DNA of 64,000 nt, taken from NCBI RefSeq assembly GCF_964204645.1, contig NC_134032.1, forward strand, positions 8,420,275 to 8,484,274, in the 5' to 3' direction. A model generated the notes under the pieces. That model saw only the letters and a program-made list of their open reading frames with translations. It was not told the origin of the DNA and did no database searches. Made by a program: the position numbers and the translations under genes. This document shows, piece after piece, positions 1-64,000 of this stretch (position 1 is the first letter of the stretch; each line of letters begins with the position of its first letter). The stretch is from Tubulanus polymorphus. Lineage: Eukaryota; Animalia; Nemertea.

Positions 1-3000
1 CGTGACTGGTTGTTTCGTGGCTCAGGTATTGATTGAATATATGCGTTCAAACAATTTGTCATCGATTCATACGAAATTTATGTTGATAGCAATAGCAATA
101 GCAATGAGAAAATAGCTAATTTCTAAAGCGCTCTTTCCACTGTGCGACGTGCATTGTTTGAGGGCACTTTCGATTGAGTCGGTATCCACATGCGTTATCC
201 CCAGCCTTGTTACTCTTCGTGGGGCGAAATAACATGCGAGCACCAACTAGACACTCAGGAGTCATCTATAAGGTCAGATGATAATTTACTGCTGCGTGGA
301 GAGAGGTAATGAGGACAATTAGTGTCTTGCCCGGGAGACACGGCGGTATTAAACAGGCATCAAACCCACGACCTGGCGAGCTTCGGTTATCGGTGTTAGT
401 CGACTGTTCGTGAAGATTGGAGCGAAATCGAATGTCATTAAGTCAAAAGCATAGGCCGGAGATGTCGACCACAAATTGAGCACGGTTGCTGTTATAGCTA
501 GAAAAGATGGTCGACAATTTGAAATGCGCTGCGAACGAATTATAGTCGGAACGACCACTAAATATAGTTCGCCCTATCTTGCCAGAGTCGAACGCTCTAA
601 CCACTGGCCCACGCCACTCCTCGGATAATAAGCAATATATTGATCATTACGATATGTGCTCCTGGTGTTTCAGAGCGCTGAAGATGCCCCTTGGACTGAT
701 TCTAACCCATTTATGGTGTCGACTGAAAGAGGCAATGCTCTCAATGTTACTGACGTAAGAGCTGCGGTAAAGGTTTGGTTGGAAGAAAGAGCCGGTAAAC
801 TTCCTCCGTACGACCATGTTCAATTATACTCAGGGTACGAGAGACACTTGAATCTAATATGATTCAGAATTCAGAAATTTAACACTACATTGTATGATAT
901 CTATCCAACACCTCTGTTAATTCATCCATGATTAATTTCAGGATTGTATTGTTTAATAGACACGGTGGTTTCGCTGGAGGTAATAAACACTCGATATATT
1001 TCGTCGATTTTTGCTTTAGGCCTGATAGGCGCCTCATGGATGTCTCTTTGGAATAAAATATGGCGGGTGATAACCACCGAAAAATAGCATTACTTTGAAA
1101 GATAACAAAAAGATGATGAAAAGATAGTAAAATGATGATAAAAGATAGTGAAATAATGAAAAGATAGTGAAATGATGATAAAAAGATAGTGAAATGATGA
1201 TAAAAAGGCTAAAGATACTCGGTGATGAAAAGATGAAACGATGGAAAGGTGAAACAATGCTGCACTACATATGAACTGCATGTGAACTTTGATGACTACA
1301 AGTCACTGTAGGTGATTAATTTCTGATTGTATTTCAAGCCGTTACGACATGAATTTTAATGACGCTGGTTTATAGTTTGCCGAGTAAAAAAGTTATATAG
1401 CATCCCGAATATGAAATAATGAACTTTAATAGCCCCAGGGTTTACTTGTATGCGCTAGGTTCGAATCCCGAATATGTAATAGAAAAAACATTCATTCATT
1501 TTAATATACCGATATATATCTTAGATTTTCAGCTTACAGCAAGATCATTTGAACATTTGTCATCGCTAAAAATACAAATGATCCTCTTAAGTGACCAAAC
1601 AAACTGCCCCTGCGCGTTACAAAAGTACACGCAGGTTCATTTCAGCGTACGACATGACCCAGATTAGAAAAAAATACACACGTAGTGACGCATGCGCACG
1701 CTAACAATTTCTTGACTTAGAGAATTTCCCCCACACTAATGCGCATGCGTTATAAACAAGGACTTTTCGTCTTTTCGTCGTTTCGCTTGTTCATCGTTTC
1801 ACCTTACTATCGTTTTACCTTTTCATTGTTTCACCTTTCCATCGTTTCATCTTTTCATCATCATTTCACTATCTTTCCATCATCATTTCACTATCTTTTT
1901 ATCATCATTTCACTATCTTTTCATCATCTTTTCACCATCTTTCGAAGCAATGCTATATTTTTGTGGATATCACCCGACATAATAAAAGCTCTCCAGGCCA
2001 GTTGCTTAAAAGTTAGGTTAAAGATAACCGTTGGATAAATACCGTGCTGACAATGGACTTTTAGTTGTGACTATGTCAACTATGTCCACTAAAAAAAAAT
2101 TTGAGCAACTGTGACCTTGTTCACTAACGCCCCGCAGCGAATAGACCGAGAGCGCGGAGCCACAAAATTATTATTGTAATTTAGTTTGTTTGTATCCTTC
2201 TAGGTGTATCAGGAAATATATGTGTTGATTCTGCATCACTAGTTCGTTATGCCCCGACAGAACTTATAAGAAACGCTCCTGCTCATGAACTCGCACATAG
2301 GTATTTATCATTTAAGGATGATGACTAACAATTGCGTTTTCGATGTACGACTGATATTAATATCAAAACTTAAAATTCTTGTTTCTTGTTCAAAACTTAA
2401 AAGTTTGCCATATGTTCTTCCTTCCTTCTTTCTATCAAATTCGGCACGATTGATATAAGAGAAACTTGAATTCAAAAGTTGCAATGATCTAACATAGTGG
2501 GGCTATGTAATCAACCGCCGTTACAGTGTTATATTGCCGATATTTACACGATTTGGCGTTACGCGAAGACTCTGACATCTTCAACTCATGATACAAATAG
2601 AGGAAACAACTATTTCCGTTGGCCTTTGTTTGATGATCGCATATTTTCTTTTATTTGTAGTATGGGGGCCAAACATGATGCCGATTATGGTACAGAATGT
2701 CCCGAAGGTGTAGGCAGTGTAATGGGAGGCGGACCACCTTATAGATTCTCAAAATGTGCGATTAGAGCCATGAAAAAAAAGATGAAAAAACTTAACGAGT
2801 AAGTACGGTGCGAAGCAACAACTACGGAAAGAAAACAAAAACATAATTTATAATACAAGTCCTGAAACATGTGACCGTTTGTAATAGACTGTACAATCCA
2901 TGTATTTGTAGGAAAAACAAAAACTGTTTGTTGAATAAAGGGGCTAATATAAAAAGATACGCTGACATTATTGAAAAACATCCTGGACAATTCTACAGCG

Positions 3001-3715
3001 CCGATGAGCAATGCAAGATGAAAAATGGACCAACATCAGTCAACTGTGTTCCACCGGTACGTATTTTAGAGTAGCAAACTCATAAAGAAGACTGCTAATT
3101 AATTGCATGACCCAAGGCTCAGAAACCATGAAATAAAGGCATAAATACCTATGGGTTTTTCTAAGTCCTGACTTAGAAAACTAGGCTTAAGTATAGTTAT
3201 CCACATAATCTCAACGGAAAATGCGCTGTTTTAGTCGTGGTGTAGAGCAGTAAATTGTACCCCGGTATATAAATGACCTAGAGGAGCCATGATATGACAC
3301 ATAGACATTCTGGGTTACCAAACGTTGCGCCAGGCCAGTGGATACATTCTGAAAAGCACCTGTTTCAGAAGTGGTTCCCATAAAAGAAATCAAAGACGTG
3401 GCTGATCAGTGAAAAGCAAGTTAATCCATTATAAATATTTTGCCATTTATGAATAGGATGTTGAACGATTTAATCCATGTGTTCATCTTATGTGCACAAA
3501 CGATAGAGGGATATGTAAACCTACCCAGCCAAAGAAAACCAACGCCCCAGCGTTCGGGACATCATGCGGCAGCCAAATGGTAAAATGTCGACTATTTCTT
3601 TAAATCGAATTACCCGCAAATATCGTGTATTCTTTATGTATTTGTTATTCGTAAATGGTTTCAATTGCAGTGGTGCATTCGAGGAAGATGTGTATTCGAC
3701 GAGAAGGCACCTTGA
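1..3715 (+). CDS. ADAMTS-like / reprolysin (M12B) zinc metalloprotease, 3' portion (5' end outside window), ending after the disintegrin-like Cys-rich domain
   Basis: Phase-consistent GT-AG exons <1-25, 674-834, 942-979, 2204-2300, 2661-2798, 2912-3056, 3457-3579, 3671-3715. The spliced protein has PPYDHVQLYSG, the zinc motif HELAHSMGAKHD across the 2300/2661 junction, Met-turn SVMG, FSKCA, then HPGQFYSADEQC and AFGTSCGSQMWCIRGRC, followed by TGA at 3713-3715. Confidence 0.85.
86..621 (-). mobile_element. Decayed tRNA-derived SINE, apparently interrupted by an insert of about 200 bp
   Basis: Reverse-complement SINE hallmarks: (AATAGC)n tail at ~86-105, central GTGTCTTGCCC motif at ~322, B-box-like CATCAAACCCACGACC at ~358, A-box-like CGCTCTAACCACTGG at ~593. 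Confidence 0.4.
1059..1981. mobile_element. Non-autonomous TIR DNA transposon, IS3EU-like, with repeat-rich arms
   Basis: Termini TATGGCGGGTGATA ... TATCACCCGACATA. Inverted arms of about 160-200 bp (1059-1259 vs 1823-1981) are built of AAGATAGTGAAATGATGA-type units. 6-bp direct repeat ATAAAA at 1053-1058 and 1982-1987. Lies in an intron of the metalloprotease. Confidence 0.7.
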
Positions 3716-4981
3716 ATATTAAGTGAGGATATCTGATCACATGTAGTTTTGTAATGATACAGTAACATGTATGTTTTCGTATGCCAATTGCTCTCGCAGA
3801 ATTTTTGAAAAAAAAATGTTTTTCTTCTATCAAGGAGGGTTGAATGATTCACAGTATATTTATTGCAAATGTCTACTGAAACGCCCCGCGCAGGCATTTT
3901 CATTTCTTCGTTTTATCACATTTGTTGATGTTGATGCGGGAAACATGTTTTATGTTTTCTATGAAATTTGTTGGTGTTGGAAAATATTCTAAAAAAAGGG
4001 GGTTGGCCTAATGAGCCAGATTTTGGGATCAGTTTCAGCGTAGAGAGGGTCGGCTGATTACTGATTACGTTCTGAAAATATATAAACAAGAATTGTGTGG
4101 TTTTCAGCAATAAAGAGGTCTGCTCATAGTACGTACTTGTCATTAGATTTAAAAAGAGGTCAGTGGTATATGGGATGTATGTAGTGTTTTATCAATATGT
4201 AATCTTGTGTCATTTCTTGGAGGCAATAAATCGTTATTGAATTGAATATAGAAGTGTCCAGTTTTTATGGGCCATGCTGTGGTGGTCCCTGATGCTGCGA
4301 TAGTTTTCGCTCCTTCTGAAGTTTTGATTGAATATCAATTAGCTCTGCAGTCTCTTGCTTGATAAACCTAATCTATACATCATTCTAAACGAAAAGTAGA
4401 TTTTTTGCCGGTGATTCCCACGAATTTATGATCTAAAAAATTTAGGTTCCGGTTTGTGCAATTATCCTACTTATTGGGGTCTATTTTTATTTGCTATATA
4501 CATCGACATTTGAAAATTGTCAATCGAAATAATAGTCCTAAACTATTTTGTGTATTTTCTTCCATTATAGACATTAATGTAAAAGACACCTGTGTTGTTT
4601 GCCCCGCCTGTTGACTAGATCATGTTTAAAAGAAGCACATTTCGAAACAGTTGACATCGACAGTGCTGCTCTGACGAAGATTGGTTTCTCCGTTGCGAGG
4701 TGCAATTTTTACTTCACATATACATGGTACAGAATTTGTCTAAAAGTAAGAGTTTATATTACCGATTATGAATGCGAGTATGTGTGATAATATCGTGTCA
4801 TGCGGTTACCGCTTGCAATACTGTCGACATGTGACACCAACTCAGGACACAGGCTTCCGTCACGCGCTATTCGTGTATTTTGTACGCGCAATTTTTTGCA
4901 CGTCGCACAGAAAATGAAACATTGGTGAGGTCACACGATAATGCACTCGTAATCACGCAGATTGTCTCATATTAACGGATT

Positions 4982-6024
4982 ATGTCGAATGATTCAATCG
5001 CGTGCGACGATGAACTAAGTATTTCAGATAACTTCATACAAAGAGTGACTTTCCTGCCGATTATCATAACAATCGGTATTTTCCTGAACAGCCTGAACAT
5101 TGCTATTCTCAAACGCCAGTCATCGCAGCACAGGTCGCTGTTTCTCCTCAGAGCGTTAGCCGTTGCCGATATTTCTTTTCTGGTCGTGAAATTCTTTCGC
5201 GAATTCTTACGTCAATTGCTGAACGTCGCAGTCTATGGACTCGCGTTTCAAAGACTAGACGAAATGGAGAATGGTCCCAATGAAAGATTTTTCGGATTCT
5301 ATATGCTGTATTTTCCAATGGTGATCTTTAACCGATCGACTAAGTTGACGAGGAACTGGATAACGGTGCTGATAGCTACGGAACGAGTTTTTAGTCTCGG
5401 TTTCCCGTTGTTCGCCCAGGCTCATATAACCGAACGCCGTTTATATGTTTGTATTTGTATACAGTATGTTTTATTCGCTTGTTTCGCCATTGGATTCATG
5501 TTAAATATAGGACATTCTACGTATTGGTTTGATGTCTGTACGGGAATTTACATTCCATTGCTCACAAAAAGAAAATTAAATCCAGTTGAATATGCGGTTT
5601 ATCGCACATTATCGGCTTTAACGTCTGCTTTCACGAGTCTTTTGCCCGTTCTATTTCTCCTGATCCTCAACACGTTTCTTGTATTCGTGCTACGAAACAT
5701 CGGTAGAATTAGAGTGAATCTCACGCAAGACCCAAAATACAGAAACATCGACCGAAAAGCTACGAAAATGACAATCGCTATCGTCGTCATGTTTCTTCTT
5801 TTAGAACCTGCAACATCAGTTAGACCCTATGTTAACACAATAGTATAAGATTGTTCGATCTACCCCGTCCTAGTGATGACGTTCTAGAAGTCCTCGGCCG
5901 CGTATCAAAAATAGGGTCCGACGTACTGACTCCATTGTCCGCTAGTGTCAACTATTTTCTCTATTGTTTTTCCAATGAGAGGTTCAGAGCTGAGACAAAA
6001 CGAATTTTCAGCCGAAAATTGTAG
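4982..6024 (+). pseudogene. FMRFamide-receptor/Srw-like class A GPCR with a frameshift between TM6 and TM7 (pseudogene, null allele or assembly indel)
   Basis: ORF 4982-5848 encodes TM1-TM6 (GIFLNSLNI, LAVAD, LTRNWITVLIATER). TM7 and helix 8 (LSASVNYFLYCFSNERFRAE) continue in the -1 frame from ~5845 to TAG 6022-6024. An upstream stop in that frame (5833-5835) confines the shift to 5836-5845. Confidence 0.8.
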
Positions 6025-6238
6025 ATTTAACATGATTTTCCCACGAGGAACTGAGCGTTAATGCAGGGCGGATTTAGGGGAAATATAGAAAATAGATATC
6101 CACCAACTGATGTTGCCCTTTTTGCCAAGCCAGAGCTACTTAAAATTTGCGACTTAGACGTTCTTCTCAGAATTTGCATTGTAATGTTTTTCTTCAAAAA
6201 TATCTTAACAACGGCGTTGAATCCCTACTAGTGGCCTT

Positions 6239-7179
6239 TACACACATCCCCTGAAACAACATTACGAATTACGTTTTACGAATTACGTCTTACGAGTTAC
6301 GTTTTACGACTTACATTTTGGGCAACGATTTACCACTATATTTCGGTTCAATTTATCACAAGAGGTCAAGGTTGTGGTGCACTCTCGTGTCGTTAATATT
6401 AAACTTTGGGTAGCAGGCAAAAGGCAGCAATGTAGTGTGATCAGTTGTAATTTTTTGCCGAATGCTTCAACTAATAACGATGATGGATGACATTGCAGCC
6501 CAAACGCTTTGCTTTCAAATATAAATATATATTTTCATTATTAAAAAATAAGACTTGTTCTGATCATTTGTTACAATTGAACAATTGTATCAGCACCGAT
6601 ATGGAGTCCAATTCCTTTTTATCTCCATGAACCCCGAATAATTTCTAGCTTTGTATCGTCTTAATCATGCCCTTGCCAAACAGGACCGGTGTCAGTGTTT
6701 GTAATTTATTAATTAATGAATCCGGACGTATGCAGGCTGAATCGCTATACTTTTAATCATTTTAAATTATCATAGTCACTTTTTGACTTCCTTGGTCTCA
6801 TTATTACTTGTAATAAAAAATGCGTACGAAACTACCTCAATTTCACGGATATAATATACATGTATATATTTCGAAATGCAAAATAAATTCAGTCAGATTC
6901 ATTCTTCGTCATGATTCGACTTCATTGCAAAGCCCGTGTTTTTCCGAAAAACGTTTGAAGCAATAGCCAATAAGTCAATGGAAAAAGGTAAATCGTAAAA
7001 CGTAATTCGAAAAACGTAATTGTATAAGACCTTGACCTCGCGCGACATACGAAATGCAGGGAGCTCATATGGTAAATCGTTAACCTAACTCGTAATTTGG
7101 AAAACGTAACTCGTAATTCGTAAAACGTAATTCGTAAAACGTAAAACGTAATTCGTAATGTCGTTTCAGGGCTTCCATA
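6239..7179. mobile_element. Second IS3EU-like non-autonomous TIR element with TTACGAA/TTACGTT heptamer-repeat arms
   Basis: CCCTGAAACAACATTACGAATTACGTTTTACG at ~6249 is the inverse of CGTAAAACGTAATTCGTAATGTCGTTTCAGGG at ~7140-7171. The right end terminates CTTCCATA. The left terminus and TSD are degenerate (GGCCTT/GGCCGA). Confidence 0.6.
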
Positions 7180-7674
7180 GGCCGACGAGATGCTATCGAT
7201 TTTTAACCCGGAAGTCATAGATTATTCATTTTATGACGGATGGCTCCGATAATATCCACATTCAGGTATCAATGATGAATAGATAGTGGGTGGCTCCGAT
7301 CATATTCGGAATAGGTTAAGTCCTCGAGCTTTTCTTTTTCTGAGCTTTTTTTTAGTACCAGATCATCGACCTCGACACTAATATTATCAAGCCGCATATT
7401 CCTGCATGCTGGAATACACACCAGGTTTTTCAGAGAGACTGAAACAATTCTACTATTCAGTCTCATTATGTTCAAGAGAACGCAATGCAAGCAACCATGG
7501 AACTCGGAATAGTACTATGAAGCAACGAAGTGTTCGTACTTTCTACGAGCGATCACGGGATTGCTCGTATGTAACTTTGAACTTTCAACTATCGATGTCA
7601 GAACTTTAACTTTTAACTATCGATGTCAGCACCGCCAGTATTCGTGGTGTATGTGACATGCAGTGTTTATCAGC

Positions 7675-8754
7675 ATGAATTATAGTGCGACGACCACAGT
7701 AGCTGAAACTACCGTAGACTGTAATCGACCGTACGTTTTCAAAAACGTGCTTCTCGTCAGCGTAAAACTAGCGGGCGCTCTACCGATCAGTATCGTCGGC
7801 ATCATTCTGAATACGTTCAGTATTCTCATCATACGTCGCCAGTCGTCTGATCACAACTCGTTGTACCTGTTAAGCTGTCTCGCACTGGCCGATATACTCT
7901 TCCTTGTTTTCAACACGATTCAGGAACCGTTGCGTTTCGTCGTGTCCTGGTTCACGCAAGGAACTCACATGTTTTGGTTTCCGTACCTGAGCTGGGGTGT
8001 GCGACCGTGGATCTATAAAACGGCTTGGATTCCGCGATATTCGGCGCAGTTGACGCGCAACTGGATAACCGTGCTGTTAGTTTTAGAACGATGCGTATCT
8101 TTAACTTTTCCATTTTTCGCCAGATCTCACATTACAAAATACAGAATAAAAATCATTGTTTGTTGTATGGTTTTTGGCTTTGGTGTATTATACTCGCCTT
8201 TCGTTATCGGCACACGCGTAAACACTTGGTTCTTTGACGCTTGTAACAATGTTCTCGTAATGGGCATCGGTTCAGCAAAAGGGAAGGTACGATCGGGCTT
8301 CTTCCGTGCTTTCAAATGGTTTGACCAATTCATCGCTGCATTAATTAAAGAATTATTGCCGGCAATTTTACTAATGATTTTCAATTGCTACCTGATATGG
8401 ATTCTTCGTAAACTGACGGCGAAAAGAAAAGAAATGACTGGCGAAAGAAATATATCGCGTCTCGACGTGAAAGCTATCAAAATTGCTATAGCTATTGTCG
8501 TTCTATTTGTCGTCTGCGAACTACCGCCATCTTATCGATCTATCTATGAATTCCTAGCCCGTTTTATAAACCTTCCAAGAATTTGGCAATCCGGCGACGC
8601 GGTATACATCACTCAAATGATGTTCGACAACCTTTTACCAACTTTGAACTCGTCGGTAAATTTCTTTATCTATTACGTGGCCAACGATCATTTTAGAGCT
8701 ACCGCTAAAGAGCTGATTCTGAAATGTCGCTTTTGCCGACGAAAGGCGGAATGA
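7675..8754 (+). CDS. Single-exon FMRFamide-receptor/sex-peptide-receptor (Srw)-like class A GPCR
   Basis: Intact 7TM ORF from ATG 7675 (MNYS, N-glycosylation sequon): GIILNTFS, LALAD, LTRNWITVLLVLER, FVVCELP, LNSSVNFFIYYVANDHFR. Clear paralog of the gene at 4982. Confidence 0.9.
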   Translation: MNYSATTTVAETTVDCNRPYVFKNVLLVSVKLAGALPISIVGIILNTFSILIIRRQSSDHNSLYLLSCLALADILFLVFNTIQEPLRFVVSWFTQGTHMFWFPYLSWGVRPWIYKTAWIPRYSAQLTRNWITVLLVLERCVSLTFPFFARSHITKYRIKIIVCCMVFGFGVLYSPFVIGTRVNTWFFDACNNVLVMGIGSAKGKVRSGFFRAFKWFDQFIAALIKELLPAILLMIFNCYLIWILRKLTAKRKEMTGERNISRLDVKAIKIAIAIVVLFVVCELPPSYRSIYEFLARFINLPRIWQSGDAVYITQMMFDNLLPTLNSSVNFFIYYVANDHFRATAKELILKCRFCRRKAE

Positions 8755-9354
8755 AGGCGTGGCTATAATTGCTTGACTCGTATCAAACCCGGAATGAAAT
8801 ATACAACTGACCACTAAACAACTCGCTATTCGACACCAGTATTTGTCAGTAATACTATGGAAATTCCCAGCCTTTATAGAATCCTAAACGCAAATTCGTA
8901 AGTGAATTGAACGAGGTTCACAAGGGCGAATAGAACCACTATGATCCTCAAACTGTCCATCCTACCAGATGAGGTACTTGAATGAATGTATTTTATTTTT
9001 AGAAATAAATCGTTACACAATTACAGGATCACACAGAATGAAATTACAATTTGCACATACCATATACATACACATACAAACATACATACATATGAATATA
9101 TAAATAAAAGATTTAACAATATATAGTGCGAGGAGTAAGGGAGAAGCTAAAGCTTATACGGGTCCTTATCCCTCCAGACGCTCGTGCTTGAAATGCATAA
9201 GTAATTATTATCTCGTACGATGATGAGTGATCGAAAATAAAATATGAAATCTAAATCATTCGATTCTTTCAAAGAAATGCATTGGAAAATGTGGTGTGGA
9301 AATAAAGTGAATTTCACATGTTGCCTCTCACTGGACGTATTATTACTTCACTAA

Positions 9355-9530
9355 CCATGACACGATCGTTGTGGATCTGTGTGCTGGCCACAAATGCACA
9401 CAGATCACAGTACCCACAGCTTTGATATAACCATTCTATTATCTAGTGTGTTTCTCCCAGCACATCCTCCCCCGGCAGGGATTCGAACCTGATGGCCACG
9501 GTACTCGTGCCGTGGCTGCGTGTAGCGATG
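9355..9530 (-). mobile_element. tRNA-derived SINE fragment with internal hairpin
   Basis: Reverse B-box GGGATTCGAACC at ~9478. Hairpin GATCTGTGTG-ctggccacaaatg-CACACAGATC. Related pieces at ~21615-21730 and, in forward orientation, ~46705-46795. Confidence 0.55.
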
Positions 9531-10240
9531 AGTGGGTGTGATTCCGGCGTTTGTGGTGACATCAAAAGATTCGTGGTGAATTCACGCGCAATGACATCAT
9601 TGGCAATGAAACTGTGAATGACGTGCATAGCCTGCCATAGAAATCCTGTGCAAGATATTTATATATCTGTCTTTTTCTCCATTCTAAAGGTCCCTTGGTT
9701 TGCCCGGTTGGCCACGTAAGCTTCGGCTGGAGGCAATCAAACCCTGGTAAGTGAGGTTGCTATTTCGCTCAAAGTATCGACGATAAATGGCGACATTGCA
9801 GGAGTCCACACGGTACGGCGGTGTACTGAACTGTGCGGACGTACTTTCGGCGCGCTCCTTGAATTACTTAAACGACCGTCAAGGTAAATTTTCACATTTC
9901 ACTTACAAACATTATCCAAGGAAACTATTTTTTTCTACCTTAGATCTATTATATTCCGTTGCCGTTTTTATGCGTTTAGCCCGTATTAGCTGAGAATTTA
10001 GTATTAATTATTCGGCCACGACAGACACTAAAAACTAGCTTATATCAAACGAATTAACATTGCATAGTCGACAAAGACTAATCGCACCGGTTGATGACAA
10101 ACGAACTAACGTGCGTAAGGCCTAGATTAGTTTAATTCTTTGCGTCCAGTTAATCCCGTTTCTATATATTGAAACTTAACCGATTTGTTTTTCTTTTTCA
10201 CCAACAAAATCTGTGTGATATTCGGTGAGACCTGGAGAAA

Positions 10241-11025
10241 ATGGCGGGAAGACAAAGTGTTTCACCCCCTAACAAGAAGCAGAAGACTGCAGCATCAAAT
10301 CGTCCGAATCGCCAGAATCATAAATCGACTGAGGAAACGGCATCACGTGTGGAAGCAGACAATGGAATATCGTCAAAACTTGATGCGATTCTTTCCCAGC
10401 TTTCGAAATTAGAGCTTCTAGACGACTTGCAGAGGGACATGACCGAAGTTAAACAATCGCTTGAATTTTGCCACCAGGACGTATTACAACTAAAGAGTGA
10501 AAACGAACAACTTAGAAGCAAAGTTCGCGATTTAGAGAAAGTCGTCGCTGATCAGGACGCAATTATCAAATCGGACCATGAACTACTCCTAGATCAGCAA
10601 TGGCGTAGCATGCGCGATAATTTGATCTTTTACGGCGTCGAGGAATCCGAAAATGAGAATACCGAGGACTTAATTAAAGGCTTTTGCGAGAAAGACCTTA
10701 AGTTACCGAAGACGACCGTGGACTCATTCAAATTCGCGCGAACACATCGCCTTGGACGAAGGAAAAACGAACACAAAAAACCGCGCCCAATTGTTGCAAA
10801 ATTCGAGTTCTTCAAAGATCGTGAACTGGTACGTTCAGTTGCGAAAAATCTCGCAGCTCGTCTTTAGGACTGAATGAACAGGTGCCTGAGGAATGGGCGG
10901 CGAGACGACGCGAAAAGCTACCCGAGCTGAGAGCCGCGAAAGCGAACGGAAAACAAGCTTTCTTTGTACGGGACAAACTCGTTATCCGCGAAAACCGTGA
11001 CCGCGTACCGATGGACAGCCACTAG
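10241..11025 (+). CDS. LINE ORF1p (coiled coil + RRM + CTD, L1/Transposase_22 type) with a 1-nt frameshift near 10855
   Basis: 10241-10867 encodes a coiled coil, RSMRDNLIFYGVEE, RTHRLG and PRPIVAKF. The expected C-terminal part (LGLNEQVPEEWAARRREKLPELRAAKANGKQAFFVRDKLVI) continues in the -1 frame to TAG 11023-11025. Confidence 0.85.
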
Positions 11026-14000
11026 GAACCAGCGGAGGGACTTTGCGTACAATTCGTAGACCGGACTGTCCTTGTATCTCGAAGTTGTTGTTATGTTATA
11101 GAATTTGTAAATAGTGTAAATTTATGTGACAGTTATCCAAATGTAAATAGAGATATCGTTGGCTCGCATGTAAATTCTCATACGGTAGATACATACCCTG
11201 ATGTAAATAGTAACAATCATGTACCTGATGTAACTCCTAACAATTTCATTTCTGATGTAAATAAGCGAAATATTAACACTTCTGATTTAAATAAGCAAAA
11301 TGTAACTAGTACAGCAAACGCAGCAAACATAAGTGAAATTCCTTGTATCAAATCATCATTAAAGTTTTCTACGCTGAATGTATGTGGCCTTATAGCTAAA
11401 CTCGATATCCCAGAATTCTGTGAATTTATTAGCAATAATGACATCACATGTCTAACTGAAACTCACTTAGATGATTTAGACGGTAATTTAGGTTGTAGCT
11501 TGCCCGCCTCCCATATGGCGCACTTTAAAAATAGGAAAAAGTTTTCAAAAAAAGGATCAGGTGGCGTCGGTATCATATATAGGAAGTTTATGAAAAATAA
11601 AATAAAACCAATTTCGACTGACTCTCAGTTTGTATCTTGGTATTTATTAGATAAAGATTTATTTAATCGCGACAAACATGTACTTTTAGGTGTAATTTAT
11701 ATTCCTCCAGAAAATAGTCGTTATTATTCAGAAATAGCTATCAGAGAAATTGAAATAGAGTTATTGCAATTGAAAGTTGAGTATGATTTCAATGTGTTAA
11801 TTTCTGGTGACTTTAATGCTCACACCGCTTGTATGCCAGACTTTTTGGAACCTGATAATCAGATAATTCAAGATGATAACTTAGACCCTATTGTTGACTC
11901 ATTGATTAATTTAGGCGTTCCCACTACTAGAAATAATCAGGACAAAAGAAAGAATAATACAGGCTATCAACTAATAGATTTGTGTAAGAACCATTCATTA
12001 ATTATCCTCAATGGCAGATGTGGCAATGATCAGACAGGTAATTATACTTTTAGGAACACTAGTGTCGTCGATTATTTTGTGTGTGATTTAGAACTGTTTG
12101 GTTATGTTGAGGACTTTGAAATAATGCCTTTTGACCCATTATTATCTGATGGACATAATCCTATTAATCTGTGCGTGTATACGAATTCTAGGGACACCAT
12201 TGCTAGCGATAATGAAAGGGGTAATGAACACGCGAACTTTAAAACTTCAATTAGGTGGGTCAGTACTAGATCAAATCAATTTTTCCTGAATGTAGAATCA
12301 AGATTACGAGATAATGATTTAGATAAGTTACTGTTGGACGGGTTGCAAGATCTAGGAAATCAATCGCCAGATGACATTAATGGACTTACCGATAGATTTG
12401 TATCTTCTTTATTATCAAGTGCTGATGAGTGTAATTTGATGTACCATAGAAAAAGTAGGAAAAGTAATAACTGCAAAAAACCGGTCCGCAACAGATGGTT
12501 TGGCAGGGACTGTAGAGATGCACAGAAGAAATATAATTATATGAAAAAAAGATATAGGGGTTGCCCTACCCTTTCCAATTTTGAATCCCTTAAGAACTCG
12601 TCTAAAAACTATAAAAAGGTCATCCGAGAAAATAAGAAGAAACAAAAGGATGAATTTATTAAGGAATTGAGAGAATGCGAAATTAATAACCCAAAAAAGT
12701 ATTGGTCGATGCTAAACTCTGCGAGCGGAACAAAAAATAATGAGGCTAATATAGATATTGATATTTTTCTTGAACATTTTATGAGATTAAATGATTTGAA
12801 TAATGTTAACAATGAAACCGATGACGGTGATGAGCCCCCAGACGTGGGTGACCATCCTGTCTATGACAATCATATTTTGAACAGTGATATAACCAGTGAT
12901 GAGGTAATTAAGACTATCTCTTTACTCAAAAACAATAAGGCCCCAGGCATTGATGGAATCACGAATGAGCTGTTGGGAGTTAGTCAGTATCCGTTTTTAG
13001 TTGATATATTACAAAAATTATTCAATTTAGTTCTTAAAACAGGATATGTTCCAGAGATGTGGTCTATAGGCGTCATCAAACCCATTTTCAAAAAGAATGG
13101 CGATCCCTCTAATCCTGATAATTATAGAGGTATTACCTTAGTTAGCTGTCTTGGTAAATTATTTACAAGTATCCTAAATCAAAGATTGTCAACATTTCTA
13201 GATACGAATCACATTATAAGTGAAGCCCAGGCTGGCTTTAGATCGAAATATTCCACCATTGATCATATTTACACGCTTAAAACAATCGTAGAGCTGTATC
13301 TTTGTCAGGGAAGAAGACTTTTTTGCGCCTTTGTTGATTTTAAGAAAGCTTTCGACTCGATTTGTAGGGTAAAGTTATGGCGAAAATTAATTGCTAACAA
13401 TGTTAATGGAAACTTTTTCAATGTGGTCAAAAATATGTATAACTCCATAAAATCATGTGTTGAATTAAATGGTTGCACGTCACAATACTTTGCAGCTGAT
13501 AGAGGCTTAAGACAAGGCGAAAATCTCTCACCTATCCTCTTTTCGTTATTCTTAAACGACATTGAAGAATTTTTCATTGATCGTGGAAAACCGACTTTGT
13601 CATTTATAGAAAAACTAAATTTGAATCGTGATCAGGATATTGATACTTTACTGAATTTATTCATAATACTATACGCAGATGATACAGTTATTCTTGCTGA
13701 GGATGAGAAATCTCTTCAGCTACACTTAGATACCTTATTTGAATATTGCGCGGCTAATGGTCTCACTGTTAACTCAGAGAAAACTAAAGTACTAGTATTT
13801 GCGCGAAGTAAATCCCGGATAAAAACGATTTCGAAATTTATGTTTGGTGATCAAGAGTTAGAGGTAGCTGAAGATTATGTTTATCTCGGAGTAAAATTCA
13901 ATTGGAATGGTAACTTTGCTAAGGCAAAAAAGTATCTTTACGATAAAGCTATCAGAGCTATGTTTTCGATCGTTCAAAAAGGCAGACGTTTGAAATTGCC

Positions 14001-14829
14001 CATAGATGTTATGTTTAAATTATTTGATACGTGTGTTGCTCCAATAGCCATGTATGGGTGTGAGATCTGGGGATATGAAAATCTTGATTTATTAGAAAAT
14101 ATTCATTGCTTCTTCTGTAAAATCTTAATGAAAGTGACGAAATACTCTCGCAACTTACAAGTTTTATCAGAGCTAGGACGTTACCCTTTGAATATAGATG
14201 TTAGACGCAGGATGATTAACTTTTGGGTGAAAACAGTATCTGGAAAGCAAACCAAACTTAATTCAATACTCTATAAAATATCTTTAAATTTATTTTTAAG
14301 GGATAAATTTAAGAGCCCTTGGTTATCATATATAAAGAAAACGTTTGATGACTGTGGTTTGTCCTGCATTTGGACGCAGCAATTCATGACTAACAGTAAA
14401 TCTTTTTCAAAACGAATAAAACAGATACTCCGTGACCAGCACCTTCAAGAAACTGTATCTGCCATAAATACTAATCCGATATACACTAACTTTAGGCAAT
14501 ATAAAAATGATATTAGGTTAGAGAAGTATATAATAGAACTTGGTGATGACTTAGGAACTAGTTTATTTGAATTTAGGGTCGGGTCCTATATTTTACCTGT
14601 GAACAAATTTTCAAACCTTCATTTAGACAGAGCCGATAGAATATGCCCCACTTGTAATACTTTAGGTGACGAATCCCATTTTCTGTTTGACTGTACCTTA
14701 CTTAACGAACAACGCAAAAACTTTTTGAATTTGAATACCTTTAATACCCTTGATATTCTGAAAAACCCAACGGTCAACTTAGCTAAATTCATTAAGACCG
14801 GCTTAGATGTTTATAGATCCCTCCAATAG
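11026..14829 (+). CDS. LINE ORF2p: AP endonuclease + reverse transcriptase + C-terminal CCHC; frame open from 11026 with no AUG before the endonuclease
   Basis: Endonuclease motifs LNVCGL (~11375), CLTETH, GDFNAH, VVDY, SDGH. RT motifs YRGITL, FVDFKKAFD, GLRQGENLSP, LYADD, YLG. Later motifs YGCEIWG, ELGRYPL and CPTC...HFLFDC. No stop between 11026 and 14827. First in-frame ATG is at 11515, inside the endonuclease domain. Confidence 0.95.
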   Translation, partial: EPAEGLCVQFVDRTVLVSRSCCYVIEFVNSVNLCDSYPNVNRDIVGSHVNSHTVDTYPDVNSNNHVPDVTPNNFISDVNKRNINTSDLNKQNVTSTANAANISEIPCIKSSLKFSTLNVCGLIAKLDIPEFCEFISNNDITCLTETHLDDLDGNLGCSLPASHMAHFKNRKKFSKKGSGGVGIIYRKFMKNKIKPISTDSQFVSWYLLDKDLFNRDKHVLLGVIYIPPENSRYYSEIAIREIEIELLQLKVEYDFNVLISGDFNAHTACMPDFLEPDNQIIQDDNLDPIVDSLINLGVPTTRNNQDKRKNNTGYQLIDLCKNHSLIILNGRCGNDQTGNYTFRNTSVVDYFVCDLELFGYVEDFEIMPFDPLLSDGHNPINLCVYTNSRDTIASDNERGNEHANFKTSIRWVSTRSNQFFLNVESRLRDNDLDKLLLDGLQDLGNQSPDDINGLTDRFVSSLLSSADECNLMYHRKSRKSNNCKKPVRNRWFGRDCRDAQKKYNYMKKRYRGCPTLSNFESLKNSSKNYKKVIRENKKKQKDEFIKELRECEINNPKKYWSMLNSASGTKNNEANIDIDIFLEHFMRLNDLNNVNNETDDGDEPPDVGDHPVYDNHILNSDITSDEVIKTISLLKNNKAPGIDGITNELLGVSQYPFLVDILQKLFNLVLKTGYVPEMWSIGVIKPIFKKNGDPSNPDNYRGITLVSCLGKLFTSILNQRLSTFLDTNHIISEAQAGFRSKYSTIDHIYTLKTIVELYLCQGRRLFCAFVDFKKAFDSICRVKLWRKLIANNVNGNFFNVVKNMYNSIKSCVELNGCTSQYFAADRGLRQGENLSPILFSLFLNDIEEFFIDRGKPTLSFIEKLNLNRDQDIDTLLNLFIILYADDTVILAEDEKSLQLHLDTLFEYCAANGLTVNSEKTKVLVFARSKSRIKTISKFMFGDQELEVAEDYVYLGVKFNWNGNFAKAKKYLYDKAIRAMFSIVQKGRRLKLPIDVMFKLFDTCVAPIAMYGCEIWGYENLDLLENIHCFFCKILMKVTKYSRNLQVLSELGRYPLNIDVRRRMINFWVKTVSGKQTKLNSILYKISLNLFLRDKFKSPWLSYIKKTFDDCGLSCIWTQQFMTNSKSFSKRIKQILRDQHLQETVSAINTNPIYTNFRQYKNDIRLEKYIIELGDDLGTSLFEFRVGSYILPVNKFSNLHLDRADRICPTCNTLGDESHFLFDCTLLNEQRKNFLNLNTFNTLDILKNPTVNLAKFIKTGLDVYRSLQ

Positions 14830-15334
14830 TATATATAGTATTGTAAATAGTTGATGTATATAATAGTATATATAGTATTGTAAATAGTTGATGTATGTAT
14901 ATATTTCGTTACGTTTTCATTCTCTAAATTTTAATCACTTTAGTCACTTTAGTGTTGTTTTGTAAATATTTGTATATACATGTGTAATAGTTTTTCTCCA
15001 TATACCATGGAAACGGTTGGAGTGTAAATAAATCGTAATCGTAATCGTAACCCCTGGTAAGTGATATCCCGATCCGTCGTTTAGCGCTCGGACACGTATT
15101 TACGATAGATGGCGACAGTAGGCCTATCGCATCATAGACGGCATCAGATTTGAATTTTGATTCGATCTCGGGTTCGAATTTTAGCGACTTCTCAGCGACT
15201 GGTAACATATTCGAGGGTGAATATTGATTCTGTGTGTAGTTAGTGAATTAAAGAATGTAATGTCAGAGGGTGTCATCCACGACAGAAAATAGATAAAAAT
15301 GATGTTAGAAGAAATGCCTGTGTGTGCCCTGCCT

Positions 15335-15359
15335 CCTCTCTCTCTCTCTCTCTCTCTCT
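15335..15359. repeat. (CT)n microsatellite about 200 bp upstream of the EYS start codon
   Basis: Direct reading of a run of about 12 CT units. Confidence 0.85.
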
Positions 15360-15556
15360 GACTCTGTTCTGGGCCTCCTATCTTCAGCTGTCAACTTCTT
15401 CAAAATGTCATCCTTTCACTGTCCGTATCATTTTCACGATCTCCAAGCCAACGTCCGTTGAATAAGTAAGGATTAAAGTTTCAATGGTAATCTTAAGAAT
15501 TTGAAACTACGTGGCTAAATTACGTCCACGTCGAAAACCTCGATAACATTGGAACC

Positions 15557-18500
15557 ATGTGTGGAAAAAGTATAAAAGCTGAATCACTCGGTAGTTTACG
15601 TGGACGCTACGGTTTCATCTACGTTTCAATAATTGTAATATTTGGATTTATTCCCGGCATCGAACCTTACGCATGCAGCGGAGGCCACGCGTCGACGGAA
15701 TGGCGTTCAACGACCGAGGAATTCGTCGTTGATTGGGATTTGACGCGCGTCTGTCGAAACGCGCGCGAATGCTACGGCGCGAACAACACGTCGACTGACG
15801 AGCCGCAGTTGTGTCCGATATACGTGCAAGAGGGCGACACCGTGCGCGTCGTGACGGCGGATGCGAATTTCGCGACCGATGTCGTTAAAGTCTCGTTGAT
15901 CGATTGGACGTACTGCGCGCTCGGCGCCGACGCTGTGGACGTCTCACGCGCGTCAAATTTTACAATGTCAGGCTTGACGTTTTTGTCCCTCGGCGTAAAC
16001 TATTTCACGCAATCGCCGCAGAGGAATAACGCGCAGTTGTTTTTCTGTAAATTCGGGCTTCGCGTGAAGGTCGTGGTTCGCGCGGAGGATTGTGGCACTG
16101 GAGGGGAGTGTTCGCGCAACGGACGATGCGTCGCCGCGGTCACCGACGCGCAGTTCCGATGTCGATGCGACGCGGGTTTTGTTGGCACTTACTGCACGGA
16201 GTACAACGCGTGCGTCGTGAGTCAACCGTGTCGTAACGACGCGACCTGCACCGATATAAAACTGGGGCCGCTTCTGAAAAACTACACTTGCCACTGCCTG
16301 GTACCTTTCACCGGTAAGTTCTAGAACTCGTAGAAATAGAATAAGGCTTCTAAGGAAGCTCTTGTAAAATCTTTTTATTCTATGACTACATGTTCAAAAT
16401 CTAATGATTTCTACTGAATTCATCAGAGAATTCTTCCAGGACTCTACTGGAAGTTTCCTTTTCAAAAATATTCAGCCTAGTTTATAACAACCTACCACTA
16501 CACAATATTGAAGAAATGAATTTTACCACTGTCAAACTCGAACTGCCACCAGCCCATATACTGGTTCTATCCAGGGTTGAGGTTCAGGCCTGTAGAATTC
16601 ATCAATTTCTACCCTAACCCTGTTTTTCGTATAACTGAACTCTTACGGTGGGCTTAGGTCCCCTCGCGACTTCTTGCAAATTGTTGCTATTGGTTGCTGC
16701 GATGGTCTCATTGAAACCAGACTAAAAGATTGGGTTGAGTGCAACAAACTCGTCAGTGATGGTGTGGGTTGCAACTGGGAGAGAAGGTCGTCTAAAATAG
16801 AACGCATTGCAATTCTGGTTTCACTGGCGATCGCAAGGGCTCTATGATTTGCCAGGTCGGTTCGCATCGTGAAATGTCCCCTGATTCCTGTCAGTTATGT
16901 TGTCAGTTCAAAGAGATGAGTTGTCATTGGACCAGCCTCATTTATTTCAAGACGTTTAAATAGGGCTCAAAATAATGTCGACAAAAATATGAAAATGGCA
17001 CTTTCTGTAAAATGAAGGTAGGCCTACAATTTTGTTGTATGTAATTCTTGAAAATGGCATTTTTCTTGTGTAAAGCGTATCAGTGGCCCAATACCAGCCC
17101 TTATTAAGTGCTGATTATAAGTTAACCCATCCTTAGTTTGAAAAATCTTGGTCTAAGTCTCTCGGATATCATCTGGATCCAGCCCTTGTTGATATTAGTT
17201 CATTAGTTACCCATAGCTCTAGAAAAGTGAAACTTTACGCGGAAGCGCGTGATCCTGATCGCTTTAGATTTTCAGTGAAATAAATTTTTTTCTAGGTACG
17301 AATTGTACGGATATTCGAGGCCAGTGCGCGGCTGGTATTTGTGGACATGGAACTTGTCGGAACATGTCGCAAACATCATTCAAGTGCATCTGTAAAAATG
17401 GCAAGTAATCTTATCGAAAACGAAAACTCAGCACGTATCAAAGAACCAAAGTTTAGATAACCAATAGATTGTATTGTCTAGGATGCGCAATATGTCTTTA
17501 GAAAAATTAAGTTGCTTTGAAAATGTTTGAAAATTAAGATTTGGAAAATGTTGATTAAGGATGTTTGAAAAATTTATTTGGAAGGTCTTTGAAATGAGAC
17601 GCAATTTATTTTGAATGGTTAGAATCTTTACAACGCTGGGTATGTTAGGTGTTTGAAAATGCTTTGGTAAGGTCTTAGAAAATGCTCAGAAAATGTTATT
17701 GAAATGTTATTGAAAATTCTTGGAAAAAATGTGTGGAAATGCTTTGGAATGAATGTTTTCTAGAATGTTGGCTATTGTAAGTCCATTGAAATCTATCTAG
17801 GAAAAGACTATTAAACGCTTTGCAGGGGCTTCCTCTCCAGGGCTTGAAAATGCCTTTTTTGTAAGAATGCATTGAACGTACTGAAAATGTTTAGAAATAA
17901 TAATGCAGAGTAAGAATGTTCAGGAACTCGTTCCAAACAGAAAATGCTTTTAAAGATGCTTGATGAAACTCCTTTAATTTGAGCAAAATGACCGAAACCA
18001 CTTTAAAACTCCTTCAATTTTGAGAAATGGTCAATTTAAGTAGACATAATTTCAGGATGTATTGCCCAATTCGGCGGTTACTGAACTAGAAATGATAGGA
18101 ATTTGCTTAGGCCTAATACAAAACCACCGAATTAATGATTTAATGAGATACCGGTTTAGGAGGAGGAGGAGGAGGAGTCTCATTGTGATGAAATGGATAC
18201 AGATATTTCATATTTTCCTCATTTCAATCTCTTTGAAAACTCCACCCGGGAACGACCGATCTGTAGGGACTTTGCTAATGATGCTCGGGGTGTGGGGCCC
18301 TGGGCCCGGTTCCACAGTCGTGAGTTAAGATTTGACCCCGAGTTAAAACATTGAAAATGAACTAATCTTAACTCGGAGTTAACTCTAACCCACAACTATG
18401 GAACCGGATCCTGATGTTTTTGTCGGTATTTTTCGCTTCCAACGTAGCCGCGCTGAGCGTTATTACCACCGATAATGAAAAATGAAAACGCCGGCGGCGG

Positions 18501-21500
18501 CCATTTTACAGCCGTACGTTTACGCCTACAATATAAACACTTCGAGTTTAATTTCCGTGGCAACAAGTCATAACCGCCACGTCTAGTTAATCAAACTAGC
18601 GTGTCGTCTGTTTATCGCTCGCTGTTCGCCGCCGACGGTCTTTCGTGCTACATACAAGAGGCTATTAGCTCTAGTTCATTAATGGCGTATTGATTTTTCA
18701 TAATAATTCTAAGCCACCCTTCTCTCTCTCATTGTAAAGCGATCAAAATCATCGTAGGCCTAATTGAATTTATTGCTGCAACACGAAGGACGAAAACTAC
18801 TTGTACGATAAACGAAGCGCTTGCCACGGAACCGATTGCCTCGGATTATCGCTTGCCTTGCACACTACGAAGCCTACTTGAAAAAGATTATGCGATGCCA
18901 ACCCATTTTCGCTCTGAACGTCCTAGAATTTTCTTGCCTCGGTGAAAACATTACGGACTTTCGAAGACAGCCGTAACTACGCGCGCGCGAGTTCTGATGA
19001 TTATTGCTAGCAACATTTAATTGCATTTCCGAAGCAGTGACATCTTCCTAACGCTTATTATTAGAATATCATTCATAAAATCAAAATTTTGTCGTTACCA
19101 TCATTTTATTTAAGAAATTTGCGAATCGATGATATATAATAAGTATGGGTAGCTTTAAAACATTTGTTTACTTTTTCCGATCCAAAAATTAGCTTTTTTC
19201 GCCATTGATTGTCAATTTATTACGGTAAAAATCACCCGTTTCTCCGTATTACGGAGATTATTACTGGGAAATAGAACTAGCAATCAGAAAAACCATAAAA
19301 TATTGACTGGGTTTGGAAAAAAATGTTCTACTTTTGAGCTCTAAAAACACCATTTCCCAGATTTGACGAAAACCAGTCAAGTCGAAACAAATTGGAGGTT
19401 TACTCAAAGACAGTAGATTCCGTTTATCATATCTTATATGAATGAAAACTTCAGAACATTTGCAACAAGCTTCTCGTTGGTTGTGATGGTATATCTTGAA
19501 AAATAAAAAAGTTTCACACTGGTGAACGTTTTATTTTACGTTCTTTAAAAAAAAAAAACAATGACTCCATTTTGAAAATAACTGGCCATTGTTGCTACGC
19601 TACAAGGTCCGCAACAATTGAAAACAAATTGATGGCAGCCCGTGCAGCGGCCAGATATTACACTATTATGACCGAAATAGTTGGTAATGATCAATCGGTC
19701 CCATGCGTGATCTGAGACAATTGGAGTCCCTACAACTCCTTCAGAACTGAAGATGCTTGTGCTTGAAACTCCTTACATTTCTGCAAAATGCCCAAAACTC
19801 CTTTAAAAAATTACAGTATCAGTTCAATTGTCTTCATCTCAATCGTAGCTGGGAGCCATGTTTTATCTGATCAGAACTGGGTCCTACGACTCCTTGATTC
19901 CTTGAAAATTACTTCTAGGCCTGAAATTTTTTCAAGGTCCTATAAACTATCCTTGAACTTGAGCAGAATGCCCAAAAGTCCTTGCAATTTTGAGAAATAC
20001 ATTATTAGAAAACTTAGGTTTTGGGCCTAGTTATTATACATACAGATTCCACCGAACTAAATGTTTTATTGAGATAAACAGCGGTGATTTACGAGGAGTC
20101 TATATAAATGGGATATGAAAGTAATGGGGATACTCCTCGAAGTTTGAAATTTTCTCCTTGAGAACTCCTTGAAAAATTCTTGAATTCTGGAATGATGATC
20201 AGTGTAGGGACCCTGGTGAAACTAACTAAAAGTGTTTGAAAATTATTATTTGGTCACAGTTTGTATCAGAGTGAATATTCTTTGGACAAAGTTCATCGTA
20301 AGTCGTTGAAATCTGTTGCATTTAAACACAAAGGTTACACAGCATCATCCGCTTAATTGGCAATTCAAATCAATCATAGGCGAAAGCCATTTAGGGTGAA
20401 AGTAAAGAGTGTTGTGGAAGTTGTCACTCGGTCACAGTTTGGACATATCGATTTGAATATTCTTGAGTTCACAGATGTTTACGATCAGTTTTGTTTTGTG
20501 TTAACCAAGAAAGTTCTAAAACACAGTTTCATCAGTTCAACTGTCTTCAAGATTTATCACGATTGTGAGACTAAAGAGGGTTTAAACGTCGACACTCGTT
20601 CGGTCATTGGTTGAGTCGATATTGTGAAAAGTTTTCAGACCGAATTTAACGTAAAACAAGAAAGTTTTACACAAACTGTCCCCTTGATTTTAATTCGTTT
20701 TTTTTTTTAATATTTTGAAAATATTTAGGTTTCGACGGAACGTTCTGCGAACGGAAGATCGTAACCGCGTGTACGAATGATTCTTGTAAAAACGGTGCTA
20801 TTTGTAAGAATACAACAGACTGGCCGCAGTGTTACTGTAAACCAGGTACGTTTTAACTACTGAAAAAAATTATGACAAAACCACCGGTGGAATGAGAAAA
20901 AAAAATATATATGTATATATTTCAATGAAGTTTTTGGCAAAACTCTGGGTCCAGTTCCACAGTTCCGAGTTAAGATTTGACTCTTAAGTTAACTCAATGA
21001 AAATGAACTAACTTGAACTCAGAGTTAACTCTAACTCACAATTGTGGAACTGGACGTATCGGTTCCACTCTGCGCGGTTGCGCCACCATGCGGGATTTAC
21101 GCGAAGCAGCAGAACACAAACATGGCCGCTCTCTCAATTTTCAATGATAGAAATCGTGTGTGCATTTCAATTATTTCGGCTGTTAGGGTTTTAAGGCACA
21201 ATATAAGTTGATGATGTGATATGGCGATGTTAATTAATGATAATTCCGCAGTGAAGCTAGTCACGAACAGTGCCGATTGAGTGTACAGCTGCCAAAAACA
21301 CTGAAATGTGCGTAGTTGCGTAACTATTTGCAGTGAATTGCAGACGAAACATGAAGCCTTAATGGCCGTTTAAAAAAAAATTATACCAATTGCAATTGAA
21401 AAATGAAAATGAGATAGAACCTAAGTTAAAATTCTGGCCATTTCTAAAATGTTATTAATTATTGTTACTAATTTTTAGTCAGTTCCGAACGTTTAGTGTT

Positions 21501-24500
21501 CCAACAATAATGAGGGGTGGTAGGTAGTCATGCAATTCAAGTCATCATTTATTACACGTTACTTCCGTGTTGTTGAAAATCTCGCAAGTCCTGGACCAAA
21601 CCTCAATGAACAATGTGATCTGTGTGCTGGCCACAAATACACACAGATCACACTACACTACCCATTACACACTCCAGTACCCACAGCTTTCATATATCCA
21701 TCCAAATATTTAGTGTCTTTCTTCCTGGGTACTGGGCTCCAGATCCGTGCTCCAAGTAAATAAAACAGAAAACCTTAAAACCTTAACCCTTTCGCTGCAT
21801 CAGGGTGTTTTGTCGCCATGCGTAATGAAAACTAGGTTCCAATATCATGATACAAATTATTGAATCATGGCTCAGAAATAATCAGCCGACCAAAATTTGC
21901 TGATAGATGCTGCCACCTGGTGTAAAAACCAAATACTATACTACGTAATATATTTACAGTTGCTAATAGTCAAAATCGCTTATTGGGTTGGTTAATTGTG
22001 TGATGGGTAGTGCCCGTCGCAGTGAATGGGTTTTAACTTTTATTGTCCTATGACACAACTTATTGTGAATTTCTTTTTTATAAGAAATAAGTATATCTAA
22101 GTGTAAATATACTATCTCCCGTCGACACCATTAGTAACTTTCAGTAGTAAGTTCCATTAGATCATAAAAAACATGAAAAATCGAATAGCACTCTAAACAG
22201 TTTCAATATCCATTAGTAAAACTTATCTGCGTCGATCATTTATAACAAGTTCCTGCACTCGTGCAGTAATACAGTAATAAACAGTTAGCATTAGCTCGCA
22301 TTTTAAACTCGTATTTACACCAATCATGACAGCGAATCGCACGACATCTTCCACTTACGGCTTGACTTATACGGATATATTATTCGTGCCGCGCGAGAGA
22401 CAAACGACTACGTTCATAACCGTGTATTCGCTGAACATATTTCTAGCGGCGACGTTCGGTTTTACCGGCAATAGTTTGATCGTCTCGTTGATGTCGACGG
22501 CTAAATTTCGCGGTAAACTCTACGGCCAACTCTTCCTGTTCATGGCCGTATCCGACACGGGATCGTTGCTTCTCGTGACACTAGGTTGTATCAATAAAGT
22601 ATCGTATCAAATCGACCTGACAATTTTGATCGATGTCCTTCGTAACGACGTCGATTGCGCTGTAGTCGAAATAGTATTAGCGGCTCTAGCGGCTTTAAGT
22701 CCGAATCTCCTTTGCCTGCTCTGCTTCGAAAGGATGTGCGTCGTATGGTTCCCGTTCCGAGGGCCTCGATTCTGGAATTCGAGGGCGTCGAAAACGATTT
22801 CGCTGATTTTCGTCGTCGCGCAAGTTAGCTTGTCGATATGTAATTTGTTTTCGGTGCGTTTCGTAGAAGGGATCGGATGCGTTCACACGAAAGATCGTAC
22901 CGCGAACCGAGCGTTGCAAATCACTTGTATTTTAATCATACCTTGCACCGTGATTATAATCTCAACGACGATAATAGTCGTCACTTTGACGTACAATCGC
23001 GTGAACCACAAAAATCGCTCGTCGTCCTCGGTGTCCGTCATTGTGGCGTCTACTTGTATTTTATTCTTGTTGCTGACGTTTCCCGCGAATATAATTTGGA
23101 TCATGAGTTGGATCGATCCCGGTATCGTCCAATCCGACTTGACGTTTCAAAAAGCTGACATGGTATTCATTTGGAACTACGCGACCAATTTCTATATTTA
23201 TGTATTGACCGGTAAAGAAATTCGTAACACTTTGATGCATTTTATTTCGAAATTATGCAAATTGAAACCAACTTGAACTGAGTTACCTGCTTTTGAACAT
23301 TTCACATTTAAAACCCTTTCAGCGCTGACTAATTCGTACCACCTGAAAATGCTGGAGATGATTAGAAAACTTTGAAAAAGCTGCTGCCATTTTTCATTAA
23401 AAATAAAACTAATTACCAAATACATCGATACAGCTCTGTGCGGTGTGATAGTGAAGTCTGCCAATGTGTCTTGACTTCGTCCATACCCTCTTGAACGAAT
23501 CAATGTATGAAAAATGGGAAATTTCACTAACTTTTCGAATTGTGTGTTTGCCCACTGCATGCAGTTTCTGGGACCAGCCAGTTTTATGTACATGTCACTG
23601 ACAAAAACTCTGTGGAAACAACAGATGAAATCACCCAGTGTGTCCCTGAACTGAACTATATTAGATTATGTCGAAATGGGAAAAATATATTCCCTATGCA
23701 TGTATCTGTCACACCATTGACCTGGTAACTGGTAACCATTGAACTGGTAACACATTTTAACTCACTATCGCAGCAGGTGCAGTGTAAAATACAAATCTAT
23801 CAGAGAAAGTCGCACTGGAGAGATGTGTTGAAACGTTTGATTTTTCACCGCAGGTTTTGAAGGAAATGATTGCAGTATTAACTACGACGACTGCGCGTCT
23901 GCTCCTTGTTTAAACAACGCCACCTGTCGTGATGAAATCAACTCATACACGTGCACTTGCCAACCAGGTTTGTGAAAATTCTCATTCATGAATTCCCCTA
24001 TGCCATCATCAAATTATGTCTATAGGCAGATAAATGGTGTTCCTGATTATCAATTTGTATTTGTTGCTATTTTATGACGAAAAATATCAATTTGATTTGT
24101 GATAATGCGTACAGAAATATGACGATGAAAAGATGTTACTGAGGGTCGTACTGTTGATCGCTGATTAATTTGAACATTTTCTTTCATATTTCAATGAAAT
24201 ATTACTGAAAAAATTAAACTTGTCGCCGATGGCACTTGTCAGGGATTGGCCGCCCTGAATCATCAAATTTTCTTCGTTTTCTTGCACTTGTTGTTATATG
24301 ACTGAATAGCCTTATTAACCCTTTCAGTGCTGACTAATTAATACTCAATAGTACTGGAGATAATTTGAAATTTTTGAAAAATTCCACCCTAGTGTGTTGA
24401 ATAAAGGGAATACCACTATAGTGCGTCTACACCGCGGCACGGTGTATCGTTAGTTACATTTCACTATGTTTGACAGGTGCTGCCATCTTTCAAGAGAGAT

Positions 24501-27500
24501 AATTACTAATGACTAATTAAATCAATACACTGCAGTGCGGAATACTTGCGAAATCCATCACCAATTTATACGCTGCACTGCGATGTAAACGCACTGAAAG
24601 GGTTAACAATTTGATAAGACGTTCTAATTAATAATCGATTTATTCCAGGATTTATTGGTATTAACTGCGAGATTAACGTCGATGATTGTTCTCCGAACCC
24701 GTGCAACGTTACCGGTACGCGTTCGTGTATAGACGGCGTCGATCAGTTCACATGTTCGTGCCGGGACGGATTCGCCGGTCGCGACTGTTCGCGCGTCGTA
24801 AACGAATGCGCGTTTTCGAACACGTGCAAAAACAGTGCCACTTGCCGCGTATCGGCGTCGGGCGCTATGGAATGCGCGTGTACGGCGGGCTACGTGGGCG
24901 CCACCTGTGAACGCAGAATAGACCCGTGCGCGAACGTCGCTTGCCTGAATAACGGAACTTGTGTCGGCGAAGTGAATGGGTTTCGATGTGTTTGTTCGAA
25001 AGAATTCAACGGAACGTACTGTCAGGTACAGTGTATTCTAGTTTAATCGCGACAAGAAAGTAATCCTTGGTTACAGTCGACTATGTACGTAGTTGAAATA
25101 AGTTCATTTCCAAATAATCCTTGGTTACATTCGATTACGTTGAAATAAGTTCATTTCTGATGTTTTAACCATTATACCCAGTTTTGGGGTCAACCCCTTT
25201 AAAACCCTTTCACTGTGTATGGTGAGCTGGGCTCGTCATAAAATTGACATTTGATGTCCGTAAAGACGAACTCACTAGGCGCATCGCACTCTGGGTGTTC
25301 GGTTAAACTTAGTTCCGACTTTTCCTGAGAGATGGCGATACTTTAGCCAATTTGTTCGAGCGGTTTCGCGGCTATTCATGCCAGGTCATGGCTCATTGCA
25401 TGTGCCATGCTGTTGCATTCAGATGTTGTTCAGAATTAAGAAATAATAATATAAATATAATATTTGCTAGGCACAATAAGAAATAAAGGGTTTTGTTCGA
25501 TTTAAAATTGCTATAATCTTTTGACCTGGGACCCCTGCCTAGGACACCATAATTCAACCATACTTGCAGGGTAATGGTTAACCCATAAAATTGTCAATCC
25601 GAGTAAAATGTTCAACTCTAGAATCAAGTTGTACCGTGAAAATATCCTTACGGGTGGTTTTGTTTTTCTAGAATGAGTTGACCGGTTGTCAGTTGTTACC
25701 ATGTCAAAATGGTGGTTTATGCGTTGACTCAACGTCAGGCAGTAACTTTACTTGTTACTGTAAAAATGGTTTCGTAGGTGCGTCTTCAAATAGGAATTAT
25801 TTCAATATCTGATAACGGTTTTAGTCTCTGTTATAGTCTATGGGATCGATTGATTTTCAGGTGACGATTGCTCGGTCAATTACGACGAATGTTCGAATGA
25901 CCCTTGTCAAAATCAGGGTACCTGTATCGATGGAGTCGCGGATTTCAACTGTACTTGCCCGCAAGGGTTTCGAGGTATGATGACGCTGATCTTGAATCTT
26001 AAGACCATGCTGAACCCTTTCTGGCCCGAGGCTTTATGCTACGGTGCGGCTGAGGCTAATTTGCTAATTAGGGGGCATTTGATTAAGAACAGGATACACT
26101 TTCAGCCTATTCAATTTTGGAAATTATCCATGATGCTTGACCATTGAAATTTGCCCTTTGACCTCCAGCAAAGTATTTTTTTCAACTTTATTTTATAAAT
26201 TGAATGAACTCTAACTCAATAGATTCATTACTGAACTGAACAGTTTTTAATTTCTGACATAGTAGGCCTACAATGTCTTCGCTTTCCAAAAAAACATAAG
26301 TTTACTCAACAAATGATATACATGTAAATGTGTGTCAACTTACAATTCAAGTAAGAATTTTCCAAAAGTGATGGTCAACATGGTTTTATAAAAGAAAGGT
26401 CTACAAACAGTCAATTAGGCCTACTTGAAACCATGGATGACTGGACCAGATACTTTGACTCCCGAAAGGCCTATAGTCTAAGGATTTCGAAAAAAAAACA
26501 TTTTGATAAGGTAGTACATCAGTGATGAGAATAAATAAGCTATTAGGAAACGGTATCAATGATGGGCTACTTAAATGGCTCAGCAGTTTTCTCCAACCTA
26601 AAACAGGCGGTCATAATCAACTGAACTGTCTCATTTGGAAATAATTAGGCCTAACTAGTGGAGTAACGCAAGGTATACTTGATACAGGTACTACACGATG
26701 AATAGTCTAGTCAAAATACGATTAATAACACCTGGCTTTTAAATATTGCAATAAAAGTTTTATTGTTTTAAATGTTCTATCTAATAGGTCATGCAGGACC
26801 ACAAGAAAATTCTTATCCACAATAAAGGGGACAATTTGCTTATTCTAAAAATGGCCACCATTGCACGGGCACCTTGTAAATCGTTGGGCATGTCGATCTT
26901 TTCAAGCCATCATTGTGGAAAGCCCTTCAGATAAGGCCCTGGTACGGCTTGAGTTTCGGAGACTTTTATGAAATATCCATAGTCATAATAATTAGGTTTA
27001 ACACGTTCGCTGCCACCTAGCGGTTTAAGGTCCAGTCGCCATTGCCAACGCTAATTTTTGACATTATACAATTTATATGCTGCCAGCACTATTTGTACAT
27101 TGATAAATCAATACACTGATCTATTTTAGTATAAAAAACCACATGACGAGATAGCTCGTCACTAGCAATGGTGAAGAGATTCCCAATTTTTTCTTGTCCC
27201 CATTGCCAGTGAAAAGTGTGAAAAATCAAATAGAAATCTAAAACAATAAAAGTTTTATTGTAAAAATGATATAGAATGATTTTAGTCGTTATATTCTCTC
27301 TAAGTATTGGCCGGAATAGAAGCTAAAATTCATTGCTTTCTGAAGATTCTTTTGAAAAAATTTCAAGTGTGCACCAGACCTAAATTACCCCCATAAATAA
27401 TATCTTAGTCTCTCCATACTGCCAGACTATTTTTAGCTGTTTTCTCGCCTCTACCAGGTCATTCATAACGCTATCAAATGATGTTGAATCGATGACGATA

Positions 27501-30500
27501 TAACTCATCATGGCAAACTGCGGTGCACCCACCATGACGATTTATCTCGTCAGCGGCAGCGAACGTGTTAATCTCTAAAGCGTCAGATTAGCAAATTCAA
27601 TCTAATTTTATTCGGCCAAAAAATTGATCCGTAGTATTTGTTCTACGTTAGCATCTGTGTGATGAATCAGCCTAACTTTTAGCTGATATATGAATTGGTA
27701 TAATTTCTATGAAGGCGATAGATCTTGGAGTAATTTTTTGATGATTAGTTCGAGGATAGATAAAGAAAGGGTAAGGGAAGAAATTTATCTTCGCCAATAT
27801 TATGAAAACAGGACCTTGATAGCACATGAGCTTTGGTCCTCTAGGTTAGAATGGAAATTCTGCTTTTCAAAATATCGGGCCACTATCATTTTTGAAATCT
27901 CGTAATTTTCTTTTGGGATTGAATGATTTTCAGGTAAAACGTGCGAGATCAATGTCGACGATTGTCAGCCGAACCCGTGTCAAAATAGCGCCACCTGTGA
28001 CGACGGTGAGAACAACTACACGTGTCGCTGTCAGTCCGGTTATACAGGTACATGGAAATTTCTATATTCTCCCTTATCCCTAATTTGTTTCTATAGTTAT
28101 ATAGGTTTGCTTATGTGTAAAAGAAATTACCTAACTCAAACATTATTCCCCATTCTTAGTTTTCTATCTTTTCTTTAACCCAGTGTAAAACCTGTTTTTC
28201 ATGGAGCCCCGATGCAGTGAACTCTCTCATTTCCGCTCTACGTTCCCTGCTTGTAGTAGAGAGTCTGTAGATGTTTTAGACTAAGGTTGGTGTCGATTTA
28301 GTTAATATCTTTCTTGAATCATTCATCCAGGCCTCTGGTAGAAAACTAACTAACATAACTGATGAATCACTGTTTTATCGGTTAAACTTTCGGTTTGTAA
28401 AAACTAAGATGCCGTATACATTTATCCATAAACCCTACAACAGGGTGGCCACCTGGAAATCAGGGAAAAGTTGAGGAAATTTCTCTTTAAAGAGTCAAGA
28501 GAATGTTTTGAAATGTAATTATTATATGAAACATGATCGTTGTGAAAAATATGAATAATTAATGACCATAAGGTAATGTTTTTATATCATCACTCAAAAT
28601 ATATCTTTTATCATCAAATGGATTTAAACTAGTTTTTTTTCAACTTCACTTATCTACATTTCGTGGTCTTCTGATCTTAAAATATAGGTTTATTAAATTT
28701 CATTGCTGTTCTTTTAAATTTTGGTGCTGTTAAATAATCTTCAAATCATTTATTTCAAGGAATTTTGTGAAAAAGCTTATGATCAGGGAAATGTCAGGAA
28801 AAAATTTGTCGAGATAATTCGGTTGTGCTATCACTTTCCGTTTCGGTGGTACATATTTGGCTTTGTTTATTGATTGGATTCTTAGCAGAGGAAAACAACG
28901 TCATGTCAGGGAAAAAGGAAGTCAAATAAAAGAGGCCACCCTAGAAATTATAAACCCAGATTTTTCCACTCAATTACAGGACCACAATATACCTTGATAG
29001 TCTATTCATCAAACTATTTTTTATTGGGAAAGATAAATTGATTGCTTTTTAGGTAGAAATTGTGAAATTGAGTCGAATGATTGTGAACCGGACCCATGCG
29101 TGAATGGCGGGCGATGCCGTTACAGCAATATGGGTCGCCATAGTTATGTATGCGATTGTTTGTACCCGTATAAAGGGTTGAATTGTTCGCAACGAGCGTG
29201 TGACCTGTTACCCTGCTGGAATAGGGGGCGCTGCATCGACGACCCCGCGCAGCATCCCGACGGGTTCCGGTGCGACTGTCCACCCGGCTGGACTGGTAAG
29301 TTTGAGTATCAATCTTTATCATATTTCCACAGCTGTTGGTCAAGAGTCATGATTTAGTCCAGAAGTGGTCGCAAATCTTAAAACCGACCTTACCCCCGGT
29401 TGCGGCAAGTTTCTGAAAGTTTCAGTGTAGATAAGAACTAATAACTTATAACATCAATCTCACGTGACTATGAAAAAAGTGAAAATATATTACACATGCA
29501 AGATTCTATAAAAAATTTTAGTTTGTGGGTGCAATTTTCTTTTGTCCAGGAAATCGATGTCAGAGGAAGGTCGACTTGTGTCAGCAGCAGACGGCGAGCG
29601 TTGGCTTGCAACGATGTCAAGGTCATGGACAGTGTATCAGCAGTACGGACTCGGGATATACGTGTCTATGCGGGCCGGGATGGGCCGGCAACGACTGCGA
29701 AAAACCGATCAACGATTGCTACACGAATAACTGTACGAACAACGCCACCTGTAGGGATGAGTATTTGACGTACGAGTGCGTCTGCCCGCCCGGTTGGGAG
29801 GGCGCATTTTGCGAACGCGAAAAAAACGAATGCGCCGACTTGCCGTGTAGAAACAACGCCACCTGCCTGGATAAATTCAACGATTTCGAGTAAGTACTGA
29901 AATTTGTGAATCGATTGTGAACTGAATCCTTTCTGTGTTGAGGACTTGGATATCCAAGCACAAATTCGTGAATCAAAATCATAAGAACCTCCAAATAAGA
30001 TATAAGATTGTGTTAAGTATAGTTTTCATAAAAAATTCATGAATTTATATTTTCATTGATAATTTATTTACTTTGATTGACTAGAGTGAAAAATTTGATT
30101 TTCATTGAAATTCATAAGAAATTATGGGTTACTGATTAACTATTGCTACTAACAAATGTAAAAAGTGGCACCTTGTGGATCCACACACAAATGGAATCCT
30201 CTATTCGCATAATAGGTAATAATGTCTTACCGCACTCAAGCGACCCCTGGTGGATCCTCACTTGCCTTGTGGATTCCTCTATTGCCGCGGTAGTTGATGT
30301 CCCACTTGCCATAGGTGAAATCTGTTACCGCCACAGTAACATTTATAGCCCTAACTATTGATTTTTTGACCACAGGTGCCAATGTAAATCTGGTTGGACT
30401 GGTCATCTGTGCGATATGGAAGTTAACGAATGCGCCAATCGTACAAACCCGTGTCTGAACGGCGGTAAATGTATCGACGCGCGCAATAATTTCACCTGCG

Positions 30501-33500
30501 ATTGTCCGCCCTTTTTTACCGGTTGGTTGTGCGATACGCGTTACGATCCGTGCTCGGACAACTACGATAAATGTCGGAACAACGCCACCTGCCGAACTTT
30601 GTCAAATGGAGATTATAATTGTACCTGTACGAAAGGTAAGGTATCATTTTCTTTAGAAAAATTTTTTCCATGGTTCCTGCGATGCTCGAAAACTTTTTTC
30701 CTCTAATCTGGGGAATATTTGGGAAGTTTATTCTACACTTCATGTAGCATTTGCTAGGGGTTTTTCTTCAGCAATCTGTCTTAAAATCTTCTTTATCAAC
30801 CAGTCACCATGAAAATGTGAAAAATGGATATCTGTTGGCTGCTTGAATTTCGAAGAGATTTGAAAAATGTGAAAATCATGAGAAAAATTGAAAAATGTCA
30901 GTCAAGATATTTTGATCTCCTTTGTATGCCATGTAAAGCTGAGTGCAGATCTTATGTGCAAGCTGTAATAAAGTTTAAGACATTTTATCTTACCGTAATC
31001 TGTTCAGATTGTTTACTTAGATATGAACATGTGAAAAATCCCAATATTTTGTTACAAAAAAATGTGTGAGGATGTGAGAATTCGGGGGTTCATCAATCTG
31101 ACCTCTGAAATGTAACACCCCTCCCCTGCTTAGTATTCTACTACAGCTACCACTTCTCGAAGAAGAAACCAAGACCATAGTTCTGAGACTGGTCTGGCAT
31201 CAACTTTACATACCAATTCTAACGAAGCGTTCCCAATATTTCAGGCTTTTCTGGTAAAAATTGCGAAGTGAATATCGACGAATGTTCACGCCTAGCGAAT
31301 CCGTGTTTAAACGAGGGACGCTGTGAAGATCTTACAGCTGCGTATAGGTGTCACTGTTTAACGGGATTCAGCGGGTCGCGTTGTGAAATAAATGTGGACG
31401 ACTGCGCTACGAATCCATGTGAAAATAAGGGAGTTTGCGTCGATGCCGTTAACAAGTAAGAATTGATGAACTATTTAAGAGCATCCACCCGGCTACACAG
31501 TTCTGAGTAAAAATCTTGTTCATTAAGCGTTCAATTTCTGAAAATGAATTTACTCAGAACAGTGGAACCGAATTTAGTTTTGTCAAAGTGATCCCTCCTC
31601 AGTTTTGAGTCAATGTGGATAGACAGGTAAGTAAACCAGTGTCTTAAGTAAAAACCAGTCTAACCAACTATCAAAGAAAATGGTTCTGGGTTATCCCACA
31701 GGGTTAACTTGATGAGACCCGGGTTATCGGCTCAGCAAAATTAAACCCTTCTCCCAAGGGACGTTTCGAACAAATTCTGAAATTTTTGTCCCTCTAGTTA
31801 TTATTGTAAGTGCTCTGAAGGATGGCAAGGTAGAAACTGCACAATAGACATCGACGAGTGTCTGCCTATGCCCTGTCAAAACGGCGCCATCTGTCGGAAT
31901 TTGATCGGTCGATACGAATGCGTCTGCGAACCTGGATATTCGGGTACGTAGATTAACTTGTTTTCTTAAGATCAGTGATTCTTGATTTGAATCCGAAGTT
32001 GATGAAGGTTGACACTATTTCCAGGTTTAAACTGTTCCGTCGACGATGACGACTGCGCTTCTGCTCTGTGCGCAAACGGTGCCACCTGCGTCGACCTAGT
32101 TAACGGATATCGCTGTGACTGTCGCCGTGGATATGCTGGTAAACAATGTCAGGTGAACATAGATGATTGTGCAAGCAAACCCTGCGTAAATGGCAAGTGA
32201 GTAAAGACCATAGGTCCCCATTAGAACGCAGCGCCCAAATTTAGATTTTACTAAACAAAATTAGTTTATTTTTAAAACACTTCTATGGGCCAGATAATCC
32301 TTGAATTCTTTTGTGTCAAATGAGCGCTACGATAATTAAGGCCCTGACATTGCGTTTGAGGACACCAAAGTTAAAAACTTGTAAAAATGGGCCCCATTCT
32401 TCTCAGATTTTTGGTTTACCTTTGTCAGCAGTATGAGGTTGGCATTGAGCCAATTCATGTAAAATCACGGTACGTTTTTTTTTATGTGAGTATTTTTTTC
32501 ATTGGTTCTCGGGTTAAACGACGTATAATCGATGTAATCAATATAATAATAATTAATGGCGAACGTTTCATTGGACTAAGTGCTGTATATGTGCGAATTT
32601 TAAACGCTCATTGCTGGTGAGAATATAACTATTTCACATATCGCCATAGGTATTGTTTCATTTTAATACCCAGTGATTGTGTTGATTGAGATTGAAGTGA
32701 AGCGAACGTTCACTACACAAGGCCTCCACGTGCGCTGGAGCGCTGACATTAGACTGTTGCACACACAAACACATGCTCATACAGACTACTATATCATGGT
32801 GGTGCTGTAACGCTGCTTGGCGCATGCACGTTTGGTATGATAACAGGCTGAATAATCGTCGTAGCAGAAGATGAGCGCTGTGTTTTCTGTTAGATAGAAT
32901 TTGTAATAAATTGTTATTTCTTGTGGCCTGAAAATACTAAGCAGCAAACTGTAGGTATAGGTCGAGGTCTGAATATTGTAGTGGTAAATTCCAGGATTTA
33001 AAACGATCTAAGACGACGCCCCAGTGTTTTAGCATCTGCGGTCATACATTGGAAGAGGTTTCGTTTCCAAGACTCAATATTCAGCCACCCTCTGATATGT
33101 GACATCATATGAATTTCATTTGAATATTTTTTCATATTGCCACCCTCTGATATGTGACATCATATGAATTTCATTTGAATATTTTTTCATATTGTGAAAA
33201 ATATTTTTTGAAAATATAAATTGTTTCTCTGCCGCGCCTACCTGTACCCTATGAAATTTTGGACATAGACCATAAACAAATGTTTATCTGTGGTCTTATT
33301 TGACTACAAAATAAATTTTTAAGAAAAGATAAAATTCAATATAAACTTCTACAACTTTGAAGTCACGAATTAAAAAGGTTTTTCAAGCAATGCCCTTACT
33401 CCAAACAACCTCTAGCTTTCAAGGTAAACCACACTTTGCCCATGGGCAATTTATTTAGGAGAGTTGTTCAATACTGATTTGTCGGTGAAGAATGATCATT

Positions 33501-36500
33501 TTAACCCCAAATACAAATCTTATTGTACCATTGCAGTAGATTGTATCAATTAGGACTCTATGGTCAATTGTTACAATGAGGGATTCCACTTGGATCCAAC
33601 AACAGGTTCACTAATGTGCAATGATACAACACCGCCCGGATTTCTTCTCGAATTCAATTAAAATCTATCCATAACTTCTCAAATTCTATGAATGATGACC
33701 AGAAATGATGCATGGCGCTCTGTTCGAACCTGTTTAGACCATTCTGAGCTTATCAAGAGACTGATTCACCTAATGTTTTTATGTGGGTGACTGATAATGG
33801 AGTTGTAAGCTTATTTCGAAAACGAATTTAATAATTGCGTTTCCCTATGGAAATGTATGCGATCTAACTGAATAGCTGGTGGCACAGGGTCTTCGTAAAA
33901 TTAACTGGAATTATCTCTCAACTCAAACTTGCAGTTGCATTTTAAAAGCTTCTAACCGATGTTTTATACGTATTTCAGTTGTATCGATCTAGTGGCTGAT
34001 TACCGGTGTAACTGTACCGCCGGTTGGACCGGTTTAAAGTGCGATGTAGACATCGATGAATGCGATTCACAGCCATGTTTAAACAATGCGACGTGTACGA
34101 ATCTGATTAATGGATTCAACTGTACGTGTCTGCCGGGATACGTAGGTAAATATTTTTGTATCGGTCATATCTCACTAGGAGGGTCTGCTAGTACAATCAA
34201 CTCTCGAGTTGTCGCCACGATCTGGACCTCATTGATTTTGGCGGATAAGCGAATAAGCGAATTTAAGTTATCATTTTCTTCAAGACACCCGAAATGGACT
34301 CAAAGCGTATCTATTGTGTTAGTAAGCTGTATTCTATAAACACATGAAATGTTTTATTGAGGACTCGGCCTTGTATTAACTAGTAATAAAACGTTTGTTC
34401 TGTTATAGTAGACTCAGTTCTTAGTGGTAGTGCCAGGACTAGCAAAATGTTACTGGTATAGATATTTTGATTTTATTCATATCGACTAACAGTAGGGACA
34501 GAAAATCTTATTTATATTCTGGCGGTTTGAGCGGATATCCGAATGGGCCGGTACCGCTATTGCCGGAGTCTACTGTAATTGGAATATTCATCAGTGATAT
34601 GATGACAATCTGATTCTAGTCCTTGTAGTCTAACGCAAATGTTCTGATTGGGGGATTTATGGAGGTATACATAATTTCTGAAAGTTTCTATGTTAAAGCA
34701 CAATTTAATGAAATCATAGGGGGATTTTACGCATGGAGCAAATCTTTTTTCAGGAAAGGTGTAAAGATGTCATGATGATGTCAGATGATGATGTGAGAGG
34801 GATTAATAGAAGCATCCATCTTTTCAGACATTTGTCAATATAGGCGATGAATTGATTTGATGATATCATGGAGTGATTGATATGGTTGCGATCTTTACTT
34901 ATTTTAGGTCCTCACTGCCAATTGAATGTAAAAGTGTGCGAAACACCAGGATTCAGTCAGTGTTTCAACGGTGGGAAATGTGAAAACAATTCTCAATCAT
35001 TTACGTGTTCGTAAGTATTACCTATCAGTTACACGTATTTAACTTGTGATATGCACTCGAAACAATTCGTTCCCACTGTGATGATATGATGCCGCCCCTA
35101 ATTGCCACTATGAGTATACTCGTAGTTAACAGGCTTTGGTCAAAATTGACCAATGAACATTGAGATTGAAGAGCAGTCTGTTCACATCGCCATCCAATCA
35201 GGAACTCTGTTATTCTCATGTGCCAGAGTGCAAATATTAAAAAATAGAGAATAGAAAGAACCAGTTGTACGGGTATATTCGTAGCCGACACTGGACACTG
35301 AAGCAGAATTACGAGTATACTCGCATCTGGCGACGAATGTGTTTTAACAATTGTGTATGTGTTAAGTGTAATTGAGGTGACATGCCTAGTTTAGTGAGTT
35401 AGTATATAGAATTTAATGTGATGAAATTTTTTGAAGATTCCATAAAACGAAAGCACAATAATTCGCCTGTTGACTAACAGCCTTCATCTGGGGCAATGAC
35501 CGGTAGTAGAAAGTCGAAGTGTTTGAACTGATAGGATATTAACAGAAGCTACGATTCAGAAACTGAAACTGAAATAATCGTGATTAGTCATAAAACAATA
35601 CTTGGCACATGTTATGATGGATTTCACATGTGCATGTTACAGGAAATGTGTATGTTCGTATAAACATGATTTTGCAGTACATGTATTCATGGTGATGTGT
35701 CTACTGTCTGTCACACCTGCTATTCTTGCGACCTTTTGATCCGTAATTTCGTTAATAAACTGTTGATTTACCTTTATTATGCATCAATTTGTTCAGTATG
35801 GAATTTGCATTCAGAATTAAACAACGATTTTCCCTAAAGATGTTTTTGTTTTCATTTATGAGCGATAGTTTACTCAGCATACGATCGCGTAATGCTAAAA
35901 AATCTGCTCCACGGACGCTTGGAAACGTTTCAGTGACGTCATCACCTGCTCATTAGCATAACATAATAAGTTGGTGGCGCCACGTGACGGGCTGGAAAAG
36001 CCGTTTTTCAGCATTACGCGAGCGTATGCTTAACAATCGCTGATAAATGACCACACATGCCAATTCATAATTTATTTCTGAATGCAAAATCCTTACTGAA
36101 CAAATTGATGCATAATATTCGTAGATCATCTGATTATTAACGAAATTACAGACCAAAACGTCGCACGGAGAGCTTGTGTGACAGACAGTAGTATGTTCCT
36201 CATATGTAATGGTAACATTTTATGACACATTCTACAAGTGTATGTAACATGAATCAAGTATAATCCTATAATGGCAGAAACTTGTTGTACATAATACGTA
36301 GATGTAAAATGCATACGTGCCTGACTATGACCGCAGGTGCTGTTTGAGTGTAGTTTCTACTTCTTCTAAGCGCTCTACTACTCCCGAAAATATCAAAATA
36401 CACTCATGGTTAGGCTAATATTCATTTTCAATTAAACTCCTTCATTTGATGTCAAATTACTCTTTTCATTTCGGCAAAAACTGCTGTAGTGAGATATCGG

Positions 36501-39500
36501 TTTGTGCGGTCTGAAAATGTCTAAATGACGTGTTGATATTTTTTCAGATGTCCTATAGGATTTACGGGGCCGTTCTGTGAGAATAACGTCGACGATTGTA
36601 TCGGTAATAGATGTTTTACGAACGGGACGTCTGCATGCGGAGACGGCGTGAATAACTACACCTGTCACTGTAAACCAGGTCGGTGTGAGAGAACGATATT
36701 AAAAAAATAAGAAATTATCGATTGCATACGGTAAAATCCCACTATACAAAAAGAAAGGCGAGTTTGAAAAGGTTTCCTTGAGCTAGTATAGGGCGGCCAC
36801 CTAGCTGGAATTCGGGGAAAAGTCATGGGATTTTCTTTTCTCAACAATCGAGGAAGATGCAAGAGAAATTTGTTGAGATTTCAGTAAAACGTTAAGTCAG
36901 ATAGTAGTGGGATGGTAAACTAGTCGTATTTTAAGATACTAGCTTTAGCTACTAAGTTACAGTAGCTTCATCGGGTTAATGAATAATCACAGTATGGAGT
37001 GATGTATATTGAATGCAGGTTGGTCTGGCCTTTATTGCGATGTATATGACGATGAATGCACGCCGAACCCTTGTAAACATGCGGGTATTTGTCAAAGAGG
37101 CCCAGCTGGTGTAATACAGAGGTAGGACCTAAGTACTTGAAAATTATTGTGACATTCGATTGCATAAGGGGAACCGGCATTTATGATGTTAGCCATTTTC
37201 TCTGGGAAGGCCGGAGGGATACAGAGGTCTATTTCATACAGAGCTATTTTTTCGATACATTTCTGGGTAATTTGATGATTTCATGTGGGATTTATGAAAT
37301 TAGACCTCTTTTTTGGCAAAGTTTAAATTAATGACATCAATGGCAGAGTTATGGAGGCTGCCGTGTTTTCAGGGATGGTCTATAGGGGTATTTTGATGAT
37401 ATCATAGGGGGATTTGTGGAGGGAGCCATCTTTTCTGTATAGGGACAATTCGATAATATCATCGGGTCGATTAATGCTGGCAGAAACATCGAAAAAATTT
37501 CCGTCAAAATCTAAGATAATGAAGTGATGATTGTTTATATTCTTCTCCACTAGGTGTCTCTGTCATCAGGGATATACCGGCGTGAATTGTACGATAAACG
37601 TCGACGATTGTAAACCGGTTCCGCGATGCCGGAACGGAGGAACCTGCGTCGACGCGGTGAACAATTTCACTTGTAAATGTCGGCCGAATTTCAGCGGACG
37701 ACTCTGCGAAATATCGTCGCCATCGGCGAGCGGAATAACTTCGTCGTCGTCATCGAGCGTGTTGTCATCGACGAGGACAGACTCCGGTTCGGTGTTGATG
37801 ACTCAATCCACCGGTTCATCTCGGAAAATGTCGTCGATGAATTCAGTAATTTCTACTGGGAATTCCCCGCCGCTTACCGCGGCAATGTCAACGCTGACAT
37901 CGATTTCGGTTACCTCTCTCATTACAATGACAACGAGCAAAGATTCGATGTTATCAATATCGACAACATTGCCTGTTTCTATGACAATGAGCAACAATTT
38001 GACAACGATTGCGGTTACTTCATCTGTTACCATGACAACGAGCAACAAGCAGGTGTCTTCAATTAGCATGGCGATGTTTGAAAATTCAACTTCGCCTTCG
38101 TTCGTTTTTCCGTCCACCTCAATCGTAACCGTAGTAACAAGCAGAGCTTCCGAAATCATTATGACCCAGACGTACAACAGTATTACTAGTCCTCAGTCAC
38201 CATCTAGTTTACAGTCGAGGTACTATAATATTTCATCTAGTATTCCGACCACGCACACACTGTCTATTGGTAGTCGAACATATACGCTACTGCCCTCTAT
38301 CAGTGAACCGTCCGATTCATTTAACACTGCCATGCATACGCTACTGTCCTCTACTGGCACGATCATGAACTATTCGAGTCCTTCGTTTACCAGTATTAAA
38401 ACGTCTTCTATGACTGATATCGAGTCTTCCGAATTTTCATCCCGTTTTAGTTCGACACCAGCTCCCTCTATTAGTGGTTTATTGACTCAGACCGTTCTTA
38501 CCGGTACCTTATCTCCGTCCTCTGGGAGTGGAATTTTATCGTCCAACTCAGTAACCAGTTCAAATCTTCTGTCAACTAGCGTAATGACAACCTCTACTGG
38601 CTCTTCGCAAACTAGTCATCCTACAGTATCTCTAAATATTACTGCAACTCCATCTATAATGCCCTCTAGTGGCTCTTCTGGAAGTCAGTCTATAATGCCA
38701 TCTAGTGGCTCTTCTGGAACTCGGTCTATAACGCCCTCTAGTGGCTCTTCTGGAACTTGGTCTATAACGCCCTCTAGTGGCTCTTCTGAAACTCAGTCTA
38801 TAATGCCATCTAGTGGCTCTTCTGGAAGTCAGTCTATAACGCAGTCTAGTGGCTCTTCTGGAAGTCAGTCTATAACACCCTCAAGTGGCTCTTCTCAAAC
38901 TAGTCAACCTACTCTATCTTCAAATATTACTGCAACTCAGACAACGAAGCCTTCTATTGGCTCATCTCAAACTGATACCCTGACTTCCTCTTTAGATATT
39001 AGCGGGACTCTGACTATAGTGCCCTCTAGTGGCTCTTCTCAAACTTATCTTCCTTCATCATCTTCAAATATTACTGCAACTCAGACAATGAAGCCTTCTA
39101 TTGGCTTATCTCAAACTGATAACCTGACTTCCTCTTTAGATATTAGCAGGACTCTGACTATAGTGCCCTCTAGTGGCTCTTCGCAAACTTATCTTCCTTC
39201 ACCATCTTCAAATATCACTGCAACTCAGACAATAAGGCCCTCTGGTGGCTCTTCTCAAACTAATACCCAGACGCCATCTTTGAATGTCACGGTTACTCAA
39301 ATTACGTCAACTCCAATTTCCATGACAACGACACAGACTATCTCTCCATCCACCTCGACACGGATCCAGACTTCCACTGGTAAGATAAGATTTGAATTTT
39401 GAAAATTAAAAACCAACTTTCATTTCAAAAATGTGAAGAATCTTGCGGTTTTCATTGTAGTGATTCCGGATTTGTGTCTGGGTATAAATTGTCAAAACGG

Positions 39501-42500
39501 TGGTACGTGCCATGTGCTACAAGGTGGAGCCGCATGCGATTGTCCGCTACATTTTGCCGGACAATTCTGTCAAAAAGGTATGGTATACAGACAAATCCGC
39601 TTAATTCGGATCGGTTTATTTCGGATTTCGGTCTAATCCGGACAATATTGCAGTCCATGTGTTCATTAATCTAGAGGAAAATGACTTTTTTAATCCCGAT
39701 TACCCGTAAACTGGGTGTATTTTCTTGGTCCCAAATGATCCGAACTAACCCTTTCAGTGCGTTTACACCGCAGTGCGGTGTATAAATTGGTGATGGATTT
39801 TGCTAGTACACCGCACTGCAGTGTATTGATGTAATTAGTAATAAGTTTTTATCTCTATTGAAAGATGGAAGCACCTGTCAAATGTAGTGAAGTATTAGTA
39901 ACTAATGATACACCGCGCCGCGATGTAGACGCACTATAGTGGTATTCCCGTTATTCAACACACTAGGGTAGAATTTTTCAAATCGTGTCCAGCACTATAA
40001 GGTATTTATTAGCCAGCACTGAAAGAGTTAAGCGGATTGGAGTCTATTCAATAATAATATAAACCAAAAAATATCAACCAAATCTCCCGAGATCGGAGAT
40101 GACCGCCTAAATATGGATATTATTTTACCAAACTCCTAATCTTGTGGAACTATCAAATTTTCGCTTGCTTTTTCAGAAATCAGTATCATATTCCCGGCGT
40201 TTCAAGATCGTTCGTTCCTGGAAACGTCGGTTCTGCATTTTCCGCGTTCCGGTTTGAACGTATACGCAATATTCAAATCGGCGGCGCTTATGGGGACGTT
40301 GCTCTACTCGGCGGGCGATCACGATTTCGTTCACCTGTCGCTGGTCGGCGGGATTTTAGTTTTCCGAGCTACGTGCGGCGGGGGTGTTATTTCGATCGAT
40401 ATGGTTCGACTCATCGTAGATCAATTCGTAACTGTAGATTTGAAGTAAGTCTAAGTTCATTCCGCTTCGGGATCCATAATGGTAGAGACGTGAGAAAATA
40501 ACGGGCTCAGCCCATTTTGGCCTTGTTCCTCAGCGGAAACTCAAAATAACGTTAAGCTCATATTGGCCTTTTTCCACAGTGGATTATCTAGATGAAATGA
40601 GCTGATCGATCTCAAAAGACCATAAGACCAGGTAAATGAGCTGATCGATCTCACAACTTGACATACCGGTACATAAGACCATAGTCTAAGGTCATTTTCG
40701 TCCAGTTCGATATTGAGAATGAACCAGGCTCGGCATATTTGGTCCATTTCTTCGGTCAAGACTTATAGTAAGACACATTAAAGCTCATTTTGATCCTTAA
40801 ACAAATCAAGAAAATCAAAACCAGTCACTAAACAGTTTTATTAAGCAAGCCATGTATTTCTGAGTCCAGTTCTGGAGGAGTAAATTTTCCGTGGAAAAAG
40901 ACTGGGTTCAGTTTCATAAAAAGATGAACCCGAAGTTTTTAAGTTCACGGTTGCATTGTTTTCAATCTTTTAAATGACTCAAAATTATCCTGAAAATTTC
41001 CGATCATTTTCATAAATCATGATTATTATTTTCAATTTTTTTTTTACACAGTTATACCATGGTTGCGCAACAGTGTAATTTGATTTATCAAATCGGTGAC
41101 CGTGCAAAGCAGACGTCTAGCCTTACCAACTCCCGCGCTCAGCGTACCTATATCCTTGGCCGACTGAACATAGGCGGTTTGCCACCAGATGTCGCTGCTT
41201 TGCCATCTGCCGGTACGATCGTCAACTTCATCGGCTGTTTACGTCAATTGCAAATCAACGACGCGGAGATTGACGTTATTAACATGGCCACCAGGGGGCG
41301 TAATGTGTTGGAATGTAAGGATGCGATGTGTCGACATAAACCGTGTAAAAATAACGCTACTTGTGTTCAGTAAGTATTCGGTTTTATTTCTCACAGGGCT
41401 GGCTTTGGTCCCGGGGGAAATTTTGATGGGTCTCCTCGCTCGAACCCGTTTGGACCAGTTTGGCAGCGGAGACTGAAGATAAGATCGGGGGCCAGTTTCA
41501 CAAAAAGGTTTAACTTTCTAATCGATTTAAATTCTTCATTAAGTCGTTTTAAGAGTTAAGTGATCGGGGAAATGTCAGGGATGTTTTGTTTTCTTTAAGA
41601 TAGGGAATTTTTTTTCAAACCTGAAAATCAGGGAAAAGTCGGGGAAATTTGTTGAGATTGCTAGATCACGTTTAATTAAAATCAAACAGTTTTTGTCTAT
41701 GTCTGATGTATTTGACTGTGTTAATTGATTGGATTCTGGAGCAGATCAAGTCAGGGGGAAAAGCAAGTTAAGTAAAATGGGCCAACCTGTCTAACAGACA
41801 TGTAGATATAGCATGTACATGTTGACGTCGTATTTATGTTTTGGTTCTGTATTCGTATAGGGATGGAGAGAGCTGGTATTGTAGATGTCGTCCGGGCTTT
41901 ATAGGAGCATTATGCGGTGATAGCGTCTGTGATCCGAACCCCTGTCAACACGGCGGAACCTGTATTAAGTCTAACACCACCTACGTATGTTTGTGTCCGT
42001 ACGGGCGGAAAGGATTGGCTTGCGAACAAGGTATGTTCGAAGTTTTTTGTTCACCAGCGAAAATCCTGCGTGACTTTAGTGCTGTTTTAACTTCAAACAT
42101 TTGGGTCTTCAGTTCCATAGCTTGAGGTTAAACCCTTGAGAGCCGTCTCCAAGGAGGAGGGGCAAAAAATATGAACCACCCACCTTGGGATTATTATGTT
42201 CGAAAAAGAAAACAAGAATGAAATCATGAAATCATATGGAGTTGACTTATAAAGCCAATAGTATTAGATAAGATACAAGTTACCCAGAAACTTAGATCAT
42301 GCGTGAGACCCTTTTTCATTTAGCGATTAACCCTAGATACAACATATCCAAAATGCAACGGCAACTAACCCATTGTAATTTGGGAGTTGGAGTTTGAGTT
42401 TTAGCCGAGTATTTGAGTCCAGAACCATTGTCGCCTATGGCTTGTCCATTCTTTGCTATCGAAATTTTCTTCGGAAATTTTGAATGAAATGACAACATTT

Positions 42501-45500
42501 TTTTGTTGCAGCTGCGAATATAACCAAACCTTCGTTCAGCGGTATCCGATATAATCATACGTCATTTCTGGTGTACGACGGGTTAACATCTGCCGGGTCG
42601 TACACCGAATTCATGTTTAACTTCACCTTGAGCAACGACTCTACCGTGATTGACGACGCGCTGATGATGTTTATAGGGGAAAAAGGTGATTTGTTACCCT
42701 TTGAGTGCTGATTGATTAATAATACCTAATAGGTGATGGACATAATTTGAAAATTTCTGAAAATTCCACCCCAGTGTGTTGAATAACAGACATACAGCTA
42801 CAGTGCGTCTACACCTAGGTGGGGTGTATCATTAGTTACCGGTATTAATTATCTTACTGTGTTTGACAGGTGCTGCACGATCTTTCATCGGAGATAAAAA
42901 CTAATTATGGTGTATTAGCAAAGCCCATCAATTTAATATACACCACACTGCAGTGTACTCACACGGAAAGGGTTGAAGAGAATCGTTAAGGGATAAAAAC
43001 CATTCGAATAAGTTGCAGGGCCGGTTGAAAAATTTCAATTATCATTTCAGATGGCGATTATTTGTCACTAGGTTTGAAAAGTGGTTATCTAGTGTTTCAC
43101 TACGACCTCGGCTCGGGTATGTTGGGTGAATGTATCAAGGCCTATATACTTCCCGCTTATTTCAATTTAAGAAATTGATTTAATGAAACAACAACCCGTG
43201 ATGTTAGAAATCTAATTCTAAAAGGGGCCTTATATCGCATTGGCCTCAGAAGTTTATCAAGTTAAACCTAAAGCCACATAGGATGAAAAGCCTCTTGCCT
43301 AATGTCTATACCATTCCATTCCTATTCCAGGCCTATACACGGTTTGACAAATGATCACATATCTACACAGGAGTGTTAGAACTTTTGACTATAGCAGTAG
43401 GCCAATAGGATAAAGGATTCTATGCAGGCCTCTTAAATCCCACTAAGGCCTATCCTATTGATATATCTAGATGCCTATACATATGATAGAATAAGAAATG
43501 CCTACATAGGCCTAATTTGAAGTGCTTTCATATTCTATTCAGCAATAGGCCTACTGAATCCTGTTCACCATCTCGCATCTTATCTGGCAATGAAGGTGTT
43601 AACCCACCCCATTGCAAAATGAATGTATTAGAATTATTAGAATTATTTCTTAAGTATCACCTTCTTGATACTGGCTAAAAGTTTTGTTCTCGATAAATTT
43701 AAAATTTTAAAATTTAGATTTTTAATTTTGAAAATTCTTAATTTGTTTCAGGGAGTAGCGCCATCTATAGTGAGAAACCGATTGATACTCGTGTGGCGGT
43801 TCACTCGGTGCATGCGGGTCGAGCAGGTCGAGACGGCTGGTTAAAACTGGATGACCAGATGTCGGTATCCGGTCGATCTCAAGGTCGTCTGACCGGTTTG
43901 AACGTACCGGGTGAACTGTACGTCGGCGGACACGACCTGATGACCTTGACACCTTCACGATTGAAGTACAATCAAACGTTCTCAGGTCAGTTTGAAATGT
44001 TTGTGAGATATTGATGATATTCGATGGACATTCACCTAAGGCAAAGCCTATGTATGCGATTGTCAGAAGCATCTGTTCTGATTTAGCCATGTTTTAAGCG
44101 GAACTATAGGTTTAGAAATTTGGATTAATTGCTGCAAAACATGAGAGATGCTGCTGACGTGGTATTTAGTATGACGAGATGTATTCTATCGTCATCATCA
44201 TTGCCCTTTCAAATCGACAAATTCAGGCGGAACCATCAATTACCGGGTCTGTCTTGATGAGAAATTTCTTTCTGATTCACTACCTGTATTCATCATAGTA
44301 ATCGGTAAGTTTGATACGATTCATATCGACAAATTTTTCTCATCTACGCAGGTTGTATTTTCGATGTGGTCGTTCGCATGAGCGCGAAATTCCGATTCCG
44401 CGCGCCCGGGCAACCGGTCGGTAAAGTCGCTACCGGGCGCAACGTACATCAATGCAGCGTCGCCGAGTGCTCGCCTACGAACCCTTGCTCGAATGGAGGA
44501 CGTTGCGTCGATCTGGGAGCGACATTCCGTTGCGATTGCGTCGACCGTTGGACCGGTCCGCTCTGTCGCGCCGCCCGGTCTAACCCGTGTCAAACGCCGG
44601 CGACGAATCGCTGTTCTCCCGACTCGACTTGTTCGCCGACGCCGTCTGGTGGATACGTGTGTCACTGCCCGATCAGAAAACAAGGGATTTACTGCGATAA
44701 AGGTAGATATTACATTGAATTGTTCTTGAACTACTCGATTTAATCTAGCGTAGAACTTTGAATACTACGAGGTTAATCCAACTATAATTTCTTGCTGAGT
44801 TATTCGTTTTCGATGATTTGTTCTTTTTCAATGAAATTTGAACTGGATTTTTAGGCTCCCAAATTCGAATAAATCATTAACTCTTCAACTTTACGGCCAA
44901 CAATGGCCGCTGCCAAGCCGACGTCCCGGAGCACCTCTTACACATATTTCAAGCTGAGGTATTAGCTATACATTGGGTACATAAAATGGCTTACCTGTGC
45001 GGATAGATTTTACATGAACTCTTCATAGTATGAATCTCTTTAGTGTTTCCACAAAAATGAATACTTTCAAGTAGACACATGAAGTTGCCAGGAAAGTTGA
45101 TATTCAGGGTTTTCTGCTGCTTTCGTAGAAATCCTGTTGTTATTCTGCAGAGTATCAATAGGGTTTTTGACATATGGTCAGAAAACATGATTGTATTCTT
45201 TGTGATTATTATGTCACCCGGTGGGATGACATCCTATGTTAATCAACATGCGCTGTGCACTTACCCTTATAAGCGCTGCTAGTGATTCAAATTATGTGCG
45301 ATTTTCTTTATAGTTGGGAGGTCCAGGGATGAAATTTATCGATAATCAGCTTTCACGCTCATCCAATATGGCCGCCAGGGTGGATATCTTCTCTATAATT
45401 TCTTGTTAGCTCTTGTTGGGTCATCTGTGCTTTAATTTTCTAATCGATGAAAATAAATCAACTTTTCATGTACCGTAAATCAAAATCATCTTAGAAATAT

Positions 45501-48500
45501 TACTTTTTTTTATGATGGTCATTTGATTGTATCTTGCTCATCTGCTTCAAAGTTGAAAAAAAAGGAAAATGAACTTATTTTGAATGAAAGATTTGACCGA
45601 TTCGACATGTAGTTTGACTGACACCAGGGCGAAAGTTGCACAGTCATGCCAGTCGTCCAAAAGCTGTTTTGAATTTTAAGCTCAGTCTTAATTTGTAAGG
45701 CTTCGCTTCGGAGCTATAACAGTCTTGGACTGTTAAGGTTTTTCGCAGTCAAAACTGGTGTTTGAAAACTTAATATTTTTATCGTTGTTTTTTGCAGATC
45801 TGTTGCTAGGCAATCCGGATTTTATCGGCGAGAAATCGTATTTGTCGTTTAAATCGCGTATGATCAGGAACGGCACGGATATCCGTGTTTCGTTTCGTCC
45901 ACGAGTTCAAACCGGGATTCTCGTCTACGTTGCTCAACACCAGAGTTCAAGGTCGGGAGACTTTTTGTCGATTTCGTTGACGCGAGGGTTCGTTCAGCTA
46001 CGTTACAATCTAGGAGCCAATACAGCGGTATTACAGAGTTCTGAACCAATAAATGTTGGAGGTAAGTACAAAAAGACAAGCTACTGTAGCAGTGTGCAGT
46101 AGAATATCAAGTACTGTTGCAAAAGAGGATTCCATTTGTGACAAGTGAGGATCCACCAGGTGTGCTAGTGTGCAGTAGGACAACAACTACTGTTACAAAA
46201 GAGGATTCCATTTGTGGCAAGTGAGGATCCACCAGGTGTGTTAGTGTGCAGTAGGACAACAACTACTGTTGCATAAGAGGATTCCATTTGTGGCAAGTGA
46301 GGATCGACCGGTTGTGCTAGTGTGCAGTAGGACAACAACTACTGTTGCAAAAGAGGATTCCATTTGTGGCAAGTGAGGATCTACCAGATGTGCTAGTGTG
46401 CAGTAGGACAACAACTACTGTTGCAAAAGAGGATTCCATTTGTGGCAAGTGAGGATCCACCAGGTGTGCTAGTGTGCAGTAGGATATTAACTATTGTTGC
46501 AGAAAACATCTACTTGTGGGAAGTGAGAATTCCACCTGTGGCAAGTAAGGATCCACCAGGTGTGCTAGTGCTTGTGCGCAGTAGGACTTTGACTACTGTG
46601 GCAATCGAGGATTCCACTTTTCCGCTTGTAGCAAATGAGGCTAGTGTGCAGTAGGATATCCAACCTGATGGTATCAAAACTGGCTAAAATTGATAATATC
46701 CAAGCAGCACAGCTACCCGAGCACTCTAGCTAATGATACAGGGTTTCGTGCTGTGTTGGGGTCTCGGGTTCAAATCCTGCTGCGGGAGGATGCATCAACT
46801 GTGGCAAGGAGGATTTGTTGTCGCTAGTTGTAATTACCTTGTGGGCCCTTCAATTTCTTCTGCATTTCATTTACCGGTAAAATCGACACAAAATCTGCAA
46901 TTGATCCTAAGATCTTCTTATTCAGAATGGCACTCAGTAAAAGCCGGTAGAAAACTAAATGAAGGATACCTTCAAGTTAATAACCTGACTATCGTCACCG
47001 GACTGTCTTCTGGATCTATGGTGATGTTGGACACCACAACTAATATCTATTTAGGTATGTATTCAATCAAGCTTTTGTCTGACTTAAAAAGAATTAGAAT
47101 AATCAAGAAAATGAATAACAACTGATTTACAAATCCTCCCAAATCCCCCTATGACATCATCAACTGCCTAACGTACTAGTAATTGGATCATGGTACAGCT
47201 ATGTTTTCAGTCACTCATTAAGCGTTAATTAGGGTTTTCTGACCTTCATTAGAAACCTCTTGTCATTCTGTTGATTATTGTAACTTTCTGCTGCTTATGC
47301 AGAAACCCTCTAGTCATTCTGCCGATTATTATTATTAGGATTTTTGCTGCTTCCATGTACTTGTTACGTAGTAGCCCTTATAGATCCACATATCCAGGAT
47401 ATGTGTTGACCCCTAGGTGGCGTTCCTTCAAAAAAAAGTCTCAATTATAATTTCGATGAAATCTTTGTATGATCCTAGTACGTACAAAATTTAATCCAGC
47501 AAGGCAGAAACCTGCTATTGCTGCTTAGCAGCTATATTTATTATCTCGGGCGAAGCCCGAGATGTTGTAATGGGTCCAAAAATCGTATTTTTGCTAACAA
47601 ATGAGGTTATCCCTTTGACACGAAGTCATGCAATCTACTATGTTTATGTGCAAAATGTAGCTTCATCATGCGGCTAAAATCTGTTGGAAATGGAATTTTG
47701 AATATCGCGTTCATTTAAGAGAAATCGACGAAATTTGTGGCGATTTTTAAAGAAATTTCAAGGAGCATTTTGTTTCATAAAACGGCTAGAAGGCCGATGT
47801 ACAACGTTACATTGAAGTAAAATAACTGCTCCGTGCGGTTGGCTGAGCTCCTGCTGTCAATCAATGAAAGGGCATATTCGATTGACGCAGACAGACCGGT
47901 CTTTTAATCTTCTCATTAATCTGCTCGGTTCTAGTTTCTCATTTCCCAGTCTTGGGAGAGTCTTATATGTTTATTTTTAATTTGATAGCCGTAGTATTGA
48001 TTCCGTCTCCCCATATCTATTTCATTATGCAAATAACCGAAGATTCAATTGATACGCTACTTCACGGAAGATTATGCGCGCACAATCGAATAGGCCCAAA
48101 CCTCGTGTATTGCCGCGATGATTGCTGATTAGATTTCAATGATGTTGTTCACCGAAATCAGCAGATTTTACACATCCATGAAGTGTTCAAGGAAAACCTT
48201 AAAGATGCATCAATCAGATGGCGCCTATATATTACAAAGATAACATTCTGCGCCCGAGATATTAAGATCCGTGGATATCTTGTTATTTCTTTCCCCTTTC
48301 CAACCCAAAAAATGTCAAAAGGTCTATCTTCTCTTAGATTTGACTTCTAACAGCTTGTAAATGTAATGCTGAATTCGCACGGATATATAACTTTCCTTCT
48401 AACCATTTCAAATCTCTGTGTGGTAATGTCCTTCGAATAAGTCTTGTGAAAACAAATACCCAGAACAGCCAATTAAAATGTATGTAGGCCTAATTTGATA

Positions 48501-49332
48501 TCTAAGCAACATGTAATAGCTAGCTTTTTGTCCAGCCTAGTGATAAGACCCGATAGCGCAGTAGATAGTGTCAATAAATGGTGGTGCGCAGTGGGAGGCC
48601 CCTTTGGCGCGTAATCTCAAACTCTAGCGGGGTTACAGATCAGTCGACAGGAAAGATATTCTAAAAATTTCAACGCAGACTAAAATTGCAAATAACGCTC
48701 TTTAACCTCAGTAAAGATGCGAAATCTAGCTTTAATAACCGCTAAGATATTTCAAAATCTATAAAAATCGCATTTTTTATGTGCGGTTGAAATATGCGGA
48801 CCTTGGTTTCACATCGTCACTGCTCTTAATTGTTGCGTTCAAAAAATCCAAGAATCACTGACAAATATCTGCATTTCATTTCCTTTAAAATGGTCTATAA
48901 ATGAAGTTAATCAAGCAAGGGACTGCAGAGTTATTTGATATTCAATCAAGGCTTACGTTTTTAAAATGAGCGCAAATTATCGCAACAATGGGGACCTCGA
49001 GGGACTGCCACAAAATGGCGCCTAGAAACTGGAAAATTCTTTATCGTCTAGTTGGCATATAACTTTCAATCATGTCCTTTAGGTATTGTGGCGCTTAATC
49101 ATGAGCATAGATTTCGAGTCCTGCAGGTCATTGTTACCGGAATCGGTTTTGTAACTTTCTTTTCCGCGCTCCTACTCAAGGCCCCCGGAAGCTATTTTCT
49201 TCAGCGACATTCTAGTTTTGAAATGTTTACACTTTTCCCGAAAGTTTTCTTTTTTACTTATATGAAAGAATATCTGTAAAATGACGTACACTCACTGGTA
49301 TCGAAGAACATGACTCAGACTGGTGAAGTCTG

Positions 49333-49372
<40 letters not shown>

Positions 49373-52300
49373 TACCAACAGTAGCACGCTATATCGGTTG
49401 GGTGTTTTGTCATTGCTTGAAACATTGTTTCTATGATTCATTTAAACTCATCAATGCGAACTGAAAGTTGAACTATTTCGTATAGTTTTGTTTCAAAAAT
49501 TCGATCGATTTTTGCCTTAAAGCACGCTTCATTCGACATGCCATTCATGGTAGCATTCAGAATTGAAATTAGACTTCAGATTCCCGATCTCAGAATAAAC
49601 GATATTCTAACCGAAAGTAAACATAAAATGCGAACTAACGTCAAAGTTAAACTATGGTCACTGCTGCTGCTACTGCTGCTGTTACTGCTGCTACTGCTGT
49701 TAAAAGTTTTATCATTTGATGACGTTTTTGTTGTTGAAATTAATTGGATGGGTATTAGAGCCATTAACGCTGATTTCCTAATTATATTTTGGTTGTCCAA
49801 ATTACTCAAGTGTTCAGAAAATCACTCTGAAAAAATTGATGGAAAACAGAATATTAACAGTGGAGATCAAACATTTTATCGGCACTCTGAAAAACTGATG
49901 GTCTACGCTTCACATAGGTTCAGGACTTCAATTGAGAATTATTTTTGTGGATAATGATGATTAAATATGATGAACACAAGAATTAATGTATTTAATTACT
50001 GCACTACTAAAAATCCGATCGTCCACGCTTACATTTCACATGTCTTCGGGACTTCAAATAATTTTGAAAATAGTTTCGATTGAAATAGCCGACAAATGAA
50101 CTGCGTTTTCAAACTATTTCAGTGATTAATCGTTACCATTTCACACTTAAGATGAATGACTGAGAATAATTCTCTACTAGTTATCATAAGAAGGAAGGTG
50201 ATATTTTACATGATTTGAAAATATCAGATGCATGTGTGATATCGATTATGTGTGGCATGGATTATGACATCAATACATGTTCCGAAAGCAAGCACGATAA
50301 AGGTTTTTCGGCACTTCATTCTAGTTAACACTTTATATGTTTTGTGTACTATAGTTTTCAAGATCAGTTTTGATCCATCGTTTATCGAATTACGGACAAT
50401 TATAATGGTTTTTTAAAACCGCAGTACCGAGCCAAGGGTGAAAGTGATTTAGAAAAATTACCTGGTAGCTTTTTCTTGAGATTAGATCTTACACAAAATA
50501 CAACGTAAAATACAATGTAAAACCCGAGCAGGCAAACGAAGATGCCTATCAAAAATCCCCAAAAAAATGTTATAAAGCTGAACACATCCTGAAAATTTCA
50601 AGGGGATTCGCTGAGAATTGAGGCAGAAATGGAAGATTCTTGTGTGGAAGAAGAGAAATAAACATGGCAATAACAACACTTATTATTGCATGATGTTTAA
50701 ATATGCTGACCAGACTGACATTCCCGATAAAAAACAAGAATCATTGAATTAAAATTAGTTGCTCAGTTCCCGTGATTTAAATTTCGTCTTTAAAACACGA
50801 GGATCATTTGACTGAGAATGATTAATCGGCCCCATTATATGTGTTGGTAATGAAGACCACAAACTAACGCGTTGGTATCACAAAATTATATCAAAATTTG
50901 ATTATGAATTTCATCTGAGTTGAAATAGCTGAAACTTAACCCTTTCAGGGCGTATACACCGCAGTGGGGTGTATAAATCATTGATAGATTTTGCTAGTAC
51001 ACCGCACTGCGGTGTATTGATGCTATTAGTAATGAGTGATTATCTCTCTTGAAAAATGGCAGCACGTGTCAAACATAGTGAAATACTAGTAACTAACGAT
51101 ACACCGCGCCGCAGTGTAGATGCACTGTAGTGGTATTCTCGTTGTTCAACACACTAGGGTGGAATTTTTTAGAATTTTCAAATTATCTCCAGCACTATAG
51201 GGTATTAATTAGTCAGCACTGAAAGGGTTAATCGGTTAGAATATTAGAAATACTGAGTATATGATAATGATATGTGATATGGTATGACATGTATTTAATT
51301 TAGCAACAAACTGAACGCAAATTCAGCTAGATCTTCAATTTTTCCATCTTTAGATTCCGATTACTGCAATATCTACTTGACGAATACTCACCGACCTTTG
51401 ATTGATGAGCAAATACTTGTCATATAAATTGTTCTGTTTTTCTACGATCAGTAGTACAGGAAATGTAAAGCCTAAGTTATAAAAGTCGCGTTAAAATCCG
51501 AACTTAAAACCACAGCGATAATTCTGTGGTACCCTCAATATGAATTTGAACTGGTTGTATATCCTATCAATTCAGCAAAAATCGTCAGTACAATTAACTA
51601 ATTAGTTATATTTGATAGTACATGCTTAGGATATTGCTGCATAACTCGCTGGACAATTTTAGTAAATATATCTATATTTTAGCTCACAATGCAAGGATTG
51701 TGGTCGGTCATGATAAAAGTAAAGTCCTCTGACACGCTGATATGGTGCTTTGGCCACACGAAGTGGTACGGCCATGGCCGATCAGCCATACATAAGGCTT
51801 GGAATGGCTTGGCATATGAAAATATTCCAAAAAACTTTTTATGTCCGACAGTGCCAGACAGCATTGGGTTCAAATCCCATTGAAATAGACATATAGTTTC
51901 CATTCCAACGTTTTTGCTATCTTTTATTGAATAGTCTTATTGTGCTTGTTCATATCGAAAGTAATTTGTAGGTTCTTACTGTAATATAATAAATACATTG
52001 ACGCCAATGTAGCAGTGGTATCAGATTCAAAACCCCGACAATAAACAATTTCAAATTTTTTTCCAAACGTTTGCATATTAATGTTGCTGCTAAGCAGAAA
52101 ACCTTACTGCTGCCATGCAGCTATATTTTGATATTGTTATAGGGGGATTTTTGGAAGGGTCTATAAGCTTATTTTGGTGCTGTCCTTGTCCTGATATTTA
52201 ACAAAAATTTGTCGTGCATATTGCGAATTTTTCGTGTTATTTTAATGTTGTTATAGGTGGAGTTGAGCTTTTGGAAACAGTATCGCGGTCGGCAATCGAG

Positions 52301-55300
52301 AATGAGCCAGCCACTTACGAAGGTTGCGTAAAACTATTCAACGTTAATCAGGAATCTTACGATTTACAATCGGGTAAAATATCTATTGAGAATGGAAATA
52401 CATTCACCCCTGCCACTTTAGATGGCCAAGCGATTGTTTGCTCTTTCAGATGCGGTAGCCGGTGAGAATGTACAGTCATGTGATCAGTCAGCGTGTGGGC
52501 AGACGACTTGTAAACATGAAGGAATCTGTAAAGCAAAAAATGACACACATTTTACCTGTTCCTGTACACAGGTACGTTCAATCTGATACTGCTACATGTA
52601 CGTTCAATCTGCACACACGTTCAATCTGTATACAGTTACGTTCAATCTGTACATAGTTACGTTCAATCTGTATATAGTTACGTTCAATCTGTATACAGTT
52701 ACGTTCAATCTGTATACAGTTACATTCAATCTGTATAAAGTTACGTTCAATATGTGCACAGGTACATTCAGTCTGTACAAAGTTACGTTCAATCTGTATA
52801 CAGTAACATTCAATCTGTATACAGGTACATTTAATCTGGAGACGGTTATGTTCAATCTGTAGACAGTTACGTTCAATCTGTACATAGTTACGTTCAATCT
52901 GTATACAGTTACGTTCAATCTGTGCACAGGTACATTCAGTCTGTACAAAGTTACGTTCAATCTGTATACAGTAACATTCAATCTGTATACAGGTACATTT
53001 AATCTGGAGACGTTTACGTTCAATCTGTAGACAGTTACGTTCAATCTGCTACAACAAATTTGCCACTAGATTTAAAACCTAAGTTTAAATGTCGAGCAAA
53101 TGCCTTCATTACTGATGATTAATTTCGAAGCCCATTTTGTTTCATATTTTGATGAAATATTCCCTATTATTTTTGTATTATTGAATGATGTGTTAAAGTG
53201 AATTGTTTTCTTTGGTAGAATTTCACCGGTGTTCGATGCGAAGTCGCGTCCATCTGCAAAAATGCACCGTGCCAAAACAACGCCACCTGTATACCATCCG
53301 CTAATTGGACGACCTATCGGTGTATTTGTGCAATAGGTTTCGACGGAACAAATTGCGAACAAGGTATGAAGGGTAACCAATTTCTCCACAAGGTGGCAGT
53401 TCAGAATGCAAAACTTAATTTCAACCAGTTTCAACTGCGATGGTCAGCTTGGTCACCCATTGCCAAGGGCAAACCACTGCATGTTAAACAGGTCCTAATC
53501 ATTCCCATTCCCATTCGACTTCTCAAAATCCTACATATGAAAATTTGGACTTTTTAGGGTTGACTATCACTGCTCCCAGGTTTAGCGAAGGTAGTTATGT
53601 TCACTACAGAAACGCCCTCTATACGAAGTCTGACAAACTAAAAACGTACATTTCGTTCAATATATCGACTGCGGCGAGTGAGGGGTTAATCGTGTGGAAC
53701 GGTCAGGTGAGTAAAACTGATCACCTGAGGCCAGTTTCATGAAAGGAAATTATGATTATTTTCAGTTCTGAGTTCAATTTCGAACTGCAGTTAAAAAATG
53801 AACTAATTTTAACCCTTTCAGTGCGCTGACTAATCAATACCCTATAGTGCTGGATATAATTTGAAAATTTGAAAAATTCCACCCTAGTGTGTTGAATAAC
53901 GGGAATACCGCTGCAGTGCGTCTACACCGCGGCGCGTGTACTGTTAGTTACTTGTATTTCACTATGTTTAACAGGTGCTGCCATTTTTCAAGAGAGATAA
54001 TTACTAATTATTAATTACATCAATACACCGCAGTGCGGTGTACTAGCAAAATCCATTACTGATTTATACGCTGCACTGCGGTGTAGACGCACTGAAAGAA
54101 TTAACTCTAACTCGTCGAACTGGGTCCAGGCTCAATTCATTATTGAATTGTCGCCATTCATTTTGTTCGAAGGTTTACTCGGAAAAAGATGACTATCTCG
54201 GAGTCGGACTTCGACGCGGTAGAATTCGCGTCGTTTGGGACGTCGGCTGGTGGAGTCAGAACGAGGTTTCGTCCATTGGCGCGGTTACAGATGGACGCTG
54301 GTATTCGGTCGTCGTGCAGCGGTACGGGCAGACGCTGTCACTTACCGTCGACGGACAGACTGTTACCGGGAGCGTCGCCGGGAAATTCCTAGAGCTCAAC
54401 ACAGACGGTTCTTACTATTTTGGTACGTTGTTTTAAGCTACAATTGTCCGGGTATAGACTTTAGGTGATTAAGATTTTATTCTTACTCACATTTGATTTA
54501 AAAAAACTGAATTCGACCATTTTTGAATCAGCTTCAACTAATAAGTACGGAACGCAGTCCTAAGACAGCCATCTTATTCCGAATTTGTGAACGATATAAT
54601 CAAAATTAGTTTATTTTCAATACCAGTAACTTCTAAAATCTAAATTCCGTATATGGAACTGGGTCTAGATGGTCAAAGTGATTGAAAATCAACAAAACCT
54701 AGCCCAATAAACCATTTTACAGTTGCTAGCCACCATTTTGTTAGGGTACTTTTGTCCCGTATTGTTGGGTCATTTTTTTCTCTGCATGGATTTTGACAAC
54801 TTAAGCAACATTCAAACCGCGTGAATCTCGAGTTTTCAGTTATTTAAAAATCATTTCTCAAATTTACAACAATGCGACATGAGAGCGATATAAAAATCGG
54901 TGGTCAGTTTTTGCCGTGCGCATAGAAATCCAGGGTACTGAACTTTGAAGTTCGTTATTTTCAGAAATAATTTTCTAAAAAAATCCAAACATTTCAAGCA
55001 CTGTGCGCATAAATGCCCCCTTTCAGGTGAACTTTGAAATTTTAAGATATCTTGCCTAGTTTTTTTCCTATGGCTCTTTAACTGCAGCGCGTGTATTGTC
55101 ATTCCGAGATTCGGCGCTGTTTTCTTTGCGTGTATTTCAGTATATGGGTGTTATTTCTTCATTTTCACTACACTTGTCTCTACGGAAAATGGTTTTAATT
55201 GTTGGTACGAGTATCAGGTTTTAATATCACGTCGTTTATGCAATATAATATATCGAAGACATTAGAGATGTTGGGGTTTAAGGGATTTTTCTGACCAGTT

Positions 55301-57378
55301 TTAGCAGCGAGACTGAGCGGCATTTTGATCACGCATTCGAAGTTGCGCGCGGGAAGAGAATATATGGGCCTATATTGAGATGGAAGAAGAAAAGAAATAT
55401 AACACTCAAAATCGAGTATGATGACCATTTAAATCAGTAGTCTATCAATAAATTTACATAAAAATGTACTGAAATTAGATGGATGGAGAAGTGGTCAAAA
55501 AGCTGGACAAATGGGGTGGGGCAAATATTCAGCTACTTTCTATGAATACTTTCTATTAAGTACACACAAGATTGATTAGATTGGGAAGAAAATATAGGAA
55601 AACGTTTTCTTGTTTTAGTGGTGAAATATCAAGTATCAAGTTCGAATGTCAGACGCAGGTGATAAAAAGTAAAAAGTGACATCTACCATCACAAAAACGC
55701 AAGAAGTGTGTGGATTGCATTTACAACAAGAGTGATATTTTGGGTTTTCTTGGGTGCATGTACGTAAGCCTCTGCCTGCCGTAAAAGCGGCTACCATTAC
55801 AGCCATTACGTACTAGCGCCGGAGAACGGAATACAGTATTAATGCCGTAATATTTAAACCTGATACTCGTACCAACAATTAAAACCATTTTCCGTAGAGA
55901 CAAGTGTAGTGAAAATGAAGAAATAACACCTATATACTGAAATACACGCAAAGAAAACAGCGCCAAATCTCGGAATGACAATACACGCGCTGCAGTTAAA
56001 GAGCCATAGGAAAAAAACTAGGCAAGATATCTTAAAATTACGAAGTTCACCTGAAAGGGGGCGTTTATGCGCACAGTGCTTGAAATGTTTGGATTTTTTA
56101 GAAAATTATTTCTGAAAATAACGAACTTCAAATTTCAGTACCCTGGATTTCTATGCGCACGGCAAAAACTTACCACCAATTTTTATATCGCTCTCATGTC
56201 GCATTGTTGTAAATTTGAGAAATGATTTTTATATAACTGAAAACTAGATATTTATGCGGTTTGAATGTTGCTGAAACTGTCAAAATCCATCCATGGACAG
56301 ATGAAATATGATACAATACACATCACGGATAGTTTTTAAAAAAGAGAAAAAAATGACCCAACAATACGGGACAAAAGTACCCTAACAAAATGGCGGCTAG
56401 CAACTGTAAAATGGTTTATTGTAATTCACAACATTAGAACTGGGTCCGGGGTCACTGCCAACTGTGAGATATCTTTGTATTTTCTGTCATCTTGTAGTTG
56501 CGGTTCTCCCGTTGTTGCTACTACGAGTTATCTCGTAGCTGATTTCTTATTCACCATTTTGCTCTTGGGCAATCGCATCGACGCGGTTCCTAATTGGCTA
56601 GAGCAATGTGAACAAACTACGCTTCATTTTCAATCCTCATCGGTCTACCAGAGAACAAAACGCAACTTGTATACCGTTAGAAATATCTTCTTTCCATTCA
56701 ATTCAATCGTTAGTGCTGGAAAAGCAGACAAGTGCGATGTAGTGCGATGTAGTGTAAAGTGATTGGTTGAGAGAAATGGAGATTCCCAAAGGATAAAAAA
56801 GTAATCAACTAAGTTTGACGTAAGACCTAGGCCTTACAGTTGTATGATTCATTCAACCTTTTTCGCGATGCGGATAAAGTGACAAGGAAACCATTGATTA
56901 TGCATGAATGGACCAAAATGTTTGTACGGATAAAGTGAAAATACAGATTATTTCATACAGATTAACTGAATTATTTATTGAGTTTTTGAACAAGAAAAAT
57001 CAGTATAAGTAAAAATCCAGATTAATGCGATCCAGATAAGAGGAGTTGGCTGTACAAGATAACTCGTAGTAGCAATTGAGGAGAGACATGGCAGTGGCGA
57101 ATGTGTTCATTTATGAAGTGAAAACTAGCTTTGCGATACTTAATTAAATCATCCACAATTCTTGTCGATTATTAGTAAATGATTCCGCTAATTTCAAGGT
57201 TTCTTCATTTGTGTCAACAGGTGGTGGCGGTAGCGGCGATCTGAATTCGATGACGCAGGGTTTTTTCGACCGGTCTTTCGTCGGCTGTTTGAAAGATTTA
57301 CGATTGTCGCCGACTTCGAAACCGATCGACTGGATGAACGCAACCGGTGCCGATATACAACAGTGCCAGCAGCAGTAA
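15557..57378 (+). CDS. EYS: Protein eyes shut homolog: signal peptide, EYS N-terminal domain, ~28 EGF repeats, Ser/Thr-rich mucin-like region, four LamG domains interleaved with EGFs; ~2845 aa, 35 coding exons
   Basis: Exons: 15557-16313, 17296-17400, 20729-20845, 23854-23967, 24649-25025, 25672-25777, 25861-25974, 27934-28047, 29053-29295, 29550-29889, 30376-30635, 31245-31455, 31798-31943, 32025-32196, 33979-34145, 34908-35010, 36548-36678, 37019-37121, 37554-39379, 39461-39577, 40177-40444, 41052-41369, 41861-42030, 42512-42685, 43051-43116, 43752-43985, 44352-44702, 45798-46061, 46926-47054, 52257-52373, 52450-52571, 53219-53363, 53558-53706, 54173-54422, 57221-57378. Total 8538 nt with all phases matching. 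The N-terminus (EW...VVDWDLT...C...CPIYVQEGD...LGVNYF...CKFGLRVKV) resembles vertebrate EYS. The protein ends in a LamG with no TM segment. Confidence 0.88.
18303..18410. mobile_element. Short palindromic PIF/Harbinger-like MITE (~110 bp)
   Basis: GGCCCGGTTCCA ... TGGAACCGGATC flanked by CTG on both sides. Second copy at ~20948-21056; degenerate copies at ~31487-31572 and ~53730-54127. Confidence 0.65.
20948..21056. mobile_element. Second copy of the short Harbinger-like MITE
   Basis: GGTCCAGTTCCACA ... TGTGGAACTGGAC, with the same GAGTTAAGATTTGAC / GAAAATGAACTAA / GAGTTAACTCTAAC core as 18303-18410. Confidence 0.65.
21787..22030. mobile_element. piggyBac-like MITE
   Basis: TTAA-CCCTTTCGCTGC ... 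GCAGTGAATGGG-TTTTAA. Confidence 0.5.
22326..23276 (+). CDS. Single-exon rhodopsin-family (peptide-receptor-like) GPCR nested in EYS intron 3
   Basis: 316-aa intact ORF with an N-terminal NRT sequon, [30 protein letters not shown] and [17 protein letters not shown]. Lies between EYS exons at 20845 and 23854. Confidence 0.88.
   Translation: MTANRTTSSTYGLTYTDILFVPRERQTTTFITVYSLNIFLAATFGFTGNSLIVSLMSTAKFRGKLYGQLFLFMAVSDTGSLLLVTLGCINKVSYQIDLTILIDVLRNDVDCAVVEIVLAALAALSPNLLCLLCFERMCVVWFPFRGPRFWNSRASKTISLIFVVAQVSLSICNLFSVRFVEGIGCVHTKDRTANRALQITCILIIPCTVIIISTTIIVVTLTYNRVNHKNRSSSSVSVIVASTCILFLLLTFPANIIWIMSWIDPGIVQSDLTFQKADMVFIWNYATNFYIYVLTGKEIRNTLMHFISKLCKLKPT
24319..24602. mobile_element. piggyBac-like MITE family A, copy 1 (~285 bp)
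   Basis: TIR CCCTTTCAGTGC ... GCACTGAAAGGG with TTAA on both sides (24315-24318, 24603-24606). Confidence 0.85.
27002..27567. mobile_element. piggyBac-like MITE, family B
   Basis: 13-bp TIR CACGTTCGCTGCC ... GGCAGCGAACGTG with TTAA TSD at 26998-27001 and 27568-27571. Confidence 0.8.
28441..28943. mobile_element. hAT-like MITE with TCAGGGAA subterminal repeats
   Basis: CAGGGTGGCC ... GGCCACCCTA termini. TSD not resolved. Related fragment at ~41560-41790. Confidence 0.5.
33084..33193. repeat. Perfect 55-bp tandem duplication (2 copies)
   Basis: GCCACCCTCTGATATGTGACATCATATGAATTTCATTTGAATATTTTTTCATATT at 33084 and 33139. Confidence 0.9.
38650..39260 (+). repeat. Coding tandem repeats in the EYS mucin-like exon: ~8 x 30 bp ([10 protein letters not shown]-type), then ~2.5 x 144 bp
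   Basis: TCTAGTGGCTCTTCTG recurs every 30 nt from ~38665 to ~38895. TCTTCAAATAT(T/C)ACTGCAACTCAG occurs at 38917, 39061 and 39205. Confidence 0.9.
39749..40027. mobile_element. piggyBac-like MITE family A, inverted relative to copy 1
   Basis: CCCTTTCAGTGC ... GCACTGAAAGAG-TTAA. Internal sequence is the reverse complement of 24319-24602. Confidence 0.85.
42697..42972. mobile_element. piggyBac-like MITE family A, diverged copy 11 nt from an EYS splice donor
   Basis: CCCTTTGAGTGCTG ... CACGGAAAGGG with shared internal motifs AATTCCACCC.AGTGTGTTGAATAA and TTTGACAGGTGCTG. Confidence 0.8.
46091..46660. repeat. 76-bp minisatellite, ~5.5 conserved plus ~2 degenerate copies
   Basis: GAGGATTCCATTTGTG at 46125, 46201, 46277, 46353 and 46429 (period 76). 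Confidence 0.92.
47537..48288. mobile_element. Helentron-associated (HINE-like) non-autonomous element
   Basis: T-rich start, 5' hairpin TCTCGGGCGAAGCCCGAGA, complementary subterminal repeat CGCCCGAGA at ~48251, then a 3' hairpin AAGATCCGTGGATATCTT and T-rich end. Confidence 0.5.
49340..49369. repeat. (TA)n microsatellite
   Basis: Direct reading. Confidence 0.9.
49661..49700. repeat. (CTG/CTA)n trinucleotide repeat
   Basis: Direct reading. It produces the spurious poly-Leu and poly-Ser ORFs. Confidence 0.85.
50940..51227. mobile_element. piggyBac-like MITE family A, inverted copy
   Basis: TTAA-CCCTTTCAGGGC ... GCACTGAAAGGG-TTAA. Confidence 0.88.
52562..53048. repeat. 21-bp minisatellite (~23 copies) starting at an EYS exon/intron junction
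   Basis: Consensus CTGTATACAGTTACGTTCAAT. A 126-bp higher-order duplication is visible (52753 vs 52921 region offsets include repeated GTGCACAGGTACATTCAGTCTGTACAAAG blocks). Confidence 0.93.
53813..54100. mobile_element. piggyBac-like MITE family A inserted into a short Harbinger-like MITE
   Basis: TTAA-CCCTTTCAGTGC ... GCACTGAAAGAA-TTAA. Flanks read AAAATGAACTAATT and CTCTAACTCGTCGAACTGGGTCC, which are the two halves of the 18303-type element. Confidence 0.85.
54705..56421. mobile_element. Foldback-like element with near-perfect inverted arms of about 520 bp
   Basis: 54705 to ~55225 (CAATAAACCATTTTACAGTTGCTAGCC...) is the reverse complement of ~55850-56421 (...GGCTAGCAACTGTAAAATGGTTTATTG). 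Non-coding spacer of about 620 bp. No TSD recognised. Confidence 0.85.
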
Positions 57379-57560
57379 CTACAGCGATGTACTTATTCTC
57401 GTTCGGTGCGATCTCAGTTTTGCTGATGTTTTTTTTTTTCACTAGTTATTATGTCAATGAAAAAATGGATTATCGTCAAACTTGCGCTTAAGTCATCATC
57501 GGGCAAATCGTCTCAAGTCGTGTCTAGTTATTAGTCCTGACCATTCTAATTTCCACCTAA

Positions 57561-58908
57561 CCCTTTCAGTGCTGACTAATTAATATACTTGGAAGTGCTG
57601 GAGAAATTTGAAAATTTTAAAACCCCAGCAGTGTGTTGAATAGTGGGCACACAGCGTTAGTACATACTGCAGTGCACATATCTTTGACAGGTGCGGCCAT
57701 CTTTCACAGGGGCGTAACCACCGGTGCGACAACTGCGACATATGTCGCACCAATAATTGAAAAACCCAATATGCTAAAACGTCATAATAAACGTTATTCT
57801 GTATTTACATGGGGGGGGGGGGTATCAAGTTCTTTTGAAGATGTCAGTGGCGCTTATACGGAGGCGTTGGTAATGCACTTGAGATTTTCGATCCAACCAA
57901 GTGACTCCAGCGAGTTTTGTTTCTCGTGTTTACGGTATCACATCTGGACCATGCACCTGATCTCACAGTATCAAAGTTGCCGAATTCAGAAGACATTTTT
58001 CATATTATATTAGAGCGACTTAAACCGGTATTCTTCTGGTTATATTTCACTGAGTCTGTAGGTGTTTTTTGTTCATGAAAAATGGACCATAATAAGGGAT
58101 TTGACCAAAAAAATTCTGCTCAAGTGCCGAGACATGGAAACCGAGAAAATCGAGAGAGTACCGGTATTGATGTACAATAAGCTAACATTAGTTTACTATT
58201 CATCAATGAATGGTCAAGGGCAGATCCAGCCTACCACTTGTATCGAGGAGTAATCAGGTTTGCCCTTCTATTTTTCTAGTTCGCAATATTGACAGGCTCT
58301 TGTACTAACATGTTTTATTCCGGGCAAGTATTCTGGAAGTAGTATAGAAAATGGTCTAAATGATTCTAAACGATAATATTTAACTTCAAGGGGGATGGAC
58401 TTTATGCCCCATATATGCTTAATGATTGCATCTCAGAGCCTTGAAAAATCAAAATTTTCTGGGGGAGTGCCCCCAGGTCCCCCGTTTTGTGCTATGATAT
58501 AGTTGCCCTTCCAGTTCAGCAGGACTCTGAAACCGCTCTGGGATGGTGAAACATCTGGATCCATCCCTAGACCAAAGATAACCTTAGAGGCATTATATAA
58601 TCTACAGAAAAATTATTCAAATATGAGCTCTCAGAGCCATCAGAACGCATCTCAGACGTTTTAATGTTCAAAATTTTCTTGGGGGTGGTCCCCCAAACCC
58701 CCCTTCTAGACATCGCGCCTTCGGCGCTCGTTTGGATGTGCCCTCCGGATTGTCGCACCATTGAATTTTAGGTGGCTACGCCCCTGTTTCAATAGAGATA
58801 GAAACTAATTACATTACTAATAACATCAATACACTGCAATGCAGTGTACCAAAACAAAGTCCATCAACAATTCATACACCGCACTGCGGTGTAGACAAAT
58901 TGAGAGAG
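57561..58908. mobile_element. piggyBac-like MITE family A, split by a nested insertion
   Basis: Left half 57561-57706 and right half 58787-58908 rejoin as GCCATCTTTCA|ATAGAGATA, matching the other copies. Confidence 0.75.
57707..58786. mobile_element. Non-autonomous DNA transposon with CAGGGGCGTA termini and 5-bp TSD
   Basis: CAGGGGCGTAACCACC ... GGTGGCTACGCCCCTG. TTTCA duplicated at 57702-57706 and 58787-58791. Confidence 0.8.
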
Positions 58909-60364
58909 TTACATTTCCTTAGTAGGAAACATAAACAAATTTTTGTTAGTGCAATCTGTCAGGTAATGTGTGTAATAATTGTGACCCGGTGTACTCTGAA
59001 GCTATTTCTAAAGAAAACGTCTATGCAAGCTATGCGATAGTCGCCTTCGAATTCATGGTTATTTTGTAAATGTGTCATTTGGATCCCAACTGAGGTGACT
59101 TAAGCAAGTGATTTTACTTTAGTTGAATAAGCTTATGGCTAATGATTTAATTAAAATCGTTAGGGTATAACGAATAAACAGACACTTACTTGAGAGTAAA
59201 GAAATGAAAAATCTCTCAATTTATGACATTTCATATCATTTGGAGAAACAATGTTATTACTGTTTCTCTATGAAAATGACATTTCTTCAGAAATTTGCAG
59301 TTTTTAAATTACAAATACCACTTGTGGGAATTTCATTATTTGTTAGAGTATAATGTGACTAGTTAAAATTATATGTAGAATCATATTTATTAGAAATGCA
59401 TTTTGGGGTGTAGGGGTGTGTTAAGATGTGAGTTAAAGTGGGTGGAAGAAGGACTAGGTAGGGTAGGTTTAGTTTTGGGCTATGGGATTGACGCCGTACG
59501 AACTGGCGTATCAGGGCAAGGAGCAGGTGTGTCTGAGGTGGGGGTGCTGTATCACTGAAGTTAAATTCGGTGGTTGGGGACAGGGTGAGAGGCATAGTGA
59601 ACCTGAGGTTTGGAGACATGTCTAGGGTGGGGTTATTTGGTTTATCATGATGGAGTGAGGTAGTCTGAGCTGACCAAGGGTTTAGTAAGTTTCAGGGTTT
59701 TGGGTTCAAGATAGCAACTTAGGTGCCATAGAACAAATATATGTGTATTTAAACATAATAGATTCAAATATCAATATAATTCGTCCAACAAACATTTAAT
59801 GTCATATTTCATTATTCATTGCAATTTTTACATAGATGGTGTCATACTTATATTCAATGTATGTTTATCGCGTCGAATTTCGTGGTAATTTTGATATTTT
59901 ATACAATATTTGATGCAAGTCTTGGACATATAATCTGTCCAGCTGAATTGTTGTTTAATTATGAATCTATTAATTAGTAATTGTTAAAAAAAAACTTGTT
60001 ATTGATGATAACTTAAAAATGCTCCAATTATAACGCTCAAATTCAACCCAGAGCACAAAAAAATTGGGATTTATGGAAATTATGGCCGGATTGAAATTAT
60101 TTTGGATGATTAAAAAAGAACAAAAACGTTTATATATCAAGATAATTTGCTTTCATTTTCTGATGGCTTTTCATTTATTTGTGAATCCGAGTTGTAAATG
60201 GAAAGACGGTTTTTTGTATATACATTTCCGAAGTAATTATCATCGATTTACCCTTGAAATCAATTTATTCGGCAAATTCGAAACAGAATCAGATAGTTTT
60301 CGGGTTCGACCCTACAGGTCCGGATTAAGCGGGATTCGAACCTGATGATCAAGCCTAACGTCTA

Positions 60365-60570
60365 CCCGTTGGCGGAAATACCCGAGACCGGGCGCACATG
60401 CCGACTTAGTCTAGCGGAAATTCCCGAAGTGGCCCTGCTTAGCGTTCGGGTGTTTCCGGAAACTTCCGAGATGGCGATTCGAGACGTTCGGGAATTTCCG
60501 GAAACCGCCGACCTATGAACTCGCGATTTGATTGGCTGAGTTAGGATTTGGCACCGTTCTTTGAAACACA
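60365..60570 (+). promoter_or_regulatory. Putative cell-cycle promoter of the Emi1/2-family gene (E2F-like site, inverted CCAAT, CHR)
   Basis: TTGGCGGAAA at 60369-60378, ATTGG at 60531-60535, TTTGAA at 60560-60565, all in a CpG-rich patch. Likely non-coding exon ending at donor GTAAGT 60689; acceptor at 61632. Confidence 0.5.
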
Positions 60571-61662
60571 GCTGATGAGTAGAACTCAGTTTGATCGCAG
60601 TGAGCATCAGAAATAAACACGATATCTCCGGGAAAATTCGACGTATGATCGCAATTTACGTCTCTGAGTCCTTCGAAAATTGATGCAAGTAAGTAGAAAA
60701 CTCGAAAGAATTTAATCAGATTAATAGAAGTTAAAAAACTTCACTTGTTTCGGGAAAATGTTTGTCCGACCAAGAAGATCGCATTTTTTTGACAACTCGG
60801 ACCGGCGGGTGTAACTGCCTTTCAAAACCCCTCGCTTAACCGGGCTTCTCCACTGCCTTGGCATTTACTTAAGTTATTCAACTAGAACCCAATGACTGTA
60901 ACGAAACAAATTACATATATCACGAATTTTATTAGCCTTTTAACTTTGTTGATAGAAGAATTAGGATTTGTCTATTGTTTTGGAGCGCCACCACTCTGTC
61001 GGGATGGGAATGAAAATTCGGGGCATCACACACATCAGATCGAGGGCTAATCCCCAATCCTCTGCTGACTGGCTAGGAGATTTAACTGATTTCTTTCGGT
61101 AGGCCTAGTTTTTAGGATCGAAAAAGTTGGATCAGAAACAACTCGGCCAGTTAGCTGTTCATAGAGTTGTGCGATGAAGTTGATTTGCTAATTTAAAGGC
61201 GTGTAGGCCAAGTGGATTTTAAAATTTGTTTACAAATATTCAATACACTTTGCTGTTTGTCTGCTTATAATAAGCAAAACGCGAGTTATATTTTTTATAT
61301 AGGCCTATATAACAGAAAACCCACGATAGGCTTTATCTTTTTGATAAGGCCTATCTAGGCTATGCCTATGGGTTTTTCTGCCTAAGACCAATTTTGAAAA
61401 ATGTAGGTTCATTAGCGAAAAGTTGTCGAGGACTACCTCTGTGAGTATTTTCCTTGCTTGGAATAGAAGGTTTTTGAATTCTTTCAGTAAAATTACCAAG
61501 CAAACCGAGTAAAAGGCAATGCTTCCATTCAGATAGACAGTCGTGACTTCGAATAGGCCTTTTGCTATTGATTTTCCCCTGTTTGAACTATTCAAGTAAA
61601 AGATTTTATTTTATTTCCATATTTTTTTTCAGACAGATTCGAGATTATCATATAGCCTATAG

Positions 61663-63650
61663 ATGATTCAGTCAGCTATGGCCGAAACGGAATTCGAAGA
61701 ATATCTAGGTCGCGTCGACCCGGTTGTTGGCAATGTAAAAAACAATCGCAAACCGTCATCGTTGGCAGGTGTTGCAAACGGCGACGATAGCGCCGCGTTG
61801 TCGCTGCAGAAGGAACTATTCGCGTCGCATTTGAGCACGAGTACCCCGTGCGTGAAACGGCGTGTAGAAATTCTACCGAAACACGTCCATTTCTCGGATT
61901 CGATTTTGGATACTCCGAGCGCGCGGATTTTCGCCGAGAATTTGTCCGACGATGACGCGCTACCGCCGATCCCGAAATTAGGTTTCGAATCAATATGTTC
62001 GGATTACGGCGAGGATGCATCGGAATGCGGTCAGGACCTCGTCGACGGGTGTTTTAATTTCGCGTCGATGTCCGGGAGGAAGTTGTCGTCGATCGACGAG
62101 TTGGAGGTCACGTACATGCAGCTACACGATCGTGACAATCTAATGAAAGATAAATTTCGCAATGTCGCTGCGTCTTCGTCGAACTCGTTTGGGAGTCATT
62201 TGGACTCTGGCAGTCGTATAGACTCCGGATTTCACAGCGCGATATCCGAGCTGGACGACACCGGCGCCTCGTTGCCCCCGACCTCGAGTCGCGTACGAAA
62301 AGACTCCCTGTGCAGTCCTGCTTATAAGACACAGCGGTTGGAGCCGGCGACTCCTAAGTCGACCCGAAAGACTCAGGCAGAAGTGTCGGTTCGCCTTTCG
62401 TTCGATGATATTTGCTTGAAGTCGAATGATTCGGTGGTGTTGGCTGTGAAGAGCCCTGAGTCGATAGGAGAATGCTGTACAAAAAAGACCGTTCGCCGGT
62501 CGGAGAAGACTCCAGCCGATGTGTCAGTTAGATTGTCATTCGATGAAGTCCCTCTCAGAAATGACTCGAACTATAAGTCGGGGGAGTCGACTATGAGCAG
62601 CGGGGAAAAGTGCGGTCATAATATGGAACGAATTCCGATCGATGGTTGTTCTGATTCGAAAACATCGGAGCCATCGAAGTCGACTTCGTCAGTCAGCGCT
62701 GTGAAAAAATGTTATCTGCGATACGCTTCTAAGTGCGGCGTATCGTTGGAGTCGACTTCGAAAGGTCGTCATCAGTTTGCGAAGACTCCCGGCGATGTAT
62801 CGACGTGCAATTCATCGAACAGTTGTCATCCAAAGACTCCGGCCGATGTGGCGGTGCGTCTGTCGTTCGAGGACGTGTTGCGTATGCATTCCCCGCGCGA
62901 CCCAGCGAATTTGATCGGACGCAAGATGGGCGTCGATCGGGTGGACGTGGTCGCCGAGCTCGACGTTCGCAACGTCGTCGGCTGCCTGCGCGCGATACTG
63001 GCTGGTCTCGACGGCGCCGATCTGTGTCGGATGGCGGCGGTCAGTCGTACGTGGCGGCGAGTTTGTCTGAACGATTCGACGGCGAATAAACGCCGCGTCG
63101 ATCATCTGAACGAGCTCAACGCGAAACACGCCGAACTCGGGAAGGTTAGCGTTTAATTCGAATGCATCGAAGTCGCGGGGCGAAACGCGGCGGACGAAAC
63201 AACGTCGAAATTTTGTTTCGCCCGATCAGGGTCCCCTGCGTTTCCTTTGCAAACTCCTAAAGGGATGATTCATTTATTACGTACGCATGAAATTTGAATT
63301 TTTCAACCCCCCTCTGAACGCAAAATCGGCCATTTAATCATATACATTAAGCATTACAGTACGCAATTGCACTGACCCCCTCCCCTAATCTGTACGTAAT
63401 AAATGAATGACCCCAAACCGATTATGAAATCATTGAAAACTTAGATTTCTTCTCTCCGCAGGAAAATTACGGCTCGTCGATGAAGAAAAAGCTGAATCGA
63501 TCTCCGTCTAAAACGGTGAAGGATTCGTTGAATCGTAAAGCGCTGGCGTATCGGATCATACAACCGACGGTCGATCCTTCAATGCCGGCCGGGATCGCCG
63601 GTTTACAGTCACCCACTAAAACATGCAGTCGTTATCAGTTATATATGCAG
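61663..63650 (+). CDS. Emi1/Emi2 (FBXO5/FBXO43)-family F-box APC/C inhibitor, 5' portion; C-terminal ZBR exon(s) expected beyond the window
   Basis: Coding exons 61663-63144 and 63462-63650. DSGFHS degron (62221-62238); LIGRKMGVDRVDVVAEL followed by F-box ILAGLDGADLCRMAAVSRTWRRVC; KEN across the exon junction; RKAL D-box-like motif. Confidence 0.85.
63262..63414. mobile_element. Tourist/Harbinger-like MITE in the F-box gene intron
   Basis: GGGATGATTCATTTATTACGTAC ... GTACGTAATAAATGAATGACCCC (~23-bp TIR), with AAA on both flanks. Confidence 0.7.
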
Positions 63651-63729
63651 GTTAGTACCCTGTGGTCTTATAGTAAAGACTCCGCCTTACTACGGAGAGA
63701 GGAGCCTAGGAAGGCCTATCGATTTAAAT

Positions 63730-63812
63730 TTTTTGGTTTACCTTTGTCAGCAGTATGAGGTTGGCATTGAGCCAATACATGTAAAATCGCGGTACGTTTT
63801 TTTATGTGAGCA
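63730..63812. repeat. Dispersed repeat shared with ~32408-32492
   Basis: TTTTTGGTTTACCTTTGTCAGCAGTATGAGGTTGGCATTGAGCCAAT.CATGTAAAATC.CGGTACGTTTTTT is near identical at both sites. Probably the terminus of a mobile element. Confidence 0.75.
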
Positions 63813-64000
63813 TATTTAGCCCACTTGGGACTTTAGTCCCAGCGGGCTATTGCGTTCACTTTTCGGCCGTCCGTAGACGGAATCCAGTTATTTTGGGAAG
63901 TTTTGAAGACGCTTCAAGGTAATGTCTTGATATTTGGTTTACACATGTATCTACCCTAGACACATCTTCAGCCCAAAAACTGGCCATGTCAGATTCAAGA

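Follow-up and report, generated by a model that had tools for sequence, protein, structure and literature searches.

The window, a 64,000-nucleotide stretch of Tubulanus polymorphus contig NC_134032.1, contains a full-length, RTEX-like LINE with an L1-type ORF1 at 9755-15051 (Table 1). The element is an APE-type non-LTR retrotransposon: ORF2 carries an APE endonuclease and a reverse transcriptase (RT), the insertion is flanked by a target-site duplication, and the 3' end bears a simple-repeat tail. Junction depth in DNA reads was ~240 versus ~9-21 in the single-copy flanks, indicating that multiple copies are present. In Pfam, ORF2 matched RVT_1 (PF00078; E 2e-35) and Exo_endo_phos (PF03372; E 7e-6). 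When its RT motifs were set by eye beside those of nine reference RTs (five RTEX, four Proto2), the resemblance was clearly to RTEX-10_CGi; in the RT alignment of PMC10294476, the two share CLGKLFTSILN, QAGFR..YSTIDHI, RQGENLSP.LF.L.LND and YADDT. The Proto2-type motifs NYRPIA, QFGFK and GGVLSP were absent on inspection by eye, and membership in Proto2 was rejected. RTEX elements, which that source describes as abundant in bivalves, likewise combine an APE and RT ORF2 with a tandem-repeat tail. The RTEX ORF1s discussed in PMC3905857 carry an esterase, a type known from some RTEX elements and not universal among them, whereas ORF1 in this lineage gave no esterase match and is of the L1 type with an RRM. 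A profile of ORF1 relatives (A1) matched human L1 ORF1p (PDB 2ykp) with E 7e-9 over profile positions 67-230.

Table 1. Features of the LINE and its flanks, in positions of the window
Feature	Position	Strand	Evidence or remark
Left target-site duplication, 13 bp	9742..9754	+	Identical copy at 15052-15064
LINE 5' UTR	9755..10240	+	Between duplication and ORF1 ATG; multi-copy read depth
Three upstream ATGs in the 5' UTR	9787, 9970, 10094	+	
ORF1, L1-type: coiled coil, RRM, C-terminal domain	10241..11025	+	Profile of relatives, sister P0121, reads
ORF1 stop TAG + G, in ORF2 frame; candidate readthrough site	11023..11026	+	Sister reads and contigs, relatives
Linker, 116 codons, stop-free, no in-frame AUG in this copy	11026..11373	+	
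Purine run spanning +9 to +15 past the stop; predicted long-range helix, proximal arm	11034..11040	+	
Body of ORF2 with APE endonuclease, reverse transcriptase (YADD at 13672) and a cysteine motif at the C terminus	11374..14829	+	Pfam
Predicted long-range helix, distal arm; 9 nt upstream of the ORF2 stop	14818..14824	+	7 Watson-Crick pairs
3' UTR with short terminal (ATCGTA)n tail	14830..15051	+	Sequence
Right target-site duplication	15052..15064	+	Matches 9742-9754

In this copy, the 5' part of ORF1, beginning with the ATG at 10241, does not share the frame of the TAG and reaches a stop at 10865-10867. The C-terminal domain leading up to the TAG lies beyond a frameshift of one base near 10855, which the preliminary description missed. 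The break is absent from most reads and from all contigs of sister copies, and a sister ORF1 of 261 aa (P0121; 99% identical) ends at the same DSH, indicating that the ORF1 of the family does run into the TAG.

As the preliminary description had reported, GAC AGC CAC TAG (11014-11025) is followed by GAA CCA GCG GAG GGA, and the frame stays open from 11026 to 14826 (1267 codons), as far as the TAG at 14827-14829. Its estimate of about 110 stop-free codons before the endonuclease motif LNVCGL (11374) became 116, and the first in-frame ATG, at 11515, does lie downstream of both LNVCGL and CLTET (11449). The linker has no stop in frame, compared with 15 in each of the other two frames, and none of 20000 dinucleotide shuffles was free of stops (mean, 8.9). 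TAG-G is kept in sister reads at a depth of ~240 and in collapsed family contigs. Linker variants among sister reads were synonymous in 4/5 cases within the first 25 codons and in 0/8 in the remainder, and the distal linker drifts in amino-acid sequence. Some copies carry frameshifting linker indels (19/224 and 9/141 reads). In about a quarter of reads (33/130), a change at 11340 creates an in-frame ATG 12 codons before LNVCGL; this ATG (11338-11340) marks a sister subfamily, and the present copy has the near-cognate ATT in its place.

We then compared the junction in two collections of relatives: set A, comprising 40 RTEX-type rows and 8 ORF2s from other clades, and set B, comprising 33 elements from one further, independent assembly. 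Median endonuclease identity of the relatives was 35% and 29%, respectively. ORF2 was in frame in 36 of the 40 RTEX-type rows of set A, 35 of which had exactly one stop (33 TAG and 2 TAA) and no in-frame ATG; likewise, 30 of the 33 set B elements were in frame with one TAG. By contrast, none of the 8 ORF2s of other-clade LINEs with this type of ORF1 was in frame, and all 8 had an ATG. The G at +1 after the stop was found in 30/31 families of set A and 29/30 elements of set B, and purines occupied +13 and +14 in 30 and 31 of 31 families, within a purine run that spans +10 to +14 in the relatives. Linkers ranged from 6 to 1626 nt, always a multiple of three, and had no in-frame stop (0/381 codons in set A and 0/901 in set B; 5-14% in the other frames). 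The ORF1 tails of the relatives (0-388 codons) were open exactly as far as the stop, after which the linkers remained open for up to 542 codons; the long linkers gave nothing credible against Pfam. Phase was also kept where the stop was TAA (two families) or TGA (L024). No in-frame ATG occurred in the linkers of 31 families, nor was there a stop-start overlap of the SART1 UAAUG type in the ORF2 frame; in set B, 2 of 30 linkers (L120 and L126) had an in-frame ATG. Across ~60 divergent families, the stop, the +1 G and phase 0 are maintained, as are the stop-free linker and the rarity of AUGs. The comparisons suggested in the preliminary description thus bear out a conserved stop, its following G and a stop-free linker divisible by three; linker AUGs, whose presence that description had listed as refuting evidence, are scarce across families, with exceptions in a subfamily of this element and the two set B relatives. 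A family-wide search gave matches in 2/380 genomes, a GTDB pattern scan returned five stretches of which one was real (L084), and scans of viral contigs found no relatives.

These comparisons bear on whether the element has a single ORF that a nonsense mutation interrupts in this copy only, or whether the TAG has arisen by chance. This copy is damaged elsewhere, in ORF1, and L042 carries a sense codon where the stop would be; however, its sister L058 has TAG, and no intact single-ORF protein with ORF1, endonuclease and RT was present among 24 longer ORF1 matches, in what was a weak search. Together with the TAG in family contigs, in deeply covered sister reads and in divergent families, these data refute a copy-specific nonsense change and leave this explanation, chance included, with next to no probability.

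A single UAG interrupts the one frame that ORF1 and ORF2 share, so that occasional readthrough is the likely source of the enzyme, and we consider it probable, judging from the sequence, that ORF2p is a minor ORF1-linker-ORF2 fusion produced by programmed UAG readthrough. Termination at the UAG, with release of ORF1p, would be the usual outcome; a few percent of ribosomes would place an amino acid there and continue, which would fix a high ORF1p:ORF2p ratio. The fusion would also tether ORF2p, on its own RNA, to trimers of ORF1p. LINEs are not known to encode a protease, and the fusion would therefore have to act uncleaved. In the RTEX literature that we searched, we found no description of an in-frame stop, readthrough or long-range pairing. 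Going by the accessible part of PMC5405496, LINE readthrough has been suggested once in print, as an untested proposal based on consensus sequences for the ORF1 stop of Paramecium tetraurelia Group 3 non-LTR elements. Those elements also have ORF1 and ORF2 in one frame, but they form a ciliate-specific clade with a zinc-finger ORF1 and, in that part of the paper, no described cis-element, whereas the present lineage belongs to animals and combines UAG-G with a purine run and a predicted pairing to the 3' end.

In AUG-free termination-reinitiation, or stop-and-carry-on, ribosomes would let go of ORF1p at the UAG and then resume in frame at a set point immediately downstream, yielding a separate ORF2p. 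A restart point fixed relative to the stop would explain phase 0, the open linker and AUG scarcity equally well, and the sequence does not separate it from readthrough. Translation of L1 ORF2 is AUG-independent. Reinitiation is the route documented for SART1 and L1 in the available sections of PMC5972666 and PMC10275272; in SART1 it requires downstream structure (PMC5972666), and the helix predicted here would hold the ribosome likewise. As far as these sections and that of PMC3894237 go, SART1 and mammalian L1 share with our element a bicistronic LINE RNA and low ORF2 output, and SART1 also shares structure downstream of the stop; however, both have an ORF2 AUG, in a UAAUG overlap or after a 63-nt spacer, whereas a single in-frame stop and no AUG are found here. 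Neither a stop-start overlap nor a conserved start-like codon is available for restart, the first codons being GAC, GGG, GAA, GGA, GAT, GCC, GGC and CGG. Moreover, the TAG preference (33/35 and 30/30) suits codon-specific misreading better than termination, and reinitiation following a long ORF is considered inefficient (PMC3894237). We regard restart as unlikely, though as the likeliest alternative to readthrough.

Initiation could also occur internally, at an IRES-like or near-cognate site near the endonuclease start, the in-frame stop being a retained ancestral accident. The ATG of the sister subfamily, with ATT in this copy, lies at a fitting place, and other-clade LINEs begin ORF2 at a comparable position; however, internal initiation gives no reason for the 187-542 open codons between stop and endonuclease in L130, L126 and L158, for in-phase ORF1 tails or for conserved stop-adjacent nucleotides, and we judge it improbable. 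Another explanation takes TAG/G as a 3' splice acceptor that links ORF2 with a donor further upstream, and reads the purine run as an exonic splicing enhancer. The acceptor consensus is YAG/G, and runs like GAGAAG are similar to splicing enhancers, but no pyrimidine tract precedes the site (0.42 versus a background of 0.43 in set A; 0.44 in set B), with T at two usually T-rich acceptor positions in only 2/30 elements each (set B). In addition, phase is unchanged in elements with TAA or TGA, a version with CAG was not found, ORF1 tails are open to the stop, and no joint ends at 11026 among the DNA-read joints listed, making splicing improbable as well.

The preliminary description had also proposed a local stem (AGGGAC/GTCCTT) after the stop. 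Both arms are present, but shuffled sequences fold better than the region itself (z +0.2 to +1.7), 198/200 of them doing at least as well for 11023-11120, and the stem is weakened by variants that are common among sister copies at 11070 and 11073. Across families, mean z was -0.1 to -0.6 and no consensus fold emerged from modelling that did not explicitly include pseudoknots. A short post-stop hairpin noticed by eye in one subclade was rejected because 13 sequences gave no consensus fold; one named register of it was paired in 28% of cells, no better than in shuffles. The readthrough proposal was thus supported in part, in its conserved in-frame stop and not in its local stem.

According to the accessible text of PMC13517186, the type III signal of MoMLV gag-pol consists of UAG, an 8-nt purine-rich spacer and a pseudoknot. 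Here too an in-frame UAG-G lies between a structural and an enzymatic ORF, and a predicted helix begins at ~+9. Unlike in MoMLV, we found no local pseudoknot, conserved hairpin or stable structure after an 8-nt spacer, pseudoknots not being explicitly modelled, and there is no protease to process the fusion. The type III hexamers UAGGGV, UAGGUA and UAGGAU matched in 11/32 families, which do not include this element (UAGGAA). The 9 nt after the stop matched the MoMLV motif GGR NGU CAG at 4.25 of 8 positions versus a background of 2.2 (motif as given in the accessible text of PMC13517186), with up to 7 of 8 in L038, L048, L061 and L084, and 3 of 8 in this element. The same text states that a purine after the stop favours termination and that type III contexts are weak without structure. 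Candida Tca2, an LTR element with UGA, also has an in-frame stop and a purine-rich spacer between gag and pol; in the portion of PMC2194720 available, the local context of this MuLV-like junction gave no readthrough in a yeast reporter, which is a caution for the LINE case.

Long-range complementarity with the 3' end of the element appears, with moderate confidence, to be a better candidate than the local stem. The purine run is complementary to sequence that lies 3.4-4.4 kb away, either around the ORF2 stop or within the 3' UTR; in this copy, the strongest contiguous downstream helix for 11034-11040 is that with 14818-14824, ~3.8 kb away, and the offset of the distal arm is equal in L011 and L117. 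When +7..+20 was compared with all of the element downstream of it, the best contiguous helix fell within the 170 nt around the ORF2 stop in 5/8 and 6/17 elements, against chance expectations of 0.4 and 0.8. Compensatory changes were found at three positions between L122 and L126 and at two between L022 and L044. Permutation tests of complementarity gave 0-17 of 20000 in set A. In set B, the first two narrow-window duplex tests were not significant (2580 and 6647 of 20000 permutations), and later tests gave 117, 123 and 907 of 20000 after windows and metric had been widened. The first long-range test of all, against shuffled queries, singled out only 1/7 elements. The helices are only 7-11 bp long and are not evident in roughly a third of elements. 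Several are predicted to begin at +9, where the MoMLV pseudoknot also begins (accessible text of PMC13517186).

In the readthrough model, the purine run ~9 nt past the stop and its complement at the ORF2 stop or 3' UTR would form the stimulatory helix, which would occupy the mRNA entry channel of the ribosome during UAG decoding and would favour full-length transcripts. In CIRV, 3.5-kb PRTE-DRTE pairing drives readthrough, as described in the available part of PMC3234231, where a reporter with a short insert gave a false negative. CIRV, which makes its polymerase by readthrough, shares with this element UAG-G and a pairing over ~3.5 kb between stop-proximal and 3'-end sequences, predicted in our case. 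The CIRV proximal element lies in a large stem-loop and is experimentally proven, whereas the arm predicted here lies directly at +9 to +20, in a genomic retrotransposon. We put forward tentatively, as a possibility to be taken seriously, that a whole animal LINE lineage makes its RT as an ORF1-ORF2 fusion by UAG readthrough switched on by pairing between the purine run and the 3' end, kilobases apart.

The translation of ORF2 in LINEs has long been an open question (PMC3894237), to which termination-reinitiation is the documented answer; this lineage offers a different, testable one, with a conserved gag-pol-like in-frame UAG across its families and with internal controls. If the pairing is real, the LINE would couple production of its enzyme to the 3' end that this enzyme has to copy afterwards, and stoichiometry and cis-preference would both be accounted for. 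Such a tombusvirus-style checkpoint for full-length RNA in a retrotransposon would give cis-preference a mechanism at the level of sequence. Gene prediction programs truncate such junctions or splice over them, and ORF2 starts in this clade are therefore probably mis-annotated; four Mytilus gene predictions join ORF1 to endonuclease sequence.

In the LINE under study (9755-15051, plus strand), inspection of the sequence confirmed the TAG at 11023-11025 and the open frame behind it, as reported in the preliminary description. The linker to the endonuclease motif (116 codons) likewise lacks ATG, the first in-frame ATG lying at 11515. It contains no stop in frame vs 15 in each of the other frames, and was stop-free in 0/20000 shuffles. 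ORF1 of this copy is frameshifted near 10855, which had been overlooked. The element ends in (ATCGTA)n at its 3′ end. A profile built from ORF1 relatives matched human L1 ORF1p (E 7e-9), the closest named ORF2 relatives come from Mytilus, and the RT resembles RTEX-10_CGi, unlike Proto2 references, as compared only by eye with sequences in the alignment of supplement file 23 of PMC10294476.

Principal features of the LINE and its insertion site
Feature	Position	Remarks
Target-site duplication, 13 bp	9742-9754 and 15052-15064	Flanks the 5.3-kb element
ORF2	11026-14829	APE endonuclease and RT domains

Sister copies were analyzed by mapping raw DNA reads of another study over the window. Read depth was ~240 at the junction vs ~9-21 in single-copy flanks, from which we estimate roughly 10-25 copies. 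The ORF1 break was missing from most reads (123 reads, depth 142-173) and from family contigs, and a sister ORF1 protein (261 aa) terminates at the same DSH residues as the window copy. No variant was present at 11023-11026 in the best-supported 40 of 120 variant rows (weakest, 17 reads), and the stop was unchanged in spanning contigs from four runs. Since the TAG is kept in sister contigs and across divergent families, a copy-specific mutation was excluded. Among the variants listed, synonymous changes made up 12 of 19 sites in ORF1 and, within the linker, 4 of 5 sites over codons 1-25 and none of 8 farther on, and the distal linker drifts yet gains no stop. The linker is free of AUG in the window copy, but an in-frame ATG occurs at 11338-11340 in 33/130 reads. 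This codon, ATT in the window copy, is ATG in about one quarter of reads, from a subfamily ~86% identical in the linker, where an alternative start for ORF2 may have arisen or survived. The linker frame was kept by three indels and broken by two (19/224 and 9/141 reads). Depth was ~210-250 at 10934-11130 vs ~130-140 at the endonuclease start (11400-11700); ordinary 5′ truncation would produce the opposite gradient. The drop may stem from derivatives with internal deletions or from subfamilies that have diverged.

Metagenome relatives were collected with an ORF1-only query, so that selection was independent of the junction. Out of 119 matches, 80 were kept; these and the window yielded 48 rows covering the C-terminal domain of ORF1 as well as the start of the endonuclease. 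In eight, ORF2 was assigned by hand to other clades, given its different motifs and weak endonuclease score; three of these rows branch apart with full support. ORF2 was in frame in none of the eight, and an ATG was present in all. The RTEX-type rows were in frame with ORF2 in 36/40 cases, and exactly one stop without in-frame ATG was found in 35/40 (33 TAG, 2 TAA). L042 is in frame with a sense codon at the site, and its sister carries TAG. All four rows that are out of frame represent damaged copies; TAG-G persists in three of them, and the fourth has lost the junction, which its sister L049 still has. Among 28 of the 33 left-out rows that were inspected, ten had the same junction (one TGA-G) and the others were truncated, decayed or of other kinds. 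In the 31 families remaining after removal of 9 sisters and damaged copies, G directly follows the stop in 30, and a purine occupies +13 in 30 and +14 in 31. The first codon after the stop encodes D, G, E, A or R, indicating that the constraint acts on nucleotides. Splicing at TAG-G is unlikely, as the pyrimidine fraction upstream of the stop was no higher than background in these families. Eight relatives (L032, L036, L046, L047, L055, L066, L068 and L076) have an L1-type ORF1 fused in frame to an extra ~130-aa C-terminal domain with a …TRWFGGKHLG… motif, and no RTEX ORF2 follows.

A further set was drawn from G001, the genome bin of the relative L084, which gave 45 ORF1 matches on 43 contigs; 40 regions were examined, one further contig being L084 and two being left out. 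An RTEX-type endonuclease was found in 33/40 regions, an other-clade one in three and none in four. A single in-frame TAG was present in 30/33 elements (29 TAG-G, one divergent TAG-A); in the remaining three, all of them frameshifted, a TAG-G or TAG-C junction lies close by. Their linkers contained 0 stops in 901 in-frame codons vs 46 and 123/871 in the other frames. AUG was scarce rather than absent, with 4 in-frame ATGs, in L120 and L126, vs 42 and 12 in other frames. A second bin, G371, supplied two more in-frame cases among 4 ORF1 matches, one of them with 542 open linker codons. Several G001 elements are 65-80% identical to one another and are therefore not all independent; all their junctions may go back to a single ancestral one. 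What the data show is long retention while tail and linker lengths varied, rather than repeated origin. The in-frame UAG junction is a real, lineage-wide feature. In L158 (minus strand), the linker after TAG spans 1626 nt (542 open codons), is cysteine-rich and stems from in-frame internal duplications; a weak Pfam match of this linker to a phage tail fibre is unlikely to be genuine. G001 and G371 are bacterial bins in which dozens of intact animal LINE contigs occur, i.e., host contamination.

These sequence patterns suggest that ORF2 is probably made by readthrough of the ORF1 UAG, which accounts best for the phase and the UAG preference, for tails and linkers that stay open, and for a predicted helix beginning near +9. 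An AUG-free in-frame restart after the stop is a less probable alternative. In readthrough, ribosomes would pass the UAG, possibly assisted by this predicted helix. Similarly, the ninth nucleotide past the stop is where the MoMLV pseudoknot begins; the ribosome covers ~11-12 nt downstream (PMC13517186). In CIRV, a pairing spanning 3.5 kb is required for readthrough (PMC3234231); in the LINE, the predicted pairing joins a purine run to the ORF2-stop region.

The local stem originally proposed after the stop was no more stable than shuffles, and no conserved local fold after the stop was found across families. The complement of the purine run was found near the ORF2 stop in full-length elements, and the predicted window helix (11034-11040/14818-14824) is the strongest contiguous helix of the whole downstream sequence. 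The predicted helix has 9 Watson-Crick pairs in L022, L044, L117 and L122, and 10-11 pairs in L126, L136 and L011. Pairing is kept although three paired positions differ between L122 and L126, and two between L022 and L044. Permutation tests of cognate vs swapped partners gave 0-17/20000 in 8 discovery elements. In the G001 set, they were negative with the first, narrow windows (2580 and 6647/20000), and gave 117 and 907/20000 with contiguous helices and 123/20000 with a window of -40..+130. The best helix fell inside a 170-nt 3′ zone in 5/8 discovery elements (0.4 expected) and 6/17 G001 elements (0.8 expected), with controls at 0-2 (swapped queries), 0 (upstream) and 0 and 3 (+40). Because windows were adjusted after the G001 set had been seen and about a third of elements lack a good helix, the predicted complementarity of the purine run with the ORF2 stop/3′ region is moderately supported. 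Readthrough with functional 3′-end pairing is a plausible but tentative reading. L125 and L131 belong to a subgroup in which the stop is followed by GGCCGAGG; here pairing is predicted with a 3′ UTR motif (about +42 to +56) that contains GGCC and resembles motifs in 3′ UTRs of other relatives. Speculatively, if this motif is an RT-recognition element, the pairing could be a switch between translation and reverse transcription.

In the full-text literature covered, neither readthrough nor long-range pairing was found to be described for RTEX or any other animal LINE; the in-frame stop may be mentioned in sources outside this scope, namely Repbase Reports and most subscription journals. The one precedent found in a non-LTR element is Paramecium Group 3, for which a single sentence suggests readthrough (PMC5405496).

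Upstream of the LINE, 9380-9575 is a very high-copy repeat (read depth ~2000), probably a tRNA-derived SINE or MITE. On its minus strand, near 9478-9487, lies GTTCGAATCC, which we take to be B-box-like; ARAGORN detected no tRNA in the repeat. Read depth was raised (~130) at 9673-9769, around the left target site, suggesting that the LINE landed in a different repeat, which may be a favoured target. By eye, the flanking host ORFs comprise an intronless GPCR-like ORF (7657-8754) and one with EGF-like cysteine repeats (15497-16324).
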